Below are positions 1 through 64,000 of a stretch of DNA of 64,000 nt, one piece after another (positions within the stretch are counted from its first letter, which is position 1; the number at the start of each line of letters is the position of its first letter). A program made the position numbers and the translations under genes. The notes beneath the pieces were generated by a model. It saw only the letters and a list, made by a program, of their open reading frames with translations. It was not told the origin of the DNA and did not search any database. Origin of the DNA: an uncultured Poribacteria bacterium. Lineage in GTDB: Bacteria; Poribacteria; WGA-4E; WGA-3G. Location of the stretch: the NCBI GenBank assembly GCA_951813565.1, contig OX638351.1, positions 4,448,001-4,512,000 on the forward strand. Direction: 5' to 3'.

Positions 1-141
1 TTCTTCAAAAAGGCTGACGACAAAATTGTCCATATTTCAAAAGCAGATTTTGGTCCGGGTGACCCTTTCTGCGCAGCTTGGCATCTTTTTGATTTGCTCG
101 CAAATGGTGCTAATGACTGGGAGCCAGCACTCAAGTATTAG
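1..141 (+). CDS. C-terminal part of a DUF899 (thioredoxin-like) family protein, truncated by window start
   Basis: Frame 1 reads FFKKADDKIVHISKADFGPGDPFCAAWHLFDLLANGANDWEPALKY* (TAG 139-141). The FGPGDxFCxxWHLFDLL..W.P..Y ending is what I recognise as DUF899. Not in the ORF track. Confidence 0.7.
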   Translation, partial: FFKKADDKIVHISKADFGPGDPFCAAWHLFDLLANGANDWEPALKY

Positions 142-219
142 CAGACGGTTCTGGTTTGATTTAGAAACGCTTGGAACTTATCTGTGTGGTTATTATTTGA
201 TGGATAATTTTGGAAAGAA

Positions 220-302
220 TGCCTCCGACTTGACTCGAACCAGCACGCCAATTAAGGCACAGGCCCTCAACCTGCCGTGTATACCAATTCCACCACAGAG
301 GC
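220..302 (-). tRNA. tRNA-Leu(GAG); CCA not encoded; one T-stem mismatch
   Basis: Reverse complement folds as acceptor GCCTCTG/CGGAGGC, D-arm GTGGAATTGGTATAC, anticodon arm GCAGG-TTGAGGG-CCTGT, variable arm GCC-TTAATT-GGC, T-arm GCTGG-TTCGAGT-CAAGT, discriminator A. Confidence 0.9.
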
Positions 303-530
303 ATTTTAAATTATTATACTTCTGAACGCGGAGAAAGTCAAATTTTTCGTAGTAGTCCTACATTTTAGAGAAAAACTTGTTTTTCTACTGGGATTTCTCA
401 TAACCTCTGGTTTCACGAAATAGCTAACCCTGAACCAGATAATGCTGTCCCCTACAGTTTTATAGTGAAACCCATAATTATTGATACATTTTGTCCCAGT
501 GGCAACTTCAAATGGACACTGTGAATGTCC

Positions 531-560
531 GAGGCGCAATGAATTGCGCGACTACAAACG
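531..560. repeat. GTAG-type REP-like palindrome (GTAGTCGCGCAATTCATTGCGC family)
   Basis: GGCGCAATGAATTGCGCGACTAC. Further copies near 20287, 25781, 32489 and 34181. Confidence 0.75.
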
Positions 561-657
561 CCGCTAACCTAAAGAAAATGTCCAGGTATTTTTAGATTTT
601 ACTATAATGCATTCCGACCAAACAAAACACCTATACAGGCATGAAAATGCGTTCTAT

Positions 658-789
658 TGGAGTGTCTACACTAAAATTGCGATTCGTGTCAGTAGTCGGG
701 ATTCGGAGTTCCCTCCTACAAAGAGGGTGTTCTGTAGGAGCGATCTCCGAATCGCGACCTTTACCCGCAAAATTTCGGTAGACACTCCA
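658..789. mobile_element. Small MITE-like element carrying REP-like palindromes
   Basis: Terminal inverted repeats TGGAGTGTCTAC...GTAGACACTCCA enclosing GTAG/CTAC-bounded imperfect palindromes. Confidence 0.55.
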
Positions 790-946
790 CTAGTGCAGTT
801 GCCATTCCGAATTACAGAGCTGCGGTACTTCCGAGTTTATCGATTGAAGTCGGTAAAGGCATTAACGAAAATCTAATCGGATTACTTACATACACAACTA
901 ATAGTTTGAAGTGCCAACGCTAATTAGGGCCAAAAAATCAGTAAAG

Positions 947-1798
947 TTAAGACAAGTTTTGTTGTTCAAATTCAAAAGGTGTCAAATACCCTAACGCAGA
1001 GTGAGGACGTTTGTGATGATACACCTGTGTGATAAAATGCCCGATGCGTGTTCTGACATCGGTTATATCCTCATAATCATTGAGATGAACTTCTTCTTCT
1101 TTGAGAGTTCGGATGAACCTTTCAACATACCCGTTCTCCCACGGACACCCTCTACGCGCTAAGGAAATCTCAATGCCGTGCTGTTTCAGCGTTGAGATAT
1201 AGGCACTTGAAAGATACTGCACCCCTTGATCGCTATGGTGGATCTCTGGGATACTTTGGCGTAATGCCTGTTCTAAGGCTTTCAGGGTCAGAGATGCGTT
1301 CAAATGTTGGCTGACCTGCCAGCCTCTTATCATGCGAGTGAAGACATCCATGAGCACCGAAACATAGACGAAGTATCTGTGGAGGCGGACATACGTTATA
1401 TCGCCAACCCAGACCTGATCACATCTACAGATGTCAAGTGCTTCAAGGCGATTCACCCAAGGCTGCACACCTTCAAGCGACCTCGTGGTTTGACTGGAAA
1501 CCCTTTTGACCGAAACCGACAAGTTCTGGGATTTCATAAATCGTGCGACGCGTCTATACCCAATGGTGTATCCCATACCCAACAGCATCTGCGTGATACG
1601 CCTATATCCATATTTCGGATAACGCGCACATAACTTCTCTATTTCCTCTCCAAGCACCTCTTCAAAAGGATCGCTTTTCGGGTGATAATAGAGAAGACTC
1701 CGGTTGAAATCCAGCGTCTCACAAATCTGGTGAACTGAATAATCGTCCCGCAACGCCTCAACGAGGTTTCGCTTATCAGACGAGGTCAACTCAACCAA
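947..1798 (-). CDS. IS3 transposase OrfB (DDE integrase core)
   Basis: WVGDITY, HHSDQGVQY, NGYVERFIRTLKEE and RPHSALGY motifs. Lies in the -1 frame relative to orfA. Confidence 0.95.
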   Translation of the reverse strand: MVELTSSDKRNLVEALRDDYSVHQICETLDFNRSLLYYHPKSDPFEEVLGEEIEKLCARYPKYGYRRITQMLLGMGYTIGYRRVARFMKSQNLSVSVKRVSSQTTRSLEGVQPWVNRLEALDICRCDQVWVGDITYVRLHRYFVYVSVLMDVFTRMIRGWQVSQHLNASLTLKALEQALRQSIPEIHHSDQGVQYLSSAYISTLKQHGIEISLARRGCPWENGYVERFIRTLKEEEVHLNDYEDITDVRTRIGHFITQVYHHKRPHSALGYLTPFEFEQQNLS

Positions 1799-2076
1799 GT
1801 CAAGGCTTTTTTTTGGATGTCAAGTGCCACGGTCAACCGCCCAACGAGTTGTTCAAGGTGTGCGATCCGTTCCATATTGGCATCAGACTGCTTATCAGCG
1901 GGTTCAAAGAGGGTCGCCGCATTTTCAAGAAGTTGTCGCTTCCACTTTGAGAGTTGTTCATCGCTGAGGTTATGTCGCCGACACACTTCTGCTTGGGAAC
2001 TTTGACCGCTGAGAGCCTCAAGTACAACTTCCGCTTTAAACTCAGGCGTGAAGTTTCTTCGTTTTCGTTTTGCCAT
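1786..2076 (-). CDS. IS3 transposase OrfA (HTH)
   Basis: RRNFTPEFKAEVVLE...AEVCRRHNLS..QLSKWKRQ HTH plus leucine zipper. Confidence 0.93.
   Translation of the reverse strand: MAKRKRRNFTPEFKAEVVLEALSGQSSQAEVCRRHNLSDEQLSKWKRQLLENAATLFEPADKQSDANMERIAHLEQLVGRLTVALDIQKKALTWLS
1806..1815 (-). promoter_or_regulatory. Programmed -1 frameshift/slippage site C-A8-G for the OrfAB fusion
   Basis: Minus strand CAAAAAAAAG near the orfA end. A -1 shift reads into the orfB frame (AGC CTT GAC TTG GTT GAG). Confidence 0.8.
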
Positions 2077-2155
2077 CGGATACTCCTTATAATTAGATTG
2101 TTATTATACCACAATCTTGGTTTAGACAGTGGCCCTAATTTCCGATGGCAGTACA

Positions 2156-2374
2156 AAGCCAACCCGAAAATTGCTTAGGATTTCTTAGAGTGGAGAGTTT
2201 TTTGTATACTTGAAGGAAAACGTCTTGCGTAATTTCTTCAGCAAAGTGAAAATCGCCAATCTCACGCCAAGCAAGCGCGTGAACCCCTTTTTGATATTTT
2301 TCAACTAAAGAACTAAACGCCTCATCGTCCCCTGATAAAATTTTGTGAATTAGTTGGACATCATCTTTTTCCAT
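2156..2374 (-). pseudogene. ECF sigma-70 factor, N-terminal (region 2) fragment truncated by IS3
   Basis: MEKDDVQLIHKILSGDDEAFSSLVEKYQ...AEEITQDVFLQVYKKLSTLRNPKQFSGWL aligns with the 58477 sigma up to GWL, where the IS end begins. Confidence 0.9.
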
Positions 2375-2533
2375 TATAATTCTCCAAGATTGACCAATAG
2401 ATTAAATGTGCTTTCGCTCTTTTAACACCCTCAGTTAAATATAGACTTTATATCTCAAGTTTAAACTCTTAAGAGTATACCAAACACACACATAATCTGA
2501 AATTGTTAAATTAGAGCTATCTTATTAATTATA

Positions 2534-2562
2534 AGACACAGTTTTGAGGCTGAAAATGTGCA
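2534..2562 (-). promoter_or_regulatory. Putative ECF-type autoregulatory promoter
   Basis: TGCACA-N17-GTGTCT upstream of the sigma fragment. A similar TGCAAC-N16-GCATCT lies upstream of the 58477 sigma. Confidence 0.4.
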
Positions 2563-2634
2563 TAATTTGAGAAAAATCAGATTTTTTCTCAAAACTCTAA
2601 TTTTTTTTAATAATTTCTGCTGTCCGCAGCGTAA

Positions 2635-2663
2635 TTGACAACTAATATACAATATGCTAAACT
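2635..2663 (+). promoter_or_regulatory. sigma70-like promoter
   Basis: TTGACA-17 nt-TAAACT with extended TG, upstream of thiO. Confidence 0.6.
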
Positions 2664-2725
2664 ATTCATAGTTTTCAATCGTGGCAATTATCTTTATGTA
2701 ACACTTTCCCAAAAACGGAGAAAAC

Positions 2726-3832
2726 TTGAACCAGAATAAGGCAGATGTTGCTATTATCGGCGGTGGTATTATTGGGTGTGCGATTGCCTATGAACTTGCC
2801 AAAAGGCAGGTAGATGTCCTCTTAATTGAAAAAGCATCACGTATTGGAACGGAAGCATCTTGGGCAGGCGCAGGTATTTTAACATCTCACGCATCAACGC
2901 ACGAACCGTATCCAGAATTATGCCGTGCAAGTCTTGCCATGTATCCATCATTAGCCACAGAACTGAAATCCGAAACAGAAATAGACATCGAATTTATCTG
3001 TTCTGGCACACTCTCAGTCTTTTTTGATGATTCGGAGGCAGCAGGTTTGATCGGTTTAGCGGAACGGCGGATAGACCGAGGTTTTACTGCTGAAGTTTTA
3101 TCTCCCGAACAGACATGGAAATTAGAGCCCGCTGTTTCAAAATCCATTGCAGGAGCAGTGTTGTTTCCTGAAGATGGACATGTACGTAACCCCAAGATGG
3201 TGGCTGCGTTAGCAAAAGGTGCAGCAAATTACGGTGCTAAACTCCTATTAGGAAATCCAGTTACTGGATTTGTCAGAGAGAATGGACGAGTTGTCGGGGC
3301 GATAGTCAACGGTGAAACTATCTATGCAGATTCATTTGTCATCGCTGCAGGGTGCTGGGCAGGCAACTTAACAGCCTTACTTGACTTTCATATCTCAATT
3401 TCTCCTGCGAAAGGGCAAATTGTTCTGCTTGAAACGATGCCACCACTGATTCAGCGTACAATTGATGGTCTCGGTATCTATATTGTTCCGCGTGCAGACG
3501 GCAAGATTTTGCTCGGTGCTACGGTGGAGTTTGTTGGCTACGATAAAACGCCATCTGTTGATGGTGTAAAGCAGATGATTGACGCTGCGGTTGTTATCGC
3601 ACCCGAACTCGCGCAAAGCACATTTGTGCAAACATGGGCAGGTCTGCGTCCATATTATAAAAACGGGCCGTGTCTCGGATATCTTCCTGGATATGACAAC
3701 GTAGTCATAGCATCTGGGCACTTCAAAAACGGCATTCTGCTTGCCCCGATTACAGGACAACTCATTGCGGAATTACTTACAACAGGACAGACTTCGCAAT
3801 CACTGAAGCCTTTTGCTCCCACTGCGATATAA
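2726..3832 (+). CDS. thiO: Glycine oxidase ThiO / DAO-family FAD oxidoreductase
   Basis: GGGIIG FAD motif, ASWAGAGIL, WAGLRP, GHFKNGILLAPITG. TTG start with GGAG SD. Confidence 0.85.
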   Translation: MNQNKADVAIIGGGIIGCAIAYELAKRQVDVLLIEKASRIGTEASWAGAGILTSHASTHEPYPELCRASLAMYPSLATELKSETEIDIEFICSGTLSVFFDDSEAAGLIGLAERRIDRGFTAEVLSPEQTWKLEPAVSKSIAGAVLFPEDGHVRNPKMVAALAKGAANYGAKLLLGNPVTGFVRENGRVVGAIVNGETIYADSFVIAAGCWAGNLTALLDFHISISPAKGQIVLLETMPPLIQRTIDGLGIYIVPRADGKILLGATVEFVGYDKTPSVDGVKQMIDAAVVIAPELAQSTFVQTWAGLRPYYKNGPCLGYLPGYDNVVIASGHFKNGILLAPITGQLIAELLTTGQTSQSLKPFAPTAI

Positions 3833-4012
3833 GGAATCTCCAGTAAACAGCAAAAACCCTCCTTCGCTCATTCTTAATACCACTGATTTTTGATATATTT
3901 GTTTACACCATCGCGCACGGCTTGTTTTCAAGTTTTTCTGGACATAAATAAAGTTATCATATATCTTAATATCCTGAAGACAATCTTTACTATACTCATA
4001 AACGGAGGAAAC

Positions 4013-4198
4013 ATGCTTGGTAACTTTGAAGGTCTCGCAATGCTTACGATTTTGTGGACAGTGTTTACCGCAATTTTTTGGATGGTTATCGGTTGGCGCG
4101 CAATGCGTGCACATGAAAAAATCGCAGATTCTGTTGAATGGTTAACACGACAGAATTTTAGACGAGAACAAGAATCCAACACGCCAAATGAAGATTAA
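4013..4198 (+). CDS. Small single-pass membrane protein (61 aa)
   Basis: GGAGG SD, ATG at 4013, hydrophobic LAMLTILWTVFTAIFWMVIGW followed by a charged tail. Confidence 0.65.
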   Translation: MLGNFEGLAMLTILWTVFTAIFWMVIGWRAMRAHEKIADSVEWLTRQNFRREQESNTPNED

Positions 4199-4285
4199 GG
4201 ATTTCAAACATTATGAAATGACCCGCATAGACATGGGTAGGTGTAGGGTCATATTTTATTTTCAAATACACTACTAAGGAGATAA

Positions 4286-4675
4286 ATGAAACCGCATATC
4301 ACTATCGTTACACTTGGTGTTGAAGACCTACAACGTTCCGTTGATTTCTATCAAAATGGGTTAGGTTTTCCCTTAATGGGTGACTCGGATAGTATCGCAT
4401 TTTTTAAGATGGAAGGTATAATATTTGGACTCTATCCAAGGGACAAACTGGCTGAAGATATTACTGTTTCTCCGGAAGGATCAGGTTTTCAAGGATTTAC
4501 GCTTGCTCACAATGTTGATTCACCAGAAGAGGTAGACAACACCTTAGCAGAAGCGGTTGCAGCGGGCGCTGAACTTGTGAAACCCGGACAGAAGGTGTTT
4601 TGGGGTGGTTATTCAGGTTACTTCAAAGACCCTGACGGTTTTTATTGGGAAGTTGCACACAACCCCTTTCTATAA
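4286..4675 (+). CDS. VOC/glyoxalase family protein
   Basis: ITIVTLGVEDL..S..FY, FWGGYSGYFKDPDG.YWEVAHNP. Confidence 0.9.
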   Translation: MKPHITIVTLGVEDLQRSVDFYQNGLGFPLMGDSDSIAFFKMEGIIFGLYPRDKLAEDITVSPEGSGFQGFTLAHNVDSPEEVDNTLAEAVAAGAELVKPGQKVFWGGYSGYFKDPDGFYWEVAHNPFL

Positions 4676-4730
4676 TGTTTCAGCCGATCCCGTCTAATAA
4701 TTACGCAAAAAATGATTTGGAGGCTTATTT

Positions 4731-5750
4731 ATGGATAAAATTAGAGTTGCTTTTATTGGTTGTGGTGGGATGTCATCAATTTTACAACAGTGCATCCCGA
4801 TGGTCCCTGAGTTTGAATTTGTTGCTACATGTGACCTTGTAGAAGACAAGGCGAAATCGAATGCTCGGAGGTTTGGTGCACTGCGTCATTACACCGATTA
4901 CAATGAGATGTTCAAAAATGAAGACCTCTATGCAGTAGCAGTAGTTGGCAGACCAGAGGATAAACTACATCGAGACATTGGTATTGAATGTCTCCAGCAA
5001 GGTTATCACATATATACGGAAAAGCCTCCTGCCACTACAGCAGAGGGGGCGAAAATGCTGGTAGATGCGTCTGTTGAGACAGGTAAGACAGGTATGGTAG
5101 GCACAATGTGGCGGCATGCCCCTGCACATCAGATTGCAAAAAAGTTGATAGACGAAGACGATTTTGGAACAGCGTGCCAATACCATACGCGATACCTCGC
5201 GCCAGGTCCACGCCTTAATCAGGCAGGGTCACCTTTTGCTTGGCCCTTCATGCTTGATCAGGTAATCCATCCCACCGATTGCATGCGTTTTTTTATGGGA
5301 CAGGTCAGCGAAGTGTTTGCGATGGGTGAGATTGATTCTGCATCATCTACCGTTTCAATGTCCGTGAATCTACGATACGAGAACGGTGGCATCGGCACTA
5401 TGACACTCGGTACTGGTCCTGTCTTAGAGGCGATGGTTTTCATCAAAGGCACAAACAATCAGGCAATTCAGGTGTTTGAGACACGTAAGTTGCGCCGTTA
5501 CCGTGTCCCGACATGGCTCGGTACTGGTGGTGGTTATGCTGACACACCTACCGAAGAATGGAATCTTAATACTGCATATCATGGTATCAGCAGACCCGGT
5601 TATCTGGAAGAGATGCGGCATTGGGCACAATCATTACAAGCAGGAACACAACCACATTCAAGTCTTGAAGATGCGTATCAGAACATGCGTGTTTTAGAGG
5701 CAATTAGTCGTAGCATTGAAAGTGAAGAAGTTGTTAAAATTTCCGATTAA
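4731..5750 (+). CDS. Gfo/Idh/MocA oxidoreductase
   Basis: IGCGG Rossmann start, EKP motif. Confidence 0.88.
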   Translation: MDKIRVAFIGCGGMSSILQQCIPMVPEFEFVATCDLVEDKAKSNARRFGALRHYTDYNEMFKNEDLYAVAVVGRPEDKLHRDIGIECLQQGYHIYTEKPPATTAEGAKMLVDASVETGKTGMVGTMWRHAPAHQIAKKLIDEDDFGTACQYHTRYLAPGPRLNQAGSPFAWPFMLDQVIHPTDCMRFFMGQVSEVFAMGEIDSASSTVSMSVNLRYENGGIGTMTLGTGPVLEAMVFIKGTNNQAIQVFETRKLRRYRVPTWLGTGGGYADTPTEEWNLNTAYHGISRPGYLEEMRHWAQSLQAGTQPHSSLEDAYQNMRVLEAISRSIESEEVVKISD

Positions 5751-5770
5751 TTTGTCGAAAATTAATTGTT

Positions 5771-6667
5771 ATGGAATGGTCACCCCGAGTAAAACCTATC
5801 AAAATTCGTCGTTTATACCGATTTGCACGGCTTGGTATCTATGATGATATGTTGCTACATGATGTAGGGTGGGAACTATATGCTCGCTGTGCTGATATCG
5901 CGACGGTTGCCGATGTTTATCGTGAGGGACGTGTGCCTTGTCCACAATGCAGCACAAAGATAGCGCGGCAGATTGACCCGCTTTTTAGTAAAGTTGAAGG
6001 TGGGACTCGCGAGAATTGGTTTCGCTGCTTGCACTGTGGAGAAAGACTTCTTTGGCGCGATTGTCGTCAAGCACTGCGTGATACGCCGCGATGTTTTACG
6101 TGTCGTTCTGTCCTAAAGCAAAATGATGACTTGCAGTGTGCTTGTGGGAAAACCTGGGCCCAAGTAGCCTACAATCAGTCGGTGAGAACCCGTGTTCGTT
6201 TACCGTGTCCTCATTGTCATAATCTTGTCCGTAGACCAGATAAACCTCCGAAAACGCAAACCGCCAAACATCAGCAATCTAAACCCGAATTACAGTGTCC
6301 GAAGTGTCAAGAGACGGCACTGCATGTTTCTGGTAACATTCAGTGCACAGTGTGTGATTATAAACGTAGGTGGCGAGATTATCGTAAAAGTTTAAAAAAG
6401 AAAGATGAAAAACTTACTTGCACAGACTGTGGATATTCGTTTAGATGGCAAGCATGGCGAAAAAGCACGCAGACACTCAGAACCGGCAATCCCAGACCAG
6501 CGCGTGAATTTATCCAAAAATGGCTTAGGTGCTACACACCACAACAACGTATGATTCAGATAGATACCTTACTGCAGACGTTGCACGGTAGAGGCCCCTT
6601 AGCACCGCTGTTTATTGATAGTGGCGAGCATAATATCCGCCAGATGCTTGATGATTTGGCATCGTAG
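5771..6667 (+). CDS. Multi zinc-ribbon hypothetical protein
   Basis: Seven CxxC plus one CxC knuckle, in four repeats each followed by a W..Y/W.+S helix. Confidence 0.7.
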   Translation: MEWSPRVKPIKIRRLYRFARLGIYDDMLLHDVGWELYARCADIATVADVYREGRVPCPQCSTKIARQIDPLFSKVEGGTRENWFRCLHCGERLLWRDCRQALRDTPRCFTCRSVLKQNDDLQCACGKTWAQVAYNQSVRTRVRLPCPHCHNLVRRPDKPPKTQTAKHQQSKPELQCPKCQETALHVSGNIQCTVCDYKRRWRDYRKSLKKKDEKLTCTDCGYSFRWQAWRKSTQTLRTGNPRPAREFIQKWLRCYTPQQRMIQIDTLLQTLHGRGPLAPLFIDSGEHNIRQMLDDLAS

Positions 6668-6760
6668 GTTAAAATGTTGCAAAACGTGGGATCTTTTCTT
6701 ATAATTTTTTAATTAGATATGGTACGACTATCCATAAATCAATGCGGCAGGAAACATTGT

Positions 6761-7591
6761 TTATTGATTAAATAGATATTCAATGAGTTGTCTCCCTTCC
6801 CGAAAATCTGGGATGATGATGTCTGCCCCAACCCGAATAAGTCGTTCCCGTTTATCTGCGTTCATATTATAAACATTATCTTCAACAGACGCTACACCCA
6901 CAGCGATAGCACCCACCGCTTTGGCATTTTCAATTTCCACGTAGCCGTCTCCAACAATAAGAAGTTCACTCGCTTTCAACTTGAAATCTGTTAGGATTTT
7001 CTGAATGACCATGGCTTTGGAGAATTTTTTATATTCCCTTAAGGCACCAAAAATTCCACCACTAAAATACTGCGCAACATCGAGAAGTTTTGCTTCGTTT
7101 TTGACAAATTCAACATCTGTCCCACTGGCGAGATAGCATTTTACACCCATTTCATGCAGACTTTGGAGAAATTCAAGTGCCATTGGAACGCGTAGTGTTT
7201 CTGGTGATTTTGTTCCTACCGCGAGTTCTGAGATTCGTTGTTCAACAATAGGCAGTAGACGTTGGTTATACGCATCTTTATATGCGAGCGGATCCTTCGG
7301 TTGCCCACCACGTTCCTCAATCTCTTTACTGAGTTGAATCATCTGATAGATCGTCTGTTTACCCGTCAATTTATCAACAAATTCAACAACAATTGCTTCC
7401 AATTGTTCTTGGGTTTCGGTGGTATCGGTTTCTGTTTGGAGGAACTCAATCATCATCGGTACCATGACGTTCTGCCATCCGTCCCGAATGAGAGAAATCG
7501 TTCCGTCAAAATCAAAAACAACATGACGGATGTTTCCAGTTTGGATTTTGCGGTGAATTTCAATGGCGGTTCCATCTAAAACATACTGCAT
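6761..7591 (-). CDS. HAD-family hydrolase/phosphatase
   Basis: FDFDGT motif I, SG motif II, GDG motif IV. Confidence 0.88.
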   Translation of the reverse strand: MQYVLDGTAIEIHRKIQTGNIRHVVFDFDGTISLIRDGWQNVMVPMMIEFLQTETDTTETQEQLEAIVVEFVDKLTGKQTIYQMIQLSKEIEERGGQPKDPLAYKDAYNQRLLPIVEQRISELAVGTKSPETLRVPMALEFLQSLHEMGVKCYLASGTDVEFVKNEAKLLDVAQYFSGGIFGALREYKKFSKAMVIQKILTDFKLKASELLIVGDGYVEIENAKAVGAIAVGVASVEDNVYNMNADKRERLIRVGADIIIPDFREGRQLIEYLFNQ

Positions 7592-7609
7592 AAGGCGTCC
7601 TCGCTCTGA

Positions 7610-7858
7610 GGGTGTGTAAATATTTGGTTACATAGGTTCAATTTGCAATGATTACGCGGCGTTTTCCACTGTAGGGCGGGGTCCCTGTGCCCCGCCACTG
7701 TGCAGGACGTGCCATGCAACGGGCAGGCACCAAATCAAGAAATCAACGGTATGAACGACATTTAGTCATTCACCGGGTCCGAATACCTTTTGGCATTCCC
7801 CGGAGACCCGCCTCTACAATAGGAGTTGTGCGGATTTCTACAAAAACTTTACACACCC
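7610..7858 (+). mobile_element. Non-autonomous MITE with ISKra4-like ends (249 bp), 9-bp TSD
   Basis: Ends GGGTGTGTAAA...TTTACACACCC match the IS at 27915. TSD TCGCTCTGA at 7601-7609 and 7859-7867. Second copy at 27241. Confidence 0.9.
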
Positions 7859-7955
7859 TCGCTCTGATAAAGATGTTGATTTCTCAATGCTTTTCTGATA
7901 ATATAATGGGATATAGATAATTAAGCAACCAAAATCTGTCCTCACTTGAAATGAT

Positions 7956-8831
7956 ATGGATGAAAAAGAAATTCTTAAAAAGATTCGACGTATTGACATT
8001 TTCACAAATCGGTTGGTGAATACCGTCTTTGCAGGTGAATATAAGAGCATTTTCAAGGGGCAGGGAATCACATTTGATGAAGTAAGAGAATATCAAGATG
8101 GTGATGAAATTAGGACGATCGATTGGAATGTCACAGCACGCATGGGGCATGCCTATGTCAAGAAGTACGTTGAGGAACGCGAGTTAATAATGATGTTGCT
8201 TGTAGATATGAGTGCTTCAACGGCATTCGGCAGTATTCCTGAAACGAAAGCTGAGATTGCAGCAGAAGTTGCAGCACTTCTGGCTTTTTCCGCTATCAAA
8301 AACAATGATAAAGTCGGGTTAATCTGTTTTACTGATACGGTTGAACATTTTGTCGCGCCGCGCAAAGGTAAAAGACACGTTTTGCGTGTTGTTCGCGATA
8401 TTCTCCGTTTTCAGCCGAGTCATTCTGGTACAGATATTGCTGAAGCATTAATATTTGCTGATCAAGTTTTAAAACCGCATAGTGTTGTATTTCTAATCTC
8501 GGATTTTATGGATACTGACTATCAGAGGCAGCTACGTATCACAAGCAAGCGGCATTCACTTATCGCCATTACACTACAAGATCAACGGGAAGTAGAGATG
8601 CCGAACGTCGGTTTAATAGAGTTTGAGGATGCTGAGACTGGTGAGCGAATGGTAGTAGATACACGGTCTGAACAAGCAAGGCAACTATATGCAGAACTCA
8701 ATCAAGAAGCAGATGCAGCACGGCTACAAGCTTTTCGGGCAAGCCAGACTGATTTTATCAATATCCGCACGGATGAGTCTTATGTAACACCACTTATGCG
8801 TTTTTTTCGTCAGCGCGCTGCGCGTGGTTAG
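7956..8831 (+). CDS. DUF58 (VWA-like, MoxR-associated) protein
   Basis: GEYKSIFKGQGITFDEVREYQ.GD.IR.IDWNVTAR, LVDMSAS, FLISDF. Confidence 0.92.
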   Translation: MDEKEILKKIRRIDIFTNRLVNTVFAGEYKSIFKGQGITFDEVREYQDGDEIRTIDWNVTARMGHAYVKKYVEERELIMMLLVDMSASTAFGSIPETKAEIAAEVAALLAFSAIKNNDKVGLICFTDTVEHFVAPRKGKRHVLRVVRDILRFQPSHSGTDIAEALIFADQVLKPHSVVFLISDFMDTDYQRQLRITSKRHSLIAITLQDQREVEMPNVGLIEFEDAETGERMVVDTRSEQARQLYAELNQEADAARLQAFRASQTDFINIRTDESYVTPLMRFFRQRAARG

Positions 8832-8888
8832 GTATTACTTTAATACACCATAGACGATGATTTGGTGCTACGTAGAGGAGAGAATATA

Positions 8889-9081
8889 GAGTGTATCTCA
8901 TAAATCAGATTTTGTTAGGTTCGCTATGTTTTATCTAACGCTTCCTCATATTGTAGGGGCGGGTCCCTGTGCCCGCCCATTGTTCCATCTTCAAGACATG
9001 GCGAGGCACCAAATCAACGGTCCGAATGCCTGATGGCATTCCCCGGGACCTCGCCCTACAAATGATTTATGAGATAGGTTG
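8889..9081. mobile_element. MITE (GAGYGTATCTCATAAAT ends) enclosing a GTAGGGGCG REP pair, with a 35-nt micro-element at 9010-9044
   Basis: Inverted homolog at 45558-45718, which lacks the micro-element. Confidence 0.7.
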
Positions 9082-9088
9082 TAGTATT

Positions 9089-9859
9089 ATGACTAAACTT
9101 GAGGTCAAGAATTTAACGCATACCTTCATTCAGAAGAACGTGCCACTACCGGTGCTAGACAAGTTAAACTTTTCAGTCGATACAGGGCAATTTGTTGCTT
9201 TGCTCGGTCCTTCTGGGTGTGGTAAGAGTACGTTGTTCAATATCATCTCTGGACTCTTCAAGCCACAAACCGGTGAAATTTATCTCAATGGCAAACGTAT
9301 TCATGGCAATACTGGAGCGTTTGGATATATGCAACAAAAAGACCTTCTTTTACAGTGGCGAACAGTATTAAGAAACGTACTTATCGGACCAGAAATTCAG
9401 AAAGAATCGCTTGTTCAGGTAAAAAAGGAGGCACGCAAACTATTAGCACAGCTTGGTTTGCAAGGGTTTGCAAATAGTTACCCCATGCAACTTTCAGGCG
9501 GCATGCGTCAACGTGTAGCATTAGTCCGTACGCTCCTTTTTCGTAAAAATGTTCTGCTATTGGATGAACCTTTTGGCGCGTTAGACGCAATGACGCGAAC
9601 TGTGATGCAATCGATTCTGTTAGATATTTGGCACAAAGGTGGACAAACGGTATTGCTGATAACTCATGATATAGAGGAAGCACTTCTCCTTGCGGATAGG
9701 ATTTATGTCTTAACTGCAAGACCCGCATCAATAAAAGCGGAAGTAGAAGTCCCATTACCACGCCCCAGAAGCATCACTGATAAAGATTTAATAAACTTGA
9801 AAAGCGAATTATTTGAGATGATGCAAGTAGAAATGCAACAGGTGTTCAATACGAACTAA
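9089..9859 (+). CDS. ABC transporter ATP-binding protein (NitT/TauT/SsuB type)
   Basis: GPSGCGKS, LSGGMRQR, LLLDEPFGALD, ITHD. The track's N-terminal 40 aa come from the MITE, so the start is moved to 9089. Confidence 0.9.
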   Translation: MTKLEVKNLTHTFIQKNVPLPVLDKLNFSVDTGQFVALLGPSGCGKSTLFNIISGLFKPQTGEIYLNGKRIHGNTGAFGYMQQKDLLLQWRTVLRNVLIGPEIQKESLVQVKKEARKLLAQLGLQGFANSYPMQLSGGMRQRVALVRTLLFRKNVLLLDEPFGALDAMTRTVMQSILLDIWHKGGQTVLLITHDIEEALLLADRIYVLTARPASIKAEVEVPLPRPRSITDKDLINLKSELFEMMQVEMQQVFNTN

Positions 9860-9941
9860 CATCATCTACATTCCCTTTTCATGTGGGATGGCTTTGTCCG
9901 TCCAATTGCTCTACTTTTTCACATTTGAAAGGAGACGACTT

Positions 9942-11042
9942 TTGAAACAGAAGTTATATTCTATAGCAATAATTCTTGTATATTTATTTGTCATTTCTAT
10001 GGTTGGATGTGGGGAAGACGATTCCGTCGAATTCCAATCTGTGAATCCAGCTGATGGAAGTACTATTCCTACAGACGCAACTATCACTGTTAATTTTAGC
10101 GGTACACCTCAAAATCTTTCGGTTTCCAAAGGAGAAGTAGTTACTTCTGATAATACCGCCACTATCTCAGGTCCGTTTCCATTAGGAATGCTTGAAATAG
10201 AACTCACTTGGGAAGGTGGAAATCGGAGACTCACTTATACCGTAGATGACCAAGTAGGCGAACCCGTAGTCCCTGAAGGGATGGTTCTAATTCCTGAAGG
10301 AGAATTTCAGTTAGGCAGTGTTAGCGGAGAAGAAGGGAACGTAGAACAATCTGGACATACGGTCTACCTTGATGCATTCTATATGGACAAGTATGAGGTA
10401 ACAAATGCTGAATACAAAAAGTTTGTTGATGCTAACTCGGAATGGCAAAAGGATCGTATTGATAGCAAATTCCATGATGGAAATTACCTTGCAAATTGGG
10501 ATGGAAATACATATCCAAGTGATAAAGCAGATCACCCTGTTGTTTCGGTGAGTTGGTATGGTGCGGCTGCCTATGCAAAATGGGTAGAAAAACGGCTTCC
10601 GACTGAGGCGGAATGGGAAAAAGCTGCACGCGGTGGTGTTGAAGGACAAAAGTATCCATGGGGAAATTCAATTGATGATAGTAAGGCAAACTACAGTCTG
10701 AATGTTGGACATACCGGAAACACGAAGCCTGTAGGTGATTACCCCTCTAACGGATATGATTTATATGATATAGTGGGAAACGTGTTAGAATGGTGTCTTG
10801 ATGCGTATGACAAAGATTTTCATGAAAATCCACCAGATAACAATCCGATTGCTGGCGGCGATAGTATTGCGGAGGTAGTAGATAATTTTGAGAATATTAA
10901 ATCTTCACGCTCAATACGGGGTGGTTCATGGGTCGAGAGCGGGCAACCTCGCGTGTGGATCACTTACCGCCGCGGTAATGAACCCGCGCGGACAAGTCGT
11001 TTGATCGGTTTTCGCTGTGTCAAGCCGGTAACACTTGAGTAG
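9942..11042 (+). CDS. Lipoprotein with Ig-like domain and FGE-sulfatase (SUMF1) domain
   Basis: AAGGAG SD with TTG start, lipobox MVGC, YEVTN.EY, RLPTEAEWEKAARGG, RGGSW, GFRC. Confidence 0.85.
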   Translation: MKQKLYSIAIILVYLFVISMVGCGEDDSVEFQSVNPADGSTIPTDATITVNFSGTPQNLSVSKGEVVTSDNTATISGPFPLGMLEIELTWEGGNRRLTYTVDDQVGEPVVPEGMVLIPEGEFQLGSVSGEEGNVEQSGHTVYLDAFYMDKYEVTNAEYKKFVDANSEWQKDRIDSKFHDGNYLANWDGNTYPSDKADHPVVSVSWYGAAAYAKWVEKRLPTEAEWEKAARGGVEGQKYPWGNSIDDSKANYSLNVGHTGNTKPVGDYPSNGYDLYDIVGNVLEWCLDAYDKDFHENPPDNNPIAGGDSIAEVVDNFENIKSSRSIRGGSWVESGQPRVWITYRRGNEPARTSRLIGFRCVKPVTLE

Positions 11043-11062
11043 GTCAGATTGAATACGGATAC

Positions 11063-11953
11063 CTATTCTGCATCAGAATCTTTAATCAATTCAGGCCAAA
11101 AAGAACGTGATTGTCGGTTCATGTTGTCTAACATCTCATAACTTCCCTTCTTACAAAATTCATAGAGTGCTTTTGTAAGCGGTATCTCAAATCCTGATGC
11201 TTCTGCCTCAGCCAGAAAATAGGGTAATTCAGGATATTTAACAATGAGCCTTTTTCCTGCGCCATCTATAATACGTTTGGCAATTTTGTCAAACTCACCG
11301 CGCCAACCATCTCCCACGCCAACAGCATTCCGAATTGCCATCGGCTCCACACCTGCACAGACTCCAAACGCCATGGCTTCCATGTAAGCTGCAGCACCCA
11401 GTCCCATCGCTAATTGATTCACGCCTTTGACGATCTGTCCAGATCCGCTCGGACCACAATATACTACAAATTCTGGTTCACCGAGAACTTCTAAAATCGG
11501 ACAACATTTTTCAACAACCGCTGCATCTCCACCGACAAAAATACGAAGTGTTCCCGTTTCGGAACCTTGGGGCCCGCCGCTTACCGGCGCGTCTATCAAT
11601 GTGGAACCGCTTTTTGATAAAGCTTTTGCTAATTCGCGAGTTCTACCTACTTCAGAAGTGCCTAAGTCTATGAAAATCTGACCATCTTCGGCATTCGGCA
11701 GGAAATACTGCTCAGCTACCTTGAAAAACACATCTGAAGAACGCAAACTGGTGATAACAACATCGCATTCTCTAACGACTTGGGTGGTATCAAGCGTCGT
11801 TTTCGCGCCTATTGCAATCAGTGCTGTACATTTTGCTTCATCAATATCGTTCCCAATGAGTGGATATCCTGCGTAATGGAGGTTTTTAGCCATCCGACTC
11901 CCCATGTTTCCTAATCCAATAAAACCGATAGTTGGGTGTTGTTGTGATTTCAT
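11063..11953 (-). CDS. 3-hydroxyisobutyrate/6-phosphogluconate dehydrogenase family NAD(P)-dependent oxidoreductase
   Basis: IGFIGLGNMG, DAPVSGG, GSGQIVKGVNQ. Confidence 0.9.
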   Translation of the reverse strand: MKSQQHPTIGFIGLGNMGSRMAKNLHYAGYPLIGNDIDEAKCTALIAIGAKTTLDTTQVVRECDVVITSLRSSDVFFKVAEQYFLPNAEDGQIFIDLGTSEVGRTRELAKALSKSGSTLIDAPVSGGPQGSETGTLRIFVGGDAAVVEKCCPILEVLGEPEFVVYCGPSGSGQIVKGVNQLAMGLGAAAYMEAMAFGVCAGVEPMAIRNAVGVGDGWRGEFDKIAKRIIDGAGKRLIVKYPELPYFLAEAEASGFEIPLTKALYEFCKKGSYEMLDNMNRQSRSFWPELIKDSDAE

Positions 11954-12295
11954 AGTATCCTCTTCTGATTCATTCTAAAAAAGTTGTGTTATATACAATC
12001 TGGAGGGTTGTTTTCAAACAAAGAATGCAAGGCAGATTATAGCACCTTAGACAGTGTATAGCAAGAAATTCTGGGTTCACGAAAAACCGTCAACTGCTTC
12101 TATAAGTACTTTTTTCTTGAGTTTTTTATCGTGTGTGCTATACTGCAGAAAATCAGTTTTAAGACAATTTGCATGCGTGAACTTATCCACGTTTCTGCTA
12201 ATCAGTAAGCGTGCTTTGTAAGCATGCTATCAGTAATGTTCAATAATTCAAGCTTACTGTGAATTTGAAAACCCAATAAATGAAAGGCATTAATT

Positions 12296-13276
12296 ATGAT
12301 AGAATGTGCACTAATCAGTGGTAGAGGGATGGGTATGATGCACGGTGGGAATTTCCACAACCATCCAGATGCTAAAGTTGTCGCTGTATGCGAAATGGAC
12401 CCCGATCTTCTTGAAAAAGCGAAAGAACACTTCGGTGTTCCAGGGTATTTATCTATTCAAGAGTTGTTGGCAAACTGTGATCCCGATCTCGTACTCCTAA
12501 TTGTCAATGAAACACGCCGTATCCCGCCATTACGCGAATTGATTGCTGGTGGACAGAATGTGTTCACTGAAAAACCTTTATGTGGACTACAGGGTCAGGC
12601 TACAGTTCGAGAAGCAGACCTTGCCATCGCAGCACATGCTATTTCTGCGTGGCGCGACTCCAACCTCAAATTTGGTATCGACTTCAACTACCGTTTTATG
12701 GAACATTTCAGAAAACTTCACGAAGATGTTGTGGAAGGCAGGTTGGGGGAAATTAAGATGCTCCATGCCCGCGCACACTTCAACTGTTGGTCACACATTA
12801 TAGACCAGATTCTTTGGAGTATGGGTACACCTGAGTGGGTGAGTGTTGTTGGCGATCCAAATGAAGGTGGTGGTTGGAAACGTCTAATTCATATCGGTTG
12901 GGAAAATGGAGTCGTCGGTTCACTTGCCGGTACAAACTTGTGGGGATATGATGACCATCCGCTCCGAGTCAAAATACTTGGTGATAAATCTTACGCGGAA
13001 GCGCGTGGTTTGGACGGATCATACCTACGCCGTAAAGCGAATAATTCAGAAATAGAGGAAAAATGGGAAAACGAACCCGGTAAGCCGGAAATGCCTGAGT
13101 CCTTCAAGAGAATGGCTGACGGCGTAATTAAATCGATGCACGCCGACCAACCGTTTCCCGCAGATGGAGAAGCAGCATGGGCAGAACTTCTGTTTGAAGC
13201 AGCAGTCCATCGCTCCGCTTTGCAGAATGGGGCTCGTGTATATCTTGCAGATGTTGACAAAGCCGCATTTGTATAA
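12296..13276 (+). CDS. Gfo/Idh/MocA oxidoreductase
   Basis: VVAVCE, VFTEKPL, FNYRF. Confidence 0.8.
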   Translation: MIECALISGRGMGMMHGGNFHNHPDAKVVAVCEMDPDLLEKAKEHFGVPGYLSIQELLANCDPDLVLLIVNETRRIPPLRELIAGGQNVFTEKPLCGLQGQATVREADLAIAAHAISAWRDSNLKFGIDFNYRFMEHFRKLHEDVVEGRLGEIKMLHARAHFNCWSHIIDQILWSMGTPEWVSVVGDPNEGGGWKRLIHIGWENGVVGSLAGTNLWGYDDHPLRVKILGDKSYAEARGLDGSYLRRKANNSEIEEKWENEPGKPEMPESFKRMADGVIKSMHADQPFPADGEAAWAELLFEAAVHRSALQNGARVYLADVDKAAFV

Positions 13277-13308
13277 AGGTTTCTGGTAGGTTTGGTTTCT
13301 AATCACAC

Positions 13309-13880
13309 CATAGATGTCATTTAGTGTAATATCTCTCTTGTGGGAGGGTTTTGTCCGCCCGATTTTGTGAGACTCAAACTGTAAAATCCAAATCAACGCT
13401 GAATACGCCAAATCAAGAAATCAACGGTATGAATCATGGCGAATGCCATGCGCGCATTCGTCTTTAGTCATTCACCGGGTATGAATGCCTATTGGCATTC
13501 CCCGTATGGTATTCATCCAAATCAACGCAGCATGCGCCAAATCAACGGTATGAATGCCATTTGGCATTCCCCGTATGGCATGCTGCGAGGTTGAAAACCC
13601 GACAAATGCCAAAAAGCGCATTTGGCGTTGATTCACTCCCACAAGAAGGTGTATCCTAAAGTTTACACCTATGGGTAGAGCGAAGCGAAACCCAACAATT
13701 CAACCGTCTTGAGAGTCCTAAAGAGTTGGGTTTCACTTATTTTTTCGGAAATATCGACCTAAAATAGGTCAACAACTTCTCTTTAGGGCCTGTTTTTATT
13801 GTCCATTTCCGTTCTACCCCACCGAATGCCATAGGCGCATTCGGTGTTGATTCCCTACGGGATTTATCAAACTCACGTTG
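13309..13880. repeat. Cluster of REP-like palindromes with four-level nested micro-elements
   Basis: Repeated (C)CAAATCAAC starts, GAATGCC/GGCATTC hairpins, GTGGGAG...CTCCCAC REP halves. Confidence 0.8.
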
Positions 13881-13983
13881 GTTTTAAGATAAGACATATT
13901 AGCATAAAAAGAAACCTCATGAGCTTTGTAGCGCATGAGGAAAACAATATCGAAACAAAATTGAAATGAGAACTTTATTGTAA

Positions 13984-14008
13984 GTGGAGGTATAAAAATA
14001 CCTCCATA
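13984..14008 (-). terminator. Hairpin after the HMA genes, probable terminator
   Basis: GGAGGTAT-AAAA-ATACCTCC just downstream of the stop at 14021. Confidence 0.5.
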
Positions 14009-14020
14009 TTCAAACCAAAA

Positions 14021-14419
14021 TTATTCAATAACTTGTGCAGTAAAGCGGGGATCCGCTTGAACTGCTTGAACCAGAGCTTCAGTATTAACTTTGTCCTTCT
14101 GTACCTTCACAACTGCTTTATTATCGGCTTGAGAAACACTGACAACCTCTGTGACACCTGTAACCTTGGCGAGTGCAGACTGCACTGCGGCGACACAGTT
14201 GCCTCACGTCATACCATTAACTGTCAAACTGATTTCTTCAACAGCAACAGCAACCTTAGCTTCTTCCGTCTGTTCAGTTGCCTCAGTTTCTTGTGCTTGT
14301 TCAGTTGTTTCAGTTTCTTGCGTCTGTTCCGCTGCTTCTTCTGCTGTGTCTTTTTGCTGGTTAGCACATCCGAAGACAACTACCAGCATAACTATGCAGA
14401 TTAATGCTTTTTTTAACAT
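14021..14419 (-). CDS. Selenocysteine-containing HMA-domain (CopZ/MerP-like) lipoprotein, 132 aa
   Basis: Lipobox VFGC. In-frame TGA at 14204-14206 within GMT-U-GNC. Reading continues VAAVQSALAKVTGVTEVVSVSQADNKAVVKVQKDKVNTEALVQAVQADPRFTAQVIE*. SECIS-like hairpin at 14172-14186. Confidence 0.88.
14172..14186 (-). promoter_or_regulatory. Putative bacterial SECIS hairpin
   Basis: AGUGCA-GUC-UGCACU, loop G 24 nt after the UGA. Confidence 0.75.
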
Positions 14420-14590
14420 TTGATTGATTCCCCTTAATAAGTAGATTTTGCACAATCATCAATAAAATTCCCACGTCTTGTGGGTTATCTTTTCACTGTT
14501 TACCAAATTTATATTGCAAGTTGGGTAAAACCACAAAACATATCAGACGAAGGGATGAAGGGCGAAGGAAACCTCGCCCTTGTCCAATCG

Positions 14591-14974
14591 TTAGTTAGCG
14601 ACTGTTGCCGTAAAGCGTGGATCTGCTTCAACAGCTTTTATCAGAGCAGCGTTTGTAACTTTGCCCTTTTCAACTTTAACGATAGCCTTCTTGGTGGATC
14701 TTTCAACACTGACAACCTCTTTAACACCCGTGACCTTGCTGAGTGCATCCTGCACTGCGGCGGGACACGAACCTCATGTCATGCCCTCCACCTGAAGTGT
14801 CACTTCCTGATAGGCAGCCGGAGTTGGAACCTTTAATGCATCCGCATCCATCGGTTTTTCTTCCGCAGCCATTGTGGTTTCTTCAGCCATTTCAGCTTGT
14901 TGACCGACCATACCACAACCCATCAGAAATACAAAGGTAACGAGAGAAATCAGCGTAAATCTCGCTATATACAT
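14591..14974 (-). CDS. Selenocysteine-containing HMA-domain lipoprotein (paralog), 127 aa
   Basis: GGAGG SD, lipobox LMGC. In-frame TGA at 14774-14776 in GMT-U-GSC. Continues PAAVQDALSKVTGVKEVVSVERSTKKAIVKVEKGKVTNAALIKAVEADPRFTATVAN*. Confidence 0.88.
14742..14756 (-). promoter_or_regulatory. Putative bacterial SECIS hairpin
   Basis: AGUGCA-GGA-UGCACU: same stem and spacing as in the paralog, different loop. Confidence 0.75.
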
Positions 14975-15005
14975 CGTTTTACCTCCTTTGTTATTTACAT
15001 AAACC

Positions 15006-15035
15006 ATAATATCATATTTTTAATATTTGTGTCAA
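15006..15035 (-). promoter_or_regulatory. sigma70-like promoter of the HMA genes
   Basis: TTGACA-18 nt-TATTAT on the minus strand. Confidence 0.5.
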
Positions 15036-15100
15036 GCCTTTTTTCAGCAAATATGTGATTTGTCTAACCATCTACACAAGACTATTATCTTAATTGGACT

Positions 15101-15850
15101 TTATTGCGGCTTTTCTCTGTGGGCATCAAGAAATGGAAATACCTTTTGAATACGTTGAAGCTGCTTGTGAATAGCTGCTGCCCGTTCAAATTGAAGCATC
15201 GCAGATGCACTATTCCGCTTTGCTACGAGATTTGCTTGTACTTTTTCATATTCCCCGTCAAGCAAATTAACGATATTCATTATCATTTCTCTATAGAGTT
15301 CACGCGTAATGAGTGCAGCACAAGGCGCATAACAACGTTTCATGTCGTATTGTAGGCAAGCACGGTAACCGACAAGGGGTGTAATAATTTCTTGGCAAGT
15401 GCGAACCATAAAAATTCGCTGTAAAACATCAATCGCCTCATCGGTCCATCTACGACTTGATAAAGGACCGAAATATCTCGCGTTATCTGCTTGAGGTTCT
15501 GGAACTCTTTCAAGTCGTGGAAAATCTTCATCTACATTGATACGAATATACCATGTTTGAGTGCCATATTTCAGGGCAGAATTATAGGACGGCTGATGTT
15601 GTTTGATTAAACGTGATTCCAAGAAGAGTGCTTCTTGTTCAGATTGGCAAATATGATATCGAACAGAAGTTGTCCATCTAATAAGACGTTTGATTTTAGA
15701 ACGGCGATTTTTAACCTTATGAATGTATGAACGTACACGCTTGCGCAAACATTTCGCCTTACCGATGTACAAGATTTTACCAGAGGCACCGTGAAAAAAG
15801 TAGACACCCGGTTCTGACGGAACGTTTTCTACCATTTCTTTCGTTAACAT
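15101..15850 (-). CDS. GIY-YIG nuclease, UvrC N-terminal/Cho-like, with UVR domain
   Basis: PGVY...LYIGKAK.LR.RVRSY, E..LIK...P.YN, Cys cluster, C-terminal AS..LQFERAA. Lacks the UvrC RNaseH/HhH half. Confidence 0.85.
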   Translation of the reverse strand: MLTKEMVENVPSEPGVYFFHGASGKILYIGKAKCLRKRVRSYIHKVKNRRSKIKRLIRWTTSVRYHICQSEQEALFLESRLIKQHQPSYNSALKYGTQTWYIRINVDEDFPRLERVPEPQADNARYFGPLSSRRWTDEAIDVLQRIFMVRTCQEIITPLVGYRACLQYDMKRCYAPCAALITRELYREMIMNIVNLLDGEYEKVQANLVAKRNSASAMLQFERAAAIHKQLQRIQKVFPFLDAHREKPQ

Positions 15851-16209
15851 TTTTTTCCTAACTGTGTTTACGAATGTTTGAATAAATCGTATACTTGATT
15901 AAACATGGTGGGGTGGAAACCTGAAGATGTGAATCTTCTAAAGACAACTTGACACTGTATTTAGTTTCTGCTAAATTACTTTTCAAGAACTATAAAGTTA
16001 ATAGAAGAATTTTTTGTTAATACAGATTTTTGTATTGTCAACTCCAAAAATTCCTTACAACGCCTTTAGCAGCATAGTTTCCTTACGATTCCATAATACA
16101 CCTTTTAATAATGACTACGTTTATAAATTAGAAGTGGTTACAAATTTTCTACATTTTTTGTAAAAAATCCTAATTTTTTTTGTTTTTAACAAATTTTCTG
16201 TATAATTTA

Positions 16210-16590
16210 CTATACTTTGGACAATTTTAGTTGTTTTCGTGAGGTTGGGTTAGACAGAAACATCTTAGAAATAGATATAGTTTTCATATTATGCACCTGT
16301 CGCCCCGCTGGGGCTGAAGCGGGTTGTTTACCGCGTTTCTATACACCTGTCGCTCCACTGGGGCTGCCCAAAAGGTATTTTTGGACGAGTTCTTTCAGCC
16401 AGCAAAATCGCAGAAAATATAAATACTATAAGATGACACCTTAGCCCCAGCGGGGCGATAGGTGTATAGAAGAAGGTAATTGCCGCTGTCTAAAGCCCCC
16501 GCGGGGCGACAGGTGTCCAATATTTTGCTTTGGACACCTAACAGTTTCTCAGCAAGTCCTCGAACAGTATGTAAATTGTCCAAACTATAG
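16210..16590. mobile_element. 381-bp MITE, copy 1 (9-bp TSD)
   Basis: IRs CTATACTTTGGACAATTT/AAATTGTCCAAACTATAG, TSD TATAATTTA, four internal GCCCCAGCGGGGCG palindromes. Confidence 0.9.
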
Positions 16591-16619
16591 TATAATTTAG
16601 ACAGAAAGGATAACATTCA

Positions 16620-17474
16620 ATGATGCAATGGAAGCCTACCGCTGAACAGAAAACACAATATGAAACTGAAGGTTATTTTATCCTACGTAACGTTATTACA
16701 GCGGACCTTGCTGCAGAGATGCGTGGTGTAATTCGTAATGTAATTATGTCACCAGAACCTGGAACAAAAGCAGACATTGACCCGATGAATCCTATGGAGG
16801 ATACACCACAAGGGAGGATAGCACGTTACCGTAAATTAGCAAACTTCTGCGTTCAATCACCCCTAATCTGGCACAATGTTCACGCAGGTGAAAAATTGCT
16901 CAACATCGCACGTTATTTTCTCGGTGATGACATCATTGTGAAGTTCAATAGTTGTTTTCTGAAACCCGCTCGCACAGGGAGTGCGACACCGTGGCACCAA
17001 GATAATGGACTCTGGCGCGATGGTGAGACAGAACCATTCAACTTCTGGATGCCGCTTGAACCTGCTACACGAGAGAATGGTTGTATGCAGTTTATTCCCG
17101 GAAGCCACAAGACAGAGATTATTGAACATGTCTTGTATCCTGATAGCATCCACGGAGAATTACCGCGAGAACAGGTCAAGGAGATGGTATCAAAACACGG
17201 CGCACACCATATTGAATTAGATACTGGTGATGTTGTTTTTTGGCATAGCAATATGTGGCACTATAGTCCACCGAATCTGAGTGAGAAAAGTCGTATTGCA
17301 GTTGCTGGTGTCTGGACAAATCCTGAGATCGTCAAAACGAGCAAACGTTTTTGGCAGAACTTCCGCTGGGCAATGAAAAAAGGTGAGGTATGCACCCAAT
17401 TTCCACCAGAACCTATTGTGATGGAAAACGACAATGCAGAAAAACCGAACCCTTTTCTTTCTCTTAAGGAATAA
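16620..17474 (+). CDS. Phytanoyl-CoA dioxygenase (PhyH) family Fe/2OG dioxygenase
   Basis: TPWHQD, ENGCMQFIPGSH, GDVVFWHS..WH.S..N.S..SR. Confidence 0.9.
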   Translation: MMQWKPTAEQKTQYETEGYFILRNVITADLAAEMRGVIRNVIMSPEPGTKADIDPMNPMEDTPQGRIARYRKLANFCVQSPLIWHNVHAGEKLLNIARYFLGDDIIVKFNSCFLKPARTGSATPWHQDNGLWRDGETEPFNFWMPLEPATRENGCMQFIPGSHKTEIIEHVLYPDSIHGELPREQVKEMVSKHGAHHIELDTGDVVFWHSNMWHYSPPNLSEKSRIAVAGVWTNPEIVKTSKRFWQNFRWAMKKGEVCTQFPPEPIVMENDNAEKPNPFLSLKE

Positions 17475-17477
17475 CAG

Positions 17478-18791
17478 ATGCAAAAACCGAACATCGTTGT
17501 TTACCTATCCGATGACCATGGATGGGAATATCTCGGTTGCTACGGAAACGCACACATCCAAACTCCACACTTAGATCGTATTGCAAAGGAAGGAATGCGT
17601 TTTACGCATGCCTTCACACCAACGCCAACCTGCGCACCCTCTCGTTCTACACTTTACACAGGACTCTATCCGGCACGACACGGTGCTATGGGAAATCATA
17701 CGGAATGCCACGCAACACTTGAAACATTACCGAAAGTGCTCAGAAAACTCGGTTATCGTGTAGCGATCGCTGGAAAAACGCATGTAAAACCCGATAAACT
17801 CTTTGATTTTGAATATATCGGTGGATTTTTGCCAAAAAGTGCCGAACATGATCGGAAATACCGAAGAGAAGGGCTTGATACGGCACCAGTTGAACGTTTT
17901 CTCTTAACCCATCAGCAAGAAAATCCAGATCAACCGATCTGTCTGATTCTTGCTGATAGCAATCCGCATGTAACATGGGAGCCGAACAAAATTTATAACC
18001 CTGATGCATTACCCTTACCACCCTATATTGCAGATACGCCTATTGCACGCAAAGCACTTGCCAACTATTATCAGGACATCACGACGATGGATAAACACAT
18101 CGGTGAAGTGGAAAAAATGTTGGAAACACACGGATATGCTGACAACACACTTTTTATTTACACAACCGATCACGGTTCGGAGTGGCCGCATTGTAAATGG
18201 ACTTTATATGATACTGGCATTCGTCTGCCATTCATCGCAAAGTGGCCTGGTGAGATTCCTGCTGCGACCGTCTCCAATGCAATGATTTCGCATGTTGACC
18301 TTTTACCAACCCTTGTAGACGTAGCAGGTGGTGAACCGTCAGGTGATTTAGATGGTAGAAGTTTTAAGGATGTTTTGTGTGGACAACAAACAACTTTTCG
18401 TGATAAAATTTACGGCACGCATACGCGCGATGGAAACATGAATGTCTTCCCGCAACGGTGCGTTCGGGATAGCCAATACAAATATATTTTGAACCTAATG
18501 CCCGAAAATGTCTGGACGACCCATTTTACGCAAGTAGAAGGAATTTCAGAAAGCCATGCCGAAGTTTGGAACAGTTGGGTAGAAAAGGCGAAAAACGACC
18601 CTAAAACTGCTGAACTTGTTTATTTAACTCAGCATCATCCTATTGAGGAACTGTATGATGTAAATGTAGATCCTTACGAATTCAACAATTTAGCATTTGA
18701 AGCAGCGTCGCGCCCGATACTTGAAAGGATGCGCGGCGATGTTTGTCAATGGATGCAATTACAAAATGATGAAGGGAGACGTGAGATATGA
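17478..18791 (+). CDS. Sulfatase (Cys-type)
   Basis: PNIV...SDD, CAPSR, GKTH, TDHG. Confidence 0.92.
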
Positions 18792-19432
18792 GAATTAAAT
18801 TTATTAACCAACTCGTTTACATCGCACTAATTTTCTCGGTGTTGATGTGTTTTGGTTGTTTAGAAACAGACGAAATCGCTGATGTTTTAACACCAGATCC
18901 GCAAGACACCAACGTTATGACACCTGAACCACCAATGGAGACGACACCTGAACCAGAACCGTTGGATCCAGGAGAAGGATTGGCAATCGGTGCAACAGCA
19001 CCAGCATTTTCGCTTCCAGACGCTGATGGCAATACCGTTATGCTCTCCGATTATGCTGGTCAAAAGGTCGTAATTCAGTTTTATTCAACTGGGTTGTGAC
19101 CGGTCTGTCAAGGGCAACTCAGGGAGTTGCGAGATGGATATCAAGGTATTAAAGATGCGGGTGCTGCAGAACTAATTACAATTAGTGGGGATACGCAGTT
19201 TGGAGCGTCTAACACGCGTAATGATTTGGGATTAACTTTCCCAGTGCTTTCAGACTCAGATTTTGAAGCTATTGAGGCATACAACGTACTTGATCAAGGA
19301 AGTATGAATTGGGCAAATCCTTCAGCATTTATTATAAATGAAGAGGGAATAATTGTGTGGACAGATATTGGACGCAGGTTCGGTCATCGTACTACTTCAA
19401 CGCAGATTATCACAGCATTGCAAGGATTGTAG
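18788..19432 (+). CDS. Selenocysteine-containing AhpC/TSA (peroxiredoxin-like) lipoprotein, 214 aa
   Basis: Track ORFs 18788-19099 and 19127-19432 are in the same frame, joined through TGA 19097-19099: FYSTGL-U-PVCQGQL (UxxC). G..APAFSLPD and ITISGD motifs; lipobox-like CFGC. Confidence 0.9.
19114..19130 (+). promoter_or_regulatory. Putative bacterial SECIS hairpin
   Basis: Perfect 7-bp stem GCAACUC-AGG-GAGUUGC, loop starting 22 nt after the UGA. Confidence 0.8.
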
Positions 19433-19820
19433 ATGTTCTGATATAAAAGTACAATCTACCTTTGATTTATATTCTGCACAGGAAACTTGTACAAATTCTG
19501 TTAGTCCCGATTCCAGTTTTTGGCGACGCGGATGGACATAAACTGAAAATAAACAGTATTTACGGGCGATTCGGTGCGGTTAGGAAACCGCACCAAGGGT
19601 ACTTAGTGGTAACGACTTTTCATTTATAACCTAAGTTGCTACGGACAAGATTTCAAGCTTGTAGACATTGCTTTTTACTGAAAAACAAGGATTTCCAGCT
19701 AATTCTTATGCTTTCTTTTTTAAATCGGGGTTAGAAACCCCTCCTACAAGAGCATTCGCGATATAGGTAGCAACTTGGGTATTTATAGTAAAATCTAAAA
19801 ACACCTTTACATTTTCTTAA

Positions 19821-20201
19821 CTATACTTTGGACAATTTTAGCTGTTTTCGTGAGGTTGGGTTAGACAGAAACATCTTAGAAATAGATATAGTTTTCATAT
19901 TGGACACCTGTCACCCCGCTGGGGCTGAAGAGGGTTGTTTACCGCGTTTCTATACACCTATCGCCCCGCTGGGGCTGCCCAAAAGGTGTTTTTGGACGAG
20001 TTCTTTCAGCCAGCAAAATCGCAGAAAATATAAATACTATAAGATGACACCTTAGCCCCAGCGGGGCGACAGGTGTATAGAAGAAGGTAATTGCCGCTGT
20101 CTAAAGCCCCAGCGGGGCGACAGGTGTCCAATATTTTGCTTTGGACACCTAACAGTTTCTCAGCAAGTCCTCAAACAGTATGTAAATTGTCCAAACTATA
20201 G
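19821..20201. mobile_element. 381-bp MITE, copy 2 (8-bp TSD)
   Basis: Near-identical to 16210-16590, same orientation. TSD TTTCTTAA. Confidence 0.9.
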
Positions 20202-20352
20202 TTTCTTAAGGTTAGCGGCGTTTAATGTGAATGCCATACGGGGAATGCCAAAAGGCATTCGGACCGTTGATTTGGCGCATTCACCAAGCGCAATTCATTG
20301 CGCCTCTTCCTGTAGGAGCGACCTCCAGGTCGCGACTTTAAATAGGATAAAC

Positions 20353-21126
20353 TCAAGAAGCATCAACTGCCGCAAAGAAATCAGCATTTGACGCACTAAA
20401 CCCATACTGCTGTTCTACTTCCCTAATTGCGATCTCTGTTGTAAAGAAGTTATCGTAAGTATCAGGAAACTCCACGCCTGTGGTGGCATCGCGCAGTAAA
20501 ATGATATTATATCCATACCGCGCCATAGAACGGATACCGTAATCCCTCCCCAAAACACACCAATTCGTTGCAAAACCAGCAAAGATGAGATGTAGGATAC
20601 GCTTTTCTTCAAGCAACTCGTGCAATTGCTGTCCTGTGGCAATGACAAATTCTTCGTCTCGGACATCAATTGCAGGGGACATAGAGAGTTGCGATGCAAG
20701 TTTATCCCAATGGACGCCGATACCCGGTGGTTGACTACGAGGACCGCGATAAACGTCATAGTCACCTTCTCTGCCTCGGAAATTAGCAGGCGGCCACGTG
20801 GAAGGCGCGGAGGGTTCGGGTGGTTTGTGCCGTTCAAGTTGTGGATACTGCGCTGCCACTGAGGGGGAAGGAGCATGAACGATTGTCAAACCCGCTTTCC
20901 TCGCAGCATCTATGACAGGCACAACACAATCAACTGTTACCTGTTTTGCGCGTTCTATCCAAGTTTCAATGAAATGCACGTTCCATAAATCAACGAGAAC
21001 CAATGCAGTCTCATCGACTGGCAACGGCATTTCAAATTCACGACGGATAAAGGCAGTTTCACGGCACGGTACATCTGCTGGTGTGCTATCTTGAAAATAT
21101 CGGACTCGCAGATTTAGCGTTTTCAT
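20353..21126 (-). CDS. Isochorismatase/cysteine hydrolase family protein
   Basis: ALVLVDLW, LIFAGFATNWCV, LLRDAT. Confidence 0.8.
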   Translation of the reverse strand: MKTLNLRVRYFQDSTPADVPCRETAFIRREFEMPLPVDETALVLVDLWNVHFIETWIERAKQVTVDCVVPVIDAARKAGLTIVHAPSPSVAAQYPQLERHKPPEPSAPSTWPPANFRGREGDYDVYRGPRSQPPGIGVHWDKLASQLSMSPAIDVRDEEFVIATGQQLHELLEEKRILHLIFAGFATNWCVLGRDYGIRSMARYGYNIILLRDATTGVEFPDTYDNFFTTEIAIREVEQQYGFSASNADFFAAVDAS

Positions 21127-23270
21127 TCTGGCACCTCAAACAGCGAATCGTCAAGTTCAGCGTTCAACTTGACACTGTTGAAACGATTATCGGTATATAG
21201 TTCACCATTCACGTTTTGCACAACGTGGAAAGCGAATTTAACGCCCTCAACGTCTCGAAAATCGGAAAACATAGTTTCTATGTCCATCGTCACACCTTGT
21301 TCTGTCTCGCGAAAGGCTAACTTAACCACATAATGGGTATCCTCACTGATGAAAACCTTAACCATTTCGCCTGAAGGCTGCTTGACAAGTAAAACAGAAG
21401 TTGGTTTTCCGTCTACTTCTCCTGTTCCTGCGTATTGAATTGGAACATCGTTCTCTGTAAGGTGTACCAGGAGTGGAACTGTGTCTCTGAAAATAGCATT
21501 TTTCAAGGACGTCACCATTTCAGGTGGTAAAGGTTGCGTGCCCGTTGGTGACATGGCAAAGGCAGCTTCACCATCAAACACGATACTGATTTCGCCCTGA
21601 GGTGTAACGATATTTTGCCGCATTTTATCCGGATAGACCTGATATAGGACAACTTTTAAATCCATTTGTCCCATTGGCGTATATCTGATAGTTTGCGAAT
21701 CCGCAACAACATTTTTCACCGCATTCAACTTTTCAAGTCCGCCGTGTGCTTCAACAGATGCCGCAAGAATTTTTCTAGCTTTTGCAACGTCCATCTCACT
21801 TGCTTCAGGCATCGGTTCAGCAGGTGGGGGTTCAGGTTGTTTTATCTTAATCTCATTGACTTCTCCGAATTCGCTCAACGGTCGGTCAAAGTTATCCTGA
21901 TTTCCGACAGTGACAATCGTAAGTGCATCAGGATGTAAATATTTTTGAGCAACAGCCTGTACATCTTCCGCTGTGACCTTCGCGATGTTGTCTGTATAGG
22001 TTTCAAGGAAGTCTGGTGCGAATCCACGATAAGCAAGCATCATCTGCTGAAATGCGATTTGAGAACTGCTCTCAAATCCAAATACAAACGAATTGATGAG
22101 CGAATCCTTAGTAAGCTGTAGTTCTTCCGCTGATACAGGATTTTCACCCAGGTCACGAACTATACTGATGATAAGTGAAATTGCTTCGGCAGTTTTTTCT
22201 GAGCGTGTTTGGGAATATGCAAACCATTCACCCGGGTTGGTGTAGAAGCTTGTTTGCATTAAACTTCCGACCATATAGGCGAGGCCGTGTTTTTCGCGCA
22301 CCTCCTTCATCAAACGAGAGGTAAAGCCACCTTCTCCCAAAATGTCGTTCATGACACGAAGGGCAAAGAAATCAGGGAAATCTGGAGTTCGTTTAATGCC
22401 AAAATGTCCAATCAACATTGTTGTCTGTGGTAAATCCTTCAGAATATAGTTGACTGAAGGTTTTGGGGCGTTTTCAACGGCAGCAATGTGCGGAAATTCT
22501 ATCTCACTGTTTTCCCATCCTTCAAACACTTTCTCAATTTGTGCAATCAACGTGTCTGTCTCAAAATCGCCAGTAATTGCAAGCATGATATTATTTGGCT
22601 GATAGTATTTGGCATGGAATGCTTTGAGATTGTCTACTGCAATGCTCTCTACGTCCTCAATTTCAGAGTACCATCCGAATGGGTGATCTGTACCGTAAAG
22701 TATGGCTGAGAAGTTACGCCATGCCAATTGGATAGGGTTGTCGTTTCTTCTACGAATACCTTCAATTGCTTGCTGTTTGCGGAGTTCAAGTTTGTCTTCT
22801 CTGAACGCGGGGTTTCGTAACACATCAGCGAAGATTTCTAATCCTTTTTCAATATCCTCCGCCATCGTTGAAAGACTCACCGAACCGTATTCAGGAGACA
22901 TGCCGACCTCAACAGAAGCCGCCATAGATTCCAATTCTTCGTTCAATGCATCCGGTTCTCGCGATATAGTGCCGCCGGTTCGCATGACACTTGCACAAAT
23001 TGATGCTAACCCAATTTTATCTGCAGGGTCATAGATCGTGCCTGTTTTGACTAATCCGCTGATGTCAAACACTGGTAATTCGTGGTCCTCAAGTAGATAT
23101 AGGACCATTCCATTGGAAAGTTCATGTCTTTGTGGTACAGGCGGTTTGAACTGAATAGGTTCAAATGTTAGTTCTTCATGCGGTTTAGCACACAATGGCA
23201 GGCTGCCCGAAACGATAAGACAGGTAATAAAGACGGCTATGAAAAGTCCATTCGTAATCTGTTTCTGCAT
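21123..23270 (-). CDS. M16 peptidase, non-catalytic subunit with extra C-terminal beta-rich domain; secreted
   Basis: Signal peptide, LSNGM..YL.EDHELP, SRLMKEVREKHGLAY, no HxxEH. Confidence 0.85.
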   Translation of the reverse strand: MQKQITNGLFIAVFITCLIVSGSLPLCAKPHEELTFEPIQFKPPVPQRHELSNGMVLYLLEDHELPVFDISGLVKTGTIYDPADKIGLASICASVMRTGGTISREPDALNEELESMAASVEVGMSPEYGSVSLSTMAEDIEKGLEIFADVLRNPAFREDKLELRKQQAIEGIRRRNDNPIQLAWRNFSAILYGTDHPFGWYSEIEDVESIAVDNLKAFHAKYYQPNNIMLAITGDFETDTLIAQIEKVFEGWENSEIEFPHIAAVENAPKPSVNYILKDLPQTTMLIGHFGIKRTPDFPDFFALRVMNDILGEGGFTSRLMKEVREKHGLAYMVGSLMQTSFYTNPGEWFAYSQTRSEKTAEAISLIISIVRDLGENPVSAEELQLTKDSLINSFVFGFESSSQIAFQQMMLAYRGFAPDFLETYTDNIAKVTAEDVQAVAQKYLHPDALTIVTVGNQDNFDRPLSEFGEVNEIKIKQPEPPPAEPMPEASEMDVAKARKILAASVEAHGGLEKLNAVKNVVADSQTIRYTPMGQMDLKVVLYQVYPDKMRQNIVTPQGEISIVFDGEAAFAMSPTGTQPLPPEMVTSLKNAIFRDTVPLLVHLTENDVPIQYAGTGEVDGKPTSVLLVKQPSGEMVKVFISEDTHYVVKLAFRETEQGVTMDIETMFSDFRDVEGVKFAFHVVQNVNGELYTDNRFNSVKLNAELDDSLFEVPE

Positions 23271-24787
23271 TATTCACTATCCTCCTCGTCGGTACTTTCA
23301 GATGCAATAGGTTCCTTCTTAACAAGTGTAGCGACAGTACGGTTGCTCTTCTTAAAATAGGTTTGTGCTACTCTCATGATGTCATCAGGTGTGATTTCAT
23401 ACATCTTTTTTCGCCAGTTGAGTATATACCGCCAGTCGCCAGCAATGCCTTCATAGAAAGCGAGTTGGTTTGCCATTCCGGCGTTTGAACTCAGTGCACG
23501 GATGAAGCTTGCATCAATCTGTTTAAGGATACGTTTAAATTCCTTTTCTGCAACAGGTTCCGTTTTCAGTTTTTCCAGTTGGGCATAAATTGCTTCCTCC
23601 ACGTCAGCGGTCGTGTTCGGTGAGCGAGGGGTAGCACTAACCACAAAGAGATTATCGTAACGAGCACCGGGGTATCCGTTTATGGAATTAGCAGAAACGG
23701 CGATGCTTTCCTCAACAATATTTTTGTAAAAACGAGATGTGCGTCCATCCGAGAGAATTGCACTGATCATGTCCAGAACGTAATCGTCAAAATGCGGGAT
23801 TGTCGGTTTATGGAATCCGATCATCATTTGTGGTTCAGCGTCAAATTCTACTTCAATCCGCCGTTCACCTTCTTGTGCGGGTTCACGAACAGTGACCTCA
23901 TCAGGAAGCGGTTGCGATGGAATATCACCAAAATATTTTTCGATGAGTTTGATGGTGTTTTCGATGTTAATATCTCCGACAATAACCATCACGGAGTTAT
24001 TCGGTGCGTAGTGGATACGGAAAAATTCCTCTGCTTTATTACGGTTTAACATCGCGATGTCGGAGGGCCATCCAATAATCGGCATTCCGTAGGGGTGGGC
24101 AGTAAAGGACGCAGCAATAAACTGTTCATATAGTTTGCCACCGGGGCGCGTATCTACAGCCATGCGGCGCTCCTCTTTAACTGCTTCACGTTCGACATAA
24201 AATTCGCGTAGCACAGCGTTTTTAAGCCGGTCAGATTCAAGCATTGCCCACAATTCTAATTTGTTAGATGGTAGTTCCACTGTGTAAATCGTATAGTCTA
24301 CAGAGGTGCCTGCATTGAATCCGGTGCTACCGTGTTGCGTATAGATTTCGGTGTATTCGCCAGAAACAACCCATTCTTTCGCAGCTTTTTGTTGTGTTTT
24401 AAGTGCCGCTTCCAGCTCGGCAATTTTTTCTGCGTCTGCCCTCACACCTTTTGCACGTTCCATGTCTAATGCGTCACCTATATTATCAATTTCGGCAAGC
24501 ACGACTTTTTCTTTTTCATAGTCAGTCGTACCGATTGTTTTTGTGCCTTTGAACAACATGTGTTCAAGCATGTGTGCGATACCGCGTGCATCGTCTGATT
24601 CATCTACGGAACCTGCTTTAAAGAGTATGTATGGCGCGACAGTAGGCGAAGTGTGACGTTCAATCATCAATAGTTTTAAACCGTTTGGGAAAGTGTGTTC
24701 CACCACCCGGTCTGCAAGGTTTTGCGCTGATGCTATTCCGTGTAATGCGACAAGGAACAGAATCAGTAGATAACGTATCTGTTTCAT
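23270..24787 (-). CDS. M16 (pitrilysin) zinc peptidase, catalytic subunit; secreted
   Basis: GIAHMLEHMLFKGT, NAGTS.D.T.Y, EERR. Signal peptide from MKQIRY. Confidence 0.92.
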   Translation of the reverse strand: MKQIRYLLILFLVALHGIASAQNLADRVVEHTFPNGLKLLMIERHTSPTVAPYILFKAGSVDESDDARGIAHMLEHMLFKGTKTIGTTDYEKEKVVLAEIDNIGDALDMERAKGVRADAEKIAELEAALKTQQKAAKEWVVSGEYTEIYTQHGSTGFNAGTSVDYTIYTVELPSNKLELWAMLESDRLKNAVLREFYVEREAVKEERRMAVDTRPGGKLYEQFIAASFTAHPYGMPIIGWPSDIAMLNRNKAEEFFRIHYAPNNSVMVIVGDINIENTIKLIEKYFGDIPSQPLPDEVTVREPAQEGERRIEVEFDAEPQMMIGFHKPTIPHFDDYVLDMISAILSDGRTSRFYKNIVEESIAVSANSINGYPGARYDNLFVVSATPRSPNTTADVEEAIYAQLEKLKTEPVAEKEFKRILKQIDASFIRALSSNAGMANQLAFYEGIAGDWRYILNWRKKMYEITPDDIMRVAQTYFKKSNRTVATLVKKEPIASESTDEEDSE

Positions 24788-25024
24788 TTTTATATCACGG
24801 CATATTTCATTAATCAGTACAGAAACCGACAATGCCGTTCCTTTCTAATTGTAAAGTCTTCAGTATTTATAGTGAATTATGAAAAATCAATAGACATTTT
24901 CTCTTTCTGGTAGGCGAGGTTTCCTAACCTCGCTGATTGACAGTGCCAAGTAATTCAAAGTCTACCATAAAACTGGGCAATCAGTATTGTCAAATAAAAA
25001 AATGAAGACTATGAAAAACAAAAA

Positions 25025-25051
25025 GAAGCCCCGATGGAAAATCGGAGCTTC
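25025..25051 (-). terminator. Rho-independent terminator
   Basis: GAAGC..CCGAT/ATCGG..GCTTC hairpin followed by a T-run on the minus strand. Confidence 0.6.
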
Positions 25052-25058
25052 CAATTTC

Positions 25059-25316
25059 TTATTTTTTCTGAAGGTCGCCGAGTAACCCTACCAAGGCGAA
25101 TCTGATGTGTGAGGAGAGAGCAGAATTCTCTGCCCGAAGGTCAGCACCTTCTTCGTCAGGATACATCACATGTGCCGCGACAGCACGTTTGACCCATCGT
25201 TCCGCTCTGTCATCGTAAGGGATATATTTCTCTTTGGGGGCAGTGCAAGCTGGGCACTCATCTGGCGGCTCATCGGCTTCTTTCCACAAATAACCACAAG
25301 CTGTACAAACAAACAT
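25059..25316 (-). CDS. Rubredoxin-like domain protein
   Basis: CTACGY...PPDECPACTAPKEKY. Confidence 0.75.
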   Translation of the reverse strand: MFVCTACGYLWKEADEPPDECPACTAPKEKYIPYDDRAERWVKRAVAAHVMYPDEEGADLRAENSALSSHIRFALVGLLGDLQKK

Positions 25317-25500
25317 TGCAAATTCCTTTCTTTTTTAGCACTACGAAAGTGCATCTACAATACATAAGGAGATCAAAATCATAAATAATGTCATTGTAGC
25401 AAATTTTGCTTTGAAATGCAACGTTTAAATTATATGAAGATGTGCATAAAAAATCCAATGTTAAAAATTTGGCGTAGGTCGGGTAGAACGCAGTCAAACC

Positions 25501-25735
25501 CATAGGCGTCAATTTAAGGATAGATTTTCTTGTAGGAGTGAATCAACGCAGCATGCGCGTGTGGCATGCTGCGGGTTTGTAACCCCGATTTAATTAGTTT
25601 AGGTTCACAAAATCGGGGTTACAAACCCGACAAATCATGTAGAATGCCATGCGCGCATTCTACCAAGCGTATTTGGCGTTGATTCACTCCCACAAGAGAC
25701 AATCTGGTAATTATGTGCTTAAATTGACGCCTATG
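25501..25735. mobile_element. MITE with CATAGGCGTCAATTTAAG ends inserted in a REP; 19-bp DR
   Basis: Perfect 18-bp IR. DR GGTAGAACG(C/T)AGTCAAACC at 25482-25500 and 25736-25754. Confidence 0.85.
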
Positions 25736-25904
25736 GGTAGAACGTAGTCAAACCTCATAACCCTCAATTTAAGAATAACGCGTTTGTAGTCGCGCAATTC
25801 ATTGCCAAAAGCGTATTCCGCCAAAAGGCATTCATAGCGTTGATTTGGGTGTCACTTACGCTCTACCCAACCACAGACTGATTAAGTTGACCTCCACCTA
25901 CGGT

Positions 25905-27071
25905 TTAGGAAGGTTTTTCAGCTTCGCTCTCTGCTGCAGCCTGACGTTCCAACTCTCCACGCCAACCTAAAACCATTCCAGACTTGATATGGTTAATATC
26001 GAAACCTGTGTATCGGTCTTCAAGGGTATCGCCAAGTTTTTGGGTTTCTTTCCAGCGATCCCATGCGGTTTTCATCCATTCGTGTGGTAATGCTTCTCTC
26101 ACTGCAGGATCAAGCTGCCAAGCGTGCCGCACATCCGCCACTGACGGTTCCTCGGTAGATTCACCGGACCACTTTGACCATCCGATTGACAATGTATTCC
26201 GTTCTCTCTCTGGAACGGTATGTCCTGTATGGATCGTGGCACCATTCCGGATAAGTGCTTCCCCTGCTTTCAACCGAATTGCTACTTGTCCTGGCAATGG
26301 ATCGGAACCGTTCCAACTGGGTGTATGTGGGACACCTTGATCCTTCATCGATTTTGGCAGGAGCACATCATGCTCAAAAGGGGTTCGCCAACGATCATGG
26401 CTACCGGGAACAAGTTCATGGCATTCATCGTCTGCGAGTGCCAAAAACATGCCCACACCGTTGCGTTCCTTGAGATTTTTTGCGTTGTTTTCGCGAATTT
26501 CTTTCCAGCGAATCCTTTCTACCTCCTCGGAATACGCTTCAGGTCCATCGCCTCGGACTTCACGTTGGGCAAAGTAACTTTTTCCTGTCCCCCACCACGT
26601 TACATCTCTGTGCCAACCGAGTTTATTTTCATGCGTGCGTGGATTCGCCCACAGAAGAATTCCTCTAAATGTCAGGTCTTCAGGTTGAAGTCCATCACAC
26701 CATGAAGCAACGAAGTCTAAGAAATCTGTTGAACCGTGGAATTCAGCAAAACAAGATTCTCCAAAAGCTGGATGAATAATTCCGCGAATTGCCCACGGTT
26801 GTTCTTGTCCTGTCCGATGGACATACCCCTTTGAACAGTCAACTACATCATACTTGTTTTCAGGAGCACATGCCTCTGTAACACGTCGTCCTGCCTCTCT
26901 AAGAATGGGAATCCAAGGATTATCAACAAAGTCGTTAATTATGACAAAACCGTGTTCCTTCAAGTGAGCTAAACGTTCTGGTGTGGCGCCGGGTGCTGAA
27001 TGTTCAGGGTTGAAATCAGCAAAAGCAGGCGCGCGATACGTTTCCGTGCCTGGTGATTCATTAGCGTTCAT
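25905..27071 (-). CDS. PhyH-family dioxygenase-like protein
   Basis: HGFVII, GWHRD, LVPGSH, LKAGEA.....TIHTG. Confidence 0.75.
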   Translation of the reverse strand: MNANESPGTETYRAPAFADFNPEHSAPGATPERLAHLKEHGFVIINDFVDNPWIPILREAGRRVTEACAPENKYDVVDCSKGYVHRTGQEQPWAIRGIIHPAFGESCFAEFHGSTDFLDFVASWCDGLQPEDLTFRGILLWANPRTHENKLGWHRDVTWWGTGKSYFAQREVRGDGPEAYSEEVERIRWKEIRENNAKNLKERNGVGMFLALADDECHELVPGSHDRWRTPFEHDVLLPKSMKDQGVPHTPSWNGSDPLPGQVAIRLKAGEALIRNGATIHTGHTVPERERNTLSIGWSKWSGESTEEPSVADVRHAWQLDPAVREALPHEWMKTAWDRWKETQKLGDTLEDRYTGFDINHIKSGMVLGWRGELERQAAAESEAEKPS

Positions 27072-27240
27072 TTACATTTCCTCCTTTCGGTGTGTGCCGA
27101 GAATGTGTTGCACCGAAGTCAGTTTTAAATGTATAAGTGATAAACCAAATCTCATTCTTTGTTACCAAGGTGTCAGAATTATGACATTAAATTGTAACTT
27201 TGTCAAATTTACCGTATCAATTGTCCCAAAATGTATCTGG

Positions 27241-27905
27241 GGGTGTGTAAATATTTGGTTACATAGGTTCAATTTGCAATGATTACGCGGCGTTTTCCAC
27301 TGTAGAGCGGGGTCCCGGGGAATGCCATAAGGCATTCATACCGTTGATTTGGTGCCCCATAGCCGTCAATTTAAGGATATACCCTCTTGTGGGAGTGAAT
27401 CAACGCAGCATGCGCCAAATCAACGGTATGAATGCCTGTTGGCATTCCCCGTATGGCATGCTGCCAAATCAACGCCAAATGCGCTTTTTGGCATTTGTCC
27501 AAATCAACGCAGCATGCGCGTTTGGCATGCTGCGGGTTTTCAACCCCGATAAATACATATAAATCGGGCTTATAAAGCCCTCCCACAAGAGGCAATCTGG
27601 TAATTGTGTGCTTAAATTGATGCCTATGGGCGGGGTCCCGGGGAATGCCATAAGGCATTCATACCGTTGATTTGGTGCCCCGCCACTGCGCAGGACGTGC
27701 CATGCAACGGGCAGGCACCAAATCAAGAAATCAACGGTATGAACCATGGCGAATGCCATACGGGGAATGCCAACAGGCATTCATACCGTTGATTTGGCGC
27801 ATTCGTCTTTAGTCATTCACCGGGTCCGAATGCCTTTTGGCATTCCCCGGAGACCCGCCCCTACAACAGGAGTTGTGCGGATTTCTACAAAAACTTTACA
27901 CACCC
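27241..27905 (+). mobile_element. ISKra4-end MITE, copy 2 (665 bp, expanded by nested insertions), 9-bp TSD
   Basis: Same ends and body as 7610-7858. TSD TGTATCTGG at 27232-27240 and 27906-27914. Confidence 0.9.
27358..27628. mobile_element. CATAG-end MITE nested in the above, 52-bp DR
   Basis: IR CATAGCCGTCAATTTAAG/CTTAAATTGATGCCTATG. DR at 27306-27357 and 27629-27680. Confidence 0.85.
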
Positions 27906-27914
27906 TGTATCTGG

Positions 27915-29373
27915 GGGTGTGTAAAGTTTTTGGCATGAAATTGAAATGAATGGAGTTCTTGTAGAAAATGTATATAAATGGTATCCTACCCTAATAATTA
28001 TCACACTATTATAGGAGAGGATACCAATGCCAAGTATATCATTAAGTCCTTGTGAAGGCAACGATTACAAAGCAGATTTTAACGAGTTTGTAAAAGAGAT
28101 CAACGATCTTTATGTAGACATCAATTCTGACGAGGGTTTATCTTTAGGTGATGTTGAAGTCCGTGTTTCCGAAGCATTTTGTTCTTTTAAACAAAAGTTT
28201 TTAGAAATGTGTGTTTCTAAAAAGTCAAATAAGAAAGAGCGTGAACCAGTTGAATGTCCAGCGTGTCAAGAACTTTGTCGTCCATTGCGTATGCGTGCGC
28301 GTTATTTCACAACACTTTGTGGAAAAACAAGCGTAAATCGTTGGGTGTATTGTTGTGAACAAGGACATCGTCACGCGCCGTGGGAGGTCAAACAGAAGTT
28401 ATTGGGTCAATACACGCGTCGTGTTGCTGAAGCGATGTGTCGTCTGTCTGCCCTTCTTGACTATAGAGAAGCGGCATCGGAGTTGTCGCATCAAGGTATA
28501 GAAGTCAGCCACACGACGCTCCAACACAAAGTGAGTGAATGGTCAGAAGATTTGAGCGTCTGTGAACAAGTGGCACCTCAAAAACTCGCAGAAAATCAGC
28601 GTTGGTATGTAAGTTGTGATGGATGCTACACCAACTCTACTGATGGATGGCAAGAGACAAAAGTCGGTTGTGTTTACAGAGATTATCCACAATGTGGTTC
28701 TGATGCGGTGTCAAGTGCGAGAGAGACAAGTATCCGTTATGTTGCAACGCGTAATGATGCAGCACATTTTGGTAAGGAGTTATATGCGTTAGCAACCAAT
28801 AGTGGCATCTACCAAGAAGCGATAGATACGCAAGAGATTGTGTTTCTTGGTGATGGTGCAGCGTGGATATGGAACTTAGCAGATGAATACTTCCCCAATG
28901 CTGTAGAGATTGTGGATTACAAGCACGCGAAATCTCATCTGTCCGATGTTGCTAAAGTTGCTTTCGGAGAGACTGAAACAGAGGCGATACAAGACTGGGT
29001 AAAAAGGACAGAACCTATCCTTTATGATGGCAACATTACAGAAGTAGCCGCACGCATTCGTGGCTTAGACACACAGCACCCGGAAGTATCGGATATTTTA
29101 GAAAGAGAAGCGCGGTATTTCGAAAAACACGCGAAGCGAATGCAGTATAAAAAGTTTAGAGAAAAAAGGTATCAGATTGGCAGTGGTGTGATTGAAAGTG
29201 CGTGTAAACATGTTGTCGGACAAAGATGCAAACAAGCTGCTATGAGATGGGAGAAACCGGGTATCAATGCTGTGCTGAAGTGGAGGTGTTTGTTGAAAAA
29301 TGAAGCATGGAATAATTATTGGTATACAAACACAAAAGCAGCGTGATATTCATGCCAAAAACTTTACACACCC
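27915..29373 (+). mobile_element. ISKra4/ISLre2-like (Mutator-type DDE) IS, copy 1 (1459 bp)
   Basis: IR GGGTGTGTAAAGTTTTTGGCATGAA / TTCATGCCAAAAACTTTACACACCC around a single transposase gene. Confidence 0.9.
28027..29346 (+). CDS. Transposase, ISKra4/ISLre2 (UPF0236-like) family
   Basis: CDG, VFLGDGAAWIW, D..HA, IGSGVIESACK.V...R.K...MRW. Confidence 0.9.
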   Translation: MPSISLSPCEGNDYKADFNEFVKEINDLYVDINSDEGLSLGDVEVRVSEAFCSFKQKFLEMCVSKKSNKKEREPVECPACQELCRPLRMRARYFTTLCGKTSVNRWVYCCEQGHRHAPWEVKQKLLGQYTRRVAEAMCRLSALLDYREAASELSHQGIEVSHTTLQHKVSEWSEDLSVCEQVAPQKLAENQRWYVSCDGCYTNSTDGWQETKVGCVYRDYPQCGSDAVSSARETSIRYVATRNDAAHFGKELYALATNSGIYQEAIDTQEIVFLGDGAAWIWNLADEYFPNAVEIVDYKHAKSHLSDVAKVAFGETETEAIQDWVKRTEPILYDGNITEVAARIRGLDTQHPEVSDILEREARYFEKHAKRMQYKKFREKRYQIGSGVIESACKHVVGQRCKQAAMRWEKPGINAVLKWRCLLKNEAWNNYWYTNTKAA

Positions 29374-29390
29374 GCGAAATAGTTTCCTCT

Positions 29391-29419
29391 TTGACTTAAG
29401 AACGTTTATCTGATATATT
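29391..29419 (+). promoter_or_regulatory. sigma70-like promoter of mod
   Basis: TTGACT-17 nt-TATATT with extended TG. Confidence 0.55.
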
Positions 29420-29499
29420 ATGATATAAACTTGACTATTTGTCAAGAATCAATTTTCACTGTCAACCCACGCATTCAATTTTCATAACGAGGCTACATA

Positions 29500-32433
29500 A
29501 TGGCAACAAAAAAACGCACCACCCAAAAAAAAGAGGTCCAAGACTACCGACACGACAACGCGAAACGAAAGAACAACCCACCCGCAGGCATCGCAGCACA
29601 AGGAAAAATACACGATCCACCGAAGCAGGAATACGCATACAACCCGCACCTCCCGCCAAACCTCCGATTTGATCCAAACGGTGATGCCGATAAACTCCCC
29701 GAACTACTCCAAAAAGTACAGCGCGAAGTCCTCTCTGCCGAAGAAGCGAAAACAATTGCAGACGCGCTCAGACACCATGAACCGTGGCTGGAATGGGCAG
29801 GTAAACAGGAGAAAAAATCCTTTGCAGTTGACCCAGTTGCGTTGCATATACACGAACGCGTGAGTGCAAAAGCGATTTTGAAGGTGGCAGCACGCGAAAA
29901 CGTCCAACGCAGCCTCTTTGCGGACCCGCAGCAAGATTATGCTGAAGCAGTCGATTTTTACCAGCACGACGTAGATTGGGCAAACCGACTTATCTTGGGC
30001 GATAGTCTGACCGTGATGAGTTCCCTTGCGCACCGAGAAGACCTTGCTGGCAAGGTACAGATGATTTACATTGATCCGCCCTACGGTATTAAGTTTGCTT
30101 CTAACTTTCAACCCACCGTCTTTCAGCGCGATGTGAAGGATAGAGACCAAGATTTAACACGTGAACGTGAGCAGATTAAAGCATACCGTGACACTTGGAC
30201 GCTCGGTATCCATACCTACCTTGCCTACCTACGCGACCGACTGGTTGTGGCAAAAGACTTGTTGACAGATAGTGGAAGTATCTTTGTGCAGATTAGTGAT
30301 GAAAATGTGCATCGTGTGCGAACTGTAATGGACGAGGTGTTTGGATCAGAAAATTGTGTGGCTAATATTGTTCTAAGAACTCGAAGTACATCTACAAGTA
30401 AATATCTATCGACTTTGAATGATTTTATTCTATGGTATGCAAGAAATACAAAACTATTGAAATTTCATCGTCTGTTTTTGGACAAAAAAACTGAAGGAAG
30501 GTTCACTAAAGCTGAATTACCAACAGGTGAAGTTGTTTCTGAATCTTCAGAGAAAAACCTCCTTAAAAATGCAAGGTTCTTTTCAAGTGGTAGTTTATTC
30601 TCTACTTCAGGAAATGATGAAACTGCTAAACCCTTTGTATTTCGTAATAGGACATATAAACCTAAATCTAGTAGAGGTTGGCGGTGCAGTATTGAAGGTT
30701 TAGAGAAACTAGTAAAAGCAGAGAGGATAATTCCTCATAATACTAACCTCGGTTATAAGTACTACTTTTCTGATTATCCTTTCATTGAAATCACAAATTT
30801 TTGGAGTGAACAACTATCTGAAATAAGTAAGGTTTATGTAGTACAAACTAACAAAACTGCTATTCAACGTTGTATGTTGATGAGCACAGATCCAGGTGAT
30901 CTTGTCCTCGACCCAACATGTGGTAGTGGCACAACCGCCAATGTTGCTGAGCAGTGGGGTAGACGGTGGATTACGATTGATACGAGTCGTGTGGCTATTG
31001 CCTTAGCAAGGCAGCGTCTATTGACAAGTACCTTCGAATATTACAAATTCAAGGATGAATCTAAAGGTATCACTGGCGGTTTTCAAAATAAAACAGTGCC
31101 CCACATTACCCTTAAAAGTATTGCCAATAACACTGCACTTGACCCCATCTTTGAAAAGCATGAACCGATTCTCAAAGAAAAGCTGGAAACACTAAACAAC
31201 ACTTTAGCAGAAGTTACACAAGAAATTCGCACCAAACTCCTTGCCAAACTGACAGAGAAGGAAACACGCGAAAGAAAAAGATCTGTCACGGATGCAGATA
31301 GACGACGTTGGCAGCTTCCCGAAACAGCATGGCAGGAGTGGGAAGTGCCTTTTGATACCGACCCCGATTGGCCTGAAACCTTACAAGATGCGTTAACAGA
31401 TTATCGCAAGGCATGGCGTGCAAAGATGGACGAGGTAAATGAATGCATCGCTGCATCCTCCGAAGGTGAGGAGTTAGTCGATCAACCTGAGGTGGACAGA
31501 AAGCGGGTCCGGGTAAGCGGTCCTTTCACAGTGGAGGCGGTGCAACCTGCCGAAGAGTCGCTTGATGCCGATTCACCTATTGGCGGTGAACCTGAAGAAG
31601 CAACTGACACTTTTGAAGATGGAGAAGAAGGACACGAGGCAGTAAATGCCGAGGCGTACCTTGATAAAATAATCCGCCTGCTTAAGAATGATGGTGTGAA
31701 GTTTCCAGATAACAAAACGATGAAATTCGCCACGCTTGATCCGCTTGAGGGCGATGTCCTCCACGCCGAAGGAAGTTGGGAAGATGATGACACGGAGCGC
31801 CGCGTTGCAGTAGCATTTGGTCCACAACACGGTCCGGTGACGGCAATACAAGTTGAACAGTGTTTACGTGCAGCATATCGGTATGGATATGATGATCTCG
31901 TTTTTGCAGGATTCAGTTTTGATGGTGCAGCACAAACCACTATCTCAAAAGACCCAAATCCAGATGTCCGCATCCACATGGCACACATCAACCCCGACGT
32001 GGCGATGGACGACCTACTCAAGGAAACACCGACCAGCCAACTGTTTACCGTGTTTGGTTTGCCGCGTACAGAACTCAAAGAAACAGAAAATGGCGAATTC
32101 ATCGTCAAGATGGAAGGTGTGGACATTTATAATCCTGTGGACAACACGGTGAATTCTGCAGGTGCAGATAAAGTTGCAGCGTGGTTTATTGATTCGGATT
32201 ATAACGGTCGAGACTTCTGCATCACGCAAGCCTTCTTTCCTGACAAAAAAGCGTGGGACAAAATCGTCCGTGATCTCAAAGGCGTAATTGACCCTGAATG
32301 TTTTGAGAAGTTTAGTGGCACAGAATCTTTGCCGTTTCCTGCGGATGAGCATGCGTGTGTAGCAGTCAAAGTCATTGATCCGCGTGGGAATGAGGTTATG
32401 CGCGTGCATGCTTTGGGTGAGGTGGGGTATTGA
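29500..32433 (+). CDS. Type III R-M adenine methyltransferase (Mod-like, beta class)
   Basis: YIDPPYG (motif IV) before VLDPTCGSGT (motif I), TRD between them, C-terminal VAVKVIDPRGNE. Confidence 0.9.
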   Translation: MATKKRTTQKKEVQDYRHDNAKRKNNPPAGIAAQGKIHDPPKQEYAYNPHLPPNLRFDPNGDADKLPELLQKVQREVLSAEEAKTIADALRHHEPWLEWAGKQEKKSFAVDPVALHIHERVSAKAILKVAARENVQRSLFADPQQDYAEAVDFYQHDVDWANRLILGDSLTVMSSLAHREDLAGKVQMIYIDPPYGIKFASNFQPTVFQRDVKDRDQDLTREREQIKAYRDTWTLGIHTYLAYLRDRLVVAKDLLTDSGSIFVQISDENVHRVRTVMDEVFGSENCVANIVLRTRSTSTSKYLSTLNDFILWYARNTKLLKFHRLFLDKKTEGRFTKAELPTGEVVSESSEKNLLKNARFFSSGSLFSTSGNDETAKPFVFRNRTYKPKSSRGWRCSIEGLEKLVKAERIIPHNTNLGYKYYFSDYPFIEITNFWSEQLSEISKVYVVQTNKTAIQRCMLMSTDPGDLVLDPTCGSGTTANVAEQWGRRWITIDTSRVAIALARQRLLTSTFEYYKFKDESKGITGGFQNKTVPHITLKSIANNTALDPIFEKHEPILKEKLETLNNTLAEVTQEIRTKLLAKLTEKETRERKRSVTDADRRRWQLPETAWQEWEVPFDTDPDWPETLQDALTDYRKAWRAKMDEVNECIAASSEGEELVDQPEVDRKRVRVSGPFTVEAVQPAEESLDADSPIGGEPEEATDTFEDGEEGHEAVNAEAYLDKIIRLLKNDGVKFPDNKTMKFATLDPLEGDVLHAEGSWEDDDTERRVAVAFGPQHGPVTAIQVEQCLRAAYRYGYDDLVFAGFSFDGAAQTTISKDPNPDVRIHMAHINPDVAMDDLLKETPTSQLFTVFGLPRTELKETENGEFIVKMEGVDIYNPVDNTVNSAGADKVAAWFIDSDYNGRDFCITQAFFPDKKAWDKIVRDLKGVIDPECFEKFSGTESLPFPADEHACVAVKVIDPRGNEVMRVHALGEVGY

Positions 32434-32557
32434 TTCTGATTGTCTGAATCGCGGATTTCACAGAGGACGCGGATTTTAAGAGGAGATGCGTTTGTAGTCG
32501 CGCAATTCATTGCACCTTTTCTCTTTTTTCTGTGAATCGCGGGTTTTAGCCCCACTA

Positions 32558-33085
32558 ATCGTAGAACGTTTGATGACTGCTATTCAACCTGATGAAGCGA
32601 AAGGTGAAATCCCGCTGCTGCCTATCCTCAACCGTTATGCACCGATCGGCACATCGGCTGATGTTGACTTTCTCACAGCGCGAACATGTGTAGCAACAGA
32701 ACGGAGTCATGTGAATCAGGTAGTACTGGATACAGACACATGGGAACGTGCTGCTAAATTTCGGCTTGAGCAATCTGATGTTGTCCAATGTTACGTGCGG
32801 AACGACCATCTCGGACTCGGAATTCCGTATGAATACAACGGTTTTTCTCATCTCTACGAACCAGATTTTATTGTACGACTGACAAATGGAGTCCATCTTG
32901 TTTTAGAAATAAAAGGTTTTGAACCGGATCAGGTTCATGCGAAACATGCTGCAGCTAAACGTTGGATAGCCGCAGTGAATAATTGGGGTAAATTGAAAAA
33001 ATGGGAATTTCATGTTTGCCGAGATCCACAATTGCTGAGGGAGGAATTGGCTGAGATTTTTGAGGGTTCAATTACACCTGGTTAG
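32558..33085 (+). pseudogene. C-terminal remnant of type III restriction (Res) subunit
   Basis: SHVNQVV.D..WE, YVRNDHLG..IPY, YEPDFIV...LEIKG, RWI.AVN..G...W. No helicase part and no convincing start. Confidence 0.8.
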
Positions 33086-33119
33086 TTATAGAAACTTAGT
33101 ATCAATTCCGGAGTAACAA

Positions 33120-34136
33120 ATGAAATTAGCACTTCTCTCCTACAGCCATCACGGACGCAGCATGGCACGCACCGCACAAGCACTCGGACACGAAATCGTA
33201 GGTGTGATGGATGCGGAGCATTCACAACGCGAACAGTTAGCAAATGACTTTCAGTCTCCAGCATTTGATTCTGCAGGCAACTGTCTGGATGCAACCAAAC
33301 CGGACGCAGCACTTGTCGCGGGAAAACATACCGAAATGCCATCTCACGTTCGGGCATGTGTTGACAGACGTATCCCCTATCTTTTGGATAAACCGTTCGC
33401 AGACTGTGCAGATAGGCTGCGTCCTACAGCAAAGGCATCCGAAAAGCATGGCGTATTCAGCGCGCTTGTGCTGCCAAACCGTGTAAGCAGAATCGTGAGT
33501 GTCGTCAAGGAGATGATTGAAGATGGCAGTTTGGGTGACCTTGTGTTATACAATAGCAGATTGAACAATGGTCCACCATCCCGTTATGATCCGACACCTT
33601 CCTACTGGCACAACGATCCGAACATTTCCGGTGGTGGGTGTTGGGCAGTTGAAGCAGCACACGGTATTGATACTTTTCTTCAGTTTGTGGGTAATCAGGA
33701 GATTACGGTGGTTGGTGCGGTGATGTCTAATGCTATGCATAGTCGGGGAGTGGAGGATAGCGGTATCGGTGTGCTAAGGACAGAAGACGGTATCACAGGG
33801 ATTATTGAGTCGGGTTATACCTATCCGTCAGGCAAGCGGGGTGGCGATCACTTCTTCCGATTTATTGGCACAAAAGCATCGGTATTTGAGCAATATGGTA
33901 AGAATGGCGAACCGTTGATTGAAGTTCACACAACAGAAGGTGTGCAGTTCAGCGAGGACATCTCACACGGTGCAAGAATAAAAGGCGTGATGGGTAAAGC
34001 ATTTGACGCTATTCGTGACGGAGGCACATTTGAACCGTCGGTTGTTGATGCTGTGCGGATACTTGAAATTCAGGATGCCGTTTATGCACATGCCCGCCAG
34101 AGCGTGACGACGCACGGTCCGCATCCGATGGGATAA
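33120..34136 (+). CDS. Gfo/Idh/MocA oxidoreductase
   Basis: LLDKPF, SGGG.W...AAHGID, VEDSG. Confidence 0.85.
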   Translation: MKLALLSYSHHGRSMARTAQALGHEIVGVMDAEHSQREQLANDFQSPAFDSAGNCLDATKPDAALVAGKHTEMPSHVRACVDRRIPYLLDKPFADCADRLRPTAKASEKHGVFSALVLPNRVSRIVSVVKEMIEDGSLGDLVLYNSRLNNGPPSRYDPTPSYWHNDPNISGGGCWAVEAAHGIDTFLQFVGNQEITVVGAVMSNAMHSRGVEDSGIGVLRTEDGITGIIESGYTYPSGKRGGDHFFRFIGTKASVFEQYGKNGEPLIEVHTTEGVQFSEDISHGARIKGVMGKAFDAIRDGGTFEPSVVDAVRILEIQDAVYAHARQSVTTHGPHPMG

Positions 34137-34269
34137 AATACGTCCGAAAGATTGACTACATACTTTATTAACAAGAAAGAGGCGCAATGAATTGCGCGAC
34201 TACAAACACTGTTAATGGAAAAAGAGGCGTATAGGAATATTCGTATATCACTATAATGAGGAGTTAAAT

Positions 34270-35232
34270 ATGCCAAATTCGCAAACTGCAAACGTAGAAG
34301 AAATCCTACCAGCAGACTCTAAACTTGAGGAAGTTTTCAGTGACGCACATTTTACGGAGGGACCAACCGTCGCGCCAGATGGCACGGTCTATTTCAGCGA
34401 TATCACCTTCACACATCAAGCTGATATGCAAGCCGGACACATCATGCGATACGATCCTAAAACAGGGGATACCTCTGTTTTTCGATCTCCAAGTGGGATG
34501 TCAAACGGGATGAAGTTTGACGCACATGGACGTTTAGTTGTTGCGGAGGGCGCAGATTTCGGAGGACGACGGATTACCCGAACTGATATGAAAACGGGGA
34601 AAAGTGATATTATCGCAGGTCTATATGAAGGAAAATCGTTTAATTCACCTAATGATCTTACGATTGATGAGCAGGGAAGAATCTATTTTACTGATCCTCG
34701 CTACGTTGGGCATGAGTCTGTAGCACAACCCGTTATGGGTGTCTATCGGATTGATACAGATGGTTCAGTCCATCTCGTCATCGCTGATTCCGGCAAACCG
34801 AATGGTATCGCGGTCTCACCTGATCAGAAAACGCTTTATGTCGGTAGTAACGACAGCGGTTCGTTTCGGGAGATGCCTGATGAATTGCCAACTTGCATGG
34901 GACGGATGGCACTCCTTGCTTACGATTTGTCATCTGACGGGACAGCAACTTTCCGTGAAATGCTCGCTGACTATGCGCCAGAACACGGTCCCGACGGATT
35001 TGAAGTTGATGTGGAAGGTAATCTCTACGTTGCAGTCCGCGATGCAACACGGTTTGGTATTTGTGTTTATGCGCCAGATGGTAAGGAATTGGCGTACATC
35101 AAGACACCGGAATTACCGACAAACGTCGCCTTTGGGCGTGGTGAAGCGAGTAAGGTGCTTTATATCACCGCAGGAGGGTGTCTCTTTAGAATTCGTGTTG
35201 GAAAAGACGGTTATCACCTTCCGCAAAAATAG
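34270..35232 (+). CDS. SMP-30/gluconolactonase family protein
   Basis: FTEGP, SNGM, FNSPNDL, PNGI..SPD, PDG..VD.EGNLY. Confidence 0.92.
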   Translation: MPNSQTANVEEILPADSKLEEVFSDAHFTEGPTVAPDGTVYFSDITFTHQADMQAGHIMRYDPKTGDTSVFRSPSGMSNGMKFDAHGRLVVAEGADFGGRRITRTDMKTGKSDIIAGLYEGKSFNSPNDLTIDEQGRIYFTDPRYVGHESVAQPVMGVYRIDTDGSVHLVIADSGKPNGIAVSPDQKTLYVGSNDSGSFREMPDELPTCMGRMALLAYDLSSDGTATFREMLADYAPEHGPDGFEVDVEGNLYVAVRDATRFGICVYAPDGKELAYIKTPELPTNVAFGRGEASKVLYITAGGCLFRIRVGKDGYHLPQK

Positions 35233-35244
35233 AATTGTTCTTGG

Positions 35245-36645
35245 TTAAATGTTGGGATGAAGATTATGCCATGAGGTTGCACTCTCATAAGCGTGCCCAA
35301 CTTGACACAATAGCGGTTCTGACAAATGCTTGCCAACAAACTGAATGCTCAAGGGCAATCCTTCGCTGTTCATACCGCACGGTACAGATAGTGTTGGTGC
35401 ACCGTTGTAGTCAAACGGCGCGGTAAATCGTTGAAACCGCGCAGGTCGTGTTTCTTTTGGTCCGTATAACAGTTCTGGCGTAACTTTGTGCGGTGGTGCG
35501 GACATTGACGGACATACCAACACATCAATATCTTGAAATACCCATCTGAGATGTCCTGTACATTCGGCTCTTAAGTTGTTTGCTTCGGCATATTTAGCCC
35601 CTGTTACCTGCGCGCCCATATCAAGCCACCCTTGGAACCAAGGACCGTATGCATCACGTTGTGAAGGATAGGTAGCTGCATGCGCTGCTACCGCTTCTGC
35701 GGAACAGATTGTTGGCCACGCCAACACATATTCATCCACGTCTGGTAATTGCACATCAACGATTTCAGCACCTAATTCTTCTAAAACTTTCACACCAGCA
35801 CATACCGCTTCGGCAAGTTTAGGGTCAACATCCTTCGTTGCGTAATTTTCGTCAAACCCTATTTTAACTCTTTTGATACCCTTATCTATCCCATCAAGCA
35901 TAGCAGGTACAGGATTGGGCAGAGAAGTTGGATCATTCGGGTCAAAGCCAGCGATTGTCTCAAGGATAATTCCTACATCAGCCACGCTCCGCGTCATTGG
36001 ACCGACATGATCCATCGATTCAGCGAGTGCCAGCACACCGTATCGGCTTACTCTACCCCACGTTGGTTTTATTCCAACAATCCCGCACGCAGCTGAGGGA
36101 AAGCGAATTGAACCACCAGTGTCACTACCGATTGAACCTGAACACAATCCTGCAGCAGTTGCAACGCCAGAACCGCTTGAAGATGAACCTGTCCATCGGT
36201 TTGGATTCCACGGATTGATGGGAATATCAAATTCCGGATGGTAACCGCCCATTGCGCCTTCTGTCAAATTGAGTTTGCCAAGTAGCACCGCCCCCGCGGC
36301 TTCAAGTCTCCCAACAACCGTGCTGTCAAACTCGGGGACATGATTTTGCAGAACTTTCGCGCCGCCCATCGTGCGAACATCCTTTGTAAAACAGAGATCT
36401 TTCACTGCAATCGGGACACCGTGAAGCGGTCCACGATATTTACCTGCTGAAATTTCCTGTTCAGCTTTCTGTGCTGCTGCTATCGCATGGTCTGCCATTA
36501 CTGTGGCATAACTTTTCAACTGGTCGTCAAGTTGTTCAATCCGCTGCAACATAACGGTTGTCAGTTCAACTGGTGACAACTTTTTTGAAGACAGTAATTC
36601 TGCGATTTCGGTAATAGGTTTATAGTGAAGTGGTGTTTCTGACAT
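35245..36645 (-). CDS. Amidase signature family enzyme
   Basis: GPLHGVPIAVKD, GSSSGSG, GSDTGGSIRFP. Confidence 0.92.
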   Translation of the reverse strand: MSETPLHYKPITEIAELLSSKKLSPVELTTVMLQRIEQLDDQLKSYATVMADHAIAAAQKAEQEISAGKYRGPLHGVPIAVKDLCFTKDVRTMGGAKVLQNHVPEFDSTVVGRLEAAGAVLLGKLNLTEGAMGGYHPEFDIPINPWNPNRWTGSSSSGSGVATAAGLCSGSIGSDTGGSIRFPSAACGIVGIKPTWGRVSRYGVLALAESMDHVGPMTRSVADVGIILETIAGFDPNDPTSLPNPVPAMLDGIDKGIKRVKIGFDENYATKDVDPKLAEAVCAGVKVLEELGAEIVDVQLPDVDEYVLAWPTICSAEAVAAHAATYPSQRDAYGPWFQGWLDMGAQVTGAKYAEANNLRAECTGHLRWVFQDIDVLVCPSMSAPPHKVTPELLYGPKETRPARFQRFTAPFDYNGAPTLSVPCGMNSEGLPLSIQFVGKHLSEPLLCQVGHAYESATSWHNLHPNI

Positions 36646-36666
36646 GTTACGCCTTCTTGATTTCAA

Positions 36667-37524
36667 TTAAGAATTCGGACGACTACGTCCTAACAAACCC
36701 AGCAGACGATCACTTGCATTTTGTAATGCGTCTTCTGGTACAGGCACTCCGTTACACAGACTGAACCGCCAGTATGCCCAATAAGCTGCATACTGAGATT
36801 GTAAAATATAACGGGTTTTGCCCGACAGGTTCGGTGCACCACGATGCCAACATTGTGGGTCCTGCAGATAAATATCACCTGCTTTGCAGAAAATAGAAAC
36901 CGGTTTATTCCCTTCAAATTCGGGATTTTCTTGATCGTTGGGACCTCTGCCTGAATAATGGCTGCCACGGACATATTGAGTCGGTCCTTCCTCAATTGTA
37001 TCAATATCGTTTAGTGCCATCTGAACCGTGAACCACATCACAGGCATCCGTAAGCGAGGATCGTGGCGTGGCATCTCATCGGTAACAGGAAAATGTACCG
37101 ATCCGTCTACATGCCAAGTGCTAATAGAGAGTCCGGGTAGATTACGAAGCACATTCTGACCACAAAACTTGCAGTTTGCCCCGACTATTGCCTCAGCCAA
37201 ACTCAAAATCGGTTCACGAAGCAGCATATCCCGATAGATCGGATCAAGTTCAATCGTATTTCGTAAAATGAAAGGTAATGTTTCACCCGATTCAGCGTGT
37301 GCACCCATCTGGATATATCGGTGGTCTGCAAGTTCAGGGTTTGTCCTTTCAGCAAGTTCTGGGTCTGCGAAGAACGCATCTGTTTTATCTCGTAGTGCAG
37401 TGACCTCATCTTCAGTCAGCACTCCCGGAATATGAACAAATCCATCACGGAAGAATTGTTCGGCGATCTGTGTTGTTTTCTCTTCACTAAAAGGTTTACC
37501 ACTTAGTATTGGACTGTTTTCCAT
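36667..37524 (-). CDS. PhyH-family dioxygenase
   Basis: WHVD, GPTQYVRGSH, WHRGAPN.S...R. Confidence 0.88.
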   Translation of the reverse strand: MENSPILSGKPFSEEKTTQIAEQFFRDGFVHIPGVLTEDEVTALRDKTDAFFADPELAERTNPELADHRYIQMGAHAESGETLPFILRNTIELDPIYRDMLLREPILSLAEAIVGANCKFCGQNVLRNLPGLSISTWHVDGSVHFPVTDEMPRHDPRLRMPVMWFTVQMALNDIDTIEEGPTQYVRGSHYSGRGPNDQENPEFEGNKPVSIFCKAGDIYLQDPQCWHRGAPNLSGKTRYILQSQYAAYWAYWRFSLCNGVPVPEDALQNASDRLLGLLGRSRPNS

Positions 37525-37576
37525 ATTGTATCTCCTCTTAAACCAATAACCTTATTAATTCATAAATACCACACAG

Positions 37577-40500
37577 TTATTTCTCTTCATTGTTACCAAA
37601 CTTCAAATCAGAAAAAGGGTTGCCTTCTGAGTCTGTAATCCGCATATAAAATGCCCATCCACCCTGTTCATTACATACCTTAACAAAGATGCTGTTTTTG
37701 CCGGGTTTGAGTGTCACAGGAATAGTATATGTATCAACTATTGCCATAAAGGTTTTCGTATGGGAAAAAACCTCTTTGCCATTGAGCCATACTTTCCCTT
37801 GGTCATCACTATCAAATCGGATTTCAACTTCCCGTTCATCGGGGGAGGTAACGATTGTGAAGGCATAAGCGACATGCCAATCAACATCGCCTTCTCCGAG
37901 ATGAATGTACCCATCTAAATCATCATCGGAGAACTTTTTCCAACTTACTTGTCCATTTAATCCATCGTATTTTGCAGTCAAATCAATTTCCGTGATGTCC
38001 TCAGGAATGTATGCTCTATCGTAACCGATTCCATCGGTATTATCAAATGGACCAAGCACCATCCATGCATCTTCAGTAATAAAGCCAGTTCTCTGAACAT
38101 ATTCATCCGCCTTTTCAAACTGTCCAAACTCCCGATAGTATTCTGCTAAAGCGAAGTTGGCATTTAACTTAGTTTGCAGCGCATCAGGGTGAAGGTTTTC
38201 AAGAATAAATACAGTCCTCTGTATATACTCTTCTGCTTTTACAGGTTGCCCATATTCGCGATAGCATTCTGCTAATGCGATGTAAGCGTTTACCCGGATT
38301 TCCAAACTATCCGTGGGTATATTTTCAGTAATCAATTCAGTTTTTTGAATATGTTCTTCTGCCTTTTCAAGCATACCATTTGCGGCATAAAATTTAGCCA
38401 AAATTATGTGTGAATTCAGTTGGATGTTCGGTCTATCAGAAGCAAATTCAATCAATTGACTCAACATATTGGCGTAACCTTCTATGTCTTTGACGTTTTT
38501 GCTGGCTCTGGTAATCTGTCTGAACAACTTGCGTTCTAACTTTGGGGAGGCTATGACATTTAAGTCTCCTTTTGGTGTTGGAACAGTTCTTGACGTAGTA
38601 ATATATAGGTTTCTTTTGTACCGTTCTAATGCCTCTTCATACCATTCGTTTGCGAGATATACCTCTGCTAAAGTCAAAGCATGTTTTATGCTTTTCACTG
38701 TTAGTGATGAACGTTCAAGGAATTTCAACACGTTTTCTGTGGATTGTCCCGTAGTGTGAAGATCTTTATCAGGATTACGTTCTTGCTCCTCTTTGCGTGC
38801 ACTCGTGCTAACTTTCTCCCAGTCCCAGAAGAGAATTGTACCTCCTCCAACACTAATAAGTGTTTTGCCATCAGGCGAAAATGTCAACGCCTCCACCATG
38901 TTAGTGTGTCCATCAAGCGTAGCGAGTATATCTCCTGTAGATACATCAAATAATTGAATTTTACCGTTATAAAGACTGGTAACAAGCACACAATTGTCTG
39001 GTGAAAACAGTAAGGTATCGTCAAATAATTTAGCATCAAGTGACACTTCTTTGAAATGTATTTGTTTCAATCTTCCTAACAAACGAATCTTGTTCCGGTC
39101 TCTCACAGCAAGTAGCAAACCATCTGAGGAAAACGCAAATGAACGAATAGGAAACGTGCGCCCATTACCACTTGAAGGCTGCTCTTTAAAGAAAGAAGCT
39201 AAAGCAACCCCTGTTTCCGCATCCCACATTTGAACCTGTCCGCCCTCGTTTCCGCTGACAATATTTTTGCCATCTGGTGAGAATGCTACAGTTTCAACAA
39301 AAGATTTGTCATCATCAAAATTCTCACCGTGGTCTGAGGTTATTATTTTAAGTTTTTCACCCGATTCCGTATTTAAGATGTAGATTGTGTTTCCGCGACT
39401 ACCGGCAATGGTCTTCCCGTCAGGAGAAAAAACTTTCTCATTATCGTCTGGAAAAGCCGCCAACTCACGTCCCGTTTTAACATCAGTCAGACGGAGCTCA
39501 TAATTATCAAAATTAGGGTCAGACGAATCATGGACAAGACCGTGGGTGAGGAGTTTTGTTCCATCAGGTGAAAGCACAAGGGATACGTAAGAACCCCATG
39601 ATCTTAGTATCTCAAGTGTCTTTTTGGTTTTGTGAGTCGTTTTATGGTGATTCTTCAGATCCCAGGCAGTGACTATTCCATCTGATGAAACACTTGCGAG
39701 TGTGGAATTATCTTTTATGAAAGACGCGTTTCTTATCCACGCATGTCCAGTAATGCTGGTCTGGCGAGGTGCTTTCGTCTCAATGCTCCAAAACCGGACG
39801 GTGCCATCTGAACTTCCACTTGCGAGTGTGTTACCATCTGGCGAAAATGCCAATCTGGAAACATTACTTGTGTGACCAGCAAAGGATGCGATCAATTCAG
39901 TTGTTACGATATTCCACAGTTGGATAGAACTATTGATATTTCCTATAGCGAGCAAATTTCCATCTGGAGAGAATACTAACACTGTAGGTCTACCTGGACT
40001 ATTCTTTTCCCATGGCTCATGTGTGTGCAATTTTCCATCTGGCGAATGAAATAACATTTTCATTTTGTCCATTGACTTATTTAGGAAAATTAGTTCTTCT
40101 CCAGTGATGGTATCCCATACTTGCACCGTTCCATCCAGATTTCCACTGGCGAGTTTTACTCCATCTGGGGTAAATGCTAACGATATAGAATGATTTTCTG
40201 CCGACACTCCAATCCGAAAATTAATCGTCTTCTCTGTTTGTTCCCTGAGCGTAGATAACTTCTTGCCAGTCCTAATGTCCCACAACTCAAGCCTACCACC
40301 TCTGCTTCCGATAGCAATTTTATCTTCGGTAAGCGCATAGTTTTCAAGATGAGCATAACCGGGTCTTTCTCCAATTACGGTGGTAGTCATCTGTCCAGTT
40401 TCAGTATTTAATATGCTAATTGTGTCTCTGGCTTTACCCATACTCACAAACGTCTTGCGGTCTTTCAAAAACCATGCCACGTCAACATCTGGAAGGGTAT

Positions 40501-40771
40501 CGTGATGTGAAACATTTCGTCCTGTTGCTATTTCCCACACCCCTTTTTCACTTTTGAGAAAGCGTCCATCAGAGGAAAATGCAAGCGTGCCAGATATTTC
40601 TGGAATGAGAGATATCTCCTTGCCCGTTTCTACATCGTATAACCATACACCGACAGAACTGTGCACTGCAATTTGTGTGCCATCTGGTGAAAACTGAATA
40701 CCTCCCATACCACCCTTACCTAAACGCATTTTCGCTTCTTTTGGCAGATTCCATTGTGGATAATTCTCCAT
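37577..40771 (-). CDS. WD40-repeat protein with TPR-like repeats and a C-terminal PA14-like/jelly-roll module
   Basis: Many FSPDG..LASG..DGTV..W repeats, three ~42-aa helical repeats, WMVLGPFDN...SDDQGKVWLNG C-terminal domain. Confidence 0.85.
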   Translation of the reverse strand: MENYPQWNLPKEAKMRLGKGGMGGIQFSPDGTQIAVHSSVGVWLYDVETGKEISLIPEISGTLAFSSDGRFLKSEKGVWEIATGRNVSHHDTLPDVDVAWFLKDRKTFVSMGKARDTISILNTETGQMTTTVIGERPGYAHLENYALTEDKIAIGSRGGRLELWDIRTGKKLSTLREQTEKTINFRIGVSAENHSISLAFTPDGVKLASGNLDGTVQVWDTITGEELIFLNKSMDKMKMLFHSPDGKLHTHEPWEKNSPGRPTVLVFSPDGNLLAIGNINSSIQLWNIVTTELIASFAGHTSNVSRLAFSPDGNTLASGSSDGTVRFWSIETKAPRQTSITGHAWIRNASFIKDNSTLASVSSDGIVTAWDLKNHHKTTHKTKKTLEILRSWGSYVSLVLSPDGTKLLTHGLVHDSSDPNFDNYELRLTDVKTGRELAAFPDDNEKVFSPDGKTIAGSRGNTIYILNTESGEKLKIITSDHGENFDDDKSFVETVAFSPDGKNIVSGNEGGQVQMWDAETGVALASFFKEQPSSGNGRTFPIRSFAFSSDGLLLAVRDRNKIRLLGRLKQIHFKEVSLDAKLFDDTLLFSPDNCVLVTSLYNGKIQLFDVSTGDILATLDGHTNMVEALTFSPDGKTLISVGGGTILFWDWEKVSTSARKEEQERNPDKDLHTTGQSTENVLKFLERSSLTVKSIKHALTLAEVYLANEWYEEALERYKRNLYITTSRTVPTPKGDLNVIASPKLERKLFRQITRASKNVKDIEGYANMLSQLIEFASDRPNIQLNSHIILAKFYAANGMLEKAEEHIQKTELITENIPTDSLEIRVNAYIALAECYREYGQPVKAEEYIQRTVFILENLHPDALQTKLNANFALAEYYREFGQFEKADEYVQRTGFITEDAWMVLGPFDNTDGIGYDRAYIPEDITEIDLTAKYDGLNGQVSWKKFSDDDLDGYIHLGEGDVDWHVAYAFTIVTSPDEREVEIRFDSDDQGKVWLNGKEVFSHTKTFMAIVDTYTIPVTLKPGKNSIFVKVCNEQGGWAFYMRITDSEGNPFSDLKFGNNEEK

Positions 40772-40919
40772 TTCTTGCTCCTCATCTGCCTCCGCAGATA
40801 GTGGTGTATCATCATGTTGTTTATAAACAAGTTTTTAGTTATGTGTAAACACTCCCAAGTTTTCTCCACATTTCCAACTTCAATGCAACAATTTCAATAA
40901 CGGGTGGTGCAATAATCTT

Positions 40920-42377
40920 TCAATCCAAATAATCCATTTCTGGCAAAAGATTCCATCGGTACTGGTCAGGAGGTTGTGTGTTGCGTGCCCATTGGCCAAG
41001 AACGCGTGTATCGGTTCGCTTGGCTGCCATCTGAACAGCAATCTTATCGGGATCCCATCCATCCAAAATCTTTTCCGTCAACGCCATCAACATGTCTCTA
41101 CATTCTGGGTCATTTGATCGGTCATCTAATTCATTTGGATCTTCCTTCAAGTTAAACAGTTGAGTCGGTTGCTCGTGATAGTAATTCAGTTTCCAATCTT
41201 CATAGCGAACCATCCGATGATAACATCCATCGTCGGTGCAAAATTCAGAAAATGCGATGTCTTCCCACGCCGCATTTTCTTCACGAAAAAGCGGTAGAAC
41301 ACTTCTTCCACGGGAATTTGGCAAAGGCGATGCGCCAAGAGCATCAATCATTGTCGCATTCAAATCAAGTGAACTGATTACACGATTACACCGCACACCT
41401 TCTGGCAGGCTGCCTCTCCACGATAAAATCGCCGGGACTTTGACAGAATGTTCATAAAATGTCTGTTTCCACCAAAGCCCGTGTTCACCAACCTGTTCGC
41501 CGTGATCAGAACTATAAAGGATAATCGTGTTCTGATCCAATTCATTTTCTCTGAGTACAGTCAGAATCTGCCCAATCATTATATCCATCCGTGTAACCAA
41601 AGCCCAATATGCCGTGCGTGCCCGAAGGATCTCATCATTAGAGACTTCGGTTATCCCACATTTTTCGCGCCACCATCGGAAGTAGGGATGCAGTTTATCT
41701 GAAAAAGGTTCAGGGTTTTGCGGCATCGTCATCTGCCCTTCATATAGTTGATAGTCTACCTGACGCGCAACAAAAGGTTGATGCGGCAACATAAACCCGA
41801 CAGAAATTGAAAACGGTGTATCAAGTAGTCCTGCTCTTTTCTGAACGCCAAGCCGATTGAGATAATCGACGGTTGCCGCAGTTACATCCTCATCGTGAAC
41901 CTGATACGCACTCTGCCCTGGACCAGATTTTTGTAGACTTACTCGCGCCGGTCCCGCTGTTCCAGATAGCTCACCGTGGTCAACACCGCCCCCACCCGGA
42001 TGATTCGGTCCGTGGTCACCCACAAGACGTTCAGTATAACCGTGCAGCTGATCCGGCCCTAAAGCATGCATTCGTCCAATGAGAACGGGTTCGTACCCAG
42101 CAGTGCCCATCGCATGTGCGAAAGTCGGAATCCCAGAATCAAGGATATGGCTGTTTGTCCACACTGCATTTTCGTACGGGTATCGTCCGCTCAACATTGA
42201 CATACGGGAAGGCACACAGATCGGTGACGGACAGTAGGTATTTTCAAACACAATCCCATCTGCAGCGAGTTGGTCAAGGTTTGGAGTTTGCACCAATTCA
42301 TCACCATAACAACCTGTAACATAAGGGTTGTGTTGATCAGAATGGATATATAACAAATTGGGACGCTGATTGTACAT
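40920..42377 (-). CDS. Sulfatase (choline-sulfatase-like)
   Basis: PNLL.I.SDQH, CVPSR, GRMH, SDHGE..GEHGLWWK. Confidence 0.9.
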   Translation of the reverse strand: MYNQRPNLLYIHSDQHNPYVTGCYGDELVQTPNLDQLAADGIVFENTYCPSPICVPSRMSMLSGRYPYENAVWTNSHILDSGIPTFAHAMGTAGYEPVLIGRMHALGPDQLHGYTERLVGDHGPNHPGGGGVDHGELSGTAGPARVSLQKSGPGQSAYQVHDEDVTAATVDYLNRLGVQKRAGLLDTPFSISVGFMLPHQPFVARQVDYQLYEGQMTMPQNPEPFSDKLHPYFRWWREKCGITEVSNDEILRARTAYWALVTRMDIMIGQILTVLRENELDQNTIILYSSDHGEQVGEHGLWWKQTFYEHSVKVPAILSWRGSLPEGVRCNRVISSLDLNATMIDALGASPLPNSRGRSVLPLFREENAAWEDIAFSEFCTDDGCYHRMVRYEDWKLNYYHEQPTQLFNLKEDPNELDDRSNDPECRDMLMALTEKILDGWDPDKIAVQMAAKRTDTRVLGQWARNTQPPDQYRWNLLPEMDYLD

Positions 42378-42687
42378 TCTTTTATCTACCTCGTAAATGA
42401 TGCTGAAATCCATTATACATGGGATAAGATTATCGTCAAGCAAAAACATATCACGCACCATGCGTTTCTATTTGACATAGAAATACGGGTTGTAGTACAA
42501 TATTAAAGGTTGTTCAAATCTCATCTTAATTTTCTCTCAAAACTTTACCAAGTTGACATTGGACGCTGCCTGAATATCTCCGACAACAACTCAAATTGCC
42601 AACTCTAAAATAAGTATAACGCAAACCTTACAAAATTCAGGTACCACTCACGTTATGTGATACGTTGTATGAACTTATGGAGAGAAA

Positions 42688-43155
42688 ATGATTCAAAAGA
42701 TTGAGGAACAAGACGGATACATGTTGCTCTATTTTGGAGAACCTCCAAAAAATGTAGGGCAAATCAAGTTCGTCAATTGTCTTGCCTATCAACAAAATCA
42801 GATACTCTTTTGCAAATGGCGTGATGAAGACATTTGGGTCTTGCCCGGTGGACGCATTGAATCCGAAGAAACAACTGAACAAGCGTTACACCGTGAACTT
42901 ATGGAGGAGACAGGCGCAACGTTGAAAAATTTTGAAGTCTTGTGTCATCTCCACTGCTTTATGTTCAATCTCGAATATTGGGGAATTGCTTATATGGGAG
43001 AAATCAAAAAGTTGGGTAGTCCATTGGATATAGACGAAGTCAGTGAAGCGAAACTGTTTTCGCACTTTCCAGAAAATCAGCCTAAGCCAGGACCGTTTGA
43101 TAACCAAAGCAAAGCATTATATCTTGCTGCGATGCATAAGTTATCACGCTATTGA
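42688..43155 (+). CDS. NUDIX hydrolase
   Basis: Nudix box PGGRIESEETTEQALHRELMEETG. Confidence 0.9.
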   Translation: MIQKIEEQDGYMLLYFGEPPKNVGQIKFVNCLAYQQNQILFCKWRDEDIWVLPGGRIESEETTEQALHRELMEETGATLKNFEVLCHLHCFMFNLEYWGIAYMGEIKKLGSPLDIDEVSEAKLFSHFPENQPKPGPFDNQSKALYLAAMHKLSRY

Positions 43156-43299
43156 AGCCTCAAATGCATCCGAAAATGAGTAACAGCACAAAAACAGAAA
43201 GAAGCATAGACATAACTGCTTTAGTAGAGTAGTTTGATTTGCTGACACAAAATGTGAAGAATCACTTGAAAACTGACGACTAACCATATTAGGAATACA

Positions 43300-44118
43300 A
43301 TGGCATTTGAATTTCAGGATTATATGGTCAACGAGTATCTCTCGCAAGGCTACCTAATTTTTCGAGGGGTTGTGCCGCCATCGCTGCTCACAGATTTACG
43401 CAAGGAAGCAGAGAAAGCGCGACATTTAGCACACAAACTCAATGGACCACAGACACAGCGGATTCAACCTTTGTCAAACTATGGTGACGATTTGGATTTG
43501 AAACCGTTTTATGACTACACAGAACTGCCAGAACTGCGAGATGCTGTTCAGAAATTGCTTGGAGATGATTATTCGCATGGGCATGTTGACATTATGGGAT
43601 TACTTGTCGAACCCCTTGAGCATCCTTGGCATATCGGTTGGCATCGTGATGGCGTGGTTGAAGTGCCACCTGAAGCACGTGATGAAACTGTGAACGCAAA
43701 ACTCGCAGAAGTCTGGCACGACTTACGTCATTTCAATCAGGTCAACTGTGCGATTTATGCGGATTCTTGCACATGGTTTGTTCCAGGCAGCCATCTTCGG
43801 CAATGGGACATGCCGGGCGAAGAACAGACAACTGGCAATCCTGCGTTGCGTAAACCTGCTGATGGACAGTCCAATGTTGAGGCAGAACGACTCTACTTAG
43901 AACATTGTCAGCGGTTTCCAGGTGCAGTTCAAGTGCATCTGGGACCGGGAGATTTCATGATTTATCGGAATCTTGCATGGCATACTGGAAATTATCTTAC
44001 TTATCAACCGCGTGCTACAATTCATGATGTTGTACGGTATGAAGGTAAAAAAGATTGGCTTGATTGGCAACAAACAAAACTTGATGCTGTTAAACGTTGG
44101 AAAGAGAAAGAATCATAG
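43300..44118 (+). CDS. PhyH-family dioxygenase
   Basis: GWHRD, FVPGSH, LGPGD.......WH.G. Confidence 0.82.
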   Translation: MAFEFQDYMVNEYLSQGYLIFRGVVPPSLLTDLRKEAEKARHLAHKLNGPQTQRIQPLSNYGDDLDLKPFYDYTELPELRDAVQKLLGDDYSHGHVDIMGLLVEPLEHPWHIGWHRDGVVEVPPEARDETVNAKLAEVWHDLRHFNQVNCAIYADSCTWFVPGSHLRQWDMPGEEQTTGNPALRKPADGQSNVEAERLYLEHCQRFPGAVQVHLGPGDFMIYRNLAWHTGNYLTYQPRATIHDVVRYEGKKDWLDWQQTKLDAVKRWKEKES

Positions 44119-44162
44119 CACAATTAAGTTTACCCATAAACAATCAACAAAGGAAAAGAATC

Positions 44163-44255
44163 ATGCCAAAAGGTATTTTAATAATAGGATTGTTCATCAT
44201 ATTTGTTACAGGGGCATTACTATCGTTGATACTTCTTGTTAGGTCAAAAGAATAA
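44163..44255 (+). CDS. 30-aa single-pass membrane microprotein
   Basis: AAGGA SD; MPKGILIIGLFIIFVTGALLSLILLVRSKE*. Confidence 0.55.
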   Translation: MPKGILIIGLFIIFVTGALLSLILLVRSKE

Positions 44256-44280
44256 CAACAATAAAAGGAGAATGAAAGTA

Positions 44281-44373
44281 ATGGCTATCAGTTTTGTTGG
44301 ACTTGCAGTTGGCATATTCCTCGTTGGTGCTGTACTCGCAGTGATAGTAATTGTCACGAAAAACAAGAATTGA
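44281..44373 (+). CDS. 30-aa single-pass membrane microprotein
   Basis: AAAGGAG SD; MAISFVGLAVGIFLVGAVLAVIVIVTKNKN*. Confidence 0.6.
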   Translation: MAISFVGLAVGIFLVGAVLAVIVIVTKNKN

Positions 44374-44446
44374 GGATATCAATTTGCTTTTTTGTTTGCA
44401 ATCATTAAATGAAGATGAGTGATTCGTTTTGAAGGAGAAAAGAAGG

Positions 44447-45283
44447 ATGGAGCAGAAATTCACAATAGAACACCCAGGAAAAGTAATAAATCACACGTTT
44501 CCACCGACCCGTCCCGATATAAAGATAGTTGAAAGTTCTGACCGTATAACTGAAGTTGATTGTCAAGAACTACAGTGGTGGTTTGCTATCCCAAAGATGG
44601 GTGAACGTTATATGTGGGCAGAATACGATGGCGAAACACAAAAGTTAGACGCTGTAACAGAGATGATTCCGACTGCTCCTGCAACTATTCGAGACATTGA
44701 CTGTGTTGAAATCCAATTCAATGAGTGGCTTGCAAAAGACTGGCCAGTTTCTCCTGATTTGATGTATGTTGCAATTGATGAAACTCATACAAAGTGGGTC
44801 TCAGTTGTAAATACAATTGATGGGAGACGTATTTTCAATACAATCGGAGACGAATGGTTTGAAGACCAATGGGGTGGACCTTGCAAACGCCGTATTGTTG
44901 ATGATGGTCGCTACCAATTGCAACCCGATGGATCCTACAAACTTACGGACGGTCAGGGATTCGGAGCAGGAACGTATGATGTGACAATTGGTGAAAGGAC
45001 CTTCCACTGTCTCAGGGTTTTAGATGCTGATATTACCGATGAGCACGGAGGAGAGCTTGCTGAAGCTTATATTGAAGAAGAAACCGGACGCACGGTCTTC
45101 TTTAGACGTTATGACGGCCGGTATCTACGTGGTGATCTGCTTAAAAAGTTTCCTAACAATCGTCGTATTGTGATAGATGACATCACCTATATACATAGCA
45201 ACTGCACGGGTTGGTTTCACGATACATTTACATTGGCATCTCTTGGTCAAACACTAAACTCAGCTGGTGAAAGCGAGAAGTGA
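44447..45283 (+). CDS. Hypothetical protein (278 aa)
   Basis: Long ORF with SD-like AAGGAG/AGG upstream; beta-rich composition. Confidence 0.75.
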   Translation: MEQKFTIEHPGKVINHTFPPTRPDIKIVESSDRITEVDCQELQWWFAIPKMGERYMWAEYDGETQKLDAVTEMIPTAPATIRDIDCVEIQFNEWLAKDWPVSPDLMYVAIDETHTKWVSVVNTIDGRRIFNTIGDEWFEDQWGGPCKRRIVDDGRYQLQPDGSYKLTDGQGFGAGTYDVTIGERTFHCLRVLDADITDEHGGELAEAYIEEETGRTVFFRRYDGRYLRGDLLKKFPNNRRIVIDDITYIHSNCTGWFHDTFTLASLGQTLNSAGESEK

Positions 45284-45382
45284 CACCCAAAAACACAATT
45301 CACTATCTTTTATCACGGAGATGTCAAAGTTTTTGAACTTTAATTAGGAGTTCAATAATGGGAGCGATTACAAAACCATTCA

Positions 45383-45762
45383 ATAGGTGTCAATTTAAGA
45401 AATTATTCTGTTTTGTGGATGTATTAGCCCCAGAGGGGCGAAATGTGTATAATGCTATATGTCTTCCCACCAATGCCTTATGCACATTTGGTGTTGATTC
45501 ACGGGACTAAAGATGAATGGGTGGGTGGACAAAGTCTTCCCACAAGAATTTATACTAGAGCGTATCTCATAAATCTTATGTAGGGCGAGGTCCCTGTGCC
45601 TCGCCATCTCTCAAAAGTGCAAACAACGGGCGGGCACAGGGACCCGCCCCTACAATAGAAGTGCGTGTTAGAAAAAACAGAGCGAAATCTAACAAAATTA
45701 TATTTATGAGATACGCTCTACTAAATTGACGCCGATGTGCGGTTAGGAAACCGCACCTACCT
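45383..45762. repeat. Composite MITE/REP cluster, including a GAGCGTATCTCATAAAT-ended MITE at 45558-45718 with TACTA duplication
   Basis: ATAGGTGTCAATTTAAG...CTAAATTGACGCCGATG outer ends; inner perfect IR flanked by TACTA on both sides. Confidence 0.7.
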
Positions 45763-45903
45763 GTGTGTGTTAAGTTCGCTGAGATGGTGAATTCTATTCA
45801 AAATTTGCTACAAATTGAACTCACGTAAAAATTTAGTCTAAGTAAACCATTGAAGAATCCGAGTCATTTTTAGAAAATTATTTATCCTCAAGGAGGGCTT
45901 CCG

Positions 45904-48900
45904 ATGTTTGGACGTGAAAAATGCTTAATTGCTTTATGTGTGTTATATCTACTGTTTTCAACCCTACTTCTTTCTCCCATCATTCTCGCGCAAGATGAAA
46001 CGAGCGATGCTAAAATCATTGAACGTTACAAGTTAATGCTCAACCAAAAGCCGAAAGAAGGCAGCACATTTGATCGGCTTTATCAATTTTATCTTGAAGG
46101 TGACGGTTTAGAGAAAATGGTCGCAGATTATCAAGCAGAAACACAAGCCAAACCTAACGACCCAAACATTCAACTTATTTTGGGGCATATTTATAAAAGA
46201 CTTGGTAAGGATAAGGAAGCACTTGCAGCATATCAACGCACAGTAGCACTTGCACCTAACAATTACTACGCCTATTTTGCACTCGGGCAGCTACACGTGA
46301 CGCTACGCCAACATGAGGACGCAATTCGTGAGTTAACCAAAGCAGTAACCCTATCGGAACAGTTACAATCTGTATCTCCTGAAGAGTTAACAGAAATTTA
46401 CAAGGCACTCGGACATGCCTATTTTAGTCGAGATAAGTTAGACGATGCGATTCAGGTATGGAAAAAAATCTCTGAACTTGATCCGCAGAACGTATTTGCC
46501 CGCATTGAACTCGCCGACCTATTCCGAGAAAAAGAACTCTATCCGCAAGCAATCGCACAACACCAAGCCATCATTGATATTAAAAAAGACGATCCGTATC
46601 GTAGGTGTCTCAGTCTACGGGAAATCGGTAAAATACATGAAGATACAGGTGACTATGAAAAGGCGCGTGAGCATTACGATAGGGCGTTGGACCTAACTGC
46701 CACCGGCAATTGGCTTAGAAAAGACCTGCAACATAGGATTATCGCAATTTATTCGGCAGATGCAAATTGGACAGACCTAATTACATATTATCAAGGTAAA
46801 CTTGAAGCAAACCCGAATGACCCTGAATTGCTCGGTTTACTTGCCGCAACATATATTGAAAATCAGCAGCTTGAGGAAGGAACAGACACATATAGGAAAG
46901 GGTTAGAACTTGCACCAACAGACTCTGGTCTCCGCCTAAATCTTATAACTGCTCTCCGGAACGCTGAAAAGTTTGAAGAGGCTGCAGCCGAATACGAATC
47001 ACTTAGCGAACAACAACCTGATGACTTCGGCATCTACCGAGAACTTGGTAAATTATATCTGGAGCTTGAAAATGAAGACAAGGCAAAGGCAGTATATCAA
47101 CGAATGATTGACCGAGATCCGCAAAATGCCAGCACGCACCTTACACTTGCTGAAATTTATACTGGACACGAATGGATGGAAAATGCAGCTGCTGCGTATC
47201 AGCAGGCGATCTCGCTTGCCCCTCAAAATCTTGACTACATTGAATATTTTGGAGAGTTCTATTTCCGTCAAGCCAACCGTGACAAGGCAATTGAGACGTG
47301 GAACCAGATGGTTGCAGATGACAAGAGTACTGCCGAGAATTATGACCGTTTAGCACGGTTGTTAGAAGCAAAAAAGTTTCCCACCGAAGCAATTGATGCA
47401 AGCAAAAAAGCGGTAGAACTAATGCCCGATGCTTACCGTTTTCGTGAGGCTTTAGCAAAACGCCTACTGAGCAACAAGCAATACGATGATGCACTTTTAG
47501 AATATAATGAAGCAATTAAACTTGCCCCCAATGATTTTTTTGCAGAACAGATGGACGATCAGCGAATTGAACTTTATCGGCAGCAAGGGACGCTCGTTGA
47601 AAAAATTGAAGACGCAGAAGCACAACTTGAAAAACCCGGACTCGCAGATACCGATAAATTCACACAACTGAAGCGACTCGCGAAAATGTACCTAAAGTTG
47701 AGCAATAATACTTATGCCCTTGAAATCCTTTTGAAAGCCAAAGAACTTCAACCTAATGATATAAGTGTTAATCGTCAGACAGCAAATCTCTACGTCAAAC
47801 AAGGTAGACGTGATGAAGCGATTGCAATTTACACGTACTTAACTGAGATTGATAGCACTAATGCGCGTGAATACCATGCGAATATCGCAAACGCATATTT
47901 AAAAGGAATGGACTTTGAGGCTGCCACAAATGCAGCGAAACAGGTAGTCGCCCATAGCCCACGGAACCCAGAGGGACATCAACTGCTCGCTGAAATCGCC
48001 AAACAGTCTGCCAATTATGAAGCGGCAATTGACAGCTATAAGCAAGCAATTCGACTACGACCTGAAGCAATTGATATCCGAACAGAACTTGCTGCGCTTT
48101 ACAACAGTTCAGGCAACTCCCGACAAGCAATCGCACAGTACTGGAGATGTTGGGAGTTAAGCGATAATATTAGCGACAAACTCAGTTTTATTAAACCTCT
48201 TTCCGAAGCATATTACGATTTAGGTAGAAGCGGAGAACTTGAAGAAAAACTGAAGCAGATGGCAAAATCTAATACATCCGGTGTAGGACCGGTTTTAGCA
48301 TTGGGACAAGTCTATCGGATTGAAGGTGATCTTTCAAACGCACGATTCCAACTTGCGAGCGCATTAGACCGCCAACGCGAAAACGCGGAACTTTTATCAC
48401 AACTTGTTGATATAAGTCTGGACCTTGGCGATTTCCAGGAAGCACTTACTTATCAACAACGTCTCGTCAAAGCAAATCCCGATCCTACACATCAGCAAAA
48501 ACTCGGTGAACTTCTGTTTGATGTCGGGCGCGAGCAAGAAGCCATCCAAGCATGGTCTAAAGTACTTCACGCCAAAAATCAGACCCTTGAAGCTGAAGTC
48601 AAACTCGCCAAATTGTTGATTCGACATGGTTTGTTAGAAGAAGCACTTTTTGCCTTGGACAGCGCAGCAGAAAAAATTTCGGGCAAAGACGCACATCTCG
48701 CGCTATACCAAATCGGTGCTACACTTGTTGAAATAAACGAGGCGGAAAGAGCAATGCCCCACTTTCAGCGGATCTTAGCAATGCCCGAACCTGGCTCTGA
48801 TACTACCTTGACTGCCACCACTAATAACACAACGACAAGTGTGCGATCCGCCATCTACCGTCCGCCTGGAGTCAATACAAATAAACTCACCCTTCCACAA

Positions 48901-51900
48901 AATATACTAAATCGTATCCAAAGGCAGCCGTACGGATACACAACAGCACAAGCATGGAGTCCCAGTAGTTTTGAAGAGGCTCAGGCTGGTGCACTTGTGC
49001 AGTTAAAAATATTTATGGAAGAGGAAGGGAAATTAAACGAACTTGTTGAACAATTTGAGAAAAATGCTAATGACAATCCAAAAGACGTACAGACACTTGA
49101 ACAATTAGCACAACTTTACGTTTTGACTGGAAAACGTGAGAAGTCCGAACAAATTACCGAAAGGTTAATCGCTGTATCTCCAAACAATCCAGCGTATCAA
49201 GGTATGCAGATGAATCTGCTCCAAACGCAGGAAAAGCTTAATTATGACACATTAATGGAACAACTTGAAGAATTGGCTTGGTTGGCGCCAGAAGCACGAC
49301 AATGGTATATGGCAGACTTCGCCAGAAGATTTAACAATCAAGGGCAGAAAGAAGATGCTGGAAAACTTTTAGATGATCTTGCGAAAATAAAAGTAATCAC
49401 TCCGAATATATTTTCCATGTTAGTAGAAACTTTTGTACAGATGGGAAGGACAGACGAAGCGGAGAAAATGATTGCACAATTTTCGGCTACAGCCACACCA
49501 CAATTGTCCCAACAGTATTCTCGCATCTATCAAACACTGGCTGCTACCTATCTTCGTGGTGGAAATATTGACAAAGCAATTGCCCTCTATTGGCAATATT
49601 TTGAACGCACAAAACCGAGAATTACAAATCCGCGCCGCACGCAGGCACTCGGAAGATCCAACTACTCTTTTGGAGGATATGCCGCTATTCAATCAAATTT
49701 TCCCGCACCTACAACCTACTACAGCCAGAATAGGCTGGAGTTTCTGCAGCAAATTTTCAATCAGTTGTGGGTAAATAATCAGCAACAAGCATTATATACT
49801 ATCTTACAAGCGAAGTTAGAAGCGGCTGAAGGTAGAGACAGAATTTATCCCGCGTTAGCGATGTGCTATTGCTATTGGTGGGAAAATAAACGCGATACAG
49901 CATTGGGAATCCTTGCTGGTTTACAAAAGGAATTCTCCGATGATCTTACGCTTAAACTTAATACTGTTTTGGTCTCTATTCAGGCAGGTGAACATAAGAC
50001 AGCATTAGAACTCCTGGAAAATCTCGCTGATGCAGATCCCAGAAACCGCCGTCAATATTACGACCTGACGTTACAGGTCGCAGTCCATGTAGGTGATACG
50101 CTCATTGTCCGTGACTTGATCACAAAAGTTCTAAATTCTCCGAGTAGTGTCCGCGAACTTTTTCGGTTTTCACAGAAACTCCAGCAGAACGGTCTCACAC
50201 AGTACGCTATTGCTGTTGCCAAAAAAACAATGACTTTAGCGATGAGAGAACGTGACGCGAACCTCCTCGTACAATTAAGCGAACATCTGGCACAACTCGG
50301 TCGGGGACAAGATGCAGCACGTATAGCTGCACGCGCCATACATTTCGCCAACCAACGCGACCGTTACGGGCGAACATTGTACCCCTGGCAATTTCAACAA
50401 GCAGCACGTCTCGCCAGTCGTTCCATGTCTGGCGGCAACCGAGCAGCAAAATTAATTGAAGCAGCAGAAAAAAATCCAAACTCATTCCAAACCCAAATAA
50501 GATTAGCATCGTTCTACGAAGGTAGAAATCAAATCAATAAGGCTTCAGAAGCTTTTGAGGCAGCGCTTGCACTGCGTCCGAAAGACTATACAACGCGAAT
50601 GCGATACGCACAGATGCTGCAACGGAATAGACAATCAAAAAAGGCTGTAACCCAATATAGCATTCTTCTAAAAGAGAAAAACAATATTAACGCAGTATAT
50701 TCTAACTATTGGGAAGTAGTCCGAACTTTTATTCAAGCGCGGGAAGTAGATAAATTGGTTACACTTGCAAAGGAACTAATAGACCTTGATACCCAATATT
50801 CCAGAGGCAATGATTTCGCAAGGCAGGCTGCAGAGGAATGCATCAGAAACAAAAACTATAAAGCTGCAATTCAAATATATGAAAAATTCATAGAATCCGA
50901 CAAAACAAATATGTACCTCCAATTAGCTGATGCCTATACGTCTGCTGGTGAACGTGATAAAGCAATTCAGCTTTTGAGGCAGAAGCTGCAAACTGTGACC
51001 CCCGATGCGCAAGTTAGCATCATTTTAAAACTCTCAAAGTTTGATGAAACAGAGGAAGAGATAAAAGCGCTTGCAGCGAAATACGATGGGAAGATAAGCA
51101 ATGAAAAAATTGATCCGCCATCACTTTACCTCGCCGCTATTGCGAAAATTGTAACGAACGACTTAGAAGGTTCAGATGCAATTGTCGAAAAACTTCTTGA
51201 ACATGCTCCTTTATCATTAAGACAGCGATGGCTAAATACTGTAGCTGATACATATAAAGCAGAAGGGGACATTGACCGAGAAATTCGCACACTTGAAGCC
51301 ACAATTCAGAATATAGATCTACAGAATTACTGGCAACTTTCAGATACCTATAGAAAACTCGGAACAGCATATTCCCAAAAAGGCGAAAAAGAGAAGGCGC
51401 AGAATGCTATACTAAAAATGGGGACACTTCGACTTATGATGCGGCGTGGTGCACCACAATATTATGAAAAAGAGAACGTTGCACAAACATATATTAAACA
51501 CGAATTGTGGGACGAAGCAGAAATCCTGTTAACCGAAGTAATCAATGATCTTGCAGCACAACAATATTATAAAGAACGCGCACAAGAACAATTGATGACA
51601 ATCAAACAGAGACGGGATGGCGTTGCAGGCAATCAGCTGTCAACACCTAAAACAGCAGGAATGAACATTGGGGTGCAGCGATCAATCGCACAACAACACA
51701 TGCGCCGTAATCAAATCTCTGAAGCCATAGAAATTTACGAGCAGATCGCGAAAGCGATGCCAATAGACCTCGAATCTCGCGCGCAACTTGCCGGCCTCTA
51801 TTCGCGCCAAAATCAACATGAAAAGGCACTTAAAACTTGGCAAGGCTTACTTGAAGCTGATCCTGAAAATACAAGATACCAAGATGGAATTATAAAGGCA

Positions 51901-54882
51901 TATCAAAGCGTTGGGAAACTCAATGATGCAATTCAACTCGCCTTGAAATATATTCAGGATGACGCTGAAAACGGTATACATTACGCTCGGCTCGCGCAAC
52001 TCTACGGTAGCAATGGTCAAATTGAAGACGCTATCACAAATTATAAAAAAGCTATTGAACTTTCACCAGGGGATGCACAAACCTATGAACGATTAGGACG
52101 GCTCTACCTTCGCAACAGTAGACTTGATGATGCTGAAAAAGCATTCAACGAAGCACTCAAATACGTTGCACAGGATGGACAACGACAGAACATTGAGCGA
52201 CAATTGATGCAAATCTATCAGCGTAAAGGGAAACTTGATGAATTTCTAAAAGACGCGGAAGAGCGAGGGGCACTTACCTTTGCTATGCAACAAGAAATCG
52301 CACGTGACCTTGACAGTCAAGGGAAGTTAGATGAAGCCGTCAAGGCTTATGAAAAAGCTCTTCAATTGACAACCGGTGAATGGGAACAACAGAATGTTGA
52401 ACGACAACTGTTATCACTCTATCGACGTCAAGGTAAATTAGAAGAAAAGTTAAAGGAAGCAGAAAAGAATGGCACTCTTACGTTCACTATGCAATTGGAA
52501 CTTGCCCGTCAATATCGTACTAAGGGAGAATCTGAAAAAGCCATCAGTGCCTATAAGGAAGCGCTCAACATGACGTCCAGCAGTTACGAACAAAATAATG
52601 CCTATATGGAACTGATGCAGGAATACGTCCGCCGTGGTGAGAATGATTTGGCAATTGAACTTCATGATGAAATGTATCAACCCAATTCAAATTCCACCAC
52701 TATAGGTAGGGGTCCATCAGGTTTTGATATCAAGTTCGGTGATGATACAGCGCGTGATACTTTAATTAAAGCCTATAAGAAGCAAGGAAAATTGCACCAA
52801 TTGCAGACAATCTTTGAAGAAAAGCTTACAAAGAAGCCTAATGATGCTATCACCCTTGAAATAGTCGGAGAAATATATAGGAAATCCGAAAACCATGAGA
52901 AGGCAGCAGAGACATATCAGGCACTTTGCAAAGCAGAACCGAGTAATGTTCGCAGTTTTTATTACGCTGCTGCCGCACTTAATAAAAGCGGAAAATCAGA
53001 GAAGGCAAAAGAAATGTTAAATCAAGCCACTACTGCACTTACATCAAGTACCCGTAGGAGCGATATGTGGTTACTCTGTGCACTTGGTTCTATCTGTTAT
53101 GAAAGTAAAATGTATACACCTGCGATCAAACTGTTTAAAGACGCTATTGCTGCCAATACGATGCACAGACATGGTGGGTCCAGATGGGAAGAGGAGATAT
53201 TATATGATCTCATCGGGAAAAGTGCACTCGCGACAGAACAGTATGAAGAAGCTGTTGAAGCATATCAACAGTTGAAAAGTATTACCAGCGATAGAAGAAA
53301 AAAAGAGAACGCGGAAAAAGCAATCCAACAAGCATATAGAGACGGAAATCTTCACCAAAAACAGATTCCTGAACAGATTAAGAAAATTGAAGATAACCCA
53401 AACGATGTAGATGCGCGCCTCGCGCTTGCACAAAACTACGAATTAAGTAACAAGATCAAAGAAGCAATCGCGCAATACGAAAAGATTAGCGAACTTCAAC
53501 CTGATAAAGCGCAATGGCACAAAAAAATTGGGGACCTATACGAGGGTTCAACGCAGACAAACAAGCAAGAGAGATTACAAAAAGCGGCCGCAGCTTATCA
53601 AATAGCCATCTCACTTGAACCCGACTCGTATGAACTTTATGACTCGTTGGCAAAAACTCATAAAAATCAAGATAACTTATCAGAAGCCGAAGCCGCATAT
53701 CGTCAAGCCTTAAAAGCTTCTCTCAAACCAGCAGAATATGATTCAGCTGTTAAAGCCATCTTGAAACTTTACGGCGGTAAAGAATATACAGAAAAAAGGC
53801 TTGCCATTCTTAAAGAACTTGGCGAAGAAACCCAAAACAGTCCTTTTCTCCACAAAATGTTAGGCGGTACCTATATTGAATCAGGTGATACGGATAAAGC
53901 AGCGTCTGCATATAGAAAATGGTTAGAAATACTTAAAGATGAACCTAATCAGGGAAAAAACGCAGAGGAATTTTCTCAACTTGCTCAGCATCTTCTGAGT
54001 CAGAATATCATGCCGGAAATTGCATTGGAACTTGCAAAACAAGCAGCTGAAACCCGAACAGATTCAAACTACCTATCAACCCTGGGTCACGCATACCTGG
54101 CGAATGAACAGTATGATAAGGCATTAGAAAATTTACAACACAGCCTTAACCTTATAAATCAGTCTGGAAAAGCCAGCGGAGATAGAATAGAACATTTGCT
54201 TACAGGTATCTCTCAAATAGGTAAGAATGTCAAAGACAAAACACTTTACACGGAAATGATAGGAAAATTGATTGACGTTATACCCGACCAACCAGACAAC
54301 CAGCTAAATGCTAACTTATCATTAGCTGAATTCTGCCGTGAACTCGGAATGATGGACAAATCAAAATCATATATTCTGAAAACGGGCTTTTTCCCCGAAA
54401 CTGCATGGTTAACACTCGGTCCATTCGACAATACAAAAGGTGTCGGATACAACACCGCTTATATCCCAGAAGAAACAACGGAGATAGACACCAATGCAAA
54501 ATATGACGCGGTCTCTGGAAAAGTGACTTGGAAACGGGGAACTGATGATACCTTTGACGGATTTTTTGACTTTAGCAACGGTGAAAATTGGCACACCGCT
54601 TATGCATGGATAACCTTTACCTCACCTGAGGAACGGAAAGCACAAATCCGATTTGATAGTGATGACCAAGGTAAAGTATGGTTGAACGGTAGTAAAGTAT
54701 ATGCACACAGAAGAACTCGTGGCGCACAAATTGACCGGCGAACCATCCCTGTGACACTTATCGCAGGGCAAAACACTATCCTTGTCAAAGTCTGTAATGA
54801 ATTACTACCTTGGGGATTTTATCTTCGAATTACTGATACTGAAGGCAAACCTTTTGATGATTTGAAACTGGTGACCAAATAG
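45904..54882 (+). CDS. Giant secreted TPR-repeat protein (2992 aa) with C-terminal PA14-like module
   Basis: AAGGAGG SD, signal peptide, dozens of A...Y..AL.L.P repeats, C-terminal WLTLGPFDN...SDDQGKVWLNG. Confidence 0.88.
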   Translation: MFGREKCLIALCVLYLLFSTLLLSPIILAQDETSDAKIIERYKLMLNQKPKEGSTFDRLYQFYLEGDGLEKMVADYQAETQAKPNDPNIQLILGHIYKRLGKDKEALAAYQRTVALAPNNYYAYFALGQLHVTLRQHEDAIRELTKAVTLSEQLQSVSPEELTEIYKALGHAYFSRDKLDDAIQVWKKISELDPQNVFARIELADLFREKELYPQAIAQHQAIIDIKKDDPYRRCLSLREIGKIHEDTGDYEKAREHYDRALDLTATGNWLRKDLQHRIIAIYSADANWTDLITYYQGKLEANPNDPELLGLLAATYIENQQLEEGTDTYRKGLELAPTDSGLRLNLITALRNAEKFEEAAAEYESLSEQQPDDFGIYRELGKLYLELENEDKAKAVYQRMIDRDPQNASTHLTLAEIYTGHEWMENAAAAYQQAISLAPQNLDYIEYFGEFYFRQANRDKAIETWNQMVADDKSTAENYDRLARLLEAKKFPTEAIDASKKAVELMPDAYRFREALAKRLLSNKQYDDALLEYNEAIKLAPNDFFAEQMDDQRIELYRQQGTLVEKIEDAEAQLEKPGLADTDKFTQLKRLAKMYLKLSNNTYALEILLKAKELQPNDISVNRQTANLYVKQGRRDEAIAIYTYLTEIDSTNAREYHANIANAYLKGMDFEAATNAAKQVVAHSPRNPEGHQLLAEIAKQSANYEAAIDSYKQAIRLRPEAIDIRTELAALYNSSGNSRQAIAQYWRCWELSDNISDKLSFIKPLSEAYYDLGRSGELEEKLKQMAKSNTSGVGPVLALGQVYRIEGDLSNARFQLASALDRQRENAELLSQLVDISLDLGDFQEALTYQQRLVKANPDPTHQQKLGELLFDVGREQEAIQAWSKVLHAKNQTLEAEVKLAKLLIRHGLLEEALFALDSAAEKISGKDAHLALYQIGATLVEINEAERAMPHFQRILAMPEPGSDTTLTATTNNTTTSVRSAIYRPPGVNTNKLTLPQNILNRIQRQPYGYTTAQAWSPSSFEEAQAGALVQLKIFMEEEGKLNELVEQFEKNANDNPKDVQTLEQLAQLYVLTGKREKSEQITERLIAVSPNNPAYQGMQMNLLQTQEKLNYDTLMEQLEELAWLAPEARQWYMADFARRFNNQGQKEDAGKLLDDLAKIKVITPNIFSMLVETFVQMGRTDEAEKMIAQFSATATPQLSQQYSRIYQTLAATYLRGGNIDKAIALYWQYFERTKPRITNPRRTQALGRSNYSFGGYAAIQSNFPAPTTYYSQNRLEFLQQIFNQLWVNNQQQALYTILQAKLEAAEGRDRIYPALAMCYCYWWENKRDTALGILAGLQKEFSDDLTLKLNTVLVSIQAGEHKTALELLENLADADPRNRRQYYDLTLQVAVHVGDTLIVRDLITKVLNSPSSVRELFRFSQKLQQNGLTQYAIAVAKKTMTLAMRERDANLLVQLSEHLAQLGRGQDAARIAARAIHFANQRDRYGRTLYPWQFQQAARLASRSMSGGNRAAKLIEAAEKNPNSFQTQIRLASFYEGRNQINKASEAFEAALALRPKDYTTRMRYAQMLQRNRQSKKAVTQYSILLKEKNNINAVYSNYWEVVRTFIQAREVDKLVTLAKELIDLDTQYSRGNDFARQAAEECIRNKNYKAAIQIYEKFIESDKTNMYLQLADAYTSAGERDKAIQLLRQKLQTVTPDAQVSIILKLSKFDETEEEIKALAAKYDGKISNEKIDPPSLYLAAIAKIVTNDLEGSDAIVEKLLEHAPLSLRQRWLNTVADTYKAEGDIDREIRTLEATIQNIDLQNYWQLSDTYRKLGTAYSQKGEKEKAQNAILKMGTLRLMMRRGAPQYYEKENVAQTYIKHELWDEAEILLTEVINDLAAQQYYKERAQEQLMTIKQRRDGVAGNQLSTPKTAGMNIGVQRSIAQQHMRRNQISEAIEIYEQIAKAMPIDLESRAQLAGLYSRQNQHEKALKTWQGLLEADPENTRYQDGIIKAYQSVGKLNDAIQLALKYIQDDAENGIHYARLAQLYGSNGQIEDAITNYKKAIELSPGDAQTYERLGRLYLRNSRLDDAEKAFNEALKYVAQDGQRQNIERQLMQIYQRKGKLDEFLKDAEERGALTFAMQQEIARDLDSQGKLDEAVKAYEKALQLTTGEWEQQNVERQLLSLYRRQGKLEEKLKEAEKNGTLTFTMQLELARQYRTKGESEKAISAYKEALNMTSSSYEQNNAYMELMQEYVRRGENDLAIELHDEMYQPNSNSTTIGRGPSGFDIKFGDDTARDTLIKAYKKQGKLHQLQTIFEEKLTKKPNDAITLEIVGEIYRKSENHEKAAETYQALCKAEPSNVRSFYYAAAALNKSGKSEKAKEMLNQATTALTSSTRRSDMWLLCALGSICYESKMYTPAIKLFKDAIAANTMHRHGGSRWEEEILYDLIGKSALATEQYEEAVEAYQQLKSITSDRRKKENAEKAIQQAYRDGNLHQKQIPEQIKKIEDNPNDVDARLALAQNYELSNKIKEAIAQYEKISELQPDKAQWHKKIGDLYEGSTQTNKQERLQKAAAAYQIAISLEPDSYELYDSLAKTHKNQDNLSEAEAAYRQALKASLKPAEYDSAVKAILKLYGGKEYTEKRLAILKELGEETQNSPFLHKMLGGTYIESGDTDKAASAYRKWLEILKDEPNQGKNAEEFSQLAQHLLSQNIMPEIALELAKQAAETRTDSNYLSTLGHAYLANEQYDKALENLQHSLNLINQSGKASGDRIEHLLTGISQIGKNVKDKTLYTEMIGKLIDVIPDQPDNQLNANLSLAEFCRELGMMDKSKSYILKTGFFPETAWLTLGPFDNTKGVGYNTAYIPEETTEIDTNAKYDAVSGKVTWKRGTDDTFDGFFDFSNGENWHTAYAWITFTSPEERKAQIRFDSDDQGKVWLNGSKVYAHRRTRGAQIDRRTIPVTLIAGQNTILVKVCNELLPWGFYLRITDTEGKPFDDLKLVTK

Positions 54883-54993
54883 TAAATTCAACGTAGAAAT
54901 GCTTGGCAACATAATCCGTTCTTTACTTCAAGTTTACAGTAAAAAAGTTATACCATTTCTAATATATAATGTGTCATTTGCTGGAATATCTTG

Positions 54994-55186
54994 TCCGAGC
55001 GACCTCGAATCAACGCCAAATGCGCTTGGCAGCATACGCCAAATCAACGGTATGAATCATGGCGAATGCCATACGGGGAATGCCAAAAGGCATTCATACC
55101 GTTGATTTGGCGCATTCGTCTTTAGGCATTCCCCGTATGATATGCTGCATGATTTGTCGGGTCGCGACCAATAGGTCGCTCCTACA
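54994..55186. repeat. REP with nested micro-elements
   Basis: GAGCGACC...GGTCGCTCCTAC REP halves. Type-1 micro-elements at 55040-55134 and 55075-55109. Confidence 0.8.
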
Positions 55187-55372
55187 AGAACATCTCAATA
55201 ATGGCATCTTATTTATAGTAAAATTCACAATTACCTTTACATTGGCGAGGTTAGGAAACCTCGCCAGCGCATGCGTGTGGGAATTGCTGTTCACTGAAAT
55301 GTGAACATATTATTGGATTTTACTATAATAGAAATGGTATTAGATCTTACTCACTATGAGTTCAAGAACTGT

Positions 55373-58300
55373 TTATTGATCTGCCGAATCGTCAAGTGAA
55401 AAGCGGAGTACGCCCTTTCCTGCCGTTCCCACATAGAGGGTGTCTGCATCAACGTCAAAAGAAAAAACAAAATGTGGGATTTCTGGCGTTACTTGTTGCC
55501 ACTTGCCAGTGTCCATGCTCAATTGATATATTTTATGGTTATATTCGCCGTAAACCGTTGTGTCATCGACTGCCAATCTTTTCATAGCGAGAGGTGTTCC
55601 TTCGCCGTCAGTGAGTGTGTGCCAATCAGTTCCGTTGCCTGAACGGACAACGCCTTTGTCAGTTGCCACATAGACAAAGTTTCCAGCGAAGACTATATTC
55701 TTGAAATGGTCTACAGGAAACGGCAGATTTGCAGTGACATCGTTCCACGTGTTTCCTTCATCAACAGATCGCATGAGACGACCATCCAATTTCCCGACGT
55801 AAACAGTACTTCCCAAAACAGCAAGTTTAAAACCGACAGCAAGTTTAGAACGGATAGATTCTAAAGTAACAACTTCGCCAGATTCAAAACTAACACCTTC
55901 ATCTAATATGCCCGTGTCCGACCATTCAGCTATGCTTGGTTCCAATTTGAAGAGTTTGTGCATGTATTCCACATAGTATGTTCCGTCGTTAACAGCAAAA
56001 CATCCAAGCATTGAAGTATAAATACTACCCTTTCCTTGTGTCACAGATCTTATAGGTCTCCTATGAGTAGTATTCATTTCCTCCAATTCTTCCAATGCTT
56101 TGTGTGGGTCATATACATTAAAGGCGGGTACTTTAGAAGCGTCAATGAGTCTATTATCTTTGGTAGATAAACGGTAAAACCGAGGTGTCCCAATTTTATC
56201 GTCTCTCACATATAGTTGCCCATTAGATTGCGCAATACGTGTGATATAACCAGTATCGCCTGGAACAGGTGTCCACGATTCTCCACCATCAGCTGAACTG
56301 AGAAGTCCACCATTCGACTGCGCGTAGAGGACACCGTTAACAGCAATCAATTCACTGATATATGTATTTACGAATCCAGTATTGAATTGATGCCACGTTT
56401 TTCCTCTATCTGTGGTGCGATAAATTCCCAATCTTCCAGATACTCCGAATTTTCCAGATACATAGAAAGTATTCTCATTTAACGATGCCAAACCAGAAGT
56501 CTCACCTATATTATCCGTTTTGTCTGAGGTTCTCCAAGTTTCACCTGCATTGATAGAATAGAAGCATTTCTCACCCTCAATCAATATCACCGTTTCCCCC
56601 GCTGCAGACATTTTGAAGGTAGTATTCACTTGTGTCCTAAAGGGAACATCGCCTTCATTCTGGCGCGGTGGAGATATATTGGACAATTTAACCTTCTGCT
56701 GTGGTTTATTCTTTATATTCTTCTCGTCTGGCGTTATTGCATGCCATGAATCGCCCCGGTCATCTGTACGAAAAAGAGACCACACGTATAGTTGTTTTAG
56801 CTGCTTAATTTCCAATTCCGTCGGTATTGTACTAGTAAAAGAGATAGTTGCATTAAGTGGAACATAACCAGATCCAAGAAAACTTTTCTTTGTCACAACA
56901 TAGAGACGGTTATCTGTAACTGACATTGCAATAATAGGTAGCGTGTTTCCTTTCGTATCTGCTTGAACGATGGACAATTGTTCCCATTTATCGGCGTTAA
57001 GACGATAAAGTCCTTTGTCAGTACCGACAAAAACAGTATTTCCTACATTAGTGATTACGCCAACTTGTCTATCGTTGATACCTTCGGGCAATGGTGTCCA
57101 TGAATTGCCAGCGTTATCTGATCGAAATACGCCTTTCTTGTAAGCAAGGTAAATCGTCATATCACTTTGTCCACCTGGTATTTTATCCGTTATGACCATG
57201 CTGACAAGTTCACCTTTTATACACTCACAAAATTCTTTCCATGTCACGCCTCTATCTGTAGAAGCAAAAATCTTTGAATCAATAGCACGGTAGAGCGTAT
57301 TCTGCCACTCTGCTACATGCCGAAATGCATTCCTTCCCATTGCTGCATAACGCGAGGAATCTTTGATAGTGTTTATGAGTTTCCACGACTGTCCATTATC
57401 TGTGAGTCTGTAGAGACCGCTTTTTGAGAGACTGCTTTTTGCCGTTGCATACACGTCACCACGGTTTGTTGTGAATAAGGTAGCAACTATGCCACCCTCG
57501 GGACCTTTGGGATCACTCCATTGTCGTTTCGATTTTGAAATTTCTATGTCATCTATCTGTGCTGCAGCGAACAGTGGCGCGTCCGGTTTTTGCCCTATTC
57601 CTTCGGGACTACCAGTTACATCAGATTTCCCGACTTGAGTCCGCACCGCTGGTTTTGCTGGCATGTCAATGACAAGTTGTGTCTCTGTTATTTCAATCTT
57701 CGGTTCAGATTGTGCGTTTAAGCTATACGGTCTCTGAAAACGAATCAGATTTTGCGCCCCAACTCCCATTAACATTACCATTAAAATGGCAGCGGCAGCG
57801 GAAACTGCCAATGGCACCAGAGGTTTATTGCCTGAAGGTGCTACCGGTTTTAGACGTGAAATTTCCTTCATGATATTCTCTGTCATTTGTGTTGGCAGTT
57901 GGAAACTGCTAAGATTTTCTTGAATCACTGCTTCCTCCTTCTTTAAGCGTTCCCGGGCGCGATGCAGCCGACTTTTAACCGTGTTCGGCGATACACCCAA
58001 AAACTTACCGATCTCTTCACATGTTAAACCTGCAAGGTAGTGCATCGTTACCACTGTCCGTTCACTTTCTCGGAGTTTATTGAGCAGCTTCCGAACAATT
58101 GCTCGCTGATTTTGATTCGCTGCTTCTTCACGTTGACGAGACGTATATTCGGAATAATACACCTCTTCTAATTCCATTGGGTCTGTCTCCTCCAGAGATT
58201 GTAGTTTCGGTTTTTTCTTTCGGTGCCACATGTTACACTTATTACTGGTAATGACATAGAGCCATCCAGCAAATCGGTTGTGATGTGTGAGGGTTGAAAG

Positions 58301-58477
58301 TTTTTGATACGCTGTGATGAAAGCATCTTGTGTTATCTCTTGCGCAATATGGAAATCACCAATTTTCTGCCACGCCAGCGCGTGTATCTGTTCTTGGTAT
58401 TTTTCTACAAGTGCAGCAAAGGCGTGTTGATCACCTTCAAGTGTGCGTTCAATCAACTCAGCATCATTATGTTTCAT
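55373..58477 (-). CDS. ECF sigma-70 factor fused via a TM segment to a BNR/Asp-box beta-propeller
   Basis: Sigma r2/r4 (AQEITQDAF, GVSPNTVKSRLHRAR), hydrophobic LAVSAAAAILMVMLMGVG, repeated S.D.G.TW boxes. Confidence 0.88.
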   Translation of the reverse strand: MKHNDAELIERTLEGDQHAFAALVEKYQEQIHALAWQKIGDFHIAQEITQDAFITAYQKLSTLTHHNRFAGWLYVITSNKCNMWHRKKKPKLQSLEETDPMELEEVYYSEYTSRQREEAANQNQRAIVRKLLNKLRESERTVVTMHYLAGLTCEEIGKFLGVSPNTVKSRLHRARERLKKEEAVIQENLSSFQLPTQMTENIMKEISRLKPVAPSGNKPLVPLAVSAAAAILMVMLMGVGAQNLIRFQRPYSLNAQSEPKIEITETQLVIDMPAKPAVRTQVGKSDVTGSPEGIGQKPDAPLFAAAQIDDIEISKSKRQWSDPKGPEGGIVATLFTTNRGDVYATAKSSLSKSGLYRLTDNGQSWKLINTIKDSSRYAAMGRNAFRHVAEWQNTLYRAIDSKIFASTDRGVTWKEFCECIKGELVSMVITDKIPGGQSDMTIYLAYKKGVFRSDNAGNSWTPLPEGINDRQVGVITNVGNTVFVGTDKGLYRLNADKWEQLSIVQADTKGNTLPIIAMSVTDNRLYVVTKKSFLGSGYVPLNATISFTSTIPTELEIKQLKQLYVWSLFRTDDRGDSWHAITPDEKNIKNKPQQKVKLSNISPPRQNEGDVPFRTQVNTTFKMSAAGETVILIEGEKCFYSINAGETWRTSDKTDNIGETSGLASLNENTFYVSGKFGVSGRLGIYRTTDRGKTWHQFNTGFVNTYISELIAVNGVLYAQSNGGLLSSADGGESWTPVPGDTGYITRIAQSNGQLYVRDDKIGTPRFYRLSTKDNRLIDASKVPAFNVYDPHKALEELEEMNTTHRRPIRSVTQGKGSIYTSMLGCFAVNDGTYYVEYMHKLFKLEPSIAEWSDTGILDEGVSFESGEVVTLESIRSKLAVGFKLAVLGSTVYVGKLDGRLMRSVDEGNTWNDVTANLPFPVDHFKNIVFAGNFVYVATDKGVVRSGNGTDWHTLTDGEGTPLAMKRLAVDDTTVYGEYNHKIYQLSMDTGKWQQVTPEIPHFVFSFDVDADTLYVGTAGKGVLRFSLDDSADQ

Positions 58478-58513
58478 GGAACACCTCACAAATAGACTAA
58501 TCTTTTAATATAA

Positions 58514-58541
58514 AGATGCTATTTGGCTTATGAAGGTTGCA
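58514..58541 (-). promoter_or_regulatory. Putative ECF-type autoregulatory promoter
   Basis: TGCAAC-N16-GCATCT about 35 nt upstream of the start. Confidence 0.4.
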
Positions 58542-58693
58542 TTTATCAGAAAAAAGTACGTGATTGAAAAAGGAAGACTAATTTTGCGCAGTTCCCAATA
58601 ACAAAAAGATCTTGAGGAAATTGGTTTATTGGGAGTTATGCCTTAAAATGATAGCATATAATTGGACGATTGCCAACTATAGAAAATCACGGA

Positions 58694-60152
58694 GGGTGCG
58701 TAAAGTTTTGGTTATAAGTGTCATGCTGCCTGTGGGAGTTCATTCCAATATTTGTCCCAGTCCCCATTTTTCACTAAACACCGTAAGGCAAGCACCGGGT
58801 TGATACCTTTCTCTTTCCACCTCATAGCAGCTTGTGGACACCTTTGTCCGACAACATGTGGACAGGCACTCTCAATCACACCACTCCCGATTTGATACCC
58901 TTTTTCCCGAAACTTTTTATACCGCGGACGAGCAGCGTGTTTTTCAAAATACCGTGCTTCTCTTTCGAAAATATCCGATACTTCCGGGTGCTGTGTGCCT
59001 AAGCCACGAATGCGTGCGGCTACTTCTGTAATGTTGCCATCATAAAGGATAGGTTCTGTCGTTTTTACCCAGTCTTGTATCGCCTCTGTTTCAGTCTCTC
59101 CGAACGCAACTTTAGCAACATCGGACAGATGAGATTTCGCGTGCTTGTAATCCACAATCTCAACAGCATTGGGAAAGTATTCATCTGCTAAGTTCCAAAT
59201 CCACGCAGCACCATCACCAAGAAACACAATCTCTTGCGTATCAATAGCTTCTTGGTAGATGCCACTATTGGTTGCTAACGCATATAACTCCTTACCAAAA
59301 TGTGCCGCATCATTACGCGTTGCAACATAACGGATACTTGTCTCTCTCGCACTTGACACCGCATCAGAACCACATTGTGGATAATCTCTGTAAACACAAC
59401 CGACTTTTGTCTCTTTCCACCCATCAGTAGAGTTGGTGTAGCATCCATCACAACTTACATACCAACGCTGATTAGCCGCAAGTATTTGCGGTTCAACTTG
59501 TGCTGACACGCTCAAGTCTGACGACCACTCAAGCACTTTTTCGCGCACTATCGTATGGCTCACTTCTATCCCTTGAAAAGCCAACGCTTTCGCAGCAGCT
59601 CTATAGTCAAGAAGGGCAGACAGACGACACATCGCTTCAGCAACACGACGCGTGTATTGACCCAATAACTTCTGTTTGACCTCCCACGGCGCGTGACGAT
59701 GTCCTTGTTCACAACAATACACCCAACGATTTACGCTTGTTTTTCCACAAAGTGTTGTGAAATAACGCGCACGCATACGCAATGGACGACAAAGTTCTTG
59801 ACACGCTGGACATTCAACTGGTTCACGCTCTTTCTTATTTGACTTTTTAGAAACACACATTTCTAAAAACTTTTGTTTAAAAGAACAAAATGCTTCGGAA
59901 ACACGGACTTCAACATCACCTAAAGATAAACCCTCGTCAGAATTGATGTCTACATAAAGATCGTTGATCTCTTTTACAAACTCGTTAAAATCTGCTTTGT
60001 AATCGTTGCCTTCACAAGGACTTAATGATATACTTGGCATTGGTATCCTCTCCTATAATAGTGTGATAATTATTAGGGTAGGATACCAGTTATATACATT
60101 TTCTACAAGAACTCCATTCATTTCAATTTCATGCCAAAAACTTTACACACCC
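58694..60152 (-). mobile_element. ISKra4/ISLre2-like IS, copy 2 (1459 bp)
   Basis: Left end matches copy 1; right end GGGTGCGTAAAGTTTTGG is divergent. Confidence 0.9.
58721..60040 (-). CDS. Transposase, ISKra4/ISLre2 family
   Basis: 439 aa, mostly identical to 28027-29346. Confidence 0.9.
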   Translation of the reverse strand: MPSISLSPCEGNDYKADFNEFVKEINDLYVDINSDEGLSLGDVEVRVSEAFCSFKQKFLEMCVSKKSNKKEREPVECPACQELCRPLRMRARYFTTLCGKTSVNRWVYCCEQGHRHAPWEVKQKLLGQYTRRVAEAMCRLSALLDYRAAAKALAFQGIEVSHTIVREKVLEWSSDLSVSAQVEPQILAANQRWYVSCDGCYTNSTDGWKETKVGCVYRDYPQCGSDAVSSARETSIRYVATRNDAAHFGKELYALATNSGIYQEAIDTQEIVFLGDGAAWIWNLADEYFPNAVEIVDYKHAKSHLSDVAKVAFGETETEAIQDWVKTTEPILYDGNITEVAARIRGLGTQHPEVSDIFEREARYFEKHAARPRYKKFREKGYQIGSGVIESACPHVVGQRCPQAAMRWKEKGINPVLALRCLVKNGDWDKYWNELPQAA

Positions 60153-60168
60153 ATCCTCTTCCTATCGC

Positions 60169-60197
60169 TTGACCAATTTCCTTTTATACGGTATAGT
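60169..60197 (+). promoter_or_regulatory. sigma70-like promoter
   Basis: TTGACC-17 nt-TATAGT. Confidence 0.5.
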
Positions 60198-60246
60198 ACA
60201 ACAAACCGAAAATAAGAATAGATATTCTCACATTAAACGGAAACTT

Positions 60247-61239
60247 ATGAAAACAGAATCTAAAAAACCTGTTCGATGGGGAATTCTCAGCACAGCGAAT
60301 ATAGCTACCAAGGTTGCTCGCGCAATTAATATCGCTGAAAATGCAGAATTGGTTGCCGTAGCAAGTCGCACTGAAGAACGTGCTTCTGCATGGGCACAAA
60401 AACACAATGTTCCAATCGCCTATGGCAACTATGACGCCCTCCTCTCTGATTCATCCTTAGATGCAATTTACATTCCACTTCCACCTTCAATGCACGCTGA
60501 ATGGACAATCAGGGCAGCAGAACACGGTAAACATGTCCTTTGCGAGAAACCACTTTCCGCGAACTCTGATGAAGCAACTGTAATGGCAGATGCTTGTCAA
60601 CAAAATGGCGTGCAACTGATGGACGGTGTTATGTGGGTGCATCATGAACGCACTAATATGATGAAGCAAGAACTGACAAGTTTAGGAAAACTGCGGCGAG
60701 TCACAGCCGCCTTCACATTCAATTGGAGGACAATTCCAACCAATAATATCCGTGCTAAGTCGGAACTCGCGGGTGGTAGTCTCGGAGACCTTGGCTACTA
60801 TTGCGTCCGCGCGATTCTGTGGGCTTTTGAGGAGATGCCGACAAAAGTATACGCTACAGCGCGCTACAAAGTTGGTGTTGATTTCAACCTTGCTGGTATT
60901 CTTTGGTTTCAAGATGATCGCATTGCTACTTTAGATTGTGGGTTTGATACAAGTCACCGAAAGTGGTTTGAGGTCGCTGGAACAAATGCCTCTTTAGTTT
61001 GTGATGATTTCACCGTGCCAACATCGGAAGAATCATCTCGGTTTTGGATACATGGATCGGAAAATGAAAAGCACGAAACAGGTGCTTGCATTCAGGAAGT
61101 CAAAATGATTGAACGGTTTTCGGGAATTGTGAAATCTGAAAACCTTGAGCCAGAATGGGCAGATGTTGCAGTAAACACGATGCGAGTTTGTGATGCGTTG
61201 CTTGAATCTGATCGACAGGGAAAAATTATAGACCTTTAA
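60247..61239 (+). CDS. Gfo/Idh/MocA oxidoreductase
   Basis: VRWGILSTANIA, GKHVLCEKP, GGSLGDLGYY. Confidence 0.9.
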   Translation: MKTESKKPVRWGILSTANIATKVARAINIAENAELVAVASRTEERASAWAQKHNVPIAYGNYDALLSDSSLDAIYIPLPPSMHAEWTIRAAEHGKHVLCEKPLSANSDEATVMADACQQNGVQLMDGVMWVHHERTNMMKQELTSLGKLRRVTAAFTFNWRTIPTNNIRAKSELAGGSLGDLGYYCVRAILWAFEEMPTKVYATARYKVGVDFNLAGILWFQDDRIATLDCGFDTSHRKWFEVAGTNASLVCDDFTVPTSEESSRFWIHGSENEKHETGACIQEVKMIERFSGIVKSENLEPEWADVAVNTMRVCDALLESDRQGKIIDL

Positions 61240-61265
61240 TCAGAAAACGTATTCCAAGGAGTTCT

Positions 61266-62453
61266 ATGAAAATTACAAACATTGAAACCTTTATTGTAGA
61301 TGGTGGATGGCGACCTTGGATTTTTGTCAAAGTCGAGACTGACGAAGGTGTTACCGGTTATGGTGAATGCAGCGATGGCAGAAACCCTAACGGTGTTGCG
61401 GGAACTATTAAAGATTTAACACCTCTGCTGATTGGACGCGATCCACGTGCTTATGAGATGCGTTTTTGGGATATGATTCGCGGTTCACGACAAAGTCCGG
61501 GTGGCATTGCTGCAAAGGCAATTGCTGGTATTGAATGTGCGCTTGTTGACATCAAAGCGAAGGCTTTGGGAATATCCGTTGTAGAACTCTTTGGTGGTCC
61601 GACCCGTGAAAACGTGCGAGTCTACTGGTCGCACTGCGGTTCATCTCGTGCGCGGAACTTTGAACTGATAGGTGTGCCTCCACTCAGAACAATGGAAGAC
61701 ATCGCAGCATTAGGACGCGAAGTTGTAGAAAAAGGGTTCACAGCACTTAAAACAAATATCGTTATTCCTGGAGAACCTGCCTCGGTTTATTTCAGTGGCT
61801 TCGGTGGAGGACTCGGATCGACCGATGGAAATGTAACACCTGAACTTCTAAGACATATTGAGACACTCATCAGCACTTTTAGAGATGCCATTGGACCCGA
61901 TGTTGGTCTCAACCTTGATTTGAACTTCAACTTTAAACCAGAAGCGTGTATGCGTATCGCGAAGGTGCTGGAACCGTACGATCTGTTATGGTTGGAGATT
62001 GATATGTATGACCACGAAGCGATTCGTCAAATCAAGGATTCCACAACGACAAAGATATGCACCGGTGAGAATCTATACTATATGCGCGAATATCTCCCCT
62101 ATTTTGAGGCACGGGCTGCAGATATCTTTATGATTGATGTGCCGTGGAACGGATTTGCGCAATCTAAGAAGATCGGTGATTTGGCGGATGTTTATCAATT
62201 CAATGTCGCACCGCACAACTATTATAGCCATCTTGCCACTTATATTAGCGCGAGTCTGTGTGCTGTGCTACCGAATGTTCGCATTATGGAAGTTGATATT
62301 GACGATGTGCCTTGGAAAAACGATTTGACGACCCATACGCCAGAGATTGTAGATGGTTATATGAAAATCCCGGCGCGTCCAGGGTGGGGCACAGAATTAA
62401 ATGAGGAAGTCGTCAAAGCGCATCTATGGGGTGATCGGAGAGGAGATTGGTAG
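61266..62453 (+). CDS. Mandelate racemase/enolase superfamily dehydratase (galactonate dehydratase-like)
   Basis: WIFVKVETDEG.TG.GE, DIKAKALG, GFTALK, TGEN, APHN, PGWG. Confidence 0.88.
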   Translation: MKITNIETFIVDGGWRPWIFVKVETDEGVTGYGECSDGRNPNGVAGTIKDLTPLLIGRDPRAYEMRFWDMIRGSRQSPGGIAAKAIAGIECALVDIKAKALGISVVELFGGPTRENVRVYWSHCGSSRARNFELIGVPPLRTMEDIAALGREVVEKGFTALKTNIVIPGEPASVYFSGFGGGLGSTDGNVTPELLRHIETLISTFRDAIGPDVGLNLDLNFNFKPEACMRIAKVLEPYDLLWLEIDMYDHEAIRQIKDSTTTKICTGENLYYMREYLPYFEARAADIFMIDVPWNGFAQSKKIGDLADVYQFNVAPHNYYSHLATYISASLCAVLPNVRIMEVDIDDVPWKNDLTTHTPEIVDGYMKIPARPGWGTELNEEVVKAHLWGDRRGDW

Positions 62454-62474
62454 GGACGTTTGTATTTCTACGAT

Positions 62475-62503
62475 TGGGCGGGTCGGTGTTCCCGCCCATT
62501 TTT
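62475..62503 (+). terminator. Rho-independent terminator between convergent genes
   Basis: TGGGCGGG-loop-CCCGCCCA-TTTTTT. Confidence 0.7.
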
Positions 62504-62505
62504 TG

Positions 62506-63354
62506 TTAACGTGCAACCGCTTCTGAACCAAGATTTTCTTGAATCCATGCGCGGAGTGGTACATCCTTGTCACCAGGGGAAGTATACCCCATTCCACCTG
62601 TGCTTTTGCCTAAAATCTGTTGGCGAATCGGGTCCGATTTTTCCATATAATGTTCCACCGTCATGTTGTCTCGCGGTTGCAGCCAACGGTAACTATAACC
62701 GTAAAAAATCACCTTACGCATAATGTCAGATGTATTGCGCCCCACTGCATGCCATAACCTACGGTCAAAAAAGACTGCCGTTCCCGGTTTAGCAAAAACA
62801 GACGTAGCGTTTTCTGGATTAGCCTTATCATCATCAGGCATTTTAACCTTGTTGAATTTTTGACTGCCCGGTATCACAGAAAAGTTACCGCGTCCTGGCA
62901 CAGACGTATCAGTCAAAAAATATGCAACTTTCAATGATACACGCGGGCGTGGTTCACCTTCCAATTCAATGTTGAGTCGTCCACTATCCTGGTGCCATCC
63001 AAGACGGCGCTGTTTGTTTTGTTCTTCAGGTGGGAGCGGTGGTAGTGCTATTAAATGTGAATGGTAGAGTTTGATATTCCAACCCAAAATTCCCCACACT
63101 TTTGGAAACGTTGTGTGCCAATCCAACATCTCAATAAAGATATTATCTCTACCGACGAAGTCAAGTATGTTGAAACTTGCATCGGGAGGAAGTTCGTCTT
63201 TGCCCAAGTGTTCCGCGCCAACACGGTCAAAAGCGACAATCAATTTCTCAACTATTTCCTGTGGAATGGCCTCTTTAACGACAAAATAACCGTTGTCCTC
63301 AAATTGTTGTTTTTCCGATTCGGTCAAACAGTGTTCTAAACATAGCGGGTCCAT
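62506..63354 (-). CDS. PhyH-family dioxygenase
   Basis: GWHQDS, VIPGS, PGTAVFFDRRLWH. Confidence 0.88.
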   Translation of the reverse strand: MDPLCLEHCLTESEKQQFEDNGYFVVKEAIPQEIVEKLIVAFDRVGAEHLGKDELPPDASFNILDFVGRDNIFIEMLDWHTTFPKVWGILGWNIKLYHSHLIALPPLPPEEQNKQRRLGWHQDSGRLNIELEGEPRPRVSLKVAYFLTDTSVPGRGNFSVIPGSQKFNKVKMPDDDKANPENATSVFAKPGTAVFFDRRLWHAVGRNTSDIMRKVIFYGYSYRWLQPRDNMTVEHYMEKSDPIRQQILGKSTGGMGYTSPGDKDVPLRAWIQENLGSEAVAR

Positions 63355-63527
63355 TGTTTTCCCCTATATGAGCAGTGCTTTAGTTTGCAAAAGTCTATAT
63401 TGAATTTACATTCTTGTCAACGTCAATATATTTCAATTGTCACTATGCTCTCTTGTAGGAGGGCTTTGTCCGCCCGATTTATATATGCCAAAACTGAAAT
63501 TATCTGAGCGCAAATGAAAAAGTTCAA

Positions 63528-64000
63528 TCAATGAAAATTCCATGCTGCTGTTATATATTTTGTATTAGCTAACATTTCTGCCTGTTTTTTCTCTGTTAGA
63601 GACAGTTTTCCTGAATTAAACGTAATTCCGGGGAATGCCATTAAGGCATTCATACCGTTGATTTGGACCTCAAATGTTTCACAGATTGCTTGAATGAGTG
63701 AACTTCTGGTTATAAAACGTCCATCCATATTTATAGCTGCAGATTTATCGCATAACATTTCCTGAATCTCAGGGCGTTGTGAAACGCGCTTAAGGATAGG
63801 GTCCGGTGGCATATCCAAGGAGATATACCCTTGGAACAGTATACCGTTTCGATTGCGTCTTGTTGAAACGCCTGCCAGTTTTTTACCGTCGCACATCACA
63901 TCGTTTTCGGCAGGATTTGTCAGGCAAATATTATGGGAAGATTGCGAAAGATCCGCAGTAGCACTATAACATTTTGCTGGAATAGCAAGTTTCTCAAACG
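63528..64000 (-). CDS. Lipoate-protein ligase/octanoyltransferase (LplA/LipM family), C-terminal part, with a 12-aa repeat-derived insert
   Basis: Frame is open to the window end: CLTNPAENDVMCDGKKLAG...QG...KY...W. Confidence 0.82.
   Translation of the reverse strand, partial: FEKLAIPAKCYSATADLSQSSHNICLTNPAENDVMCDGKKLAGVSTRRNRNGILFQGYISLDMPPDPILKRVSQRPEIQEMLCDKSAAINMDGRFITRSSLIQAICETFEVQINGMNALMAFPGITFNSGKLSLTEKKQAEMLANTKYITAAWNFH
63630..63665 (-). repeat. 36-nt micro-element inserted in frame (encodes QINGMNALMAFP)
   Basis: Matches the intergenic CAAATCAACGGTATGAATGCC-N-GGCATTCCCC repeat. Confidence 0.88.

Follow-up and report, generated by a model that had tools for sequence, protein, structure and literature searches.

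Two neighbouring genes on the minus strand of a 64,000-nucleotide stretch of Poribacteria DNA (the window) encode predicted seleno-lipoproteins in which the codon annotated as a stop is very likely read as selenocysteine (Sec), and both genes are very likely intact. This reading, first put forward in an earlier note on the same DNA, is now supported: the genome carries the Sec machinery, TGA alternates with Cys codons at the site, the downstream SECIS element covaries and conforms to the published rules, and the region behind the TGA is under purifying selection. Gene A (14591..14974, minus strand) encodes 127 residues with the motif GMT-U-GS-C-P, and gene B (14021..14419, minus strand) encodes 132 residues with the motif GMT-U-GN-C-V. 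Each gene contains exactly one in-frame TGA, at 14774..14776 in gene A (predicted Sec67, U67) and at 14204..14206 in gene B (predicted Sec72, U72).

Under translation table 11 both reading frames end at GMT, as the earlier note had described, and readthrough of the TGA yields a complete HMA domain (PF00403) in each protein, at residues 59–116 of gene A (14627..14800) and residues 65–121 of gene B (14057..14227), with scores of 38.2 and 39.6 bits, respectively, against a cut-off of 24.8. The two tails are homologous, as had been claimed, and the proteins are 48% identical over 127 columns. Alignment to solved HMA domains, which have Cys at this position, shows that in both genes the TGA takes the place of the first GMTCxxC cysteine. 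When gene A was modelled from its single sequence, the result was a signal helix (residues 3–19), a linker of low confidence and a domain of high confidence, whose best fold match is MerP (1osd; E 1.9e-7, rmsd 1.7), followed by P1B-ATPase domains and CopZ. The model and the fold search, both for gene A only, thus identify a ferredoxin-like HMA fold.

The genome search for Sec machinery recovered selA (607 bits), selB (344 bits), selD (372 bits) and tRNA-Sec (selC), all above cut-off, and selD has an in-frame TGA of its own. Homologues were collected as 142 U/C-x-x-C HMA domains from 59 genomes, drawn from loci of 61 genomes; the list of loci omits 37 weaker matches, and the counts may thus lack some copies; as the genomes are kin, the counts also exceed the number of independent events. 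The site is occupied by TGA in 135 domains and by TGY in 7, with one or the other in every domain, which supplies the Cys-aligned homologues that had been proposed as a check. In all 135 TGA forms the second of the two metal-binding positions in the motif is Cys. Seven further domains beyond the 142, all from family f4, read U-x-x-x-C; this variant occurs in L071, L073, L074, L108, L111, L115 and L116, with the hairpin moved by one codon.

The SECIS hairpins lie at 14742..14756 in gene A (minus strand; 6-bp stem, loop GGA) and at 14172..14186 in gene B (minus strand; 6-bp stem, loop GUC), and both have the loop G at base 24 downstream of the TGA, exactly as first noticed. The bacterial SECIS rules in the available part of a 2026 review (PMC13188914) specify a loop of 3–9 nt, a stem of 4–16 bp, a spacing of 16–37 nt, G in the first two loop positions (G[G/U]) and an MFE of at most –7.5. 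Both hairpins agree with the four consensus rules given there, with a 3-nt loop, 6 bp and a spacing of 23 nt; their MFEs are –9.2 and –10.4 kcal/mol, and the loop is G[G/U]N in 135/135 TGA forms. Folding energy alone is insignificant for the two hairpins (z –0.4 to –1.8), and an Rfam search of 13500–15500 returned no SECIS family, only six sub-threshold matches. A 5-bp stem with the loop G accompanies 132 of the 135 Sec forms and none of the 7 Cys forms, and the 4-bp stem core 135/135 and 2/7, respectively. Codon choice in the stem is narrow as well: its Val codon is GTG in 132/135 cases, compared with 87/1,135 elsewhere in the domain, its Gln codon is CAG in 122/122 compared with 30/138, and the stem codons show no synonymous change where 5.0, 12.6 and 9.5 were expected. 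In an alignment reduced to 88 distinct rows, pairing is intact in 99.1% of cells and both partners have changed at two of the pairs, compared with 3–56% pairing at slid control positions; the covariation score was reached by 0/500 shuffles and the two-sided pair count by 22/500, kinship inflating both tests. The position of the hairpins, unlike their energy, does stand out: in the genome as a whole, a 5-bp stem with G at this spacing follows just 393 of 210,072 TGA triplets (0.19%), and the strict stem motif gives five strand matches at four places, three of them behind an HMA TGA.

The frame behind the TGA stays open for at least 57 codons in 135/135 TGA forms, partly by selection as these were found via homology, and dN/dS after the TGA against nine close relatives is 0.29 for gene A, 0.19 for gene B and 0.09 for a third paralogue, from pairs that all share this genome (G000) and are not independent. 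The unconserved or frameshifted tails that the earlier note had named as a sign of pseudogenes were not encountered. TGA is an ordinary stop in this genome, ending 440 of 2,265 ORFs of at least 300 codons, and the only tRNA with a TCA anticodon is tRNA-Sec. We rejected a pair of pseudogenes, since the tails are under purifying selection and Cys is the sole alternative codon, and we rejected TGA as a Trp codon on account of the single TCA-anticodon tRNA, the Cys alternatives and the common use of TGA as a stop.

In a quick domain tree of 70 columns the Cys forms are mixed among the Sec forms; 61 of its 129 forks are open, so no donor or order of events is drawn from it. In G008 and G036 (L030, L029) the downstream copy has the motif neighbourhood of the upstream copy, and in the tree the G008 downstream copy groups with upstream copies, possibly through gene conversion. 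In L127 and L132 (G016, G028) the frame of the downstream copy runs on for 315 and 296 codons, counted from the TGA, which adds roughly 240 residues at the C-terminus.

Both products are predicted to be exported and lipid-anchored. The predicted signal peptides occupy 14915..14974 in gene A and 14366..14419 in gene B (both minus strand) and end in the lipoboxes LMG-C20 and VFG-C18, respectively, and the linkers behind them are acidic, with D/E at 7 of 34 residues in gene A and 14 of 44 in gene B, in accordance with the lipobox and acidic linker first reported. A charged N-region, a hydrophobic stretch and a lipobox Cys are all present, the genome encodes both Lgt and LspA, and the Cys after the hydrophobic stretch is kept in 104/104 small homologues; the anchor proposed earlier gains support from these observations and remains a prediction. 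The –2 residues of the lipobox, M in gene A and F in gene B, are off the strict consensus, and in many homologues this residue is T, S, V or A.

A Shine-Dalgarno sequence GGAGG at 14982..14986 (minus strand) favours the gene A start at 14974 over 15007, and a sigma-70-type promoter match at 15006..15035 (minus strand; 11/12, 18-nt spacer, extended –10 TG) precedes it. The same promoter and Shine-Dalgarno layout was seen by eye in 35 upstream regions of relatives, which had been chosen on the Shine-Dalgarno motif. MerR-type promoters have a 19-bp spacer, and none was seen by eye before gene A, where the near-consensus sigma-70 match stands instead; from its sequence, the gene A promoter looks constitutive. 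The sole MerR_1 match in the genome is a 319-residue protein, unlike short metal sensors. Between the genes, a hairpin with a 10-bp stem lies at 14558..14581 (minus strand; z –2.38 for 14420–14590) and was not called as a terminator by a terminator scan. Downstream of gene B, at window positions 13400–13700, short imperfect repeats, to which many unrelated contigs align in a stack, are likely an intergenic repeat element. RNA-library contigs from two studies cross the TGA of gene A without mismatch (X1, X2) or contain related versions of gene B (X6, X8); these contigs also cover the flanks, may hold DNA and cannot rank genes, and accordingly speak for presence rather than transcription. Standard annotation does miss the genes, as had been expected: among the 13 of 32 database matches that were inspected, P0010 and P0024 end at GMT, and P0004, P0005, P0012, P0016, P0026 and P0027 show Trp at the site.

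The tandem pair is present in 35/37 genomes of the genus, in 9/9 genomes of family f2 and in 2/7 of family f4, and family f3 has a single copy in 8/8 genomes. At an E-value of 1e-6 a domain match is found in 159 of 176 genomes of the phylum, the misses being mostly in other orders. The pair is near-core in its genus rather than a rarity of one genome. The earlier remark that no ATPase or mer operon lies alongside is borne out: neither the window nor the 18-kb regions of relatives (among those listed) have a metal gene next to the pair, and MerT exceeds its cut-off in 0/61 genomes. No conserved functional neighbour was found, the flanking GIY-YIG, dioxygenase-like and sulfatase genes holding in part of the family only. 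Elsewhere, the genome encodes a Cu-type P1B ATPase, COX1 and a Cu-oxidase domain, together with a heavy-metal RND pump and DsbD; the HMA domain of this ATPase keeps its Cys, and its gene lies 1.4 Mb from the pair. CusF was found in 0/13 genomes, and MerA of G000 scores below cut-off (398 versus 454). For this genome we discarded a role in a mer operon in view of the lack of MerT above cut-off, the sub-threshold MerA and the atypical MerR_1 match.

The G000 genome is, as judged from its in-frame TGA codons, rich in predicted selenoproteins. At 18788–19432 of the window (plus strand), a lipoprotein-type AhpC/TSA protein is split by an in-frame TGA with the motif U-P-V-C and a 7-bp hairpin at SECIS spacing; it is split alike in several relatives and is likely another selenoprotein. 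Eleven further candidates with in-frame TGA and hairpin lie on G000:C1 at 2856737, 1718165, 2064961, 3348992, 5150303, 1806488, 4948687, 3554159, 3198568, 1111075 and 191040, and we take them, also by eye, to be thioredoxin-like, UGSC-like, DUF3179-like, SelW-like and CU-motif proteins. The hairpins of the other candidates have similar spacing.

At least four domain matches each were obtained in 9 of 176 genomes; eight of these have a complete multi-domain ORF, and in the ninth it is cut by a contig end. The complete ORFs (L278 4194–5573, L279 1773–2990, L280 3771–4844, L281 3350–4339, L282 3089–4099, L283 3322–4515, L285 3044–4162 and L286 2429–3646) encode a signal-like N-terminus without a lipobox Cys (by eye) and four to five tandem domains, in which two to four TGA repeats are followed by Cys repeats. 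The repeat orders are UUUUC (2 genomes, close kin), UUUC (4), UUUCC (1) and UUCCC (1), so that Sec repeats precede Cys repeats in 8/8; the repeats are 60–98% identical within complete genes, and copy number could therefore be mis-assembled. The 5-bp hairpin accompanies 25/25 Sec repeats and 0/13 Cys repeats of the multi-domain genes. tRNA-Sec was found in four of the five multi-Sec genomes searched, the miss being G150 (UUUUC), which is 81% complete. In L281, L282, L285 and L286 the tandem-HMA gene stands where other genomes have the pair. Behind the pair, a third lipoprotein-type gene with an HMA-strand-like start and without the U/C motif was observed (L278 2759–3250, L279 189–680, L280 5885–6376). 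Known prokaryotic selenoprotein families have one Sec and a few have two or three, according to the available part of the 2026 review (PMC13188914); judged from sequence, exported chains with up to four predicted Sec exceed the two to three of that inventory.

A third paralogue in this genome (G000:C1:359947–361539) is a fusion of 531 residues with a signal-like N-terminus, a planctomycete cytochrome c, WD40 repeats and a C-terminal HMA domain, with the TGA at the HMA motif and the same hairpin as the pair; the corresponding fusion in L024 lies at 1483–3078 (minus strand), also with TGA at the motif. Matches occur in 44/61 genomes, three f4 matches ending before the HMA part and G044 having Cys. 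The gene heads a DUF1549/1553-DUF1501-PPC cluster in G000 and in most regions examined, G009 being an exception.

For the wider family, a pattern scan of 15 of 64 parts of the GTDB contigs returned 119 loci with 130 matches (about 520 stretches are estimated overall). HMA-like matches make up 118 of the 130, 55 from Poribacteria, including two unlabelled loci placed by sequence, and 63 from others. Lipoprotein-type or exported TGA-HMA forms occur in Planctomycetota, Acidobacteriota, Armatimonadota, Nitrospirota and others, including one cultured strain, Rohdeia mirabilis Pla163 (L175), which has selB and whose lipoprotein-type TGA-HMA gene shares the hairpin core of the pair; Bacillota have cytosolic forms, and ATPase N-termini with a TGA-HMA domain were also found. 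This exact hairpin core is present in only 13/63 non-Poribacteria matches, which makes their Sec status less secure; selB was found in four of five such genomes searched. Metal-related neighbours (Hg, Cu and efflux types) were recognised by Pfam at 5/35 non-Poribacteria loci (126/152 neighbouring ORFs): a MerB-like gene (L151), a cupredoxin (L190), an efflux permease (L209), HMA and CopZ-like genes with a disulfide reductase (L198), and MerR, MerT-HMA and CopZ-like genes (L219). None of the neighbours exceeds the NCBIfam cut-offs of Mer families. In two Bacillota loci (L166, L170) a cytosolic TGA-HMA gene is flanked on one side by a Fur-family gene and on the other by a disulfide reductase gene, next to which lies selA. 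In L219, L221 and L263 an exported TGA-HMA domain is fused (by eye) to a thioredoxin-like CxxC domain, the L219 fusion standing behind the MerR-like, MerT-HMA and CopZ-like genes.

On balance, we hold with moderate confidence that the pair acts outside the cytoplasm as an envelope buffer or chaperone for soft metals, Cu(I) foremost. SelB would almost certainly bind the hairpin and allow Sec to be inserted at the UGA, and with high probability the protein would then be exported and lipidated at Cys18 or Cys20, on what is predicted to be a flexible acidic tether. Judging from the fold, the U-x-x-C loop would hold a soft metal through selenolate and thiolate. Given the chemistry of selenium, Sec at the first, exposed position of the loop would keep it reactive under oxidising conditions. 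In the last and weakest step, the metal may be held, or passed among exported metalloproteins, the RND pump and the Cu-type P1B ATPase; neither CusF nor MerT was found in this genome. The reading draws on the match to MerP, CopZ and ATPase metal-binding domains, on the copper-related genes elsewhere in the genome, and on the mer-like, CopZ-like and cupredoxin genes beside those distant homologues that do have metal neighbours. The expansion to four or five repeats would fit binding capacity better than catalysis. Several observations count against a metal role: no metal gene stands beside the pair, metal neighbours occur at only 5/35 non-Poribacteria loci, the promoter appears to be constitutive, and the available part of PMC13188914 regards most UxxC selenoproteins as redox proteins. 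In addition, the informative neighbours lean mer-like over copper and MerP is the closest fold, which makes copper a tentative choice of metal.

A redox device, in which U-x-x-C cycles between selenol-thiol and selenenylsulfide in the envelope, scavenging oxidants or relaying electrons with metal secondary, is unlikely on the whole. It draws on the fusions of the same domain to a c-type cytochrome in Poribacteria and to thioredoxin-like CxxC domains in L219, L221 and L263, on the several other redox-type selenoprotein candidates of the genome, one of them 4 kb away, and on the title of the best structural match, oxidised MerP; however, the fold is that of HMA rather than thioredoxin, stoichiometric binding would accord with arrays grown to five domains, and Cys forms persist within the same proteins. 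The preference for MerP among the fold matches (1osd and 1afi, 42% identity), the TIGR02052 scores (52 bits for gene A versus 37 for gene B) and the MerR-like, MerTP-like or MerB-like genes adjoining homologues in L219, L198 and L151 would also suit a MerP-like catcher that traps Hg(II) or organomercury at the surface via the very strong Hg-Se bond. We regard such a role as improbable: MerT exceeds its cut-off in none of the 61 genomes and MerA of G000 falls short of its own, the mer-like neighbours lie below the NCBIfam cut-offs for Mer families, and the family is near-universal in its lineage, as a mobile resistance trait would not be. It is more doubtful still that the proteins store or sense selenium, with one to four Sec per abundant small protein as a reservoir and readthrough tying full-length output to selenium supply; the order of Sec before Cys repeats in 8/8 complete multi-Sec ORFs, the cytosolic TGA-HMA genes two genes from selA in two Bacillota loci and the strong promoter match point that way, but storage would not require the observed conservation of the second Cys and of the entire fold, export would hamper recovery of selenium, and Cys reversions are tolerated. 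It is barely credible that the TGA is a true stop, with both genes reduced to pseudogenes or stubs, or that an alternative code makes it Trp, since the database proteins ending at GMT or showing Trp and the insignificant hairpin energies are opposed by the open tails of all 135 TGA forms (partly by selection), dN/dS well below 1, Cys as the only alternative codon, the frequent use of TGA to end long ORFs and a TCA anticodon confined to tRNA-Sec.

If the soft-metal reading is extended to the other Poribacteria proteins, one may tentatively picture a selenium-based network for metal handling in the envelope, built on one portable Sec-HMA module in single lipoproteins, chains and the cytochrome c-WD40 fusion. 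Equally tentatively, the fusion might link the DUF1549/1553-DUF1501 system, so far unexplained, to the delivery of metal or electrons; it also offers a biochemical handle on the DUF1501 cluster. With the pair, a whole bacterial order gains a selenoprotein family that is near-core and mis-annotated, and one in which selenolate, within an exported chaperone fold, would serve as metal ligand instead of redox catalyst. Furthermore, the multi-domain relatives would have four recoded UGAs per mRNA, each with its own SECIS, and would thus test the limit of bacterial recoding; since Sec and Cys repeats stand within one gene, SECIS rules and the metal affinity of selenium versus sulfur come with an internal control.

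Our comparison with known systems reveals that the HMA domains of MerP, CopZ and P1B ATPases (PF00403, 1osd, 1afi) share the fold and the position and length of the GMTCxxC loop with the pair, and MerP is likewise exported. Unlike them, the pair has TGA (predicted Sec) in place of the first Cys, a lipobox, a long acidic tether and a tandem arrangement, and no mer operon. CopZ copper chaperones are a small domain without signal, encoded beside copA; the pair has a signal, and the CopZ models NF033795, NF033794, NF047957 and TIGR00003 give at best 53 bits versus 85. None of the NCBIfam families was reached at cut-off by either protein. For TIGR02052 (MerP, cut-off 92.55) the scores are 52.4 bits for gene A and 36.6 bits for gene B, and a mer operon with merT and merA is lacking. 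The MerT/CopZ fusion family NF045683 (cut-off 375) matches with 24.7 and 47.6 bits over the domain part only; together with a putative mercuric transport protein (PF02411), it places Sec in a MerP/CopZ-like or mercury-transport context, as does the pair, which is distinct in having no MerT membrane part. NF041115 (UxxU_metal_bind, cut-off 95) gives 53.2 bits for gene A, as first match, and 50.4 bits for gene B, as second match. This HMA-type selenoprotein resembles the pair, but carries UxxU rather than UxxC, and its 74-position model excludes the signal and linker; the available part of PMC13188914 lists it as UxxU, with two Sec, under 'putative mercuric reductase'.

The earlier note was also right that Sec-containing HMA proteins have been reported: the consulted parts of PMC13188914 and PMC2398784 include ATPases with UxxC, NF041115 with UxxU, the MerT/CopZ fusion and MerP from the GOS survey. 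The GOS table (PMC2398784), as far as available, has two MerP selenoprotein sequences and gives no motif; these may or may not belong to this family. The cation-transporting ATPase E1-E2 selenoprotein (TIGR01525) is UxxC in the same part of PMC13188914; the swap is the same, but there the domain belongs to a pump, and in the pair it stands alone and is exported. A stand-alone UxxC HMA lipoprotein, the fusion and a multi-Sec chain were all absent from the available parts of PMC13188914, PMC9312934, PMC2398784, PMC1976440, 10.1101/2022.07.06.499078 and PMC12013277; supplements and Haft and Tolstoy 2025 may overlap. Likewise, literature searches gave no description of this family or of the cluster. 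The planctomycete PSCyt1-WD40 / DUF1549-DUF1553 / DUF1501 / PPC cluster has the same Pfam domains as the cluster of the third paralogue; the difference is that most of these Poribacteria carry a TGA-HMA domain at the C-terminus of the first gene product. To what was known, this analysis adds the cytochrome c-WD40-HMA(Sec) fusion heading this cluster, the exported tandem-HMA proteins with two to four predicted Sec in eight genomes and the similar, putatively exported TGA-HMA genes in other phyla.

Follow-up and report, generated by a model that had tools for sequence, protein, structure and literature searches.

The SDRs of Nostoc, described by Elhai and colleagues in 2008, are reportedly structured cyanobacterial repeats of 21-27 nt. 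They are said to insert precisely, to sit inside other repeats and copies of themselves, to occur in genes and to have no known mover. Rickettsia palindromic elements (RPEs) are about 150 bp long and nearly half of them lie in ORFs, as stated in a passage of PMC10969869. Some REPs of the GTAG/CGTC type are located within housekeeping genes, including copies at about the same recB site in two Xanthomonas species (a section of PMC3733652). Precise insertion into HIP1 is given for SDR5 in an excerpt of PMC4390886. With Rickettsia RPEs, intragenic REPs and cyanobacterial SDRs on record, the type of event described here is already known and comes as less of a surprise.

We analyzed a 64,000-nt stretch, called the window, of a sponge-symbiont genome from an uncultured Poribacteria bacterium (assembly GCA_951813565.1; G000). 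Positions 63630-63665 of the window sequence are one unit of a genome-wide repeat, 36 nt or 12 codons long. Read on the minus strand, the unit is in frame and encodes QINGMNALMAFP, residues 228-239 of a 272-aa LplA/LipM-like ORF. The ORF covers 63528-64346 (G000:C1:4511528-4512346), past the window end. Its 3' part in the window (63528-64000, minus strand) belongs to an LplA/LipB-family catalytic domain by domain and structure matches, and the start is at window-equivalent position 64346. At its 5' end the unit has a 9-nt tag common to the repeat family (63657-63665, minus strand). The hairpin (63633-63651) has a perfect 7-bp stem, 63633-63639 pairing with 63645-63651, and a 5-nt loop at 63640-63644. 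Fold prediction forms this stem in the sense RNA of all three genomes that carry the insert. A search of Rfam with positions 63300-64000 gave no match at E values up to 1.

The initial annotation had placed the repeat in frame within this ORF and expected orthologs to lack exactly its 12 residues, and the alignment bears out both points. The gap is exactly 36 nt or 12 aa, lies on a codon boundary and shows no duplication of the target. The 12 codons are absent, exactly, from 38 of the 41 aligned orthologs (36 from the genus and five from other genera), those of the other genera included. Because the closest empty allele, that of G014, joins a Val codon directly to a Gly codon, no target was duplicated. 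The insertion point lies between a C and a G and adjoins a host hairpin with a 6-bp stem and a 4-nt loop (63613-63628). This hairpin also folds in the insert-free G014, though not in every non-carrier, and is possibly part of the insertion target. That the repeat creates new peptide is supported only at the level of the sequence.

Set against the RPE features in that passage of PMC10969869, the unit is alike in being a palindromic repeat that is in frame, occurs in unrelated protein genes, is absent from orthologs (four events) and has predicted structural tolerance. It is unlike them in its length of 35-36 nt, its asymmetric tag-plus-hairpin build and its copies, almost all of which are intergenic. 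The RPE analogy drawn earlier is fair for the in-frame palindrome and the same peptide, but coding insertions are rare exceptions here. The REP/REPIN-RAYT systems, as sections of PMC3733652 and PMC3116915 present them, are likewise tagged hairpins of 20-40 bp, mostly intergenic with some in housekeeping genes; the unit differs from them in its AATCAAC-type tag, which is neither GTAG nor CGTC, and in its single insertions into REP-like repeats. It departs from MITEs in having asymmetric ends and, at lplA, no target duplication beyond a possible 1-nt ambiguity. By description the unit resembles SDRs, reportedly also shorter than 40 nt, structured, precisely inserting and nesting, and differs in being 35-36 nt long and confined to a single Poribacteria genus among the 8 genera sampled. 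The literature searched, supplements aside, held no account of this repeat in Poribacteria.

Each unit consists of a tag of 7-9 nt, an AATCAAC-type motif, and then a hairpin. The repeat has several subfamilies, and its roughly 550 copies in G000 are far above chance; one 11-mer, for example, occurs 519 times against about 12 expected. The subfamily pattern is present in 23 of 24 relatives from the genus and in none of 16 genomes of other genera. In the window, a core search located five intergenic 35-nt copies nested in REP-like repeats (27320-27845) and two intergenic copies with 4-nt loops (13483-13569), both serving as comparison sets, and further single cores at 9024, 20243 and 55078. Ten copies in the window have 4-nt loops, of the eight sequences TGAT, TATT, ATTT, AAAA, ATAA, TGTT, AACA and TTTT. 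The lplA copy is the one among 11 with a 5-nt loop, as the initial annotation had said, but genome-wide it is not alone. Loops of 5 nt occur in 40 of 259 exact hairpin cores in G000, the nearest other one 605 nt ahead of the window start. The 36-nt form prevails in some relatives (27 of the 39 listed copies in G013 and 20 of the 22 listed in G018). These cores and the 36-nt copies of relatives rule out, beyond the window, a 5-nt loop unique to lplA. Exact matches to the loop variant of lplA number 65, spread over 12 of the 40 genus genomes. Of 30 of these loci that we inspected, most were inside other repeats, and none but the two lplA copies looked coding. The 36-nt form is a standing variant, mostly between genes, and not a product of the lplA site; selection therefore likely sorted existing variants.

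In G000 we compared 36 distinct flank contexts, mostly loops or feet of other hairpin repeats. A C is at position -1 in all 36 and a G at +1 in 35. The lplA site, with its small adjoining hairpin, agrees with this C|G step. One insertion in a WD40-type gene is at an A|G step, so the preference is not absolute. The unit can land in unique, non-repeat DNA, and the view that it can move without a REP or MITE carrier is upheld. Intergenic copies are short-lived: 19 of 30 copies from G006 and G052 have a syntenic region in G000, and one of these 19 regions contains a unit, a different one. A strand bias by replication direction was not evident in G000 (p=0.06-0.08, with replichores unclear). A unit with the same loop as lplA is part of a 160-bp repeat found at G000:C1:187860-188020 and six other sites, and also in G006 (L156). 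The copies of this repeat in G000 and G006 are 97-99% identical and the genes of the pair 84-88%, which suggests that it moved recently between species. As an autonomous parent of the unit the 160-bp repeat was rejected, with no transposase inside it and a shared part of about 160 bp. In G049, intergenic head-to-tail arrays (L235, G049:C5:1377877-1378202; L236, G049:C6:362506-362761) hold 7-9 or more units with mixed loops and yield spurious ORF calls in protein databases. The non-coding array L235 mixes 35- and 36-nt units.

The host protein matches PF21948, for which it is the single match in G000, and PF03099, for which the other G000 match above the cut-off is BirA. No other gene for a lipoate-attaching enzyme turned up in this genome. 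Nor did G000 (95% complete) yield an LplB domain, LipL or a second lipoyl transferase, and LipA-like, GcvH-like and E2 lipoyl proteins are present. Like LipM and the archaeal LplA large subunit, the protein has a single catalytic domain, and its best fold match is T. acidophilum LplA (2ART; Z 28.4, rmsd 2.3 A, 237 residues); it is unlike them in its 12-residue insert and its NCBIfam scores, all far below the cut-offs. Ten conserved family positions are invariant in 41 of 41 orthologs, including C141 and K156, which we take to be the catalytic Cys and Lys of LipM. Judged by gene content, the protein is likely a LipM-type octanoyltransferase rather than a ligase, since LipA is present without LplB or LipL, a combination that occurs with LipM in the part of the scheme set out in PMC10332631.

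Estimates of dN/dS are 0.20-0.27 for the carriers (mean 0.23) and 0.11-0.21 for seven non-carriers (mean 0.17). Whether or not the insert is included, AlphaFold predicts the same listed helices and strands. The insert is modelled as an extension of the 4-residue turn that joins helix 214-224 to the strand after it, with pLDDT below 50 at residues 231-239. A structure model had been suggested as a check for a surface loop, and it returns a low-confidence loop at a helix-strand turn. The insert is likely a tolerated and probably harmless loop of 12 residues, as far as these predictions go. A 151-nt contig from an RNA library covers the 3' end of the gene, not the insert, and may be DNA. The lplA of G009 (L013) has a 4-residue tandem duplication near residue 34 that is unrelated to the repeat.

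Genes in G000 were called with a simple caller of our own (4281 genes, 82% coding). Only four of 554 tag-plus-hairpin matches start in called genes of this mostly coding genome, one of them a real unit, and one housekeeping gene is hit among about 550 sites. Three of 139 tagged copies are inside G000 genes, all 36 nt long, and derive from two independent events, lplA and an ISAs1-like remnant. Both independent in-gene events are 36 nt long, compared with 15 of the 136 tagged copies that lie outside called genes (p=0.014, Fisher test). A scan of 548 sites in G000 for genes broken by the unit gave two matches, neither convincing, and no frameshifted gene; it is a partial test, with a power of 74% and 1.2% false positives. 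The scan missed lplA itself because the short C-terminal part scores poorly. For the relatives, 81 and 57 matches or arrays were inspected at selected loci. Two of the genus searches and most loci chosen for retrieval admitted 5-nt loops only, and the unbiased count is that from G000.

Four independent coding events were found, in lplA, the ISAs1-like remnant, an Omp85 gene and a WD40 gene, all of them whole 36-nt units free of stop codons. Three paralogous transposase remnants, which we take to be ISAs1-like, have an in-frame 36-nt unit (G000:C1:4876792, 3913161 and ~3110750), just before a conserved Asp. The Omp85/POTRA gene of G001 (L201:319-3504; G001:C4, ~6063-6170) contains three tandem 36-nt units in the reverse frame. 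They add 36 residues to the N-terminal periplasmic part, an exact 36-aa gap relative to G000, and are missing from 7 other orthologs viewed. In a WD40-type gene (L259-L270), 6 of 12 orthologs (G013, G008, G014, G002, G017 and G054) have one or three in-frame units just past the start codon, 10 units altogether, with point changes and unit turnover. Neither the WD40 insertion nor the lplA insert is present in G012 and G048. The two commonest 5-nt loops would place a TAG stop in the lplA frame. These results support a frame filter acting on coding copies and, on top of length, a second filter on stop codons. Coding copies of 35 nt that shift the frame, which would have spoken for the opposite, are not among the four events. 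The initial annotation is supported in holding that selection kept a frame-preserving variant, but not in making the 5-nt loop special to this copy. A peptide search of protein databases, along the lines it had suggested, returned, for the forward peptide, lplA clusters only (4 matches among 6 candidates of 149-476 aa) and, for the reverse peptide, 8 short ORFs (42-103 aa), apparently miscalled on intergenic arrays.

Among 38 genus orthologs, the insert is present in three (G000, G006 and G052) and has the same sequence at 36 of 36 positions. Two of the 38 genes are outside the alignment, and their match lengths fit the empty form. Further occurrences are in a metagenome contig of independent origin (L190; one difference over 819 nt), in run contigs of three studies and throughout the five-member G000 protein cluster, where the insert is invariant. 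The insert is no artefact. The database protein P0001 equals G000 up to residue 241 and is G006-like beyond, and may be a natural recombinant or an assembly chimera joined through the shared insert. The rpoB tree rejects a carrier clade (AU p=2.5e-101), and two changes suffice on it, with the insert gained at the root of a group of six genomes (support 99/98) and lost in G002/G012/G048. With lplA itself, the insert removed, a carrier clade is not rejected (AU p=0.118). Carriers group weakly in the tree of the upstream gene (61/79), where third-position distances are 0.19-0.22 among them versus 0.32-0.38 to G002/G012/G048, and the downstream gene rejects the clade (p=0.0005). The locus is a mosaic, with 130 of 495 triplet scans significant for recombination. 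The insert as a recombination hot spot was discarded, with 11 of the 130 significant breakpoints within 40 nt of it and larger peaks elsewhere. One old insertion followed by shuffling of the allele between species by recombination likely fits best.

We consider it probable that the locus records a single ancestral in-frame insertion of 36 nt into the one LipM/LplA-family gene found in G000, without target duplication, that was kept because it is a multiple of three, stop-free and in a turn predicted to be tolerant. The sample of coding cases is small, at four events. A merely tolerated old insert should have drifted, so the zero variation counts against this reading, as do the slightly higher dN/dS of the carriers and the rejection of a carrier clade by rpoB and the downstream gene. 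The carriers differ at 181 of 780 other lplA sites, or 8.3 per 36 nt, and at none in the insert. Invariant 36-nt windows among them number 1 of 249 in lplA, 0 of 1268 in rpoB and 4 of 725 in the 2.2-kb locus. As a control, the first WD40 unit has 6 variable sites among its six carriers versus 9.6 expected from the flanks, and none of 20 triples is invariant (1-6 variable sites each). Coding units vary somewhat less than their flanks, with the lplA insert as the extreme. Repeated or homing insertion, correction from other copies, function or post-hoc chance could explain the zero variation. It is doubtful that an active process keeps the 36 letters of the insert unchanged across species, be it through rewriting from the repeat pool, homing without flanks, or a role as a loop or mRNA hairpin; if true, the insert would be among the smallest homing or domesticated elements.

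We think it unlikely that the same site was hit several times, or that a homing-like process carried the unit from species to species into the empty site with hardly any flanking DNA, either of which would leave three young, identical copies. Youth of this kind would fit the lack of any difference in the insert despite a dS of 0.46-0.50 between carriers, and the carriers form no clade on rpoB or the downstream gene, though they share a closer haplotype upstream of the insert. The flanks of G052 share states with the non-carrier G008 up to the junction. A C precedes the junction in all carriers; yet the C|G step is kept and empty in the non-carriers G014, G008, G003, G020 and G023. The variant is abundant in G017, G054 and G014, and the near-identical 160-bp repeat with the same loop in G000 and G006 indicates that repeats move between these species. 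Among the carriers, however, G000 has a single copy of the exact tagged variant (1 of 123 exact-tag units) and so does G052 (1 of 24), in each case at the lplA site only. Contigs of the three runs show no 36-nt skip, and contigs drop rare variants.

Co-option of the insert, in which the 12 residues or an mRNA hairpin lying roughly 100 nt ahead of the stop codon would be useful (for stability, partner choice or mRNA protection), seems improbable to us. About 6.7 synonymous sites are invariant, although a single pair should by itself show about 2.4 changes there, and the invariance extends over three species and the five G000 cluster members, while intergenic copies turn over as fast as the syntenic comparison with G000 indicates. 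The stem forming in the sense RNA of all three carriers would suit a hairpin with a role. Against this, the close relatives G002, G012 and G048 do without the insert, and its loop is modelled with low confidence. Other in-gene units also fall below their flanks (6 versus 9.6), so part of the excess is general, and the observation is a single, post-hoc one. Correction against hundreds of other copies could also hold the arms without function. A decaying gene or an assembly artefact is very improbable: several private G000 substitutions follow the insert and P0001 changes from G000-like to G006-like as a chimeric contig could, but the insert recurs in three species representatives, contig L190 and contigs from three studies, the ORF is intact with a dN/dS near 0.2, and LipA, GcvH and an E2 lipoyl domain are present while no further lipoyl transferase turned up.

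Under a single, tolerated insertion, units of 35 and 36 nt would insert at C|G steps, mostly in or beside small hairpins, and these hairpins belong for the most part to intergenic repeats. Those rare units that land in a gene would be purged unless in frame and free of stops. The lplA unit would lengthen the 4-residue helix-to-strand turn and, according to the model, leave the enzyme working. Frequent recombination among co-occurring species would then have replaced the allele or passed it on, giving the patchy pattern. The locus would thus present a 36-base selfish repeat that adds peptide to a probably needed metabolic enzyme in a clean, dated case, with filled and empty orthologs side by side. 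Together with the three other coding cases it points to a two-step filter, length and then stop codons, on standing variants, and to the tandem growth of new peptide in 12-residue steps. For the question of how tiny repeats move, the lplA site offers a defined non-repeat target and donor.

Since insertion is precise, duplication-free and at hairpins, a single-strand mechanism may apply, by analogy with the HUH transposases in the portion of PMC3116915 that deals with them. G000 has 10 Y1 matches, both IS605-type and RAYT-like. A called unit lies within 2.5 kb of 2 of these 10 versus a background of 28%, with no apparent enrichment of units near the Y1 genes of G000. In G023 (92% complete), 76 copies occur without any Y1 or RT match, and G017 has 116 copies with one Y1 match and no RT match. 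Y1 or RT presence does not track copy number (5 relatives for Y1 and 4 for RT), which speaks against either as the mover. A RAYT/TnpA-like Y1 nuclease of the single-strand HUH type, acting in trans, is a tentative candidate, and an unrecognised host enzyme is equally so. We regard a reverse transcriptase as rather unlikely, and movement by other routes just as much so.

Five of the G000 Y1 genes are RAYT-like, two of them with a stop, and lie among REP-like repeats (G000:C1:5070893, 3549623, 242089, 3098010 and 1368721). Five are IS605-type tnpA genes, four of which are followed by tnpB-like sequence (G000:C1:228440, 2158799, 3745735, 4320373 and 2036476). The rpoB of G054 (L088, L089; G054:C9:487858-492264) has an in-frame extra segment of about 650 bp, possibly an intein, and encodes 1555 aa versus about 1343 in relatives. 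Elsewhere in the window, a 439-aa ORF at 58721-60040 has a weak UPF0236 match (E 9e-4) and is likely a transposase. At 55373-58489 the window encodes a 1038-aa fusion of an ECF sigma factor with a BNR/sortilin-like propeller region.
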